From the NCBI RefSeq assembly GCF_006345805.1, contig NC_043007.1, forward strand, positions 38,688,001-38,752,000: DNA of 64,000 nt. The letters are read 5' to 3'. The notes under the pieces were generated by a model. It was not told the origin of the DNA, ran no database searches, and was given only the letters and a program-made list of their open reading frames with translations. Shown here one piece after another: positions 1 to 64,000 of this stretch (the first letter of the stretch is position 1; the number at the start of each line of letters is the position of its first letter). The position numbers were made by a program, and so were the translations under genes. This DNA comes from Octopus sinensis (Eukaryota).

Positions 1-264
1 TTGTTCGTTAACCTATTCATTAAATTAGTGTATGAAGTAGTCGAGTTTTCTACAGAATACTCAACATAATCTTCAGGTACCTTCAACATAATTCTCAGGT
101 AGAATCAATTGTATAATGTGGCAAAGCCAGGCCTTTGAATTACAGGTATAGTGTCTCATAGGCTTCTATACAGTTTCCATATACTCAAATTCACTCACAA
201 AGCTTAGGTCAACCTGAGGGTGTGATAATCACACTTGTCCCAGATACCCTGTAGTGGGATTTAA

Positions 265-485
265 CCCTTTAGCTTTTAAACTGGCCATGTCTGGCCAAAA
301 TATTCTACCCATTTTTATGTTCAAACTGGTTATATCCAGCCTTTTACACCTTCCCTACAATATCATTCTCAAAATAAACAATCACATCATCGAAATCTCA
401 AAGCTACAAGGCAATGCATAATTAACCCAAAACAATGTGAATAAATAAGCATTAAATTTGACAGAGTAATATGAATACTAAAGGG
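265..485. mobile_element. piggyBac-like TTAA MITE; related copies at about 20768-20992, 49263-49482 and 52782-53001, and a SINE-split copy at about 22560-23373
   Basis: TTAA|CCCTTTAG ... CTAAAGGG|TTAA. Confidence 0.85.
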
Positions 486-789
486 TTAACTTGTGAAATA
501 ATCTTAATCACTCAACCATGCTTGTGTGTACTACAGACTTTATTGATTCTATTATAGATAGATAACATAAGTATTTTAGAGAAGTTTTACTGATACAGTT
601 TTGATACTGCTTATGGTATTTCATAGAATATATACACACACTAGCAAGCACTTAGTGTGTGGCTGAGTGGTGTTTCAAATTCCTCTGCTGTGTATTGGGC
701 AATTTCCTCCTACCATATCATTAGGTTGATCAATATTTGTGAGAGGAACTTGGTCCATGGGAACTTGGCAGAATCCAGTTGTGTGTGTG

Positions 790-832
<43 letters not shown>

Positions 833-2178
833 ACTACACATTGTATTTTAAACTAATACTGCTTCTTTCATGCGTGATGAAATATATACACGTTTGCTAA
901 CTTGTCCTGTCTATGTTGTCCTTTTCTTGTGCTCATTGCCTTATTAATATATGTACATATATGTTAAAAGGCAGACGTTACAGCAATAGATTGCTTTGAG
1001 CTGTTTGTTTCAACTATGTTGTCTGAGGTACACTATCTAGTTTCCAGTCATAGTTTGATGGGCAACTGACTTGACTCTGCTTATACCATGAATGTCATTC
1101 ACTCTCTCATTCCTTTGTTAGTTTTATTTGAGGCCTTCTATTTAAATAATAAAGAAAAAAACTACTCTGTGCATACATTCATACACAAATTATCCATAGG
1201 AGAGCTCATATATGGAAGCATACCATACTAAAAATTTCAGTCAAATCTCTTATTACCATTTTGAAAGATAAAAAAAAAGGGGCGTGTTGGACAATATAAA
1301 AGGTACACAATGTCTATGAAAAAATGGTTAAAGCTGGAATGCTTTTGGTTACAGGTTTGCTTACACAGGACTGATTTGGGGATTAAACAACCGCTCTGTA
1401 CACTGTTTGTGTGTTTACTTTCACCAGATAATACTGGAGCATTAAGCAAGATTTTTCCAACAATTCAAATCGCATCTCTACAGATCACTGGTTTAGCTTG
1501 AGCTAACAAGGAAGCTACTACCTGCCAGAAATAACAGCCAAGTCTCCATCATACCACAATTTGCTGTCTTAAAGAAGGAAAGACATTGAATGATGATGTA
1601 GTTCTAGATGTATTAAGCCAAGGAAAAAAAAGATTGAATAGCCAGTCTGGAATACCTTTTGATCATAAGTCTTTGTGATCAGGTCTGACCTTGGGTTAAA
1701 CAACATTTTCTCTAGTTGGATTTTGTTGCTGAGTTTTTATCAGTTTTCCTCTTCTTTCACAGAATTCTTTCCTGTAAAACTGTTTACAGAGAGCTTCTAC
1801 TGTTGATGTTTAGAACTCAAGACAACTGTAGTGAAAGGCATTCTAGCCATGGCCATCATATCAAGAATACATTATCTGATTTGTCCTTCCTTTATTGAGA
1901 TGCTTATGTGAGATCTGAAGGAGATTGTACTAGCTGGTTGGGTTATTGCATAACCTCTCACTACATGGTGTATCAACTTTGTTTCTTCTCTACATGGTAA
2001 TATTCTGTATATCTACCATGCCTGCTCTTCTCACTTGTATGCAATATGTAGGTGTATGTATGTGTTGGTGGTGGTGGTATACTCCCAACAAGCTGAGTCT
2101 GTTGCACTGGTTTTATTTCTGGTTAAACAAATTTCACTTCTGTTACTCTGTAAATGCATGATTTCTGGCTGCTGACAG

Positions 2179-2193
2179 TGGAGAGAGATGGCG
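2179..2193 (+). other. Candidate 15-nt microexon, host gene unknown
   Basis: About 80-nt AG-free region, then ctgctgacag|TGGAGAGAGATGGCG|gtaaga. Confidence 0.35.
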
Positions 2194-2919
2194 GTAAGAA
2201 CAGGGATCTGCACGATTGATTTGGCCTCTGACAGACTAAACAATGCAAAGCCAGTGATCTATTAAAGATTGAGTATTTTCATCATGCATGCATGTGTGTG
2301 TTGTGTGTTTGCATATATATATAATTACCAGTTGTCCGTTGACGTAACTATAACATTGCAAATCCTTGCTGAACAGTTTTTATTTCAGAGATTTCCTTCT
2401 AGATGGTTTGTCTTCACTGCAGCTTGTGAGCACCATCTACCCTTGACTATATTGGATGGCTGGACTCTACTGGGTTACTCCGCCCTTTGACAGGTCTTGC
2501 TTTTCATCCCTAGAGTGTCCAAAAATCACCCTCCTCACCAATCAAGCTTGGTGGGTTTGCTGGCTTAGTCACCTATAATCTGACCATAGAATAGGTTGTG
2601 TATATGTGTGCAGTGCATGTATTATACAAATAAACAACAGTATTTTGAGAAAAATAACACCACCATAGGTCTAATATTTTACTTATATCGGAATTTGCTA
2701 TTATATTGTTTTTATCTTTCATAAAAAAAATAAAATTTTTTTTTATATCTTATGAGTGCAGACATGACTGTAGTTAAGTTAATTTTACAATCTCTTTGGC
2801 TTCATGTTGGATCTTCTGTGCTGCACTGTGAGCAAGTGTTTTTTTATCTTAGCATCAGGTTGGCCAGTATCTTGTGAGTAAAAATTTGGTAGATGGAAAT
2901 CATGTGGAAGCCTGACATT

Positions 2920-2960
<41 letters not shown>

Positions 2961-3257
2961 GTATACATATGTATATGTGTAAGTTGTAATAATGTAGTCA
3001 AACTAAATAGTGATATTTTGAAATCATCTGATAGGTTTGCTTCAGGCTCCAGTACAAACTAACCAGTCGAGACTTATGTGGATACTTTAACAACGATTTG
3101 GAGTAGTTTGTTATATTTGACTGGAGTTGAAAATTTGGGGACTGTTCACCACTTAGGAAGGTTTACATAACGGATGCATTTCCTATTATAGGTACGCAAA
3201 CTTGAAACACATTAAATGATTTCAAAATATTACTATTTGGTTTGGCTTCACTATTAC

Positions 3258-3325
<68 letters not shown>

Positions 3326-6300
3326 CACACACACACATAAAAGCATGTGGTTTTGTGCTGAAGGTATTTGGTTCACCTTCATAAAGAAGAGGGTTCAAAT
3401 CCATGACTAAGTAGCATATTGTCTCCTTTGAACGAGGCACTTCGTTTTTAGTTACTTCAGTTTACTCAGCTAAAAATGAATATCAGCCCAGTGCTGGTAC
3501 TCATTTTCTATTTCTCTTTGCCTGTCGCATCTTGGATGTTCTGCTGGACCAAAGTGAGGGGTGCCAAGAGAGTGTCTGTGTCTGCTCACAACTGCATAGG
3601 CACCTAAAGCAATTAGCGAAAGCATGTTGTATGATACCATGTCATACTTGTTAGTGATAACCATGTTTTATACATACATATATATTTGTGTGTGTGTGTT
3701 TATTGTATATTTTTTGCCAATATATATTGGTAAATGTGTGTGTGTGTATAAATATATATATTTAGTAGCCTTTACCAATGTATATTGGTCAGAAAATATT
3801 TGTTCAACACTGAGATGGGGACACACTCTCATCACACTTGCTGCCGTCAAGAAGATAATGAAGCAGTGATTGTCCTGTTGGAAACCTTCAACCAACAGTA
3901 TCATTCTTCACCTGTGGCATTACAAAATAAAATAAGATTTAAAATGTGTATAAGATTAAGGAGGAAGAGAAAAAGAATGACAAATTGGTTACAGAATCTC
4001 TCTGATTAATCAAAAATCTATACATTTCATACATCCAGCATAATATTTAGAACTTCACTCTTTTTTTTTTTTATAAATCATTGATCTTTTGTATTTTTTT
4101 TTAATATTAAATATTTCTGATGCAAGTTGGTTAAAATCCCTTCAAAAGAAATCTTATGTATGTTTGTGTGTCTGTATGTATGTTTGGTAATTATCTATGG
4201 GAGATACCTCATCATAAAAAAAATATTATTCAGATAATATTAAATGTTCATACAATTGGTTAGTTTCTCAGGGAAGACTTTTTCCATCTTGCCTGAAAGA
4301 TGTCTTAAAAAAATATATACAAATATATATATAATATAATATAATATTACAAGAAGAAAGAAAGAAAAAAACATTCATAAAAAAAAAACGTTCTCATGAT
4401 TTATTAGACTTGCAATAAATGGCAGTTCATCATTTTATGGCTTTTATGCAAAATAGGTTGTTTTCATTTATTTTATTTTATTTATTTGTTACAAAAAAAA
4501 ACATTAAATTTCCTTGTTAAAAGTACATTGCTGGAGTTATTAGATAAATTTCAATTAGGTTATTTTTAATTGGTAGAAAAACAATTATAAACATGCTGTT
4601 TGCCCTGTCCTTTGTATTGTATATCTAGAACTACACTGTCTAATGTGCTCTTCCATTTTCCAAAACAGAAAAAGTGAAGTGAGACCTAGCTGCTATTTCT
4701 AGCAAGTAGTGTGATGTAAAACAGGAGGCATGGTCAATCATTTCTTAGATGTGGGCTGCATGAGACATAAGTCATTATCAGGTACTAAAAAGATTCAAGG
4801 TAATGTTTTAAGTGTGCCATTCACAAAATCTTGTGGGTCACAGTTTGCCCATGACTGATGTAAAAGCTCTCTGCTGAGCTTGACAATTATGTGGATACCA
4901 GAAGTATATATTCAAACCATGATTATTTTTGTTCAGCCATCATACTCGGGTTAACAGTCCTCATCCATAGGTTCTTAGTGCAAGCAGCCAAGAAAGTCTG
5001 GCTGCAGAAATCCTTGAGTATGAGTTTGTTCTTCAGCCTAAGGTCAGTCATGATCAAGCAGATTTGCAATCAAAGGTATTCCAGAAAATAAGCATCCTCC
5101 TTTAGTGAGTCAAGAGAACATTCCTTATACTAAGGTTATATGGTTGGGTGCCTGGCTCAGTGGTGAGAGCATGGGGCTTAAAGTTGTGAGTTTGATTTCC
5201 AGACTGGGCTGTGTGTTGTGTTGTGTTCTTAAGCAAAACAGTTTATTTCACTTTGCTCAGTTCACTCAACTGTAGAAATGAGTTGCAACGATGTCACAGG
5301 TGCCAAACTGCATCAGCCTTTGCCGACATTGGTGGCATGGAGAGAGGAGACTGGTATGTATGGGTAACTGCTGGTCTTCCACAAACAACCTTGCCCAGAC
5401 ATTGTACCCTGGAGGGGAACTTTCTAGGTGCAAACTCATGGCTATTTGTGGCTGAAGGGAGTCTCAACCCTTACAGTTGGGTGTCACTTACCACTATATT
5501 ACATATGTAAGACCCAACTCTGTCTTGTTTAGTACCAAGTTAGCCCATGATAAAAGGCTTGTAGAATTACATAACTTCTCCAAATAATTATGGATGTGTA
5601 GTATAGGAGTTCAGTTTACAAGCATGTGATCCTATATTCACTCTCATTGTGGAGTGCCTTGGATAAGCGCTCTCTGCTAATGCTTCAGGCTGACCAATTC
5701 CTTGTGATTGAAATTGCATGGAAGACGTATGTGTGTGTGTGGTTGATGAAATAAATACCCCTCCTCCAAAATTTCAGGCCTTGTTCCTATAGTAGAAAGG
5801 ATATGTGTGTGTATGTAACGTGGCTGTTGCCAGCCTCGCCTGGCACCTGTGCCGGTGACACGTAAAAAGCACCCACTACACTCACGGGTGGAGCCTGGTG
5901 CAGCCTCCTGGCTTCCCAGACCCTGGTTGAACTGTCCAACCCATGTTAGCATAGAAAACGGATGTTAAACGACGATGATGATGATTATATATATATATAA
6001 TATATATATATATATATTATATAGTGTGTGTGGCTAAATGGTTAGGGTAGTTGGCTCTAGATCATGAGTTTGATACCTGGTGGTGTATTGTGACCTTGAG
6101 CAAGAAACTTTGTTTCATGTTGCTCCAGCCCACTCAACTGGCAAATATGAATAGTGCCTGCATTTCAAAGGGCCAGTCTTGTCACATCCCCTTTCTTGCT
6201 GGATCTCCCTGAGAACTATGTTAAGGGTAGATGTATTTGTGGAGTGCTCAACCACTTGCATGTTAATTTCATGAGGAAGCTGTTTCATTGATCATATCAG

Positions 6301-7692
6301 TTGGAACTCTTGTCATTATTGTGTTTAAATTTCTGATGAGCATTAGGTCCCATAGCAGGTGCAGACATGTCTGTGTGGGCAAGAAGTTTGCTTCCCAACC
6401 ACATGGTTTTGGGTTTGGTTCCATTCTGCAGCACCTTGGGCAAGTGTCTTTTACTATAGCCTCAGGCCAACTAAAACCTTGTGAGTGGATTTGGTAAGAG
6501 GAAGCTCCATCATGTGTATATGTGTGTGAAAGTGCTTGTGCCTCCTTAACATTGTGCTCTGAAATTAGTGAAATAATAGCAACCTTATTTGTAAGACAAG
6601 AAAGGGTTGGTGACAGGAAGAGCATCTAACTGTAATAATACTTCCTCCAAAAAATTAAAAAAAAAAACTAACCACCCAAACTGTGCCAGCATGGAAAAAT
6701 AATGAAAAATGAACCTGAAATGAATGAATATATGTGTGAGTATATCTTTTTTTTTTTACTTGTTTCAGTCATTAGACTGTAGCCATGCTGGAGCACCTCT
6801 TTGGAGAATTCTTGGTCAAGTGAATTAACCCCAGTACTTAAATTTTTTGCTAATCCTGATACTTATTCTATCAATCTCTTTTGCAAAACCGCTACGTTAC
6901 AGGGACATAAACATTTCAATACCAGTTGTCAAGCAGTGGTGCAGGACAGAAGCAGATTCAATGACACACACACACATGACGGGCTTCTTCCAGTTTCTGT
7001 CTACTAAATCCACTCAAGGCTTTGCTCAGCTTGAGGCTTGCCTAAGGTGCTATGCAGTGGGACTGAACCTAGAACCATGCTTGCACCTACATATATATAT
7101 ATATATATATATAGGTGCATGGAGAGTGGGCATTAAATGATGATATATATATAATGTACTGATCTGTGATAGAAAATTCAACAAAAACAGTACTCCATCT
7201 GGTGAGAAATAAATATTTAAAAGTCGCAGTACATGTATTAAAGCACTACTAATTGTGGTTTGCACCTGAAGAATATGTTTGAGTTTTTTTCAACATATGA
7301 AACTTAGTAGCATTTTAATACATGTATTGTGACCTTTAAATAAATTTTATATATATATAGGCAATAATTTGATAGCTCTGTGTCAGCAAGACTTGAAATA
7401 ATATGGGAAAAAGTGAAAGGGGGACAGTGAACTTGCTGTGAGGAGTGGAATATCCAACGTTTCGGATTCAATTCTTCGTCAGGAGCTGGAGAAAAACGTC
7501 AAACAGTTTACATCCTCTTAGCTGAGAGAATGTAAATTCTGTTTGACATTTTTCTTCTCTTTTTCTCTGCCCTCTGACGAAGGATTGAATCAGAAATGAT
7601 GGATATTGCACCCCTTTCATTTTTTCCATATATGTGTGTGTAAATATATATATATGTATGTGTATATATATATATATATACACACACACGTA

Positions 7693-8698
7693 TTGGGTCA
7701 TTCCATAAATAATGCAGATTTTTAAATAATTTATTTTTGAAAATTAAGATAAACAAAGTTCTTTTTCAATCTAAAATATACTCTCTATTTTCTACAATGC
7801 TTTTCCATCTACCTGGTAGACTTGCAAGGCTCTTCCAAAATTCACTTGTCCGTGATGAAAAGTTCTCCAATACTATTTTGATCTTGTCTACAGAATTCAT
7901 ATCTTTTCCGTCCAAATGATTTTAAAGATTGTGGAATAAATGATAATCAGATGGGGCGCTGTCCGGTGAATGTGGTCAGTGGTGCATCATTTCCCCTTCA
8001 AACTGCTTTGTTATCATTTGTTTGGGTTTAAAAGTTCAAGGTGGACTAAATCTTTCATATCTCACCAAACAGATAACAACACCTTATGTGGGTGAAGACG
8101 TTTTTTAGCCAAGGGTGCTGGTGTTTCTCCTTTCCTTGTCTAATGTCTTTGGCACTTGACATTTTTATAGAGAACTCATTTCTTTTCACCAGTTGCTATT
8201 TGGTCCAAAAAAGGTTAATTTGTGAGACATAACAGCAAAGAAGAGCACACATTCACCCTATGCGCACAATTAGACTTGGAAAGTTTATGAGGAACCCATT
8301 TACCCAATTTGCTGACTTTTCTGGTGGCACGCAGGTATTGATGAATGATTGAATATCCAAATCCAAGCTTCTCTGCTAGTTCTTCAACAGTTACAATGGG
8401 ATTTTGTTCCACCAAGGTTTGCAGGGTGTCCTCAACAAGCTCTACAGATCTAGGATTAGGCCTGTCTGCTAGACTAGTTTCCAACTCGGAATTTCTGTAA
8501 CCACGATTGACTCTGGCTTACGCTTATTGTCTGATCCCCATATACTGCACTTTCCATTGCATTGTTGCTTTTATTGTACTCATAAAACAAAATATACCAA
8601 ATATGCTCCTTTGTCACTTCCATTATAGCTTTGAAAAAATAACTGTTAAAATTGAACGGCACTCTTCAAAACTTGCACTAAGAATAAGTTGATTTTTT
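7693..8698 (-). mobile_element. Decayed Tc1/mariner transposon (transposase pseudogene)
   Basis: Minus-strand fragments KLGKWVPHKLS, HSPDSAPSDYHLFH and SLPGRWKSIVENREYI. TA followed by the TTGGGTCATTCCATAAATAATGC terminus at 7693. Multiple frameshifts. Confidence 0.9.
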
Positions 8699-11030
8699 AC
8701 TTTCCACAAGGGGACAACATAGAAAAGGACAACACAATCTGATTGGGGTCAGGTGAACGAATGGTTATTACATTAATATGAAGTTAAAAATTCACAAAAT
8801 AAAAATATAAGGAAATCGAATGATAGGACAGACTGGAAGACATTACAGATGCAGTGGGGAGGCAGGTTTAATTCGGACCCCACAAGCCCTGCCTCACCAT
8901 TGATACCCGAGGCATGTCCTGTGCTGCATTCATGAGGTTACATTCACACGCAACATCTGCGTTACATTCTTCCATTAATTTTCAAACATTTTCACAGTCA
9001 GGCATTTTCTCTCTAGCCTTATCTTCCTTTTAAGGTGAAAGGTGAAGTAATTCATCAATTCAGGGCCAGAGATGAAGGTACCTGACTTTAATCCTTTCAG
9101 CCTCGTCTTCCAAATCACTTCTCTCGCAATTGCTACTACAATGAGAAAACAAATTCTTTCCTTCTTTCGAAAGGAAATCAAGCGGGTCAATTTTTACTAT
9201 AGACTCAGTCAATATCTGTACTCTTCTTGCACTTGACAACAGTTGTTCAGCATAAACCCACACATCTGACACCTCTGAACATTGAACTATAGCATGCGGA
9301 ACGGTTTTCCTATCCCGCTCGCATCTTGGACAAGTTGAAGAGCCGCGACCTCCATGCCTTGTGAGCTTGTACTGAACAGGTAAGGCTCCTTAGTAACACT
9401 GCCATGCCAGAGACTTCTGAAAGTTGTCCAGAGTCTTTAGCCTGAATATATGTCAGAACAGACTGGCCAGCTGATTATCGTTGAGACCTAGGGTTTCCAC
9501 TAAGGTATCGTCACATTCCGTCTCTACAAGCCCTTTATAAAAGAATGCGGTGGAACCTCTACTGCAGTCATTGCTCGAGTGACGGAATAGCAGGAGAGCC
9601 CTTCCACAAGAAGTGGAAGAGCTGTCTTTCTAGCTTGATTAACCATGAATCAGGGCAAGGAACAATGGTTAGGCAGTAGGTGATGACCGATGCAATGAAC
9701 ACATTGGCTACCTCCGCCCTCCCTTTCAGGGATAGCCACTGCCAAGACCAGGTCTTGACTATGTAGGTCACCCTGCCTGATACCTCGGCCCAGTTCTTTA
9801 TTTGGAGGTCTGGTCCAAACCAAACTCCTAGCAACATAATTGGACTCTCCGTTCAATGTCCCACAACGCTGTCAGGAGGCATCGACTTGCCTCTCCAGGT
9901 GCTGAGCTTCAAGCTGACTGACTTTTCTCGATTAACTTTTGCTCCTACCACCATCTCATAAACCTTAATGGCCTTGCCTACCCTCTGAAGGTGATCCATT
10001 TCTGTTACAGTGATGGTGATGTCATCCACATAAGCTGAAACCAACTTTACACAACCTAGCTGTCTTGGAATGCCGATCAATTTTTGCAGTAATGGCTCAA
10101 GAACCATTACGTACAAAAGCGAGGAGAGCAGGCATCCTTGACGAACTGAGCATTTGGTGTTGAACGGTTTCGATATGAAGCCATTCACCCAAACTACTGA
10201 GTTGATGTTATCATAAATCTGAATGATCCACCTGAGGAAGCCAAGACCCAGGCCGAACTGTGCCAGAATGGACACCATGTAGCGATGGTCAACCCTATCA
10301 AATGCCTTAGATTGGTCTAAATGGAGCAGTGCCCCACCCTTGCCAGAATTACTATCAAACCCCTCTAAAGTGTACCATATAAAATGGAGATTATCCTCGA
10401 TGGTTCTGCCGGGAACGGCACATGTCTGTGCCTACTCGATCAGACCATCCGTGACATGCACCAATCTTTTCAATAACACTTTGGCCAAAATCTTCTACTC
10501 TGCATTTAGCAGAGTGATGGGCCGAAAATTATCAATGGAATCCCCCTTGTCCGGGTCTTTGCAAAATAAACCCATTCTGTTGCCAGTTCGCGTAGACATT
10601 TGCCAGCAGGTGCTTGAACAAGTCTGGCATACTCTTATACAACTCATAGGGTAGACCATCCAGTCCTGGCACCTTACCTGCGCCCCAGTCTGCCATAGCC
10701 TTGATTACCTTCTCAGGTGTGATCGGCCCCTTCACAGCACTCCGCATCCCATTCTGATAGGTGCGGCAGCCTGGCAAGGAAGTCCGTTAGGTTCCTCCTA
10801 CTATCCAGCCTGCCGCCCCCACCGAAAAGCTGGCTGAAGTGCTCCTGAAAAGCCTCAGGTTCGTTCATCAACTTACCTTGTTGGTTTGTCAAGGATCAGA
10901 TTGTGGCATCATTACCACATTGGGCTTCCACTACTTGGGCCCATCCTGTAGCCTTGATTCCCTCACAACCCACTGCACAAAGCCTAGCACTGATAATGCA
11001 TCCACTCCTGATACCATACAACTAGTGTAA
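8699..11030 (-). mobile_element. 5'-truncated, frameshifted L1/Tx1-clade LINE (RT, C-terminal CCHC knuckle, 3'UTR)
   Basis: PGLDGLPYE, RPITLLNA, LDQSKAFDRVDH, SVRQGCLLS, SAYVDD, LSLKGRA, CPRC...HAIVQC. Confidence 0.92.
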
Positions 11031-11294
11031 TGTGATAAGGATAAAATTTCACCAACTTTTTGACATCTGCTGGCCTTAGTGAATGATTCAGTTGATAGGT
11101 CCAGGTAGGTAGAATAACAAGGGAGTCTATGTGATCATTTGGCCTGCAAGAAATAGTAGCTAAATCTTTCTCAAATTACATCCTACTGCCTTTGAAAAGG
11201 AGGAGTACATTGGTTATTACGGTCTTAAAGACACAATGCTCAATAAAAAAAGATGGGACAGTCATGGCTGGAATTCCATTGTGATCATAAGTTT

Positions 11295-11422
11295 GCTGGA
11301 TCAGAGCTGACCTGGGGCTAAAAAATCACTGGATCAGGATTGATCTAGGGTTATACAATGCCTGGATCAAGATAAATCTAAGGCTAAACAATCACTGGAT
11401 TAAGATTGGTCTGGGACTAAAA
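11295..11422. repeat. Minisatellite of about 33 bp, 4 degenerate units
   Basis: CTGGATCAG...CTAGGGCTAAACAATCA-like units. Confidence 0.7.
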
Positions 11423-12117
11423 AGTCCCAAGCTAATCTGCAATCAAGGCTGTGAAATGTATTTTTTGAATTTTACTTGTTTCAATCATTGGACTATGTCC
11501 CTGTTTGGGCACTGATTTTAAGAGTCAAAAATATTAGTGGACCCTAGTGCAAGTCAGTGGCCAAAGGAATTAGAGCTGCAGTCATCCCTTCTATTTTGAG
11601 AGCATCAAACACTACATTATCTATGTATGTTGCCAGTTGTAAGATGATATTGTGCAAATTGAAGTATATGTAGTTGCTTCTGATTGGTTGATTAACCACA
11701 TAAAGGCTATGTTCCTGTCTCAAATTTGAGAGTGTGGAGCACTGCCAAGTTTAATAATATCCAAGACACACTGTATGTTCTAACAATTGTCTTACAACTA
11801 TGTCAAGAAAAATATCATCATTATTTAATGTCTGCTTTCCAGGTTGCTATAGTCTGAGTTGGTTCTTATGTAGTGCCAATCACAAATCATGGTTTCTAAA
11901 GATATTGTCATACCCTTGGCAAAAATAAAGTGCTTGCTACATCTTACATTATCTCAGCTTGTTCATCAACCCCTTTACAGAACGTTCTGTATGAATATTA
12001 TCATAGCACCAGAATGAGTGAGGTTGCCTTGTACCTTGCAAGGCCAAAGAGCCTCACTACTCTAAGGTGGTAAATAGAAGTCAGGTTGATGACAGAAGCT
12101 GAACTACTATGAGATAG

Positions 12118-12447
12118 GCTTCACCCTTTGGTCGAACTTGACGAAGACTTGACATTTGAGTGTCTGACTATGAGTTCAATTCTGACATAAGGGCGAAACT
12201 GACTAACCTTTGAAGGCGGTGAGCTGGCAAAAACGTTAGCATGCCGGGTGAAATGCTTAGCGGTATTTCGTCTGCCGTTACGTTCTGAATTCAAATTCCA
12301 CCGAGGTCAACTTTGCCTTTCATCCTTTCGGGGTCGATAAATTAAGTACCAGTTACGCACTGGGGTTGATGTAATCGACTTAATCCCTTTATCTGTCGTT
12401 TGTCCCCTCTATGTTTAGCCCCTTGTGGGCAATAAAGAAATAAGAAA
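12118..12447 (+). mobile_element. tRNA-derived SINE (GGCGGTGAGCTGGCAG family) with an extra 5' tRNA-like leader
   Basis: B-box-like GAATTCAAATTCC; 19-bp TSD CTGAACTACTATGAGATAG at 12099-12117 and 12448-12466. Confidence 0.85.
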
Positions 12448-13697
12448 CTGAACTACTATGAGATAGTGACAGAAATGGATAGTATGTTGGTAAGAATAAA
12501 TTTATTGAGGAGAGAGGGTTTTAGATGAGAAAGAAATAGAAGAGACAGTGCTGGGAGATGTAACAGAAGAGAAACAATAATACCAGGAGTTAATGGAAGA
12601 GAGACATGTTTTATGGTGAAAGAGAGAGAGATTAATGGATAAGGATGGTGAGAAAATTAAATGGAGACAGAATGGGTGATAGAGGGATAAGAGGTTGAGG
12701 GAACAAGGGAGATGAATGAAAGAAAGATTTGATGTTGTTGTAGAGGTAGTTGTAGTTTACCACAAAAAGACACAAGGTGAAGTTGACCTTGGCAGGATTA
12801 GAACTCAGGATGCAGAGAGCTGAAACAAATACCACAAGGTATTCTATCCACCCTTCTAATGACTTCGCCACCTATGTGGAGTATTTACAGGTAGGTAAAT
12901 TATATTGATGTGAGTTGAACATCTTTGCTATGGTCACAACAGCAAGACTGTACTCGTGGTACAAACTACTCTCTCCTTCACTCCCTCTCCCCCTACCTCT
13001 TCCATCTCTCCCCCTTCTCTCTCTCTAATGTGATACCCTATCAACTCTGTTAGATGCCACCTTGTAGGTATGTAAATGCACTTACACATATTTAATATTC
13101 TTTTACTTGTTTCAGTCATTTGACTGTGACCATGCTGTAGCACCCCCTTTAGTCAAACGAATTGACCCCAGGACTTATTCTTTGTAAGCCTAGAACTTAT
13201 TCTATAAGGTGTCTTTTGCTGAACTGCTAAGTTATGGGGATGTAAACACACCAACATCAGTTGTCAAGTGATGGTGGGGGTACAAACACAGATACGCAAA
13301 TACATACACGTGTATATATATATATATCTTTACTCTTTTATTTGTTTCACTCATTTGACTGGCCATGCAGGAGCACTGCCTTTAGTCGAGCAAATCGACC
13401 CCAGGACTTATTCTTTGGAAGCCTAGTACTTATTCTATTGTTCTCTTTTGCCAAACTGCTAAGTTATGGGGACGTAAACACACCACCATCAATGTCAAGC
13501 AATGTTGGTGGGGACAAACACACACACACACACATATATATACGATGGGCTTCTTTCAGTTTCCATCTACCAAATCCATTCACAAGGCTTTGGTCAGCCC
13601 GAGGCTATAGTAGAAAACACTTGCCTAAGGTTCCACGTAGTGGGAATGAACCCGGAACCATGTGGTTGGTAAGCAAGCTTCAGATCATACTGGTTTG

Positions 13698-13958
13698 ATA
13701 AACATCATTAACCAGATATACTTAATACACATCCTCAATGTATTTGTCAGTAGGCTGCGATTCAGTATGGTGGAGATTATTCTCCCAAAGTGCAGGATGT
13801 TATAACACCTGAAAGTCATGGACAGGCGAAACATGTTTATAACTTTCAGATGTTTTAACATCTTGTGCTTTGAGAGAGCAAACTCAACACCAAATTGCAG
13901 CCTACCAGTAAATACACAAAGTATATATGTTAAGTATGTGTGGTTGATAATGTTTATT
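13698..13958. repeat. Degenerate foldback palindrome of about 260 bp
   Basis: Arms pair, e.g. GTAGGCTGC/GCAGCCTAC and GATGTTATAACACCTGAAAGT/ACTTTCAGATGTTTTAACATC. Confidence 0.75.
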
Positions 13959-14887
13959 TAATTAGTGCTGTTTCTATTTCATATTTGGATTCATACTAGT
14001 TTGATGAGCTTACCCTGCTACACTGGCTTGACATAGCTTGATAGAGGAGTGCAGATTTTATACTCTTACCCTGAAGTAGTAAAGTCAATTACATCGACCC
14101 CAGTGCTCAACAGGTACTTATTTTATTGACCCCGAAAAGGATGAAAGGCAAAGTAGACCATGGTAGAATTTGAACTCAGAACAAAAAGACAGACAAAATA
14201 CCGCTAAGCATTTCACCTGGCAAGCCAACGATTCTCTCAGCTCACTGCTTTGTCATGCTTTATCTTAAAAGAAGAAGACAGCTAGCAGAAACGTTAAGAT
14301 GCCAGGCGAAATGCTTAGCTGTATTTCGTCTGCTGCTACGTTCTGATTTCAAATTCCACCGAGGTCAACTTTGCCTTTCATCCTTTCGGGGTCGATTAAA
14401 TAAGTACCAGTTATGCACTGGGGTCAATATAACCAACTTAATCTGTTTGTCTGACCTTGTTTGTCCCTTCTGTGTGTAGCCCCTTGTGGGCAGTAAAGAA
14501 ATTGGATAATGTATTTCTGATTATATTGTCTGGAATGATTTAATTAAAGCTTTACAGGGTGAGAGCTGACCAGGCATCAGGTAACTCCATAACATAAAAA
14601 AAGGCAGGATAAAGGGATTTGTCTAAAAGATAAAAACAACAGCATCAATAAGAATATAAGTTTTCTTTCTTTATTTCTTAGAATTCACCGGAATATTTAC
14701 AAATATCATCATATGAAACAGATGATAGATTTCTCTTGCTGAAATAAATTCAGCAGTTATTGTATGTATGTCTCTTCATAGTTTTCGCATTCACACCGCA
14801 CATGCATATAACATATGCACCCAAACACATACATATGCCACTGAGCAAGCCTGTATGTAGCGAAGTCTCCACCGTATCTTATCTTAC

Positions 14888-14890
14888 CGT
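14888..14890 (-). other. Candidate 3-nt microexon (ACG), host gene unknown
   Basis: cttattttgctcttttcag|ACG|gtaagat. Confidence 0.4.
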
Positions 14891-17344
14891 CTGAAAAGAG
14901 CAAAATAAGATGCATGGGATATTGTAGTCCCGGATATACAGTGACTAAAAATATAAGTGGTAGTGAGCGTCATGGGTTCAATATTTTTGATTGATATGTC
15001 TATTTGACAAGGGCTGACATGGCGTTCAACAACAATCACAACATATACAGAGGCACATGAATTCAACATACACACTTAATTACACACACACACACAAGCA
15101 CAATTACATACACATCATCATTTAACGTTCCTTATCCATGCCAGCATGGGTTGGACGGTTTCACAGGATCCAACGAGATGTAGGGTGATGTCAAGCACCA
15201 GTATTAGCTTTGGCACGGTTTCTATAACAGGATATCTTTCCTAATACCGATCCCTTTACATACAGTAACACACATTCTCTCTCTCTTGCGCCCCCCCCCC
15301 CGCCACAGATGCACATAATTACATGTTACACATACATATACTAACACACACACACACCAAACACATTATCACATTCAGATTCACAGATAACCCCATCCAA
15401 CAACATTTCCCCCCCCCTCTCTCTCTCTCTCTACACCTCCTACTGCATCAAGTTGTTATCATATCTTATTTATTGATCATTTACTGAATATCAAACATTG
15501 AATGTTTTGTTATCGTCTTCGTGAAATACCAACTCAAAACTTCCAGAGGCATGTAACAAATTTCTCAAATAAAAATGAGCTGAACTTTCATTTTCTCAAT
15601 AAGACAATGACTGTTGAGGTTCTGGTTGAATTTGATCGCAAGTTCAAGGTTTGAATACCTAACCATAGACCAAGATAATTATTGTGTAGTTAACAAGTCA
15701 ACGAGTGAACCAACGATCCAAATGGTAACTGGACACGCTAGAAATAGCAAACAAACAGGAACGACATATTAGATACATTTGAAAAAAAAAGATGGAATGG
15801 TCATGGCTGGACTGTCGCTTTGATCAGGGATGATCTGAAGCTAAACAACAATTGTGTGGTGTCCCTGAGCAAGGTACATAGCTCTGCTTTCTTTCAATCT
15901 ACCTGACTGTTAAAAATTAATTTCCAATCTCGACTTCATATAGAGGAGTGGTTACATGTTGGAAAGACATAGCTGTCGGTGGGAGAAAAATAAGCACATG
16001 TAAATATGGAAAATATTGTCATCATCATCATCGTCGTCATTTAATATTAGGCACAAATTTTTTTTTCCTTTATAAATTTGCTATGGCTATTGTATGTACA
16101 TTTGTAGCCAATTTACAATGGTAAATTTAAAGGCAAGTTGAGTCATATATTTAGCATCTTGGCATCAAAATGTTATTACTGCTAACAGAGTCAGTAGCAT
16201 GATATTTTATGCCCTTTAGTCTCCATGTTTCCGGATCATTAGTTATTTATTACATAAGGGTGGATGACGACAGAGCTGGTAGACAATCAACCAGGGTGAT
16301 TTTAATTTCCCCAAGTTTGGTGTTCATTACTGCTACTGCTGGTATTAATATTGTTGTTATCGAAAGTTCAAAGTTCAAACATTGCACAGAGCAGATGGAA
16401 TTTGCATTTTATTTCATTCATTCTTTCATATCTGATTAAAGTAAAATTTTTAGTAAGGTATTAGTCTGTTCTCGTAACACGACAATATATGTTCCATATA
16501 TTGCACTTAAAGTAATTTATTACAACTGTTTCCACTGCCACCGCCATCATTATTTTCATCATCATCATCATCATCATCATCACTATCACCACCACCGCCA
16601 CCATCATCATCGTTGTCACTGAGGGTGCAAATAATGTATGCTGGAGATAATGCTGAAGGTGAGTGTAGGGCTGTTTTGGATAAGTCAACTGCTGGGACTG
16701 CCTGAAGTTAATTCCTGTTCTTTTTACATATGTGGCTGTAGCTGGTCCCTTTAATAAAGGCATCAATGTCACACAATCTCATTCCACTATTTGTTTTTAA
16801 ACAAAAGTTAAAAAAAAAAAAGAATCAGGCTGGATGGATGTCTGTGTTGATAATGTCTCAAGCAACCAAGTAAGAATTTGTGGTTCGTATCCAATCACCA
16901 GTACATGGGTCAAAATATATTCAATTTTCAGTTGTTTAAGTCTGGTTGCTAATGTAAAAAAAAAAAAAAAAACAACGAAAAAAACACCATTATTATGGGT
17001 GAACCAATATTGTAGAATCATCAAAGAATAGTTTCTGGATTGGTATCAGTTATAGAAATTAATTTATCAGTTCCTTTGGGAAATGCATAAATACCATATC
17101 ACCCAATTCATCCATTCATACTTTGTTGGGTACATACTACCTTTTTTAAAAACGAAATAAATATTCTTTTTTTAATTTAAAATAAAAACTGGGCTGAAGT
17201 TCAAACTTCCATAACTTTTTTATCCTTTATAATGTTAGGTGTTTTAGATGTCGTTTCAGAAGTACAAAAGTTTGTTTCTTCATTTCAGGGATTTTTACTT
17301 TGTTGCTGGTTCAGTTTCTCAAACTTTTAACATTTCCAGAAGAT

Positions 17345-18517
17345 TCATGTCACTAAATTATCCACAGGGGTTGTTATATCAGGAATATGGAAAAGCTTCT
17401 TGGTTGCAAAATGGGATTTTTGTGTGTCACTCTCTGTAATTCTGGTTTGTGGTAAATTTAATAGGGGACAAAAGAAGCAGGTTTTTCTTTTCTTGTGAAT
17501 TGCATGAAGGAAAGCTTCATATTCATAGCAGCAGCTTTGAATTTTGTTTTGATAAACTGGTAATATGGTAAATGTGGGAAGAGTGGCACTGTGTAAGGGC
17601 TTTTTGATGATTTCATTAATTAACTGTCTCTTGTATTTCAAACACTGTTCATAGATATTCCTGCAGATGAGTTTCAATGCAGAACGAAATTGCGAGTTAT
17701 TGTAGGAGTAGATCCATGGATTCAAAATGCAGTTGAAAATAGCTAAATAAAGTAGACCAGTCCGAAATCTCTTCATGGTTTTCAAATTGGTTGCACTCTC
17801 AAAAACCACACACATTTGAAAAGGAAACCAAAGTAGAAAAGCACAGATGATACAGGCAATAGTTTTGGCATATTTTGTTTTTCTACATGCTAAGCTACCA
17901 TTGTGATTCAGTGAAATCTCCAGAGCTGCTATCATCTCACTGTGGCGTTTTGCGATTCCATATATCTTATAGTAGCAGAAAAACGTCACAAGACATACTG
18001 GAATAAAGACTGCAACAAAAAACAGTGCATATGTATTTTTCAAAATGACTTGAAGGAGAAAAATATTATCATCAAATAACAAGAGTCCATTTGTCTCCCA
18101 TTCAATAAGAAATGGTGTCCATGCTACAACAGTACAATAGAAAACCGTGAGGGCAATCAAGTAGAGTGTCCTTTTTATTGTGACATTTGCCTTATAGGAA
18201 AGCGGCTTCATCAGAGTCTGGAAGCGATTGAAAGCTATCAAGCACTGGGCACTGAGAGAAGCACCAGACATATTTATCAGCATTTGGTTTGAGACTAAAT
18301 AAAGGGGACGGTATGATTCCATGACAGCAAATGGCAGGCAAAACGCAAGAGTGATGTCAAAGCATGCTAGAATGAGTACTGCGATATAGGTGGCAGTTTG
18401 AAGCTGTTTGCTGTATAGGATACATATGATTACTACAATGTTTCCCAGAAGAATAAGTAAGATAAGGACTATTGGTACCAGTAAGGAGACCAATGATAAC
18501 AAGTTTAGATTCTCCAT
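17345..18517 (-). CDS. Intronless class A (rhodopsin-like) orphan GPCR, 390 aa
   Basis: Seven hydrophobic segments with GN (TM1), LACFD (TM2), NRF in place of DRY (TM3), W in TM4, Y in TM5, LWFP (TM6), NPWIY (TM7) and helix 8 FR. The first in-frame ATG is at 18517 (ACTATGG). The ORF-track start at 18622 is a TTG just after an in-frame TAA. Confidence 0.93.
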   Translation of the reverse strand: MENLNLLSLVSLLVPIVLILLILLGNIVVIICILYSKQLQTATYIAVLILACFDITLAFCLPFAVMESYRPLYLVSNQMLINMSGASLSAQCLIAFNRFQTLMKPLSYKANVTIKRTLYLIALTVFYCTVVAWTPFLIEWETNGLLLFDDNIFLLQVILKNTYALFFVAVFIPVCLVTFFCYYKIYGIAKRHSEMIAALEISLNHNGSLACRKTKYAKTIACIICAFLLWFPFQMCVVFESATNLKTMKRFRTGLLYLAIFNCILNPWIYSYNNSQFRSALKLICRNIYEQCLKYKRQLINEIIKKPLHSATLPTFTILPVYQNKIQSCCYEYEAFLHAIHKKRKTCFFCPLLNLPQTRITESDTQKSHFATKKLFHIPDITTPVDNLVT

Positions 18518-20052
18518 AGTTGCAAAATTTTCTTTAAACTTTCTAATTTTTTCTTTTTCTTTGTTTTTTTTTTTAAGTTTCACAAGACATAATTCTGGTT
18601 TCTGTCTTTTGATTCTTCTCAAATGCCTCTTTTACTAAAATAAAATAAAAAAAGAAAAATTCCAACTTCTTTGAAGATTTGTTTTGGTTGTTTCTCATTC
18701 TCTATTCTGTTGATTCTGACATTATCATTTTGGTCCAGAATAAGAAACCTGCAAAATATATAAAAGAATGATGAAGACTTCTAGAAGCATTAGAAAAAAA
18801 ATTATAGCTGGAAAAACAACAAGAAGGAAATTAATGTGTGTGTGTGTGTGTGTTATTATTAAGGCAAAAGTAACAAGCTGGCAGAGATTTCAAATTTGGG
18901 CACAACGCTACCAACTTCGGAGAACAGACTAAGTCAATTACACCGACCCTCATTGCTTGACTGGTACTTATTTTACTGACCCTGAAAGGATGAAAGGCAA
19001 AGTTGATCATGGCAGAATTTGAACCCAGAACATAAAGACAGATAAAGTGCCGCTAAGCATTTTGTCCAGCGTGTTAACGGTTTGGTCAGCTCTTTGCCTT
19101 AATAATAATAATGGTTTTAAATTTTGGCAGAAGGCCAGCAATTTCAGAGAAAGTTGATTACAATGACCCCAGTGTTCGACTGATACTTATTTTATTGACC
19201 CCGAAAGGATGAAAGGCAAAGTCAACCTCAGAGGTATTTGAACTCAGAATGTGAAGATGGGTGAAATGCTGCTAAACATTTCTTATAATGATTTTGAAGA
19301 GGCTGATGGGTTTTTTAAGTGGGTGAAAATTTGTCCCTGCATTTTTCCAAGAGTAGCATGTATTAAGGGGTCCCAGTTCAATAAAGCAAATCTAAGGCAA
19401 AAAATAAAGAAATATTAAAAAAGTAAAAATGAAATCCTTACTCTCTACACATGCAAGAGTATGTATATGTTGTTTATGTGTGTGTGTGTGTGCGTGTATG
19501 TGTGTGTGCGTGTATGTGTGGGTGTGTGTATAGGGTTGAGAGAAAGAAAGAAAGAGGAAAATGAGAGATTTAAGATGTTGGAGTAAGAAGTAAAAGCAAA
19601 GGAAAGATTAAATGAAAGTGAGAGAGAAGGATCCAGCTACGAGAGAATAGATAGACAGACAGATAGATAGATAGCAAGATAGATAGATAGATGGATGAAT
19701 GGCTAGATGGCTAGGTAGAGACAGAAAAAACATGAGAAGGTAAAGAGAGGGTAATAAAAAGATGAGATAAGAGCTAGTTAAGAAATAGGAGAAAAAGAGA
19801 GAGTGCACAGAAGGAGAGAGAGGTAGAGAGATAGTAGGAAAGAGGGTTAGAGAGATAGAGATAGAGAGAAGGAAGTAGACAGAGAGAGGGAGAGATGAAA
19901 TGTAAAAAAAAAAAATGGAGAGGGGAAAAGTAGGTTTCTTTTATCTCTCTACTAAGCAACACTAGTTTAAGCAAACAGTTGAGTAAGAATGAACACACAC
20001 ACACACGCACATACACAGACAAGTACACTGAAGCACACGCACTCATACATAC

Positions 20053-20083
20053 CCTCAGAGGTGCAGTAGTTCTTTGTTATTGA
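20053..20083 (-). other. Candidate 31-nt internal exon, possibly GPCR 5'UTR
   Basis: About 85-nt AG-free pyrimidine tract ending gtgcaag|, then TCAATAACAAAGAACTACTGCACCTCTGAGG|gtatgt. Confidence 0.5.
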
Positions 20084-21149
20084 CTTGCACCAGGACAAGA
20101 CGTGCAAGAAGGCAAGGGAAAGGAAATGTGAGGTGAGATCAGGGGTAACAGGAAGAGGGGGAAAAATACTTATTCACTCTTTCTCTCTCTCTCTCTCTCT
20201 TTCTCTTTCTCCTCTGCTGATCCTCTCATCAAACATAATTTATTTTGGAACAAGTCCTTTACTCCTTTTTTTGCCCCCTCTCCACCCCACTCTCTCTCTC
20301 TCTCTTGCTTTTTCTGCATTCTTCAACTTTTCTGATCCGCCAGTCACACTTTGGTGGCGGGATAAATTTCTTTTGAGGTCCCTCTCTTTACCAACTCCTG
20401 CTCCTTTTTTATTTTATTTTATTTTTTTTTGCACTGACCTAAAGTCACCTTACACGACAAAAAAACCCCAGATTATAAGGGGTTTAGGTATACAAAAGAA
20501 ATAAACATAAAACAAACAACACAAAACAATATCAAAATAAATAAATAGAAAGTGTAGGACGTTGTGGGTGTCAGGACTTAGTGGGGACAGTACTATTGGG
20601 GTAGATGGTAGAGGGGTTGGAAGATAAAGGGATTAAGGTTTTTTAATTTTTGTTTTCCTAAATGAAATATTTCTTATTGTGATTTCTTACCCATTTTTTT
20701 TTTTTGAAGGATTAAGATACGTTTGAGGATTTTCTCATTCAGAACAAAAAGAACGATAGAAATAATTCACTCTTTGACATTTAACCAGCCATATCCAGCT
20801 CAAATATGCCTCCTGTTTTAAGTTCAAACTGGCCAGGTCTAGCCTCTCACACCTACCCTACAATGTCATCCAAAAAATAGACAATCACATTATCATAATC
20901 TCAAAGCTCTGATACAATACATGATTAATTCAAAACAATATGAATAAATAAGCTTTACATTTGACAGAATAATTTAAACACTAAAGAATTAAACAAACAC
21001 CTTCTAAAGTAATGGAAAACAACTCCCCACATTAATATTACTATTCTGTGTAATACCAAAATGTTACCTAATGCAATAAATTATAGAGAGATTGGGAACA
21101 AAGCTGGCTTCAGTGGGAGTGGAGGTGGAATTATGATTAATTCAGATGA

Positions 21150-22160
21150 GTTGAAAGCTTTCAATGAAGTCAACCTTCATTTCCTGATCCCTCTCTGAAA
21201 GTAGCTGGCTTGCAATCTGGATCACTGGTTTTCAGCCCCCTCTTGCTTATCATAGTCCTCCAGGCCATAAAAAAGGAATTCAAGACTGGCTTCCCCTAGG
21301 AGTTCCTCTACACTGATGACCTTGTCCTTATAGCGGAATCACTACCAGAACTAGAAAAGAAATTTCAGGTGTGGAAGCAAGGTCTGGAATCAAAGGGCCT
21401 TAGAGTTAAATTAGCAAAGACCAAAGTCCTAGTAAGTAGGAAAACAGACAAATCACAAATCCTTTCAAGGAGATAAACCTGCTTGATATGTAGGAAGGGT
21501 GTTGCTAGAAACTCCTTATGTTGTACCCAGTGCAAGCTATGGCCACATAGGGTGTGTAGCAATATTGCAAGAAGGTTAACAGAGAAAATAATCTTTGTGT
21601 GGAAAATGTGCATGTACAACAAACACTAAGAATGTGCAGAGAATAGACCTCCCCAAATGCTCATGGGGGATCGGGGATCATTAGAAGTAGTAAGTAGGAG
21701 TAGCTTCAGTTACCGAGTAGCAGTGGAGGAGGAAGTTGCTAGAATAAGAATGGGCTGGGCAAAGTTCAGAGAGCTACTACCTTTGTTAGTAATGAAGGGC
21801 CTCTCCCTCAAAGTGAAAGGCGGATTGTATGATGCTTGTGTATGTACAACTATGCTACATGGCAGTGAAGCATGGGTGATGACTACAGAGAACATGTGAA
21901 AGCTTGAAAGAAATAAAGCCAGTGTGCATGTATGACAGAGTGTAAATGATTTAAGGTGCGTATCGATGAGGATAGCTGCATGAAGAAGTGTTGATCTTTA
22001 ATTGTGGAAAGAACTGTGGAAGGGGTAGACCCAAGAAGACATGGGGTGAAGTAGTGAGAAAGGGTCTTCAGACACTGGGTCTCATTGATGAGATGACAAA
22101 GGACTGGGACTTGTGGTGACTTGCTGTACTTGAGAAGACATGTGAGGCTAAGTAAAATCG
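21150..22160 (+). mobile_element. 5'-truncated RTE-clade LINE fragment
   Basis: ELLYTDDLVL, GLRVKLAKTKVL, ARIRMGWAKFRELLPLL, LYDACVCTTMLHGSEAW; stops and frameshifts. Confidence 0.9.
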
Positions 22161-23984
22161 TGGCCATCCACGTGCTAACATTTCTGCCAGCTCACCGCCT
22201 TAACTTATATTTTATGGAATATTCTAAACTCATATTCTATGGAGCTAAAGTTTGCTTTCTTCCTACAAGGTTTGATGTAAAGTACTGCCCAAGCCCTTCC
22301 ACAAATGTACTGTCCCTGGTGTTTATATAAGAAATTATTATCTTAATTTATTTCTGTTAAGCCAGTAATGAATTGGCAAAATTGGTTGAATTACGACCTA
22401 ATTGCATAGCAGTGTTTAATTATGTCCCTTTATTTTCTGAGTTCAATCTCTATTTGAGTCGGCTTTGCCTTACCAGTGATTGATAAAATTAGTAGTAGAC
22501 TTAATATAGTCAACTGTATGACTTGGGCAATTAGTTCATTCTTTTATCAGATTACTCAGTCAAATGCAATGCTTATCTATTCACATTATTTTGAACTTAA
22601 TCATGATTTTATCTTGTAGCTTTAAGATTTCGATGGTGCAATTACTCTTTTTTACTCCTTACTCTTTTACTTGTTTCAGTTATTTGACTGTGGCCATGTT
22701 GGAGCACCACCTTTAGTCGAGCAAATCGACACCAGAACTTATTCTATGTAAGCCTAGTATTATTTTATCAATCTCTTTTGCTGATTCACTAAGTTACGGG
22801 GACGTAAACACACCAGCATCAGTTGTCAAGCGATGTTGGGGGGACAAACACAGACACACAAACATATACACACACACATACATACATATACATATATATA
22901 TAATAACAATTTAATAAATAAAACATATGCATACATACATAGATATATGTACAAACCTACATCTATATGTATATATACATGCATATATGAGTACAGGACA
23001 CCACAAATAAATGTAGAACACAACGAGAAACGAAAACATAAAATCAAACAAGGAAACGGACTTTTTTTAACACACACATATATATGATGGGCTTCTTTCA
23101 GTTTCTGTCTATCAAATCCACTCACAAGGCTTTGGTCGGCCTGAGGCTATAGTAGAAGATACTTGCCCAAGGTGCCACGCAGTGGGACTGAACCCGGCAT
23201 CATGTTGTTCGTAAGCAAGCTACTTACCACACAGCCACTCCTGCACCTATTTTTTTTTTTTTTTTAGAAAAGCATTGTAGGGGTAGGTATGAGAGGCTGG
23301 ATCTGGTTGATTTGGTCATAAAACAGGTAGAATATTTGGGCTAGATATGGCTTGTTTAAATGCTAAAGAGTCATAATGATCATGAAGACACGAGTTCCAA
23401 CTTCTGTAGTTGGGAAGTACTTTTTGAGATACATTATTGTTACACATTGAAACCCCTATAACAAATATGGCTAACCCATTTAGAAATTAAAAACATGACA
23501 TTGAAATGAAAACAACATAAGGTAAGAAACAGCTTACAACAAAAACATATACAAGAAAAAACAAAACTAAATAAACATAGATGTTCCATTATCAGCTGCC
23601 TGTCACAAATCCTTATATTAACTTCAATGTAAACAATAACATATCCAATCTGGCAGATATGACAATGAATATCTGATTGCCATTGTTTTTTGACATCAGA
23701 TAATACTTCTTCCCTTCTGACCAGTGGTTCTCAGCTGGGGTCCAGATGACCCTTAGGGGTCCATATGAGATTTTGTTACTGACGTTTATGTGCAATAAAT
23801 TGGTCAAAAGGGTAAAGACCTAGAATTTCCAAATGTAACTGGGAATGCAATTATTTTTATTAGTCACCTTTGCCTTTAATTCTTTTGGGGTTGATGAAAT
23901 AAGAACCAGTTACATACTGGGGTTGGTGTCATTGACTATGCCCCTCTCCCCAAAATTGCAGGCCTTGTGCCTCTGGTAGAAAGG

Positions 23985-23985
23985 A

Positions 23986-24026
<41 letters not shown>

Positions 24027-24159
24027 TATAGGGAGAATTCACAAAAAAAACCAAAGACGAAGACAGGTGGTGTAGACAACAAACAAATGTATATGTATAA
24101 TGCCTGGGAAGTGAAAAAGTCTTTAACGTTTCGAGCCTACGCTCTTCCACAGAAAGGAA

Positions 24160-24214
<55 letters not shown>

Positions 24215-24315
24215 ACATATATATACATATATACATATATACATACATACATATTACATACACATATAATTATATACATATATATACACACATATATATT
24301 TATATACATACATAC

Positions 24316-24370
<55 letters not shown>

Positions 24371-24423
24371 CATATATATAAATATATATATACATATATA
24401 TATGTATATATACATACTTTATA

Positions 24424-24454
<31 letters not shown>

Positions 24455-24907
24455 ACATATATATATATACACACACATATATATATATATATATTATATA
24501 TATATTATATACATATATATATAAATATAAATATATAAATATAATTAAAAAGTAAAGATTAAGTAAATATATATATATCAACACATATGTATAATATGTT
24601 TATTTATATGTTTATATATATATATATTTATATATATAAACATGGCCACGGTCAAATGACTGAAGCAAGTAAAAGTAAAAGTATATGTGTGTGTGTGTGT
24701 GTGTGTCTGTATGAATGCATGTGTGCTTGTTTGTGAAGAACATAAAAATGAAGTGAGATATCAAAAACTTAGTGAACTATGTTGAAAAGTTATAAGAGTT
24801 CCTCATAAATCCTTGTCGGTTTGTTGTTAAAGCTTTCCAACCATGACCATACCGTTCTTTTTTTGTTTTACAAACATAATCTATTTTGAAATGCATATAC
24901 ATGTGTT

Positions 24908-24956
<49 letters not shown>

Positions 24957-24991
24957 TATCTATCTATATCTATATATGTGTGTGTATATAT

Positions 24992-25022
<31 letters not shown>

Positions 25023-25023
25023 A

Positions 25024-25097
<74 letters not shown>

Positions 25098-25136
25098 GTA
25101 TATATATATATTATATATATATATACATATATATAA

Positions 25137-25180
<44 letters not shown>

Positions 25181-25181
25181 G

Positions 25182-25214
<33 letters not shown>

Positions 25215-25222
25215 TATAAATG

Positions 25223-25273
<51 letters not shown>

Positions 25274-25410
25274 GGTCCCGGGTTGATTCGGGGTTAACCA
25301 CAGTAAATAAGGTACTCAATATAGCAGAGTAAAATTAATTTATTATTGAGCTTCCTGAAGATTTCTCTTGAATGAAACAGTTCTAGTCCTGTAGAAGCTC
25401 CTTCTATATA

Positions 25411-25503
<93 letters not shown>

Positions 25504-25532
25504 ATATATATATTATATGTTATATATATATA

Positions 25533-25565
<33 letters not shown>

Positions 25566-25580
25566 ATATATATATATATA
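23985..25580. repeat. Large (TA)n/(TACA)n/(TATC)n microsatellite field
   Basis: Seen directly; periodic AAATG interruptions at 25020-25225. Confidence 0.95.
25348..25400 (+). ncRNA. Type I hammerhead ribozyme, intact core
   Basis: GAGCTTC-CTGAAGA-TTTCTCTTGAAT-GAAA-CAG-ttctagtc-CTG-TA-GAAGCTC: 7-bp stem I, stem II, 4-bp stem III, GUA cleavage triplet. Confidence 0.75.
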
Positions 25581-26714
25581 AGGTGTGGCTGTGTGGTAGA
25601 AGCCTGCTTCCTAATTACATGGTTCTGGTTTCAGTGCCACTGCATGGCGCTTTGGGCAAGTGACTTCTATTATAGCTTTAGGTTGATCAAAGCCTTGAGT
25701 GAATTTGGTAGATGGAAACTGAAAGAAGCCCATCGTGTATACATATGTGTCTGTAGATCTGAGTGAGTATGTCTTTGTGTCTGTGTTTGTCCTCCCCATC
25801 ACTGCTTGACGCTCGGTGTTGGTGCCCATAACATAGCAGTTTGGCAAAAGAGACTAATAAGTATTAAGCTTAAAAAATAAGTCCTAGTGTCGATTTGTTT
25901 GACTAAAACCCTTCAGAGCGGTACTCCAGCATGGTCGCAGTCAAATGACTGAAACAAGTAAAAGAATAAGAGAATACACACACACATACACACACACACA
26001 GATACATATATACACAGATGTATATATATTCATATGTATGTTATGAAATGTATGTATGTATTATGTATATATATATATATAATATATGTATGTATGTGTG
26101 GTGTGTGTGTGTGTAATGTTTCCTTATTTTGGATGGTAAGGTGAGATATTTTGGAATGGCCTTTGCATATATTATATAAGTGCATTGTGATGTGATGTAA
26201 GGAATAAGCGGAGATATTTGTTACCTTTTAGATTTGGTCCCTTAATATGGCGGAGTTTTTTTTTTCCCCCAAATTGTTTTAGCAGAACAAAAGTATCCAA
26301 GCTGCTCAAAGGTGAAAAATCGAGTGTCTGACTAATAAGAATTGTCTTATGATGTTGACATGAGACACAGGTGGACAAACAGAGAGAGAGATGAGAGAAA
26401 GAGAGAGAGAGAGAGAGGGAGGGAGAGAGAGAGGGGGGAGAGAAAGAAAGAAAGAGAGAGAGAGACAAAGAAAGAGAGACCAAATAACTGACTGACTGAT
26501 GGACAGACAGGCAGACAGACAGACAAACAGACAGACAGACAAACAGACAGGCAGGCAGAGATAGACAGACAAATTCTTGGGCTAAAGTTTTGCACTGAAA
26601 TGTATCCCTTGTCCCCGCATCCACGCATCCCCTGTCCACCATTTCTCCATCTACTGTGGTGAGGAGTAAAGGGGATTAAGACAATAAGAACAGCAACAAC
26701 AAAATAATAAAACT

Positions 26715-26754
26715 AATGATGAAGATGATGATGATGATGATGACAACAATGATG

Positions 26755-26785
<31 letters not shown>

Positions 26786-26874
26786 CAACAATAATAATAA
26801 CAACAACGACAATAATAATAATAATAACAATAACGACAATAATAATAATAACGACAATAATAATAATAATAATG

Positions 26875-26908
<34 letters not shown>

Positions 26909-27061
26909 TAATAATAATAATAATAATAACAACAACAATAATAATAATGATAATAATAACAATAATAATAATAATAATAATAATAACAACGTTGACAATA
27001 ATAATAATAATGATGATGATAATAATAATAATAATAAATAATAATAATAATGATGATGATG

Positions 27062-27096
<35 letters not shown>

Positions 27097-27195
27097 TAAT
27101 AATAACAATAATAATTATAATAAATAATAATAATAACAATAATAATAATAATAATAAGAAGAAGAATAACAACAACGATAATAATAATGATGATG

Positions 27196-27226
<31 letters not shown>

Positions 27227-27243
27227 CAACAACAACAACGACA
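26715..27243. repeat. (AAT)n/(GAT)n/(AAC)n trinucleotide array
   Basis: Seen directly. Confidence 0.97.
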
Positions 27244-27453
27244 ATGTTTCACACTGTGCCCCATTACACCACATGAAAAAGAGACAAAAAAAGGATAAAA
27301 TAAAATAAAACTGCACCCAAGCAAAAATGCAAACCCCTTATTTTACAAAAATAAGAACATAACTAAACAAACAAGGGATATGGGTGGAAGAAGACAGAAG
27401 GGAGGTAGAGAAAACATAGTGTGGTAATCTGTGAGTGAGTGTGTGTGTGTGTG

Positions 27454-27494
<41 letters not shown>

Positions 27495-28472
27495 AGAGGA
27501 GAGAGAGCTGAGTGGGAGAGCAAGGGGCAGGGACGAGACAAGAATGCTTAGAAGTGCTACTGAAATAACAAAATAAAGAAGGATAAAGAGGAACAAAAAA
27601 GAAAGATAAGTAAATATTCGACCCTTTTGGTCCCTTCACTTTGTCTCTCTCTCTCTCTCTTTTTGTTTAATTTTTCTGTGTTTGCCACTAAAAAAAAAAC
27701 AACTAACAAAATTAAATCAAATATAGAAACTCCAAAGAATAAAGATGGCTGCCAAGGAAAACAAAAAGGAAAGAAAAGAATGAGAAAATGTACAAAAAAA
27801 CTATGATTCCGATTCCCCCACCCTCACACTCTTCTATGGTCTTTCAACACCAAATGACCCAAAGCCATGATTTAGTTCAGGTGAACATCAGAAATCAGAA
27901 ATGCACCAGAAATACATATCCCATGATGCATTCTGCTAAGAGAGCTTTACATAATGTCGTCAATCCTTTACTCCCTTCACTTAAGCTGAGAGACAGTCCC
28001 AACGACCCACCACTACCACCACCACCACCACATGGGGGTTACTCAGCTTGCTAGAAACAGCAGTTGAATTCTTTCACGTCACTTTCTAGCACCTTAAAGA
28101 ACACATTGATAATGTGATTCTGGGTTGCCCTGTCATCATCCTCATCACTATCTTCCTCCTCATCATCATCATCCTCATTATCTCCATCATCATCATAGTT
28201 TAACATCTGTTTGCCATGCTGGCATGGGTTGGACGATTTGACAGAAGCTGGCCAGCCAGAGAGCTGTCCAGCCAGAGAGCTGTCCAGCCAGAGAGCTGTC
28301 CAGGCTCTAAAATATCACAGATCAATTAGATTAGAGTTGATTTGGTGCTAAATAACCACTACCATCATCACCACCACCATCACACACACATACACAAACA
28401 CACATATATGTGTGTGTAGATCACTAGCCACTACACATTCTTTATTTTCTCTCCTTGTTTCTTTGTGTGTTC

Positions 28473-28508
28473 CTTTCTGTGGAAGAGCGTAGGCTCGAAA
28501 CGTTAAAG
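28473..28508 (+). ncRNA. Minimal hammerhead-like motif with A6U core variant; second copy 24121-24156 (-), decayed copy at about 39040-39080
   Basis: CTTT-CTGTGGA-A-GAGCgtagGCTC-GAAA-CGTT-AAAG. Confidence 0.55.
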
Positions 28509-29042
28509 ACGTTTTCATTTCCCAAGCGTTATACTAATACATCTGTTTGTTGTCTACACCACCTGTCTTCGTCTTTTATTTTTTTTGTGAATTCTCCCTA
28601 TATATATTATATATATTAATATATATAATATATATTATATATATATTATATATATATATACATATATATATATAGTTGAGGTGTATTCCATTAAGAATAT
28701 ATTAGAGTACAAAATAGAGCTTGTTGTATTGAAATATGTGTAGTGGTCATTAAACAGCTGCCGAATCATACTCCCTCTTCCTTTTGACTCTATTATTCTT
28801 TCCTTGTTATATATATAAATATATGTATATATATATATATAGGGGTTCGCTCCTTTGCTTGCAATATATATTGGGTGCAAATTGCATTGATAACCAGCTG
28901 GCGGAGGTTCTTCCTGGGGTTCAAAACAGTAGTAACATCAATTCCTATGGGACAGCCATAATATGTGGTGATAAACATTACTTATCAGCATATTTACTAC
29001 TTTCATCTCTTATAAAAAAATTTTCTAACTAGCTACTTTGCT

Positions 29043-29076
<34 letters not shown>

Positions 29077-29367
29077 GGGAATATGATTCCAAACTTACAG
29101 GGAAAAATTCAATTTAGTAATACTAAATCAAATTTCACAATATATAATACATGTATATAAATTAGAGAAGAACCACCATATAGCAATTCAACAATGATAT
29201 ACTTAAATCATACCATATAGAAAAAAATTAAAGATATGACTAAATAAAGTACGAAATAATAAATAAATAGTATGTAATTAGTAATATAATATATATATAT
29301 ATATGTATGTATGCATGTATGTATATATGTATGTATGTATGTACATTATATATATATGTGTGTGTGT

Positions 29368-29415
<48 letters not shown>

Positions 29416-30343
29416 ATGTGTGTCTGTTTTTTCCCCCACTACTGCTTAAGAACTGCTGTTGGTTAGTTTACATTCCCCTTACATTGCAGCTCAAAAGAGA
29501 CTGATGGAATAACTACCACACTTACAAATAAGTGCGAGAGTTGCCTTGTTCGATTAAATCCTCCAAGGTTCCTCGGTATAGCCTTGGTCATATAGGAAGA
29601 ACAGACTAAAAAACAACAACTGAATGACCTGATGACCTAACAGAAAGAGGTCACTGATGGTGGTGGTGGTGGTGGTGGTGGCTTCCATTGTAATAAGTTA
29701 CATTAGCAAATCCAATAGATGGTCACAGTGAACCATTGTCTTCTCCATCCCACTGCCTATCATCACCTTTCTCCTTCTCTTCTGTACCTTACAACACTAT
29801 CGAGTAACACCACCATCACCACCATGAAATAGCACAGTAAAAAAAATCCACAACTTCCACATGCACTGGAGTGCACTGCTGCTGTAAATATGACCAAAAT
29901 GTCCCCCGTCAGTTTAATTGATTTCTAAACATAGGCTCAAGGCCTTGAATTTCAAAGGAGGTGATGGCAGTGGTGATGATGATGTTGATGATGATGGTGG
30001 TGGTGGTTGTGACGGCAGTAAAGGAACAAGGAACTGTAGGTTATATCCATGCTATCACCAGTAGCTGACTGGTATTAATTTTATTGATGTAATAGTGTTG
30101 TTGGTATTGTTGTTGCAGTCAAGTCCAAGGTAGCCATCATTGAACAAATCTATGCCATCATTGAACAAATCTATGCTCCAGTGTTGACCATCACATCATT
30201 TTGCATGTACATCAAGGACTATATTGTACAGCGTATTTATCTTTAGTTAAAAGTAGCTTAAAAGCCGCACTCTGTGTGGACTTTTAAGCTGGCTAATTTG
30301 GTCTGTGACCCAAAACTAAGAGAACTAAATAACATGACCATAA

Positions 30344-30888
30344 TATACATTATTTACACATGATGGATATTTGTCCTCATCTTGTTTGTTATTAACACAA
30401 CATTTCGGCTGATATACCCTCCAGCCTTCATCAGGTGTCTTGGGGAAATTTTGAACCAGGGTTCTCATTCTTAATGTATTTTTCGATGTTGTTGTTGTTG
30501 TTGTTATTATTATTATTATCATTATTATTATTATTACTATTATTATTATTACTATTATTATTCAGGTCAGTACCTGGAATTGAACCCGGAATCTTGGGGT
30601 TAGTAGTCCACACTCTTAACCCCAAGATTCCAAGTTCAATTCCAGGCAGTGACCTGAACAACAACAACAACAGCAACAGCAGCAGCAGCAACAACAACAA
30701 CAACAACATCGAAAAATACCTTAAGAATGAGAATCCAGGTTTGAAAATTTCCCCCAAGACACCTGATAAAGGTTGGAGGGTATATCAGCCGAAATGTGTT
30801 AACAACAAACAAGATGAGGACAAATATCTGTCATATGTAAATAATCTAAATAATGTACATAATTCCTCATCTTTCAAATATAGAACTG
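30344..30888. mobile_element. Head-to-head inverted pair of a short retroelement with tRNA head, (AAY)n linker and hammerhead tail
   Basis: About 270-bp arms. Minus arm reads GACAC-CTGATGA-A-GGCTG...CAGCC-GAAA-TGTT-GTGTT. tRNA-like head at the centre. Confidence 0.75.
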
Positions 30889-32311
30889 TATTATGACTAT
30901 TATAATATGTCTAGAATGACTATGTCCTCCAGTGGTGTTTGATCAGAGGTTAAGGACGGGTGAGAATTAATTCTGTAATGCAATCATTCTATTGTTCCAG
31001 TCCCAGGTTGAATTCCAACTGTTTACCAGTTTGTCCCAAAGTTCTTATCTCAAAGTAAAATTAACGAAGCAAATGTCATGTATCTCCCCCTTAATCTCTG
31101 ACGTCATCTGACAAGTGCTAACCAAGATAGCATGAATCAGCCAAACTTTACCTGTTAGAAATAGCAACCCTATTGCTTTTAAATCAGATCTCAATGCTGG
31201 ATGTTCATGAACCAAATGAAGGGCAGATTTTCAATCCCGGGATCATCCTGATTTCAAAAAGGTATAATATGTCTATGTAGAGCAAATATAGACTGAGATG
31301 GACAGACATTATTATTATAGATGGTAGGGTGTGATTTAAGTAGATTTGGCTACTGGCTCTAGTAGGTTGAGCAACCATATAGAGCGAGGGATGGTAACAG
31401 TTGTGCTGTGGCCACAGGAGAACTCCTGAAGTGTACTTTGAGTCTTGGATCATTCCTGAAAAGTTTTCAATTTGAATATATTTGAGGGCCATTGAACAGC
31501 TGATGACTTTTTAATAGTTTTTTGTGTCACAATCTGTTGAATTTTTTCTTACATAAACAATGACAGTGATGGAAATGCAAGGATGTGCAGGGATATTTTT
31601 ACATGTAAGATATATAAAAAAGCTATATAGGCCATAGACAAATGTAAAATTAATTAAACAATAGAGTATTACAGAGAAGCTTCTTCATTATAGTGGTGCT
31701 GGTAGCCTTGATGGGTTAATGAGGATTCCTCCTCTTCCTCACCAGTGCAAGAGGACTCCCTGCAATAATGTCAAAGACAAGACTGCATTTCAGTTCCAGT
31801 GATGAGTGGGGGTTCTTTTAAAATTCAAGAAAGCAGTGAAATTTCATCCTTTGTTTTTTTTTTAAGGTAGCATCCTTGTTATATATTCACAGACTCCATC
31901 CTTGGATCATCTCTCTATTCTAGACTAATGTACCAGGTGAACCCCACCCCCTTATAGGCTCTGATGGGTACTGCCTTTCTCTCTCTCACTAGACTTACTT
32001 AGATTTGTGTCTATTATGAGTCTTAGGACTCATAAAGCTGGACTTAACCTGGTTTCTATGGCGTATATGATTGAAAATACGATACTCCTCACTGAATAGG
32101 CTGCTGGTCTGTTGCAAGATTAACTTTCCAGCTATTGCTGGAACTCATTTACAGCTGAGTGGAGTGGAGAAAGGAAGTGTTTTGCTCAAAAACGCAATGC
32201 ACTAACCAGTTTGGGAATCAAAACCCTAATCTTACAATTGAGTGTGCAACACCCTAACAATTAGAGTATACTGTCGTCATAGCCTTTTGAAGCTCAGGAT
32301 AGAGATAAGAA

Positions 32312-32718
32312 GGATCTTTTCGGTTTGAACGGCAGTTTTTAACATAATTTCTAGGTAACTAAAAAATTTTAAACTTCGTATACTGGTAGAATGTGTTTAT
32401 AAAACATCTTTTTCTCTTGGCTTTATTGAGAAAATTCTATAGTTTGTAAGATATTTGTTGTTTTTTTCTTCTTCAATTTCTGCAATTTCAACCAATCACT
32501 GACATCTATTGAGGTAAAAAAACATTCTGTGCCGTTTAAATATGTCCCTCGTTTAAGAAACAGATAGGGTTTATTTACATTTGTGAAGAAAAAAAGATAC
32601 CCTTCCCCTAACCCTAAAACAGATTGAAATGCAATAGATCGATACTAGGGTCATAATTATGGGTGACAATTTCATATGACACCACTAGAAATAACTGCCG
32701 TTCAAACTGAAAAGATCT
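32312..32718. mobile_element. Non-autonomous DNA transposon with 8-bp TSD
   Basis: TIR GGATCTTTTCGGTTTGAACGGCAGTT / AACTGCCGTTCAAACTGAAAAGATCT; flanking GATAAGAA at 32304-32311 and 32719-32726. Confidence 0.88.
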
Positions 32719-34893
32719 GATAAGAATAAAGAAGAGACAGTAGAATAATGTTATCAACAGGCAAAATTCAGTGTAGCTAAGACAGTGAGCTGGTGGAATC
32801 ATTAGCACATCAGGCAAAATGCTTAATGGCATTTCATTTGTCTACATGTTCTGAGTTCAAATTCTGCTGAGGTTGACTGTCTTTTTTCCTTTCAGGGTGG
32901 ATAAAATAAGTACCAATTGTACACTGGGGGTTGTGTAACCAACTTATCACTCTACTAAAATTGCTGGCCTTGTGTCCAAATTTAAAACCATTATTCAATG
33001 TAGCTCAAGTGACAGACAAAAGAGATTTGGGGTTTGTTATGTTATGGTCCTATATGTGCTGAGTTCAAATTGTGTTTGGAGTTGACTTTTCCTTTTGGCC
33101 AAAGACTGGTCAATCACAACTACCATGTGAATAAGAAACAATGACAATAGGTCCCTCTAACACATACACACACACTTCTGCTGCATTGCTTTTAACTTTT
33201 GGCAAAAGGCCAGCTATTTCAGAGTAGGGATAGGTCAATTAGATTGACTGTAGTGTTCAACAGGTACTTATTTCATCGACCCCATAAAGGATGGAGGGCA
33301 AAGTCAACCTTGGTGGCATTTGAACTCAGAATGTAAAGACAGTCGAAATGTCACTGAGCGCTTTGCTCAGCATGCTAATGATTCTGCCAGCTTGCTGCTT
33401 TCACTTCTGCTATATTACATCTAAATTGACAATGCTGCTGACACTACCACTGCTTCCACCCTCCTCCTCCTCCTCATCCACCCTCCTCCCCTTCTTCTTC
33501 TTCCTCCTCCTCCTCCTCCTAACAGCAGCAGTAGCAGTCGTACCATAATCCTTTTTACTGTAAGCACATTGCCTGAAATTTGTGGAGAGAAGACAAGTCA
33601 ATTACACTGACCCCATTACTTGACTGGTACTTAATTTATTGACACTGAAAGGATGAAAGGCAAAGTCGACCTCAGCAGAATTTGAACTCTGAACATAAAG
33701 ATGGGCGAAATGCCGCCAAGCATTTTGCCTGGCATTCTAACAATTCTGCCAGCTTACTGCCTTAATCTTTTCCACTCTAGGCACTAGGCCAGAAATTTTG
33801 GTGGAGGGGGCCAGTCGATTATGAACGAATGTGTATGAATGTGTGTGTATTTGTATGTGTGTGTGTGTGTGTGTGTGCATGTGTGCGTGCGTGTGTGTGT
33901 GTGTATGTGTGTACATGTACACGTGTGTGCATGCTTTTATGTGCATACTGCATAATGTTTTGAGTGTCTGTATGTATGAGCATGAGTGCTATACACGTGG
34001 TGGTCTAATGTTTACTAAGAGGGATTTTACACATCAGCATTCTTTGGTTCCAGAACAGAAGTAAGGGAGTAGTACCACCACAGCCCCCCCCCCAACCACC
34101 ACCACCACCACCATCATCCTACCCCCACTACCACTACCACCAGGTGTTAGCTTTGTTTGAGCTATTATAAAAATTTCTCCTCAGCACAAACGATACATTG
34201 TCTCACAGATCAGATGCCAGAGCCTCTCCCCGTTTGTAGGGGCTGGAAGTTGATTTTGGTGGGTAGTGAAAAGAGGGGAAACTATGAGTCAGTTTTTCTT
34301 TTTCAAGTGCTTTTTTTTTCTTTGAGATTTATTTATTTGTTTATCTATTTATCTCAGTTTAGGGGGACTGTTTGCTATATAATCACTATTTTCTGTTTAT
34401 TTTTGGCAAAGGTATCATGGATTGTTTGGTGAGTACTTGTTGGTGATGTTGTTTAACCCCAGGTCTGCTCATATAAAGCAGACTTACAATCAAAAGTAAT
34501 GACCATACATGGCTGTCCCACCTTGTTTTCAGAGACAGTGCAGCCAGGACCACATTGTTTGTATGTGTGTATATATGCATGTATCTTATGTTTATTTTTT
34601 CAATATAATGTTACTGTGGCAGTGTGTTTGTCAAGCTGGCTGGCACCACCTCACAGTAATATTTTCTTTCTATTCTGAGAAGTAACCCCTCTGCAACATT
34701 TTCTCACAGTGAAAAATCCCATGCTTTTTTTTACTTTCCAAGTCTCAACTACAATTATGGAGACTTGAAAAAGAATAAATAGAGTTTATTATGCCAAGAA
34801 TGTAACAGAAGTTAATCTCAAAATCCATTCCTCTGAGATAACACAATGCAATGGATAAATAAATAACTATAAATAGAAATGCTGCTGCTGCTG

Positions 34894-34988
<95 letters not shown>

Positions 34989-35955
34989 CTGTGCCGGTGG
35001 CACATAAAAAGCACCCACTACACTCATGGAGTGGTTGGCGTTAGGAAGGGCATCCAGCCGTAGAAACATTGCCAGATCAGACTGGGCCTGGTGCAGCCTT
35101 CTGGCTTCCCAGACCCCAGTTGCACCATCCAACCCATGCCAGCATGGAAAGCGGACGCTAAACGATGATGATGATGATGATGATGATGATGAATCCTTTC
35201 TGCTACAGGCACAAGGCCTGGAATTTATGAGGGAAGAGGCTAGCTGATTACATTGAATTCAGTGTTCAATTGGTACTTAATTTATTGATCTCAGAAGAAT
35301 GACAGGCTGAGTCGATCTTGGCAGAATTTGAACTTTGAATGTAAAGCTGGGCGAAATGCTGTTAAGCATTTTGGTTGGTGCGCTAATAATTCTGCTAGCC
35401 TGCCACCTTAGTATTACTACTAATAATAACTACTTTATAGTTAAAGAAGTGATTTTTAAAAATTCTCCAACGCAGGATAATGCTAATAATATAGCCTGAA
35501 CAGGATAAACTACCCCTATTTTGCAGAAAAAAGCGTTGGCGGCCAGCTACGAGACTCAAATTCACTCCCCCATGATTATGCGTCTTGGTGCTTTGACCTT
35601 TAAGCTAAACTACCCTCACCACAAATTCTTCCGCAAATTTAAGATATACAGAAATCTTGCTTTATGAGATGCTATAGTACGTTAAATTCAAATTACAATG
35701 AAAGTAAACAAACAAACGAAGTTTGCTTTAGAAGTGTTGAGATGTCTTAGAAAGTTAAAGAAGTGATTTTTTAAAATTCTCAAATGCAGGATAATGCTAA
35801 TAATATAGCCCAAACAGGATAAACTACCCCAATGACTTTATAATTTGGCACAAGGCCAGCAATTTCAGGGAAGCGGGTAAGTCAATTACATCAACCCCAG
35901 TACTCAGCTGGTACTTAATTTATCTACCCTGATAGGATGGAATGATACATAAGAA

Positions 35956-36127
35956 TCATAATAAATACAGAATGTCTTTTACCGAATTTCTATGAATTTG
36001 TAGCCATTTGGGCGAAACTGTTTCCAGATAAAGCAACGTAGAATCCATGCTTTCTGTCCACCTGTTCTTGTCTAAACTTGTAAAAGTTTTCTGGTTTTCA
36101 AAATATTTCAAAGTTAGTTTTAAACAT
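35956..36127 (-). CDS. ERMARD: ERMARD terminal coding exon 18 ([26 protein letters not shown]...DILYLL*)
   Basis: caacag| acceptor after a poly-T tract; TGA at 35956-35958. Confidence 0.92.
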
Positions 36128-39100
36128 CTGTTGATTATAAAAAAAAAAAAAAATGAGTAATTATACACATGCACAAATACATACAAACAAGATTCATATT
36201 CTAAAGAAGTAGCTATTGTGTCACTTAATAGAACCAAAGGGCAGTGAATTGGTCGGAGTTGTAAATCATCATCATCATCATTTAGCGTCCGCTTTCCATG
36301 CTAGCATGGGTTGGACGGTTCAACTGGGGTTTGGGAAGCCAGAAGGCTGCACCAGGCCCAGTCTGATCTGGCAATGTTTCTATGGCTGGATGCCCTTCCT
36401 AACGCCAACCACTCCGTGAGTGTAGTGGGTGCTTTTTACGTGCCAGACGGGGCTGGCAAACGGCCACAGTTGGATGGTGCTTTTTACATGCCACTTGCAC
36501 GGGGGCCAGGCGAGGCTGGCAACGGCCATGATCGGATGGTGTGCTGGATAAAATGCTTTGTGGTGTTTGTTCTGCCACTTGATGCTCTGAGCTCAAATCC
36601 TGATGAGGTTGACTTGACTTTCATTATTTTTGGGGGTTGATAACAGACGCACGAATCCTGGTGAATGATTGACAAAGTCTTTCATTGACAGGACCAAGGA
36701 AGGTTGAAATCACATGATCTGGAGGGCTCAGTACTGGAGATGGCAGGGGTTTATCTCCCCACAAGTGATATAAACAAGTGTACATTTTGCACCAAAAGCC
36801 AATATAAGAGTTTCTCTCATGGTATCTACTGCAGTCTAGTTTGTTCTAACAACATCCATGTTCAAGTGGGGATAAAACTGAAAGAATGTCAAATCAGATG
36901 TTTAACAGTATTTATTCCAGCTCTTTGTGTTTTGAGTTCAAGTTAAACACCATCACTTGGCACCTTGGGTATAATTCACAGTGTCCAGCCTGTTGCAAGT
37001 TTTCAGGCTAGATTTCTGCTTTAAGGAGAGATCTTCCTTTCCTCCCACTTGTCTCAGAAGTCCTATAAAGTGTCATGGGAACTGCCTTCTCTTTTGACTA
37101 ACAATATAAAAATAAAACTCCTTTTAAATTCTGAGCTCATTCTCTAGGGGTCAATAAAATAAGAACCACTTATATGATGGAAGCCATTTAATCAATTGCT
37201 CCTTGCCTGGGACCTCTGAGAAAATTTTTTTTGTATAAAGAGACACAAAGTTTCTTTTGTGCCTCCTTTCCTTCTGGGCTCTCAGCCAGTCTTCAATATA
37301 TGGAAATATTTGCTGAGAGCCCAGGAAATACCCAGGCTTGGGTACAATTTAAATCCCTGTGCTCTCCTCTCTATTGGCCCTAACCCTCCCACAATAGTTG
37401 TATTTTGTTATAAATCATTGTCTTCATTATTATTATCATCATTACCATCAAAAATAATGTCTATAATATTTTTTATGGATCTTTACATTCTGCTGAGGTC
37501 ATCTTTGCCTTTCATCTTTTCAGCATAGATACAGTATTGACTAAACCCCTCCCCACCAAATTGCTGGCCTAGTGCCTGTCTGGCTATATGTCCTGAGTTC
37601 AAATTCTACAAAGATTGATTTTGCTTCCATCCCTTTCAGGGTTGATAAAATAATACCAGTCAAGTACTGGGATTGATGTAATCAACTCTCCCCTCCCCTC
37701 AAAACCTGCTGGCCCTGTGCCAAAATTTGAAACAATTATTATTATTATTACTACTACTACTACTACTACTACTACTATCATTATTATTATTATTAAGGTG
37801 GTGAGCTAGCAGAATTGTTAGCATGCTGGGTGAAATGCTCAACAGTATTTCGTCTGTCCTTATGTTCTGAATTCAAATTCTGTCATCAACTTTGTCATCC
37901 TTTTAGTGTTGATCAATTAAGTACCAGTGAAACACTGGCGGTCGATGTAATTCACTAGTCCTCTCCCCGCCAAATCTCAGGCCTTGTGTCTTTAGTAGAA
38001 AGAGTCGTCGTCACCGTCGTTGTCGTCATTGGTGATGAGTGGTAGAATTGGCAAAAGAAAACCAAAATCAGAGTTTTAATTTTTCTTTCAACAGATTATT
38101 AAGTAGATATATGAGTAGTATTGATCATCTCAAGCAAACATTAAAAAGACAAAAAAACAACAACAAAACAAATAAAAAGATTCCAAGTAAATTTATTTAA
38201 AGGCATTAAGAGAAAAAGCAAAAACTTACTTAACAACTGCGGTTTTCTCTTGTGAGGTTAATTCAAAGAATGTTTCAATTGTGTAAATCTCTGATATGAT
38301 ATGTAGCATGATGGTTCGGAAAGCAAGGCATAAACACGGTACACTGAAGAAATAGAGAAAATAACAATGAATTCTCTATAGCAGATAGAAAAAAAATAAT
38401 TTTCTTGTAATTGTTGTTGTTGTTGTTGTTGTTTAGTCTCATGTCAGCTCTGATTGAGCAGATCTATGATCAAAGTTATTCTAGCTGTGACAATCTCATT
38501 TTTTTTTTGTTTTTAGCTGTGTGATGAGAAATGAGGACAATATTAATTAACACACACACACACACGCACACACACGCACACACATGTACACACACACACA
38601 CTTACACACACACACACACACGTACATACAAGGAGCCTCTTTCAGTTTCCATCTACCAAATCTACTCACAAGGCTTTGGCTGGCTCATGGCATAACAGAA
38701 AACATGCCTTAGGTACCACAGAGCAACACCGAATCTGAGACCACATGGTTGGAGAGCAAGCTTCTCAACTACATAGCAGTGTCTAAAATTATTTAGATAA
38801 ATTCTTCATTGTCTTCAAAATTAACTGAAACAAAAGCAGTGTACTTCCAAAGATATATGGTAACAAAAGAGTTAAAGTGAGCTTTGAAGGAGATTTGGTT
38901 GCTACAGGTAGCAGGCTGAGTAAACAAAGCTTTGCTGCTCCATTGAGTTTTCAATGTTTTATATTAGAATATTAGAGAGAGTGGACCACTGAACTCAATG
39001 CATTTTTTTCATTCTTTCTCTATTTATTTCCCTTTATTCCTTTCTATGAAAGAGCATAGGCTCAAAATGTAAAAGACTTTTCCATTTTTCCTGAGCATAG

Positions 39101-40377
39101 GCATAGGAGTGGCTGTGTGGTAAGAAGCTTGCTTACAAACCACATAGTTCCAGGTTCAGTCCCACTGCATGGCACCTTGGGCAAGTGTCTTCTACTATAG
39201 CCTCAGGCTGACCAAAGCCTTGTGAGTGGATTTGGTAGATAGAAACTGAAAGAAGCCCGTCGTATATATGTATATTATATAATATATATATATATATTTA
39301 TTATATAGAAGGAGCTTCTACAGGACTAGAACTGTTTCATTCAAGAGAAATCTTCAGGAAGCTAGTTAACAAGAATTGTATTGGCATTTGTACATTTAGG
39401 CAGGTTTAAAGGGGTGTTGGTGGGGGACTTTTTGGGGGTAGGCATAGCGCAAAATATCATACTTGGGGGAGTGGTCAAGAGTCAGTGTTAATTAGATAGA
39501 AGAATAAAAAAAAAAAAAAAATATATATATAGAAAAAAAGGGAATAGAGTTTTAGGTAAATAAGGAGATTCTCACTTATACCTATGCACATATGTATACA
39601 TATATACACACACATACAACATATATACATATACATACATACATACATACACACACACGTATATACATATATATACACTTACACATACATATACATATCT
39701 ACACATACACATATATGTATACATACACACACTCACATGCATACACGTATACACACTGTATATTACAACACAACACGACCACACATACATATACACACAG
39801 AAAAATATATATACACTACACACACATACTCACATACACGCATACACACACATATCCACACACACACATGCACACACAGCACACTAGTCCCTATATACAC
39901 ATATATACACATACACACATATACACACACATACATATACATACATATATATATATATATATATGTACATATGTGTACCTATGCATACCTACACATACAC
40001 ACATATATATACACATACAAATACAGACCCATTCCCTAATTTTAATTTTATTATCTTCATTTATTACTTTTGTTATCTTTGACCGCTGGTCACAAACATC
40101 TTGGCTATGACAGCCAGTCCATTTATCTGTCTACTGGAAAACAAGCACTCATTCACTCACGCACACTCTTTAGCACGTACACTCACTCATTCGTACACTC
40201 ATACACATACACGCACGCACGCGTTATATTCATACATACATACATCTACATACATTCACGTATATACACATACGTACGTGTACCTACAGATTCATGTCTA
40301 CACTCTTAGAAGGCTAGTCTATACATATACACCAATAAATATAATACACACACATACATATACACCTACATACAAAT

Positions 40378-40426
<49 letters not shown>

Positions 40427-40778
40427 CATATATATACATATGTATGTATGTGTGTGTGTGTATACATTTGTGTGTCTGTGTGTTTGTCCTCCAACATTGC
40501 TTGACAACCAATGCTGGTGTGTTTACGTCCCCGTAACAGTGGTTCGGCAAAAGAGACTGATAGAATAAGTACTAGGCTTACAAAGGATAAATCCTGGGGT
40601 CGATCTGCTCAACTAAAGGCGGTGCTCCAGCATGGCCACAGTCAAATGACTGAAACAAGTAAAAGGATTAGAGAGTAAAGAGTAAAGAGTATCAAACTAA
40701 TAGACTTGCTTGTTGTTCCTACACCTGTCTTCATCTTTGTTTAGCTATAAATTTGAATGATAGGTAGGTAGATAGATT

Positions 40779-40814
<36 letters not shown>

Positions 40815-43630
40815 TAAGCTGACCTTAAAACCATTGTCTTCAAAGTGACCCGGGCCCTTGACCTCAGTTTCTTCTGTTTCAGTAAATCCATTTTCTGTCT
40901 GATGTTCTCTTCTGTTTGTTGCAGTATTTCAACACCGTGCTGGGATACCCGTTGTAATAATGACATAACTTCATTGGTCTGAATAGTGACTGTGCTGCTT
41001 TCAGATGAAGCCTACAAAATATATATTTAGCAGCATTTCAAAAATTTTGAAGTTTGCTTCCCAACCACATGGTTCCGGGTTCAGTTCCACTGCATGGCAC
41101 CTTGGGCAAGTGTCTTCAACTATAGCCTTGGGCTGATCAGAGCCTTGTGAGTGGATTTGGTAGACGGAAACTGAAAGAAACCCGTCAAATATATGTATAT
41201 ATATGTGTGTGTGTGTGTGTTTGTGTGTCTGTGTTTGTCCCCCTAGCATTGCTTGACAACCAATGCTGGTGTGTTTATGTCCCCGTTACTTAGCGGTTCG
41301 ACAAAAGAGACCGATAGAATAAGTACTGGGCTTACAAAAGAATAAGTCCCGGGGTTGAGTTGCTCGATTAAAGGCGGTGCTGAAACAAGTAAAAAAAAAA
41401 ATCCTTTATGTGGCCTCTGAAACTGGTGGGAGGGAGGGAAGATGGTACCCTCAACTGGAGAGCTGGTCTGAATGTCTATATCTGAGTGGGCTCCACTGAC
41501 AGGTGGTGTTAAACCAGGCAAGAAATTAAGTCTAACATCTAAGCAGGTCCTGGTGGGATTTGAACTCAGAATGCAAAGAATCTGAACAAATATCACAAGG
41601 CATCTGGTACAATATTCTTACAGTTCTGCCAATTCACTGCTCTGGATTGGTACATTTTTATTGATCCTGTAAGGATGGATGAAAGGCAAATTTAACATCA
41701 GCAGGAGTTGAGCCTAGAGTAAGTATGAGCAACCATTATAGAAGGGTAGGCTATATGAGACATATCTCATCATCAATTAGGTTGCACAGCTAAAAAACAT
41801 TACTTTACTTGTGAAATTAGGGCATGCCATTCAGAAAGTCCTGCAGACTGCAGTTTGGTCATGGTTGGCCTAGAGCATGGAAAGTCAAAACAAATACTGC
41901 AAGATACACTCTCTGATCTGGTGGGAGGCAGAAGATATGTGCTAGTGTGGATATGCCTTCCATCTCCTGCCAGATCATCCTATCATTCTCATTTGATGTA
42001 GCAACTGCAGGCTGGAAGAGACCCCATGGCAGACCTTGCACCAGATGGCTGCACGTGATTAAGGAAGATCTTCAGAGGCTCAACATCATCCTGGAGGATG
42101 CAGAAGGGAGGGCACAGGACTGTCAGTGATGAGGGACACTGGTGGATCTGGTCTGCTCTACACACTATGATGTCTCCCTGACCTTTAACCTGATGACTTA
42201 AGCTGCATCAAGCAAGAATACAAGTGGGTGAGCAATCCTTTCTGATGCTCTAATGACTTTGTCAATTCACCATCTTTGATAGAGAAATATAGGGATAAGA
42301 AAACTGAAAGTCTGAAACAAATTTACCATTGTGTTTTGAGGTTTTTTCTGTCCCAGATATAATGTATTCAGAGAATGAGAAACGAGTTCTTTGATAACTG
42401 GACCATTTCTTGAATTCTGAAGACAACTGAAATAAATAAGAAATTTCAATGAGAAAAATCAGAAGGCATATAAGATATAACATTAAAGCTTTGAGAGTGG
42501 ATTTGGTAGATGGAAACTGAAAGAAGCATGTAGTATTCATTACATAGTCTTTGTATAGGTAGCATTTATAGGTAGTTAATAATAAACAACCATTCTCACA
42601 GAAATGATTGTCACATTAAGGAATATTGTCTTCATTCATTATTATTATTTGTTCTGCAATCAATGTACTGGAACTAGTTGTAATACAATTCTTGGATTTG
42701 CAGAATACTTGATTATTAATTGATTAGCTAATGGGAATGAACCTGGAACCATGTAGTTGGGAAGCAAGCTTCTCACCACACAGCCATGCCTGTGTGTAAT
42801 TTTGTCTTAATGTTACATGATGGCTGGAAATGAGCATCACAGTCATACAAGTGATGCTCTTCCATTCCAGTCTGTAAGAATATTGTACCAGATGCCTTGT
42901 GATATTTGTTTTGATTCTTTGCATTCTGAGATCAAATCCCATCATGACCTGCTTAGATGTTAGACTTAATTTCTTGCCTGGTTTAACACCACTTGTCAGT
43001 CCTTTGGGTACCTTTAGTGGAGCCCACTAAGATATAGACATTCAGACCAACTCTCCACTTCGAGGATAAAGGTGCTGAAATGCAGTTCAGGCAAGGAACT
43101 AAGCTGAATCACAAGACACCTGAAGAAAGCTGGAGTGTACACAGCCAAAATGTAGTGTAAGCAACAACCAGTTGAGGACACCACTCCGACAAATACATAA
43201 TATAAAATTCCTCATCTCAGAAATATAGAACTGGAAACAACTACATACAGAATTTTAATAGATAATTAAGCAATTGTCTGGTGCCATTTTACCTGATCAG
43301 TTCTGACTTACAGCTGTCGTTGAGCCAGGGAAACCTTAAACTATCAGCCACTTCAACTGTTTTTGCCATTATAGTGAACAGTGGTGATGGTGGTTGTTGT
43401 GAAGGTAGTGATGATGGTGTTTGCTGTTGTGACTCAACATCAAGGTGAGTAGCTTGGATTTCATTTGCTGCATTTAATCTGAAACTGAAAATAGACATTC
43501 ATGAATGAAGAATTAAAGAATAAATTTACATAGGCAAGTGTCTTCTACTATAGCCTTGGGCCGACCAATGCCTTGTGAGTGGATTTGGTAGATGGAAGCT
43601 GGAAGAAGCCTGTCGTATATATATATATAT

Positions 43631-43723
<93 letters not shown>

Positions 43724-44950
43724 ATATGTTTGTGTGTCTGAGTTTGTTTCTCCAACATTGCTTGTCAACCGATGCTGGTGTGTTTACATCCCCATAACTT
43801 AGTGGTTCGGCAAAAGGGACCGATAGAATAAGTACTAGGCTTACAAAGAATAAGCTCTGGGGTCGATTTGCTTGAGTAAAGGCGGTGCTCCAGCATGGCC
43901 ACAGTCAAATGACTGAAACAAGTAAAAGAAAGAATATGTGAGTGTTATTTGCCTGTTGTAGTTGTATTGTCATTGCTACTGGCTCTGCTGCCACTACCTC
44001 TGGTGTCTCTGCCACTGCTGATGCCACCACTTTGCTGGTATGGGTCAGATGGAAACTGTTGAGGCAGATTTTCTATGGCCCCTCTATGATCACAACAACA
44101 CAAATTTCACAACATGTGAAGTAAACACAGCAATGTCACTCAGCATACTGCCTCATGAAGGTCACTGTCAGCTCACACTGCACACGCAACCACATGCTGC
44201 CACCTGTTGGCAGGCTACAGAACTAATCCAGGAACTTCTTGATACCACCTTGTACAATGTTTCAGTGTGTAAGTGACTGAATATTCCACTTAAAATCCTT
44301 CTGAAGATTAAGTCAAGCACAATTTATATAATCCTCAGCACAATCAGCTTAACAGTGTGTAACAAAATTGAGCTTCAAGATACTAGTACTCAACAGGCTT
44401 TCACACAGTTTCTACTCAGAGCTATTTTATACACAATATTTGGTCTGACTTGAGGCTGTGTTCAAAGACATGCCCATTAAGTGCTCTTTGGGATCGGGTG
44501 TGGGACCTCATGATTGTGAAGTGGGCTTCTTAACCATTCAGCCATGCCTGCACTCCTGGCATGGCTGCATGGTTGGGAGGTTTGCTTCCCAGCTTCATGG
44601 TTTCAGGTTCAGTCCCACTGCAGAGCATCTTGAGTAGCTGTCTTCTACTACAGTCTTGGATAGATGAAAGCCATGTGGAAGGTTTTGGTAGATGGAAACT
44701 AAAACAAAACTAATATGTACACACACACGTGTGTGTGTGTGTGTATTTTCTCTGTAAATTGCTGAACTACAAGCATTGATGTAATTTCTCTTGAGTGCTA
44801 CTAAATGAAACAAAAAAGTATTTTGTTAGATTACCTGTTTTAATGAAACACACACATCTGTACACATATACACACGTGTGCGTGTTTGTGTGAGGATGTG
44901 TGTTTGTGTGTGAGCATACGTGTGTGTGTGTGTGTGTGAGCATACATGTG

Positions 44951-44981
<31 letters not shown>

Positions 44982-45600
44982 ATTTGTGTGTGTGGTGTGT
45001 GTGTGTGTTGTGTGTGTGTGTAAGCTTGAGAGGGTGAGGTATGAAAGATTATTTTCTAGAGATGTGCAGTGATGATGTATTTGTAGTGTTGGAACTTATT
45101 AGGCTTCCGACTGGAGGTGTTGAACTGTCAGTTGAAAACAACAGATGATTGCATTACTTACCATTCCACCATCAAATTGTTCAGCATTTCATTTGTTTCC
45201 TGCACATGGAAGGTAAGTGAAAATGTCTCTGCTACCTGACAGAGAAAACATAACACAAATAAATTGGTAAATAAATGCACTGTATGTAAGTATGAATGAA
45301 TGTATATGTATGTGCGTGTGTATGTGTGTGCATGTGTATATATATATATGTGGAGGCACATGGCTTAGTGGTTAGGGTGTCAGCATCATAATCATAAGAT
45401 TGTGGTTTCGATTTCTGGACCGGGCGATGCGTTGTGTTCTTGAGCAAAACACTTCATATCATGTTGCTCCAGTCTACTTAAGCTGGCAAAAATGAGTAAC
45501 GCTGTGATGAACTGGTGTCCCATCCAGCTGGGGAACACATATGCCATAGAAACCAGGAAACCAGGCCCATGAACTTGGCTAGGCTTTAAAAGGGCGCATT

Positions 45601-45641
<41 letters not shown>

Positions 45642-46885
45642 GATATAGATAAATAGATAGAGAAAGAAAGAAAGAGAGAAAGAGAGAGAGAGGGAGGAAA
45701 ATAAAAAAATAATAAGATAAATATGAGCAAATAAAAGAGATGGAATATTTAATTTGATTATTAACAAAATATGACATCACAAGGTTGCATTTACCACAAT
45801 AGATGCTAAATCAATCATGGGCAAATTGTGGCCTACAGGTATTTCTAAATGGCATGACCAACAGAAAATTACCTTGAAGTTTTTAGCACCTGATGATGAA
45901 CCATCTTTCATGCAGCCTGCTTCTCAAGAAAAAGGTTGCCCATGACTATGCTAAATATAAAAGGGTATATTTTGCCCATTTTTGGGTACTAGTTTTCTTC
46001 AGACAATCTAATTTCTACATACAACTTTGATCTTAGCCCTCCACTTATTTCATCTTCATTTGGTCCTCCATGCTTAAAACTTTGGTCTCCTTTTTTTTTT
46101 CTTGTCTCTTCCATTTTCTATTTATTTTCCTCTTTGTTCATCTGGCAACAAAAGCCAATGAGGGGAAAAAAAAACAACAGCCACAAAACATCAACAATTA
46201 TAATTGTTGTTTTGTGGCTGTTGTTTTTTCATGTTAATAATTATGTGAATAATAACATAGGCACACAGCCAATCATTTTGATAACATAGGCAAACAGCCC
46301 AACCATTTTGTAAGAGGATACAGTTGTTTATCAATGGCACTTTAAGCTCTGAGTTAAATCTCATCAAGTTTGACTGTGACCCCAATACATTTCCCACCCC
46401 CATCAATCTGTTGGGGTTGATAAAATAAGGACCTGTCACTTATAAGGGTCGATTTAAGTGAGGAAGTGAAAATGTCTCTGCTACCTGACAGAGAAAACAT
46501 AACAAATAAATTGGTAAATATATGTACTGTATGTAAGTATGAATGAATGTATGTGTATATGTATGTGCATGTGTATGTGTGTGCATGTGTGTATATATAT
46601 GTGTGTGTGTGTATCTGTCTGTATATGTGTGTGTGTCTGTGTGTGTGTATACATATATATAGATAAATAGATAGAGAGAGAAAGAGAGGTGGAGAGTGAA
46701 AGAGAGAGAGAAGAGAGTGAGTGAGAGAGAGAGAGAGAAATTGAAGTATAATTTACCTTGCATTTAGCTATGTTGACTGGATGGAATTGTGATTCATAGT
46801 CTGATACCGAGAAACCTTTAATTAGTTCTGTCTGTAGCTGAAATCAATTAAAAAAAAATATTGAAAAATAGTAATAGTTTGTTTT

Positions 46886-46926
<41 letters not shown>

Positions 46927-46987
46927 TACTACTACTACTACGACTACTACTACCACCACCACTACCACCACTACTATATATACACAC

Positions 46988-47072
<85 letters not shown>

Positions 47073-50000
47073 GAATTTGGTGCTATATCTAGACAAGAAT
47101 GTAGCTTTCCTACCTTCTGGAAATTAGCATCATTTGGTAGAAATTTGTATGCAAGATTAAGAGCAAGTCGTAGCAATGTCCAAGCTAGTACTCCTGAGAA
47201 ATTATCCAAGTCTACTTCACCATGGCTGACTCTGTCTCGAAGTCGAGGTCCTTCAGGATAGACAAATAAGTCATGAAGAAAATCCTGAAATGCAAAAAAT
47301 TAATTCAGGTCAAATCCTGCAACAGAAGAAACAAGTGGTGGTCTGTATCAGCATCAATTAGTTCAGTCCCTGGAGAATTTGATGCACTGCTATGTGTGTA
47401 GAGTTTATCACTCTGGGTCTTCTCTTTTATCTGAAGGTAAGGAAATGAGATAAAAGTCTTGCAGTTTTTGGTGGTTGTTGCTTAGGCTGATGTCAAGAAA
47501 ATAACTAATCAGAATATCTTTTATCTTTCACTTCTTTCAGTCACTGGGGCACCATCTTGAGGGGTTGAGTTGAACTAATTGACCCCAGTACTTTTTCTGT
47601 TGGCCTCTTTAGCCAAACTGCCAAGTTACAGGGACATAAAGAAATCAACACCAGTTGTTAAGCAGTGGTAGGAGACAAACATAAAACACACACACAAGAC
47701 AGGCTTCTTTCTGTTTCTGTCTACCAATTCCATTCTCAAGGCTTTGGTTGGCCTTTGGTTGGCTATAGTAGAAGACACTTTCTCAAGCTGTCATGCAGTG
47801 GGATTGAACCCAAGATCACATAGTTGGGAAGCAAGCTTCTTAACCATACAGCTAAGCATCTTATATATTTTTTTCTTTACTGTAGCGTGATGGTCTAAAT
47901 ATCTTATAGTACTTAGATTAATTATTTTATACCCTGAGTTCAAACCCCATCAGGGATTATCTTTGTCTTTCAACTTTTCATTGACTGGCATCAAGGACAG
48001 GAAGGCAATAGGGGGAGTTGATTGACATAGCACCATAAATCAGCAGAGCCTGGACACCGAGTAAGAGCATGCAGAATGGCTTCATCACTGAAACATATCT
48101 CAAACAGGCACTTTTAATGGCACATTGTCTCTGTACAGTTTATATTGAACTGATGGCATCCCGGTACTTGATTGGTGCTTATTTCATTGACCCTGAAAGG
48201 ACGAAAGGCAAAGTTGAACTTGGCCTTATTTGAGTTCAGAATGTTAAGAGCTGGAAGAAATGCTGCTTGTCCAATGCACTAACAATTTTGTTGGCTCTCC
48301 ACCTTAACAACAGCAGTAGCAGCTACAAAAACAACAAAAACAGCAGCAGTAACAACAACAACAAAAACAGCAGCAGCAGCAGCTGGTCAAGAGTTTGGAC
48401 CTGGAGATCTCCATTTCCAGCCACTTCGAGGGCCACCTCCCAGTGGTGTCGGGTGTCAACGAAGAGCCCTCGACTACAACAAAATGACCAAAGTTTTTTT
48501 TTTCCCAAGGTCTGGGGTCTCCCGCCCCTTAAGCCCTAGACCATTACCTAATCACCCTTACCCATCTTGTTGCTTAACAACAACAACAAGTAGCAGCAGC
48601 AATAGTTACCATCAATGTTGAGCCCAAAATGTGTTTCAGATTATTTTCTTCTCCATCAGACAAATATTTCGATAGAATCTAAAATAAACAAAAAAAAAAA
48701 GAAAACGTGAGCATAAGGTAAAAAAAAAAAAGTACTTTTATCTGAATACATCCAGCAACAGAATCATTTCCAAAATGCAGAATTTAGAGTTGAAGCTGAC
48801 CAAATCAATTCTTAGTGGATTGACAGTTCCCATCCTATCATTGCTGCTGCTGTATGTCTGGTATCATAACAGTAGCATAACAGTTTTGTGTTTTGAGTTT
48901 ATTGTTTGTAAGAGACTCAGAGCCTCGATTGAGAATGAACTATGGAACTAAAGTAAGAGGTTTAATACCTCGTATTGTTTTTACTGTGTAAAAAAAAAAG
49001 AATAATGTTTTAGAGAAGCAAAAAATCAGTGGGCGTTTTTGTCTTTTCCCATCAATATCATCCTTTTACATCATTCATCTCATCAATGTTTTTGTCCAGC
49101 CTGCAAGCTACTCCCTCTGTGTTATGCCCTTATGGCAAAAATTTGAAATAAAATAGCATATTCGTCTGAGCATGGAGAAAGTAGCTTATGTGATCAAATT
49201 TATCTTTCATCTTTTAGGAGGTGATAAAATAAAGTACCTGTCAAGTACTGGGATCAATTTAACCCTTTAGTGTTTAAACTGGCCATATCCGGCCCAAATA
49301 TTCTGTATGTTTTATATTCAAACTGGCGATATCTAGTCTCTCACACCTAACCTACATTGATATTCTAAAAATAAACAATCACATCATTGAAACCTCAAAG
49401 CTATAAGATAATGCATGATTAATTCAAAACAGTTTGAGTGAAAAAATATCACATTTAACAGAGTAATCTGAACACTAAAGGGTTAACTGAGTAACCTTCT
49501 CCCTCTAATATCGGTGGCCTTGTGCTAAAATGAGAAAAATTATTATTACTATTATAACTAAGGCAGTGAGCTGGCAGAATTGTTAGCACACTGGATGAAA
49601 TGATTAACAATATGTCACCCATTGCTATGTTCTGAGTTCAAATTCCGCTGAGGTTGACCTGCCTTTCACCCTTTCAATGGCCAATAAATTAAGTACCAGT
49701 GAAACACAAGTCAGTGTAATCGACTAGTACCTATTTCTTTATTACCCACAAGGGGCTAAACACAGAGGGGACAAACAAGGACAGACATAGGTATTAAGTC
49801 GATTATATCGACCCCAGTGCGTAACTGGTACTTAATTTATCGACCCCGAAAGGATGAAAGGCAAAGTCGACCTCGGCGGAATTTGAACTCACAACGTAAT
49901 GCAGACGAAATACCGCTAAGCATTTCGCCCGGCGTGCTAACGTTTCTGCCAGCTCGCCGCCGTAATCGACTAGTGCCCTTCCACCAAATTTCAGGCCTTG

Positions 50001-53000
50001 TGCCTTTAGTAGAAAGGATTATTATTGTAATTAAGGCGGTGAGCTGGCAGAGTTATTGGCACATCAGACAAAATTGCTTAGTGGCATTTCTTCTAGCTCT
50101 TTATGAACTGAATTCAAATGTTGTCACGGTCAGCTTTGCTCTTTCATCCTTCCAGGATTGATAAAATAAAGTACCAGTCGAGTACTAAGGTCAATGTAAT
50201 TGACTAAACCCTTGTCTGAAATTGTTGGCCTCGTGCCAAGATTTGAAACCATTATTTAACTTCCAATCAGTTAAAATCAGAAGCCATGAGAGCCACTGCC
50301 TGGTACTGCATCTGGGCATTTATTCATCATCATCATTATCATTGTTTAACGTCCGCTTTCCATGCTAGCATGGGTTGGACGATTTCAGAATCATCATCAT
50401 CATCATCATCATCACCACCTCCACCACCACCTCCACCACCACCACCACCACCACCACCACCATCACAACAACAACAACCACAACAACAACAACCACAACT
50501 ATGACCACCAACGCCGCCGCAACAACAACCACAACTATGACCACCAGTGCCGCCACTTCCGCTTCCGCCGCCGCCGCTTCTGCTGCCGCCGCTTCCGCCA
50601 CCGCCGTCACCAACAAAACCACCACCGCTGCCACCGCCACCATGGCACTGAGCTGGCACACTGGGTAAAATGCTTGGCAGCATTTTGTCTGTCTTTGCAT
50701 TCTGAGTTCAAATTCTGCTGAGGTTGACTGTTGGGGATCGATAAAATAAGTACAAGTTGAACACTGGGGTCACTGTAATCGATTTACCCACTTCCCCTAA
50801 ACTTACTGGCCTTGTACCTCTAATTGAAAAAGGATATTATTAATATTGTTATAATTATTATTATTAGTAGTTCATCATTCTATGAAAAATGATAAAAAGT
50901 AAGAAGATAAGCATGCAGTGAAGAAACCAAGACAGAGTAAAATAACAAGATCTTACCTCATTAAGGGTAGTATATAGGACATCTGACTGAAAATAAACAA
51001 AATTGAATAAATACTAATTTTATATAAGATTTTCATGGTACAAAATCTATTTATCTATATGAGAAAATACCTATTTTATACAATTTACAGCACAAGTTTG
51101 CTGGCTTAGTAAGTGTTCATCTAAGTTTTATACTACAACCCAAATATTTCAGTTTATCACAGCATTATAGAAATTGGTGATGTTTTAATAACTCAGTATC
51201 ATGTAAGGTAATAGGGTGGCCAGCTGGCAGAATAATAATAATAATAATATAATAATAATAATAATAATATAATAATAATAATAATGAAATTATTGTATAC
51301 AGTGCTCAGGTGCACCACAACTTGTCAAAAGTGCATATAAAGCATATGCAGTAGTGTACAAATGTCTGGGAAGTGAACAGTGTATGAGTCAGATACATGC
51401 TTGCGTGTGTATGGTGGGGAGAAATCAGGTGTAGTGTTGGCGAATCTCAGGAAGCATGGAAGTTTTAAAGGATGCAGTACTCCGAGAACTGTTGGTCATC
51501 TGGAATTCCCTCTTTACATTCATTTTTGACAGAGCCATCAGTTTGCAGCTTTTCAATATGAACATAAACCATGTTGCTCTCATTAATCTCAGAGTGTTGT
51601 GAAGGCCAAGGGCACAGCCCTTTCCTCTGGACCAAACAAATAATTTAAAAAGTCCAAAATACCTGACTTACTTAGACTGAGGTCTGTCATGAGCCCTAGG
51701 ACTCATGAGGCCAAAGCTTAATCCAGGTTTCCACGGTGCCTAAGTGACTGAAGTTACAATGCTCCCTCTCCCTAAACAAGATGCTGGTCTTCTGCAAGAT
51801 TAACTGCTGGAACTCATTTACAGTTGTGTGGACTGGAGCAACATCAAATGAAGTGTTTTTCCCAAGAATACAAAGCACCGCCTGGTCTAGGAATTGAAAC
51901 CATGATTTTGTGATCACGAGTGCAACACTCTAACCACTAGGCCAAGAACCCTCACAAATTAGCAGTAAAAAATATCAATGAAAGAATAAAAGGGAGGAAA
52001 ACAAAATCCAATCTGCTCTTTTTTATATTAAAAAATGAACAACACATGAGAAATGTTACCTCAGCAGTGAGCATCCTGTGGCTGCAGTTATTGGCAGAAC
52101 AGAATATGCACCTAAGTGCACTTTCAATCTGGGGTAGAAGTAGCACAACAAACCAACCATATCTATAATATACAAGTTGATAAAAAAAAAAATCATGACA
52201 AGGAAAATGATGATAATGTGGTGGTGCAGTTGGTCATGATAAAGATGATGGTGATGCGGTCAGTGGTGATAATGACGATGGTGGTGATGGTGATAATGAT
52301 GGTAGTAGGAATGGTGTTGGTGGTGATAACGATAATGGTAGGAATGGCATTGGTCGTGATAATGATGATGTTGGTGGTGGTGATAATGCTGGTGGTGATA
52401 ACGCTAGTGGTGATAATGCTGGTGGTAGGGGTAGTATTGGGGATGATGATGATAATGATGATGGTAGTGTCGGTGGGGATAATGATAATGATGATTTATC
52501 CATCTTCACACCCAGATCTACCTCATACACCAAACTCCCCTCCTCCATTTATTACTCCTACAGAAATAGTTAAAAGTTGGCTGTTAGTCCAATGTCTATG
52601 TATCTTTAACTCACCTTTGTTGTTGGTAGAAATGAAGGCATTTACTCCATACAACCTGGTGTGATGTCGGGATCATAGAAGTATTTCTAAATATATCAGA
52701 GTATAGATCCTCACTGTTCTTGGACTTATTACCTAACAATAAATGAATAACAAAAATATTACATAAATAACGAAATATTAACTCTTTAGCATTCAAACAT
52801 CCCTGTCAAATGAAATATTTATTTATTCACATTGTTTTGAATTAATCATGCATTGCCTTGTTGCTCTGAGATTTTGATGATGTGACTGCTTATTTTTAGA
52901 ATAACATTGTAGCATAGGTGTGAGAGGCCAGATCTAGCTGATTTGAACATAAAGCAGATAGAGCATTTTGGCCGCATATGGCTGGTCTAAATGCTGAAGG

Positions 53001-55039
53001 GTTAAAAAAACATGACTATGTTTTTTTTAGAGCGGCTGTGTGGTAAGTAGTTTGCCTACCAGCCACATGGTTCTGGGTTCAGTCCTGCTGCATGGCATCT
53101 TGGGCAAGTGTCTTCTACTATAGCCTCGGGCCGACCAAAGCCTTGTTAGTGGATTTGGTAGATGGAAACTGAAAGAAACTCATTGTATATATGTATATAT
53201 ATATATGTATGAGTGTTTATGTTTGTGTGTCTGTGTTTGTCCCCTCACATCGCTTGACAATTGGTGCTAGTGTGTTTACGTCCCTGTAACTTAGCGGTTC
53301 GGAAAAAGAGACCGATAGGCTTACAAAGAATAAGTCCTGGGGTTGATTTGCTCGACTAAAGGTGGTGCTCCAGCATGGCCGCAGTCAAATGACTGAAACA
53401 AGTAAAAGAGTAAAATAGTAAAAGAGAGAAGAGGAAGGACCTTGTTAAACTTGTGGAAGGCATTATTTTTGTTGGCACCAAAACAACTGTTCCAAAATGT
53501 TTCATACAAAACAAAAGACCTGATCTGATGGTAATATTCAATTTATAACTTTCTGCATAATTAATTTCACCATTAGTGTGCATATTTACAATATTTATAT
53601 TTATGTTTCAGTCTCTTCGATATTCAGCGAAATTTGTTGTTCTGTTTTGTTGAAAATATGGTGTGGTTTTAAGTAAAAAAAAAAAAAAAGAGTAAAGATC
53701 CCCTTCAGTCATGAATGATCATAGGATTGCATCTAGAAAGTTATCCTCCAAGGTACAAGTTCAGACAAGGCTGTTTATGGAAGGCCAGCTGTTGCCCATG
53801 CATACCAGCCTCCCCTCTCCACACCATTGATGTAATCCAAAGAAAAGGCAAAGGCCGATACAGCTTGGCACCAGTGACATCACAACTCATTTCTACAGCT
53901 GAGTGAACTGCAGCAACATGAAATAAAGTGTCTTGCCCAAGAACACAACACACAGCCTGGTCCGAGAATTGAACTCACTACCTCATGATTGTGAGTCTGA
54001 CGCTCTAACTACTGAGCCATGCACCTTCATGCAGCCATGCTTGCACCTATTTAGTTATATAAAAATTATACATACAGGTTTGACCACAACTGGTATAAGA
54101 AGACTGGGTATAAGAGAGATCAGTTGTAATGTTTTATAGAGATGACTGTATTGACATAGACATGTAATGCATATGGATGATGACAGATAGGCAAAGATGT
54201 GCTAGAATATCTATGAAGAAGGAAGGAATACCAAGGAAAACAAGCAAAAGTAGTGAAAGCTGATCTCAGAATATTGAACCTCACACAGAAAATAAGTGGA
54301 GGCATATGGCCTAGTGGTTAGAGCAGCAGACTCGCGGTCGAGGGATCGTGGGTTCGAATTTCAGACCGGGTGATGTGTATGTTTATGAGCGAAACACCTA
54401 AGCTCCGGCAGAAGGTAATGGCGAACTTCTGCTGATTCTTTCGCCACAACTTTCTCTAACTCTTTCCTCCTGCATCTTGCAACTCACCTGCGACGAACCA
54501 GCGTCCCATCCAGGTGGGGAACCTATACGCCAAGGAAACCGGGAAACCGGCCCTTATGAGGCAGGCGTGGCTTGAGAAGGAACAAACAACACAGAAAATA
54601 ACAAAGGAATGCTACAAGTGACAGTATGAAAAACTGGACACCAACGGGGGTCCAGTTTTTTCAGTCTTTGGCTTCTCGGATGTATTCCATAAAACATAAA
54701 TTACACAGAATATATAAAGACAAAATTACCATAAGAAGTTTTGCTCTGCAACTCAGTTGTTTATAAAGCTCACTCACCTGGTAGCAGATGACTTAGTAAT
54801 TTGATATGGTGTGAGAAATCAACAGGTTGTCGGTGTGTGATGGCCACATCAATAGATGACATCACGTAGCCAAGACTAGGAGCTAAGACCATCAGGAAGT
54901 AGACATATCTTAAGAAAGCAAGAGAAAAAGAAACAAATATAAATAAATACATAAATAAAATTATATATATTTGGTTACGTTGCATAAATAGTTAAACTGT
55001 CCAACCTATGGAAACATGTTAATCGATGATGATGATATA

Positions 55040-55087
<48 letters not shown>

Positions 55088-57649
55088 TGTGTGTCTGAAT
55101 ACCAGCCTCTACATGGTTGTTCATCTTGCTAAAAACAATAACTAAACTTCTCATAGTTTTATTTCTTAAAAGTATTAGTTTTGGTAGAAGAAGAATTAGA
55201 GTTAGCAGTTCAATTCACATTTGATAGTTCTTAAAATATATTTTCTCTCTCTTTACTCAAGTAATTAATATCTTTTATTTTAATTTGTCTAATTACTGTT
55301 GTTTTTGTAGTTGTAGACTCTTAATTATTTGTTCTTTATCCCCAGGTCAGCTCTGAACAAGTAAACTTTTGATCAAAGGTGTTCCAGTCATTCTTGACCA
55401 GTGGTATTACTAGAACATGTGCTACCTTAGATGGTCCTTGACTTGCCATCCTCTCAAAGAAAAACACAATATGATACATATTAAAAGTGCCACCTGGAGC
55501 CTCCTTATCCCCATTTTAGGTATGCAAATATGACCAACCTATTCTTTTTTATGTGGAAGCGCAATGGCCCAGTGGTTAGGGCAGCAGACCTCGCGGTCGG
55601 AGGGTTGCGGTTTTGATTCCCAGACTGGGCATTGTATGTGTTTATTGAGCAAAAATACCTAAAAGCTCCACGAGGCTCCGGCAGGGGGTGATGGCGACCT
55701 CTATTGTACTCTTTCATCTCAACTTTCTCTCACTCTCTCTTCTTGTTTCTTGAGTAACGCTGCGATGGACTGGCGTCCCATCCAGCTGGGGGGAACACAT
55801 ATGCCACAGAAACCCGGAAACCGGGCCCATGAGCCTGGCTAGGCTTGATAAGGGCGATGTTTATCGTTTTTTTCTTCTTTTTTATAACTAAAATTACATT
55901 TGCAATTTGTCCTTGTTTTCATTAAGACATTAGGGTGAAAGTGGAGAAGATTTGGTTCCCACTTCTTGCAGACCAAACAACCATACAGAGGCATTCTATT
56001 GATAAACTGTGGTACACTTAAAGACATACATACTGTTTTGGTAACTCTGCTGGGCTGAAGAATCCATGCCATGCAATATTCCTCAGGTTCAAAGATACAG
56101 GAGGACCAATACAAGTCTGCAACACTGATATCTGGACATAGACAAAAAAATTAGTTGAGTCTCTTTGGATCAGTAGATACACGTATGTATGTATACGTAG
56201 CTATATTCTCTATCTCCTTCTTGTTCTCTCTCCCACTTGTCCTCTTTCCCTAGTTTTTATTTCTTTGTCCCTTTTTATCTCTTATCTCTTTCTTTTTCTC
56301 ATGTTGTTTGTTTGGTTCATTCTCTTTTTCTTTCATTATTTTGTTCTCTTTCCCGTGTTTTCTCTCTTGTTTTCTTATTTTCTCTCTCCCTCTCTCTATC
56401 ACATACACACCCACCTACACACATATATATATATATATATACACATACATATACTTGCTCACTCGCACACAGACACACATACAGACGTATACGCACACAC
56501 ATACCTACATGTATATACAGACATGCAAGCACACACACATGCATGCACACACACATGCATGCACGAACACACGCATGCATACACACATGCATGCATGCAC
56601 ACATGTATGCATGCACACACGCATGCATGCGCACATGCATGCACGTACACACGCATGCATGCACACACATTCAATTAACCAATCACATGACAATCCATAG
56701 TTGACTAATCATGAGAAATCATTCCCAGTGTTCAGCTCTGTACACCATAGCACTGGAGGATGTGATTAGTGACATTGTGAAGTGTGAAGAAAATTAGAAA
56801 AAAACTACTTACAATAACTTCACCAAAGACTTCTCTCAGCTCATTGGTAAGAAGCAGGTCTTTCAACTTTGCTGGACACTTTGTCCCTTTCTGCAGATAC
56901 ACCTACAACAATATAATTTAACAAATCACTGAGCTGATGATGAAGCTGCTTCATGCTTGAAATAACAGTCAAGTCTACCTCAAATTGCATCCTACCATCT
57001 TAAAACTATGGAAGGATACATTAGTTTAGTGGAATCCCCAGGTACACTAAAGTCTGAAATCAGTCCACAAGTTTTTCGAATCTAATGTGGGAACTGAACC
57101 ATGTGACTTTTACTTACAATGAAAATGTCAAAAGGATGGAACTTACATCTCCCAGAGATCTTTCCAATTGAGCTGTCACCAGTAACAATGACAACAAGGA
57201 GTTTACTGGACACGTGTCATGAAGTAGTTCAAAACTTTCCAGAAATAACTGCGAAAAGACAAAATGAGACATATATCTAAATTTATTAAAAATATTCATC
57301 ATCATCATCATCATCATCGTTTAATGTCTGTTTTCCACGCTAGCATGGGTTGACCGGTTCGACCGGGGTCTAGGAAGCCAAGGAGGCCGCACCAGGCTCC
57401 AGTCTGATCTGGCAGGGTTTCTACAGCTGGATGCCCTTCCTAACGCCAATCACTCCATGAGTGTAGTGGGTGCTTTTTACGTACCACTGGCACAGGTGCC
57501 AGGGGAGGCTGGCAAATGGCCATGATCGGTTGGTGCTTTTTACGTGTCACCGACACAGACGCCAGTCAGGCGGCACTGGCATCGGCCACGTTCGGATGGT
57601 GCTTTTTGCATGCCACTGGCACAGGTATCACGACTACAGTTTCCATTTG

Positions 57650-57723
<74 letters not shown>

Positions 57724-60561
57724 TATGTGTGAATATGTATGTGTTCATGTTTCCTTGTCTTGACATCACATGACTTCATTATATACCTTCTCTGTCACCA
57801 TTTCATTTTCTGAAAAGTTAATAATTTAGTTTAATGATATACAATGTTTAATAGGCCCTAGATTCATAACCATGTCATACTGATGACATCCAACTTCATT
57901 GAAATAGCAGCTATATATGAATGCTTGTGAAGGCATGTGGCCTAGTGCTTAGGCTGTTGCACACATGATTGCTAGATCAAGTGTTTGATTCCCAGACCAG
58001 ATGACACATTGTGTTCTTAAGCAAAACACTTCATTTCACGTTGCTCCAGTCCCACTTTGGGTCAGCGGGGAATGTTGGCCTGCTCACCTAGCCAGTAGGG
58101 TGGCGACATTTGAAGGATAAAACAGTGCAAAAGTGCATTGAGACCAGTAATGTGCAACAGCATCTGACAGTCTGGTCAGTCACACGATTACATGACATAA
58201 TATGAATGCTTAGGAGTGTATGATTTAAAGAAATATTAAAAGAAAATTCAGTCAGATTAATGCATAAAAATAATAATACTTTATTCCTTTCACATTACTA
58301 ATGAAAAAAAATATTTAATATGGGTCTCTTGTAAGACAATTCTGCAGGCATGACTGCATGGTTAACTTCACTTTCCAACTATGTGGTTTCAGGTTCAGTC
58401 CCACTGCTTGGCAACTTGGGCAAATGTTTTCTACTATAGCTCTGGGCCAAACAATGGCCTGTGAATGAATTTAGTAAAAAGAAATTTTGTGGAAATCCAT
58501 CTTATATATATATATATATATATAATATATATATATATAATATATATATATACACACATATATATATTGTGTGTTTGTGTGTGTGTGTAAGTTCCCATCC
58601 CTACTGCTTGACAACTAGTCTTGGTTGTTTATGTCTTTGTAACTGACTAGACATAAGTACCAGACTTCAAAGTAAGTACTGAGATTGATTTGTTTGACTG
58701 GAACCCTTCAAGGTGGTACCCCAGCATGGCCACAGTCCAATGACTGTAACAAGGAAAAGATAAAATACACACACACACATTATATTTTACAGATTGTTAA
58801 ATGCCTTTAGCATGAAGTCAGTGAACTTGAAAGATCAGTAAGACCTGTGTGACTCTTTAAACTCTTTTGATACCAATCCACCTGAGGAGACTGCTCCTGG
58901 TTTTGTGATATATAAAGTACCTGTCTTAAAGGGATCTTAATTAAAACCTTCCATAAAAATTTCACGATAATAGTATTTTAAACACGAGCTTCATAAGGAC
59001 AAAGTTATTTCACTAAATTTGTCATTATTTTTTTTCAAAATTAAGTGTAACAAAGGCTGCATTTCACCAGAAATATGGTTAACAGAAGTGTTAACCCTTT
59101 CGTTACTGTATTTATTTTGAGACGGTCTGTGCTTCTTTCAATTACTTTGAATATAACAAAAAATTTAGTAAAATGACTTAGTTACCATTCAGTTAGTATT
59201 AGGAACATAAATTGTGACTAAGGTTTGGTGGAAGATTTTAATTCAAAACTTATGAAAACAAGACATTAGTACTCAGAGCCAGAGCCGGTTTCAGCCGGGT
59301 TGGTAACGAAAGGGTTAAAGGAACCAGAACAAAGCACAGTTACATACAATTAAAAGAACTTACTTTGGTGTTCCCAGTCCATTTCAAATAGGGCGAGTAT
59401 CTTTCATTATACTGTGACAGCGTTAATGGACCAAGCTCATTCTGAAGATGTTTAAAACAAGGAGCTAAACACTGTATGCTGTTTCTGTAGTATTCGGTTG
59501 GATCTTCTTTTGCTGATAATACAAAGCAGAGATAAAGATTATAACTATCTACATTTGTGTGAGATTATGTGTGTATGGGTGCATGCATGTTTATATATAC
59601 ATATGCATGTGCATATAATTATAATTACACATATATATATATATATGTGTGTGTGTGTGAAACTATTAATCCAAAAACATTTTTTCTCCCATCATTGTTT
59701 TCTTTTCTTTCCTGAAAATTCTGTAAATAATAATAATAATAATAATAATTATAAGCTTAAAGCTTATAAGCATTCTTTGTGTATTGGCTAAAGAAAATAG
59801 TCTAATGCCTACTTTTTTCTATCAAGGGTTTATATGCCCCAATATTAGATTATTTTCTTTAGCCAATACATGGTGAATACTTATAATAATTATTATTTAC
59901 AGAAGTGTTAAAGGAACCAATGTCTTGTGAGTGGATTTGGTAGATGGAAACTGAAAGAAGCCCATTGTATATATATATATGTATACATATATATATATAT
60001 ACATACACGACAGGCTTCTTCCAGTTTCCATCTACTGAATCCACTCACAAGGATTTGGTCGGCCTGAGGCTAGAGTACACACTTACCCAGGGTGCCATGC
60101 AGTGGGGCTGAACCTGGAACCTGCATCTATATGTTCAACTGGAGTCTGTGTGTTTATGTCTCCAGAATTTAATGGTTTGGCAAAAAAGACCAACAGAATA
60201 AGTATTAAGCTTAAAATAAGTTTGGTGGGGTCGATTTGTTTGACTAAAGATCTGCAAGGCAGTGCCCCAGAATGGCCACAGTTTAATAACTGAAACAAGT
60301 GAAAGAAATGAACAAAAAATATATATAACTGTTATTTAATGACCAAAAGATCTGAAGCAATGATTTGTAAAGAAAATAAATCTTCTACTACTTACAAGCA
60401 GGCAAAATCTTAGAAATGTAGCTCCAATCAATAAAGCCATTATTTAGTAGACACCTGTTCTCTGGTACATCACTAACGCCTAAGTCACATACAACAGTGG
60501 ACACATTTGCAGACAGGAAACTTTCCATGGAAGTCACATCATATTCCTCTCTTGAAGCCAT
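35956..60561 (-). CDS. ERMARD: ER membrane-associated RNA degradation protein (ERMARD/C6orf70, DUF4209, two HEPN-like motifs); whole gene span, 18 coding exons, 715 aa
   Basis: 18 GT-AG-bounded exons with compatible phases total 2148 nt. The translation contains [67 protein letters not shown] and TSLDKNRW, matching the order of conserved blocks I recall in human ERMARD. Confidence 0.95.
38230..38343 (-). CDS. ERMARD: ERMARD coding exon 17 ([20 protein letters not shown]...KTAVV), hydrophobic segment
   Basis: tttcttcag| ... |gtaagt, 114 nt, phase 2 to 2. Confidence 0.92.
39313..39363 (-). ncRNA. Type I hammerhead ribozyme identical to the 25.3 kb copy, sense-oriented in ERMARD intron 16
   Basis: Exact reverse complement of 25349-25399. 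Confidence 0.75.
39580..40460. repeat. Degenerate (CA/TA)n array inside a SINE
   Basis: Seen directly. Confidence 0.93.
40824..41011 (-). CDS. ERMARD: ERMARD coding exon 16 (ASSESSTV...[16 protein letters not shown])
   Basis: ttttgtag| ... |gtcagc, 188 nt, phase 0 to 2; carries the LRSR motif. Confidence 0.9.
41850..42210 (+). mobile_element. 3' fragment of an RTE-like LINE
   Basis: [21 protein letters not shown]-terminal motif. Confidence 0.7.
42327..42426 (-). CDS. ERMARD: ERMARD coding exon 15 ([33 protein letters not shown])
   Basis: tatttcag| ... |gtaaat, 100 nt, phase 2 to 0. Confidence 0.85.
43293..43484 (-). CDS. ERMARD: ERMARD coding exon 14 ([10 protein letters not shown]...QQPPSPLF...SCKSELI)
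   Basis: ttttcag| ... |gtaaaa, 192 nt, phase 2 to 2. Only the upstream of two tandem AGs keeps the frame open. Confidence 0.82.
45162..45235 (-). CDS. ERMARD: ERMARD coding exon 13 ([24 protein letters not shown])
   Basis: tctctgtcag| ... |gtaagt, 74 nt, phase 0 to 2. Confidence 0.85.
46757..46837 (-). CDS. ERMARD: ERMARD coding exon 12 ([27 protein letters not shown])
   Basis: gatttcag| ... |gtaaat, 81 nt. Confidence 0.9.
47114..47284 (-). CDS. ERMARD: ERMARD coding exon 11 ([23 protein letters not shown]...ANFQK), HEPN motif 2
   Basis: catttcag| ... |gtagga, 171 nt. Confidence 0.95.
48610..48678 (-). CDS. ERMARD: ERMARD coding exon 10 ([23 protein letters not shown])
   Basis: ttttag| ... 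|gtaact, 69 nt. Confidence 0.93.
49263..49482. mobile_element. piggyBac-like TTAA MITE
   Basis: TTAA|CCCTTTAGTGTT ... AACACTAAAGGG|TTAA. Confidence 0.85.
49732..49961 (-). mobile_element. Young CpG-rich copy of the same SINE family nested in an older copy; many older copies, e.g. 14090-14500, 18900-19280, 32780-33770, 37570-38000
   Basis: TSD GTAATCGACTAGT(A/G)CC at 49716-49731 and 49962-49977. Confidence 0.88.
50386..50642. repeat. (CAT)/(CAC)/(CAA)/(CGC) trinucleotide mosaic
   Basis: Seen directly. Confidence 0.9.
50957..50986 (-). CDS. ERMARD: ERMARD coding exon 9, 30 nt ([10 protein letters not shown])
   Basis: ttttcag| ... |gtaaga; carries the LYTT motif. Confidence 0.93.
51232..51487 (-). 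mobile_element. 3' end of a CR1/L2-like LINE with (ATT)n tail
   Basis: Short C-terminal frame [15 protein letters not shown], then a 3'UTR and trinucleotide tail. Confidence 0.5.
52060..52162 (-). CDS. ERMARD: ERMARD coding exon 8 ([34 protein letters not shown])
   Basis: attatag| ... |gtaaca, 103 nt, phase 2 to 0. Confidence 0.95.
52205..52495. repeat. (GAT/GGT)n degenerate trinucleotide array
   Basis: Seen directly. Confidence 0.9.
52615..52732 (-). CDS. ERMARD: ERMARD coding exon 7 ([14 protein letters not shown]...[11 protein letters not shown])
   Basis: tgttag| ... |gtgagt, 118 nt, phase 1 to 2. Confidence 0.92.
52782..53001. mobile_element. piggyBac-like TTAA MITE (opposite orientation)
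   Basis: TTAA|CTCTTTAGCATT ... AATGCTGAAGGG|TTAA. Confidence 0.8.
53032..53420 (+). mobile_element. Long tRNA-derived SINE with an internal (TA)/(TG) microsatellite; other copies at 13100-13680(-), 22655-23245(-), 25580-25970, 39100-40690, 41053-41390, 43530-43930, 58345-58765
   Basis: Head GGCTGTGTGGTAAG...GGTTCAGTCC, core CCTTGGGCAAGTG, tail GACTGAAACAAGTAAAAGAGT, repeated across the window. Confidence 0.88.
54300..54590 (+). mobile_element. tRNA-derived SINE, third group; relatives at 5148-5470, 6025-6320, 45353-45605, 53700-54025(-), 55556-55860, 57930-58190
   Basis: A-box TGGCCTAGTGGTTAG and B-box GGTTCGAATT. Confidence 0.85.
54778..54908 (-). CDS. ERMARD: ERMARD coding exon 6 ([13 protein letters not shown]...KLLSHLLP)
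   Basis: ctttcttaag| ... |gtgagt, 131 nt, phase 2 to 1. Confidence 0.92.
56034..56131 (-). CDS. ERMARD: ERMARD coding exon 5 ([32 protein letters not shown]), HEPN motif 1
   Basis: gtccag| ... |gtatgt, 98 nt, phase 0 to 2. Confidence 0.95.
56455..56670. repeat. (CA)n/(TGCA)n alternating purine-pyrimidine repeat
   Basis: Seen directly. Confidence 0.9.
56813..56902 (-). CDS. ERMARD: ERMARD coding exon 4 ([30 protein letters not shown])
   Basis: ttgtag| ... |gtaagt, 90 nt. Confidence 0.95.
57147..57248 (-). CDS. ERMARD: ERMARD coding exon 3 (LFLESFELL...[11 protein letters not shown])
   Basis: ttttcgcag| ... |gtaagt, 102 nt, phase 0 to 0. Confidence 0.95.
57297..57645 (-). mobile_element. 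Short RTE-tail-type repeat ending in (GAT)n; copies at 5820-5985, 34988-35192, 36265-36540, 63200-63420
   Basis: Shared GGTTGGCGTTAGGAAGGGCATCCAGC...AACCCATGCTAGCATGGAAAGCGGACGTTAAACGATGATG block. Confidence 0.8.
59095..59314. mobile_element. Second piggyBac-like MITE family, next to an older copy at about 58860-59090
   Basis: TTAA|CCCTTTCGTTAC ... GTAACGAAAGGG|TTAA perfect TIR. Confidence 0.88.
59364..59512 (-). CDS. ERMARD: ERMARD coding exon 2 ([17 protein letters not shown]...[13 protein letters not shown])
   Basis: tatcag| ... |gtaagt, 149 nt, phase 1 to 0. Confidence 0.92.
59719..59903. repeat. Foldback palindrome in an ERMARD intron
   Basis: TGTATTGGCTAAAGAAAATA/TATTTTCTTTAGCCAATACA and TTCTGTAAATAATAAT/ATTATTATTTACAGAA. 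Confidence 0.8.
60396..60561 (-). CDS. ERMARD: ERMARD coding exon 1 ([28 protein letters not shown]...[11 protein letters not shown])
   Basis: Acceptor cacag|AA ATG (exon starts 60563); donor T|gtaagt, phase 1. An upstream 5' exon was not located. Confidence 0.88.
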
Positions 60562-61744
60562 TTCTGTGGATGTAATTTCAGAAATTACATTCATACAGTG
60601 AATGTAAATAATAATCCCTCATGAATACAGATATTGGTTTCAAATTTTGGTACAAGGACAGGTAAGTTCAAGGGAGGGAGATAAGTCAATTACATCGACC
60701 CCAGGGCTCATTAGATACTTATTTTATTGACCCTATAAAGATGACAGGCAAAGTGGACTTCAGTGTGTGTGTGTGTGTGTGTGTGTGTTTATGTGTGTGT
60801 GCCTTTGTGTCTGTGTTTGTCCCCCACTACTATTTGGCAACTGGTGTTGGTTTGTATATGTCTCCGTAACTTAGTGTTTGACAAAAGAGACTGATAGAAT
60901 TAATATCAGGTTTTAAAAAACATAAGTGCTGGGGGCTGATTCATTCAACTAAAAATTCTTCAAGGTGATGCCCCAGCATGACCACAGTTTTACAACTGAG
61001 ACAAATAAAAGGATATAAAGAAAAATACATAACATCATCATCATTGTTTTAACATCCAATTTCCTACGTACAGAATATGTTGAGGCAGACTTTCTATGGA
61101 CAGATACACTTCCTGTCACTAATCCTCATCTGTTGCCACCCAAGATAAATAAACCCTTTGTCTATCAACAGCCTGGTAATGGCTGGTAAACTGAGCCTGA
61201 TTTTCTTTTGAATATTCACTGTCTGTGTGAATATTTTTGAAATATGAAATGCAGGCTTGGCATATTTAATAATAGTTTGACTTAGCTCATCACACAAACC
61301 TAGCTCCTCTGGCTTAGGTAATTGAAGCCTGAAGAACAAGATTCATGTAATAAGTCTATGAAACTTTAAGTTGTATGGAGCTGAATGAAACAATTAATTT
61401 TATGCTAATATATCTACTCCTACCAAATGTATTGAGTGCCTCTTTCTTTCATTTGTCCATTCACTCATATGTGTGTGTGTGTATGTCATCATTTAATGTC
61501 CGTTTTCCATACTGGCATATGTTGGGCAGCTTGACAGGAACTGGTAAGACCAGGGGCCACACCAGATTCCATAGTCTGTTTTGACTTGGTTTCTATAGCT
61601 GAATGCCCTTCCTAATGCCAAACACTCCACGGAGTGTACTGGGTGCTTTTTATATGGGACTATCACAGGTGCTTTTTAAATGGCACTGGCTCCCACACCT
61701 ATGCTGTTTATGTGGCACCTTGGTTTTATGATCTCAATTCTGTT

Positions 61745-63090
61745 GTGGTGGGTGGGTCTTCTCAAGTACATCAATGCGCTACATACCTCAGTCCTCTGTC
61801 ATCTCCTTCATAAGATTCAGTGTTTTGAGATTGGCTTTCAAAACTTCACCTCATGTCTTCCTGGGTTTCCCTCTTCCATAACTTCCTTGCACTTTAAGTG
61901 ATTGGTACTTCTTTATGCATCTGTCCTTATCCATCCACATCACATAGCCAAACCAGTGCAGTCTCCTCACTTGCACACTGCATATAATTCCTCTTATGCT
62001 CAACTTCTTCAATACACCAAAGCTCACTGACATCATACATCCAGCAGAGCATACCAGTTTCATTTCTCTTCAGCCTTTGCATGTCCTCTGCATTCAGGGC
62101 CCTTGTCTTACTAACATGCAGCATTGCAGTTCATACACATGCATCATACAATCTTCCCTTCACTTGGAGAGAGAGATCTTTGGTTGCCAACAGAGGTAAA
62201 AGCTCTCTGAACTTACTTTATTCTATTCTTATTCTAGTAATTACACTTTCTGTACAACCTCCTCCACTGCTAATTAGGTAACAAAATTTATCTATAACTC
62301 CCAGAGAGCAACTGGGACATTTAAAGAAATATGTTTCCGGTGCATCTGTGGTCTTTATGGATCCATATATCTTCCACTACTATTTTCTCTGTTAATCTTC
62401 CAACTATTCTGCTGCACCTCATGTGTCCATAGCTTGCATTGGGTACACTAAATGGAATTTATGCCTACATCCTCCCTACATATCAAGCAGGGCCATTTAC
62501 CTGTTGGTGAAGGTTCTGTCCGATTTCTTGCTTACTCGGACCTTGGTCTTTGCTAAGTTCACTTTAAAACCCTTTGATTCCAGGTTCTGTTTCCACACCT
62601 GAAATTTCTTTTCTAATTCTGTTAGATTCTGCTATGAGGGCGAGATCATCAGCAAGGAGTTCCCATAGGCTTCCAGTCTTAAATACCTCTGTTATGGCCT
62701 AGAGGATGATGATGAACAAGAGGAGGCTGAGGACCAACCCTTGGTGGACACCTACCTGTACACTAAATTCATCAGCATATCTATGACCAACTCTTACCTT
62801 ACTAACAGTACTTCTGTACATGGCCTGTACTGCCTTCACAAGCCATTTGTGTATCCTTAGCTTCCTCAGGGGCCCCATATCACAAAGCAGGGTACTCTAT
62901 CGAAGGCTTTCTCTAGATCAACAAATGCCAAGTACAACAGCTTGTTCTTAGCTAAATAATTCTCTAGCACTTGCCAGGATAAACCTGGATTGTATTTCAT
63001 CTAGTCTAATTCTGTTCCTTTTACTGTCTCTGCAACCTTCATCACCTGGTCCAGCAATCTGATGCCTCTATAATTACTTCTATCAAAGGA
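61745..63090 (-). mobile_element. Decayed RTE-clade LINE, same family as the 21.1-22.2 kb element
   Basis: LAFVDLEKAFDRVP, VGVHQG, ELLADDLAL, GLKVNLAKTKV, RRLHWFGYV, RGKPRKT. Confidence 0.9.
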
Positions 63091-64000
63091 TTCATTAGAA
63101 TCTAGGCACAGCAACACATAAGATGCCAGAACTGGCTGAGTACAATAACAGGGTTCACTGTGAGGGAAAACAACCATTTACACACACACACACGTGTGTG
63201 TGTCGTCGTCGTCATCGTTTAACATCCGTTTTCCATGCTAGCATGGGTTGGACGGTTCGATCGGGGTCTGGGAAGCCAGGAGGCTGCACCAGGCACCAGT
63301 CTGATCTGGCAGTGTTTCTACAGCTGGATGCCCTTCTTAACGCCAACCACTCCCTGAGTGTAGTAGGTGCTTTTTACGTGCCACCGGCACAGGGGCCAGA
63401 GGAGGCTGGCAAACGGCTTGTATGTATGTATATAGCTTGACTGATTTAGAGACTGAACTCATGCTCACTAACTGAACTAAAGCACTTAGCACTTGATACT
63501 TAATCCTTATATTCCCTATCCCATTCTCTTCTTCCTTACCATCATCATCATCGCTTAATGTCCATTTTCCTGTGATTTTATGAGTCTGACAATGTTTATT
63601 GCAACAGATTTTCTATGGTTGGATGCTCTTTCTGTTGTCAACCCTCACTTGTTTCCAAGTAAGGTAATACTTCCCCATAGTGGAGATGTATTTGCAGAAT
63701 ACTGTAAATGAGCGACACAGCTTGCATGACGGTGATTCTCATTTACAACTATCACGTGATGTCAGGACAAGGAGACGAACAAACATGCATGCAAATATAT
63801 AGACATACATACACCTACCCACCTGTCTACTTACCCAACTGCCGAAACTTAGATCGGAGTTGAAACCTCATGTTGTATGCTTTAATTTTTTTAAAAGAAA
63901 TATAATGTCTTAGTTTATTCTGTTAATTACAGAATAATCTTAGTTATTTGGTAAATATCTCAAAGAGAATGATTTTTTGTATTCCCATGTATTAAGATAT

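Follow-up and report, generated by a model that had tools for sequence, protein, structure and literature searches.

Introduction

The amniote hammerheads HH9 and HH10 are intronic ribozymes, present in single copy and long conserved. Hammerheads are also found in Penelope-like elements (PLEs), where their function in EN+ members has been described as unclear by Craig et al. 2021 (PMC8557442), in which the sole octopus family is Hydra-1_Obim from Octopus bimaculoides. Metazoan PLE hammerheads were reported to cleave poorly in vitro (PMC4209133), and an axolotl hammerhead with a U.U pair was reported to cleave as a monomer, to 22% in an hour (PMC7229834). For the Poseidon PLE of Anolis, two internal starts of reverse transcription generate an optional tail at AT-rich targets, uncut RNA prevails as the template, and cutting by the ribozyme requires the protein (PMC11167929). 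The 5′ hammerheads of RNA viruses have been reported to act in translation (PMC13725137). Recently active Penelope-like families have been described in Octopus vulgaris, in an article whose main text does not mention ribozymes (PMC13282606), and among the papers listed by a literature search combining hammerhead ribozyme with octopus, Craig et al. was the only one relevant by title.

Here, we analyzed a 64,000-nucleotide stretch of Octopus sinensis DNA (contig NC_043007.1, positions 38,688,001 to 38,752,000), termed the window, to which all positions below refer. A preliminary description had proposed that it holds an intact hammerhead, sense-oriented within an intron of ERMARD and able to cut the pre-mRNA of this gene. 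Our analysis indicates that the motif is very probably the terminal-repeat hammerhead of a young Hydra-clade PLE, located at the end of a 1.15-kb truncated copy in ERMARD intron 16, and likely a near-silent passenger there.

Results

A type I hammerhead with an unusual loop III

The hammerhead, which belongs to the pLTR of the element, occupies 39313–39363 on the minus strand, with the predicted cut between 39319 and 39318. Stem I (AGCUUC, 39363–39358) is followed by the CUGAAGA core (39357–39351), by stem II as UUUC-ucuu-GAAU with a U.U first pair, and by GAA; stem III (ACAG/CUGU) closes an 8-nt loop, A17 is found at 39319, and GAAGCU forms the second strand of stem I. All stems and the core named in the preliminary description could be read at these positions, confirming both its fold and its coordinates. 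With a CUGANGA core, GAAA and a UH triplet arranged round three stems, of which stem I is open, the motif qualifies as a true type I hammerhead, for which self-cleavage is predicted. Its stem III has a real loop as previously pointed out, the 8 nt of which permit a monomer fold with cleavage as a prediction. The canonical G10.1–C11.1 pair is missing, its place being taken by U.U. The search against Rfam suggested as a check matched no hammerhead family, neither among the 124 window matches at E ≤ 1 nor within 39300–39500 at E ≤ 10.

Folding of the isolated 51-mer yielded an MFE structure containing stems I and III, with pairing probabilities of 0.93 for stem I, 0.53 for stem III and just 0.06 for stem II. 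As loop III retains a CUAG palindrome, for which the intermolecular duplex reaches −13.4 kcal/mol versus −1.7 kcal/mol for the hairpin, a dimer fold may be possible as well; a sense partner is absent near the 39313–39363 copy.

We compared this architecture with the families in File S2 of Craig et al. (PMC8557442). By our own count stem II starts with a U.U pair in 14 of 25 Hydra families, and loop III measures 1–3 nt in all 25, so that the U.U is normal for the Hydra clade, from which the motif departs by its 8-nt loop. Stem III as ACAG/CUGU plus an A is shared with three of these families (PMC8557442), and the U.U base of helix II also with the axolotl hammerhead HHR_Amex2 (PMC7229834). Type I topology, the pLTR position and the prevalence of solo copies are common to minimal PLE hammerheads and metazoan non-LTR retrozymes (PMC4209133, PMC7229834), from which the octopus motif differs by its full 4-bp helix III with an 8-nt loop, by being without G10.1–C11.1 and the extra base after A9, and by the window copy not being tandem. 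Another Hydra-like family in the genome, whose hammerhead is different and has a long stem II with G-C at its base, a palindromic minimal stem III and a GUC triplet, gave 2,956 candidates, of which 40 were scored.

The host intron and its insertion

DUF4209 has one match genome-wide, within the window, identifying the host gene as ERMARD; the translation of one exon is 98–100% identical to three Octopus proteins labelled ERMARD-like or DUF4209. Seventeen ERMARD exons were placed by tblastn and two further by motif. Coding exon 16 (40824–41011, minus strand, GT donor at 40823) and coding exon 17 (38229–38343, minus strand), both located by tblastn, delimit an intron of 2,480 bp (40823–38344), to whose transcript the ribozyme is sense-oriented. 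The 19-residue segment of highest hydropathy in ERMARD comprises amino acids 630–648 and begins in exon 17. The exon mapping agrees with the earlier placement of the ribozyme in sense between exons 16 and 17, upstream of the hydrophobic segment.

The hammerhead lies in a 5′-truncated copy of a Hydra-clade PLE comprising its 3′ 1.15 kb (39296–40449, minus strand), with a short 3′ end at +23 from the cut site. The two halves of a SINE flank this copy on the plus strand: the left half (39104–39268), after which the (TA)n target extends to about 39295, is identical at 138 of 161 positions to the intact SINE at 25581–25976, and the right half (40450–40677) at 182 of 216. An insertion within the (TA)n of a SINE, as noted before, is thereby borne out, but the size of about 270 bp assigned to it has to be corrected to about 1,154 bp, as the element runs past the C-rich block. 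The adjoining 870 bp, rich in (CA)/(TA), are part of the element, since in comparison with other copies the shared sequence continues through them to about 40449. Over about 1,145 aligned bases the window copy shows 98.2–98.7% ungapped identity to all four long copies compared.

A second hammerhead copy is found in the last ERMARD intron, in antisense (25271–25416, plus strand), as a mini-insertion in (TA)n that consists of an inverted tail, an extra G at 25348, the same hammerhead (25349–25399) and a short tail.

Several further features of the window were recorded. In the region 18739–17348 (minus strand), the annotated last ERMARD exon, ending in SYSGPK-stop, lies 17 kb beyond exon 18 and is followed after about 100 bp by an intronless open frame of 428 aa resembling, by eye, a class A GPCR, so that a fusion of gene models is possible. 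For ERMARD exon 13, a duplicate of its start is present in the intron about 1.25 kb upstream (46490–46464 and 45241–45164, minus strand). At 59926–60049, head-to-head SINE halves form a long hairpin scoring as a false microRNA match, and decayed frames named by eye as mariner-like, Tx1-like and RTE-like are located at 8200–10900 (minus strand), 21300 and 61850–63180 (minus strand).

The parent element is a Hydra-clade PLE

The C-rich 281 bp yielded 1,747 genomic candidates, 40 of which were scored and gave 41 matches at 94–100%. In several of 20 copies, each within a 10-kb stretch, a GIY-YIG-type ORF lies upstream on the same strand, and the reverse transcriptase (RT) part was recovered from 30 ORF loci. 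Three of 12 long stretches (L081, L082, L084) exhibit the full order of hammerhead, tail, ORF, 3′ region and hammerhead, with a hammerhead-to-hammerhead spacing of 4,833–5,837 bp, corresponding to a parent unit of about 5–6 kb. The ATG is located at +139 from the cut site, and a long microsatellite-like 3′ region follows the RT/GIY-YIG ORF.

This single ORF encodes an RT and then a C-terminal GIY-YIG, as is characteristic of the Hydra clade, with the motifs RWR, DKT, YRDD, CxCX5C (CNCPDKTTC), YIG, CxxC (CDLC) and CxH (CMH). The element resembles Hydra-clade PLEs in its RT plus C-terminal GIY-YIG without CCHH, in RW(R/K), DKT, CxCX5C, CxxC and CxH, in its (TA)n targets and in its pLTR hammerhead. 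The partial pLTR tandems, inverted truncated copies and optional tail of the clade are present as well. Pfam recognised none of three ORF fragments above its cut-offs, so that the clade assignment rests on motifs; the ORF protein has 1,423 relatives, mostly unnamed, the best at 37–54% identity. None of the 23 ORF starts read leads into an unbroken full ORF, the longest reaching 679 aa, and single-base indels may be assembly errors. Placed by motifs and architecture, the element is a Hydra-clade PLE with a variant hammerhead. By eye it forms a family separate from Hydra-1_Obim, as protein start and hammerhead differ, and it departs from most Hydra elements in a unit of 4.8–5.8 kb versus less than 3 kb and in a loop III of 8 versus 1–3 nt.

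We also considered a non-LTR retrozyme and rejected it, since tandem hammerhead units of 170–400 bp would be expected and the window copy is a solo 1.15-kb fragment. Arrays do exist elsewhere in the genome. On contig C16 (about 42.875–42.878 Mb) at least 12 head-to-tail 249-bp units in two inverted arms each carry hammerhead, tail and ORF start, a retrozyme-like arrangement derived from the PLE pLTR and observed at this locus only, and on contig C9 (about 87.420–87.422 Mb) a second array comprises five units of about 422 bp.

Thousands of copies with invariant stems

The exact 39-nt core occurs in 2,034 genomic copies with none in the control, showing that the motif is not due to chance, and leaving N7 and loop II free raises this number to 5,457, again with a control of zero. 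Between subfamilies A and B (30 copies each) three of 51 ribozyme positions differ, namely N7 and two bases of loop II, compared with 30 of 150 positions upstream and 11 of 88 downstream (77 of 88 kept). Likewise, two diverged full copies differ from L081 within the ribozyme at N7 and loop II only, and in four public contig sets with three organism codes N7 was the sole difference above 10% inside the ribozyme. Subfamily changes across all comparisons are confined to N7, loop II and loop III. No compensatory pair change was observed among the listed variants; the stems are hence invariant and not covarying.

These data bear on the idea that the ribozyme is a regulator selected by the host, producing a truncated, non-membrane ERMARD or tuning its level in the manner of CPEB3 or the amniote intronic ribozymes. 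The site just upstream of the hydrophobic exon would suit such a role, and the intronic CPEB3 ribozyme is likewise a sense-oriented self-cleaving motif (PMC10919898), cleavage being predicted here. However, CPEB3 carries a single-copy, long conserved ribozyme (PMC10919898), whereas the octopus copy was inserted recently as one of many, matches other young copies at 98% identity, and has an ordinary truncated structure, thousands of siblings and nothing special about its locus. Domestication is thus highly improbable, and a conserved intronic host ribozyme, which requires a single copy conserved across species at the orthologous site, was rejected on the same thousands of copies at 98% identity.

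Copy ends point to a transcript start at stem I

For 100 consecutive cores on contig C1, the 3′ end was located at +96 in 50, near +23 in 48 and elsewhere in two, while the 5′ side consisted of native upstream DNA in 49, fold-backs in 48 and other sequence in three. About half of all hammerhead copies are hence fold-back minis, which turn at the 5′ edge of the ribozyme. The two 3′ ends resemble the situation in the Anolis PLE with its two RT starts and its optional tail (PMC11167929). Poseidon belongs to another clade, and its hammerhead overlaps the start codon, versus a position 139 nt upstream here; a transcript start at stem I is not among the features reported for it in the accessible text (PMC11167929).

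Fold-back centres, counted genome-wide as self-complementary patterns of equal gap width with at most 12 nt between the arms, fell on the 5′ strand of stem I in 999 cases, on the cut site in 16 and in loop III in nine, an AGCT palindrome being present at both of the first two positions. Native bases upstream of stem I were seen in none of the 50 fold-back centres listed and read by eye. Similarly, 5′ ends did not pile up at the cut site, at which none of 55 tail-to-ORF copies starts (nearest at −2; 17 of the 55 in two arrays), and a 3′ end at the cut site was found in one of 30 copies. Where native upstream DNA is retained, TATAAA is located 28–30 nt upstream of stem I (45 of 49 copies). In the window copy the position of this box (39387–39392, minus strand; 29 nt upstream of stem I) reads TACAAA, and owing to this mutation the copy probably makes no RNA of its own.

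A third line of evidence comes from junctions of the form T-(G/C)-AGCTTC, of which there are 252, with G in 75 and C in 25 of the 100 listed. Thirty were read by eye, including some that represent both arms of a single insertion. Native upstream DNA is absent from all of them; 10 of 13 C junctions derive from the inverted arm, whereas at least 10 of 17 G junctions do not and seven of 17 are ambiguous. Reverse transcription of a cap is known to show as an additional G at the cDNA end. Based on the fold-back hotspot, the TATAAA spacing and the extra G, we consider it likely that the element RNA is capped, begins with the first base of stem I and serves as template in uncut form. Uncut templates are informative on the RNA that underwent reverse transcription and not on the extent of cutting, and the cut RNA may be destroyed.

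Alternatively, the hotspot could arise from RT stalling or template switching at the ribozyme structure, with long tandem or re-ligated circular RNAs as templates. Stem I is an inverted repeat which some junctions do use (25271–25416; L003), circles have been proposed for PLEs (PMC4209133), and the tandem arrays of 249 and 422 bp exist, but neither the 29-nt TATA spacing nor the extra G would be explained, and the lack of native bases upstream of stem I in the 50 listed centres with arms at most 12 nt apart also speaks against it. We therefore regard this explanation as rather improbable and retain the capped start at stem I.

Literature searches returned no paper on a cap-derived extra G, none linking Penelope-like elements, TATA, hammerhead and inverted copies, and, in a search not reaching most subscription papers and bioRxiv supplements, none on a PLE transcript starting at the hammerhead. 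The 999-versus-16 fold-back bias, the TATAAA 29 nt upstream and the extra-G junctions are new here.

A predicted lock in read-through RNA

The 12 bases past stem I complete a predicted 8-bp hairpin (39304–39322, minus strand; −6.1 kcal/mol), which buries the GUA triplet together with the 3′ strand of stem I and is kept in subfamilies A and B. Upstream, ACUAG (39362–39366, minus strand) is a predicted partner of loop III in read-through RNA, in subfamily A and some relatives only. In thermodynamic predictions that leave out tertiary contacts and kinetics, the probability of stem I was 0.93 for the ribozyme alone, dropped to 0.28 once 12 nt of downstream sequence were included and to 0.02 after a further 20 nt on the upstream side, whereas values of 0.72–0.83 were obtained with up to 100 nt upstream and nothing downstream. 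The probability of stems I and III was below 0.1 in 15 of 16 settings having both flanks, and the MFE structure of 39375–39305 is devoid of these two stems (z = −0.09). Shuffled downstream bases gave equally low probabilities in 20 of 500 and 27 of 500 trials, which makes the effect of the downstream hairpin modest evidence. When six variant contexts were folded, three were locked, two had mutations of their own and one, a subfamily variant, retained the active fold with a probability of 0.9 in some settings. Taken together, the hairpin and the upstream pairing are predicted to switch off the fold in read-through RNA such as the ERMARD pre-mRNA. By eye, the 3′ flank of Penelope-1_NV (PMC8557442, File S2) could also form a hairpin at the cut site.

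Consequences for ERMARD

Both competing pairings are contained in the ERMARD pre-mRNA, so that cleavage is predicted to be slow relative to splicing and, given the predicted misfolding, to have little effect on the host gene. The copy at 39296–40449 thus likely does little to ERMARD, although some low-level cleavage of the pre-mRNA may occur. The proposed cutting of this transcript found no support: the motif belongs to a young multi-copy transposon, its fold is lost with flanks, the templates were uncut, and exons 16 and 17 are joined in annotated proteins of two octopus species.

A stronger effect would require that the passenger copy acts as an accidental attenuator, cleaving an appreciable fraction of the nascent ERMARD transcripts in the short interval before the blocking hairpin closes and thereby lowering the full-length mRNA of this allele. 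All core bases are present in sense to ERMARD, and stem I is predicted to form well with upstream sequence up to 100 nt and none downstream (0.72–0.83). In addition, an intronic ribozyme lowers Cpeb3 mRNA in mouse (PMC10919898), so that partial attenuation could occur, and Xenopus introns are reported to be depleted of HHR repeats (bioRxiv 10.64898/2026.07.22.740005). Yet the time window would span only about 12 nt of transcription, stem II has just 3 bp with a U.U, and both the uncut templates of the PLE family and the annotated proteins joining exons 16 and 17 argue against substantial cutting. Attenuation of this kind is accordingly quite unlikely, and a near-silent passenger is the reading we favour.

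Discussion

From these observations a life cycle can be sketched in which transcription from a TATA promoter in the pLTR would yield a capped RNA beginning with the first base of stem I. The element protein would nick (TA)n, and reverse transcription would begin at +23 or +96 and pass through a ribozyme that is still uncut. Folding of the ribozyme would be possible mainly when it forms the 5′ end of the element RNA, before the next 12 bases form the blocking hairpin; alternatively, the protein of the element might help it to fold. A cut at the 5′ end of the element RNA would remove a capped leader of 45 nt.

Tentatively, and with more doubt than confidence, we propose that the hammerhead comprises exactly the first 51 bases of the capped transcript and may serve as a fate switch that cuts only before the conserved hairpin closes. 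It would separate decapped RNAs, destroyed or translated independently of a cap, from uncut RNAs that are reverse-transcribed, and the hairpin would keep some 5,000 copies harmless in host introns. By analogy, a role in translation as in RNA viruses is one possible use of the cut. If the proposal holds true, about 1,000 fold-back mini-copies record the start site, and the function of PLE hammerheads becomes directly testable.

For ERMARD, the reading as a host regulator falls away, as the motif is the end of a transposon in an intron. For the family, the 999-versus-16 count speaks for templates that were uncut and started at the first base of the ribozyme. Since hammerheads in EN+ PLEs have no clear function according to Craig et al. 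(PMC8557442), this gives a handle on an open question. The family further combines a loop III that permits a monomer, without counterpart among the other Hydra elements listed, with a predicted built-in lock, and this lock, if real, would explain how the genome tolerates thousands of intact ribozymes in its introns.
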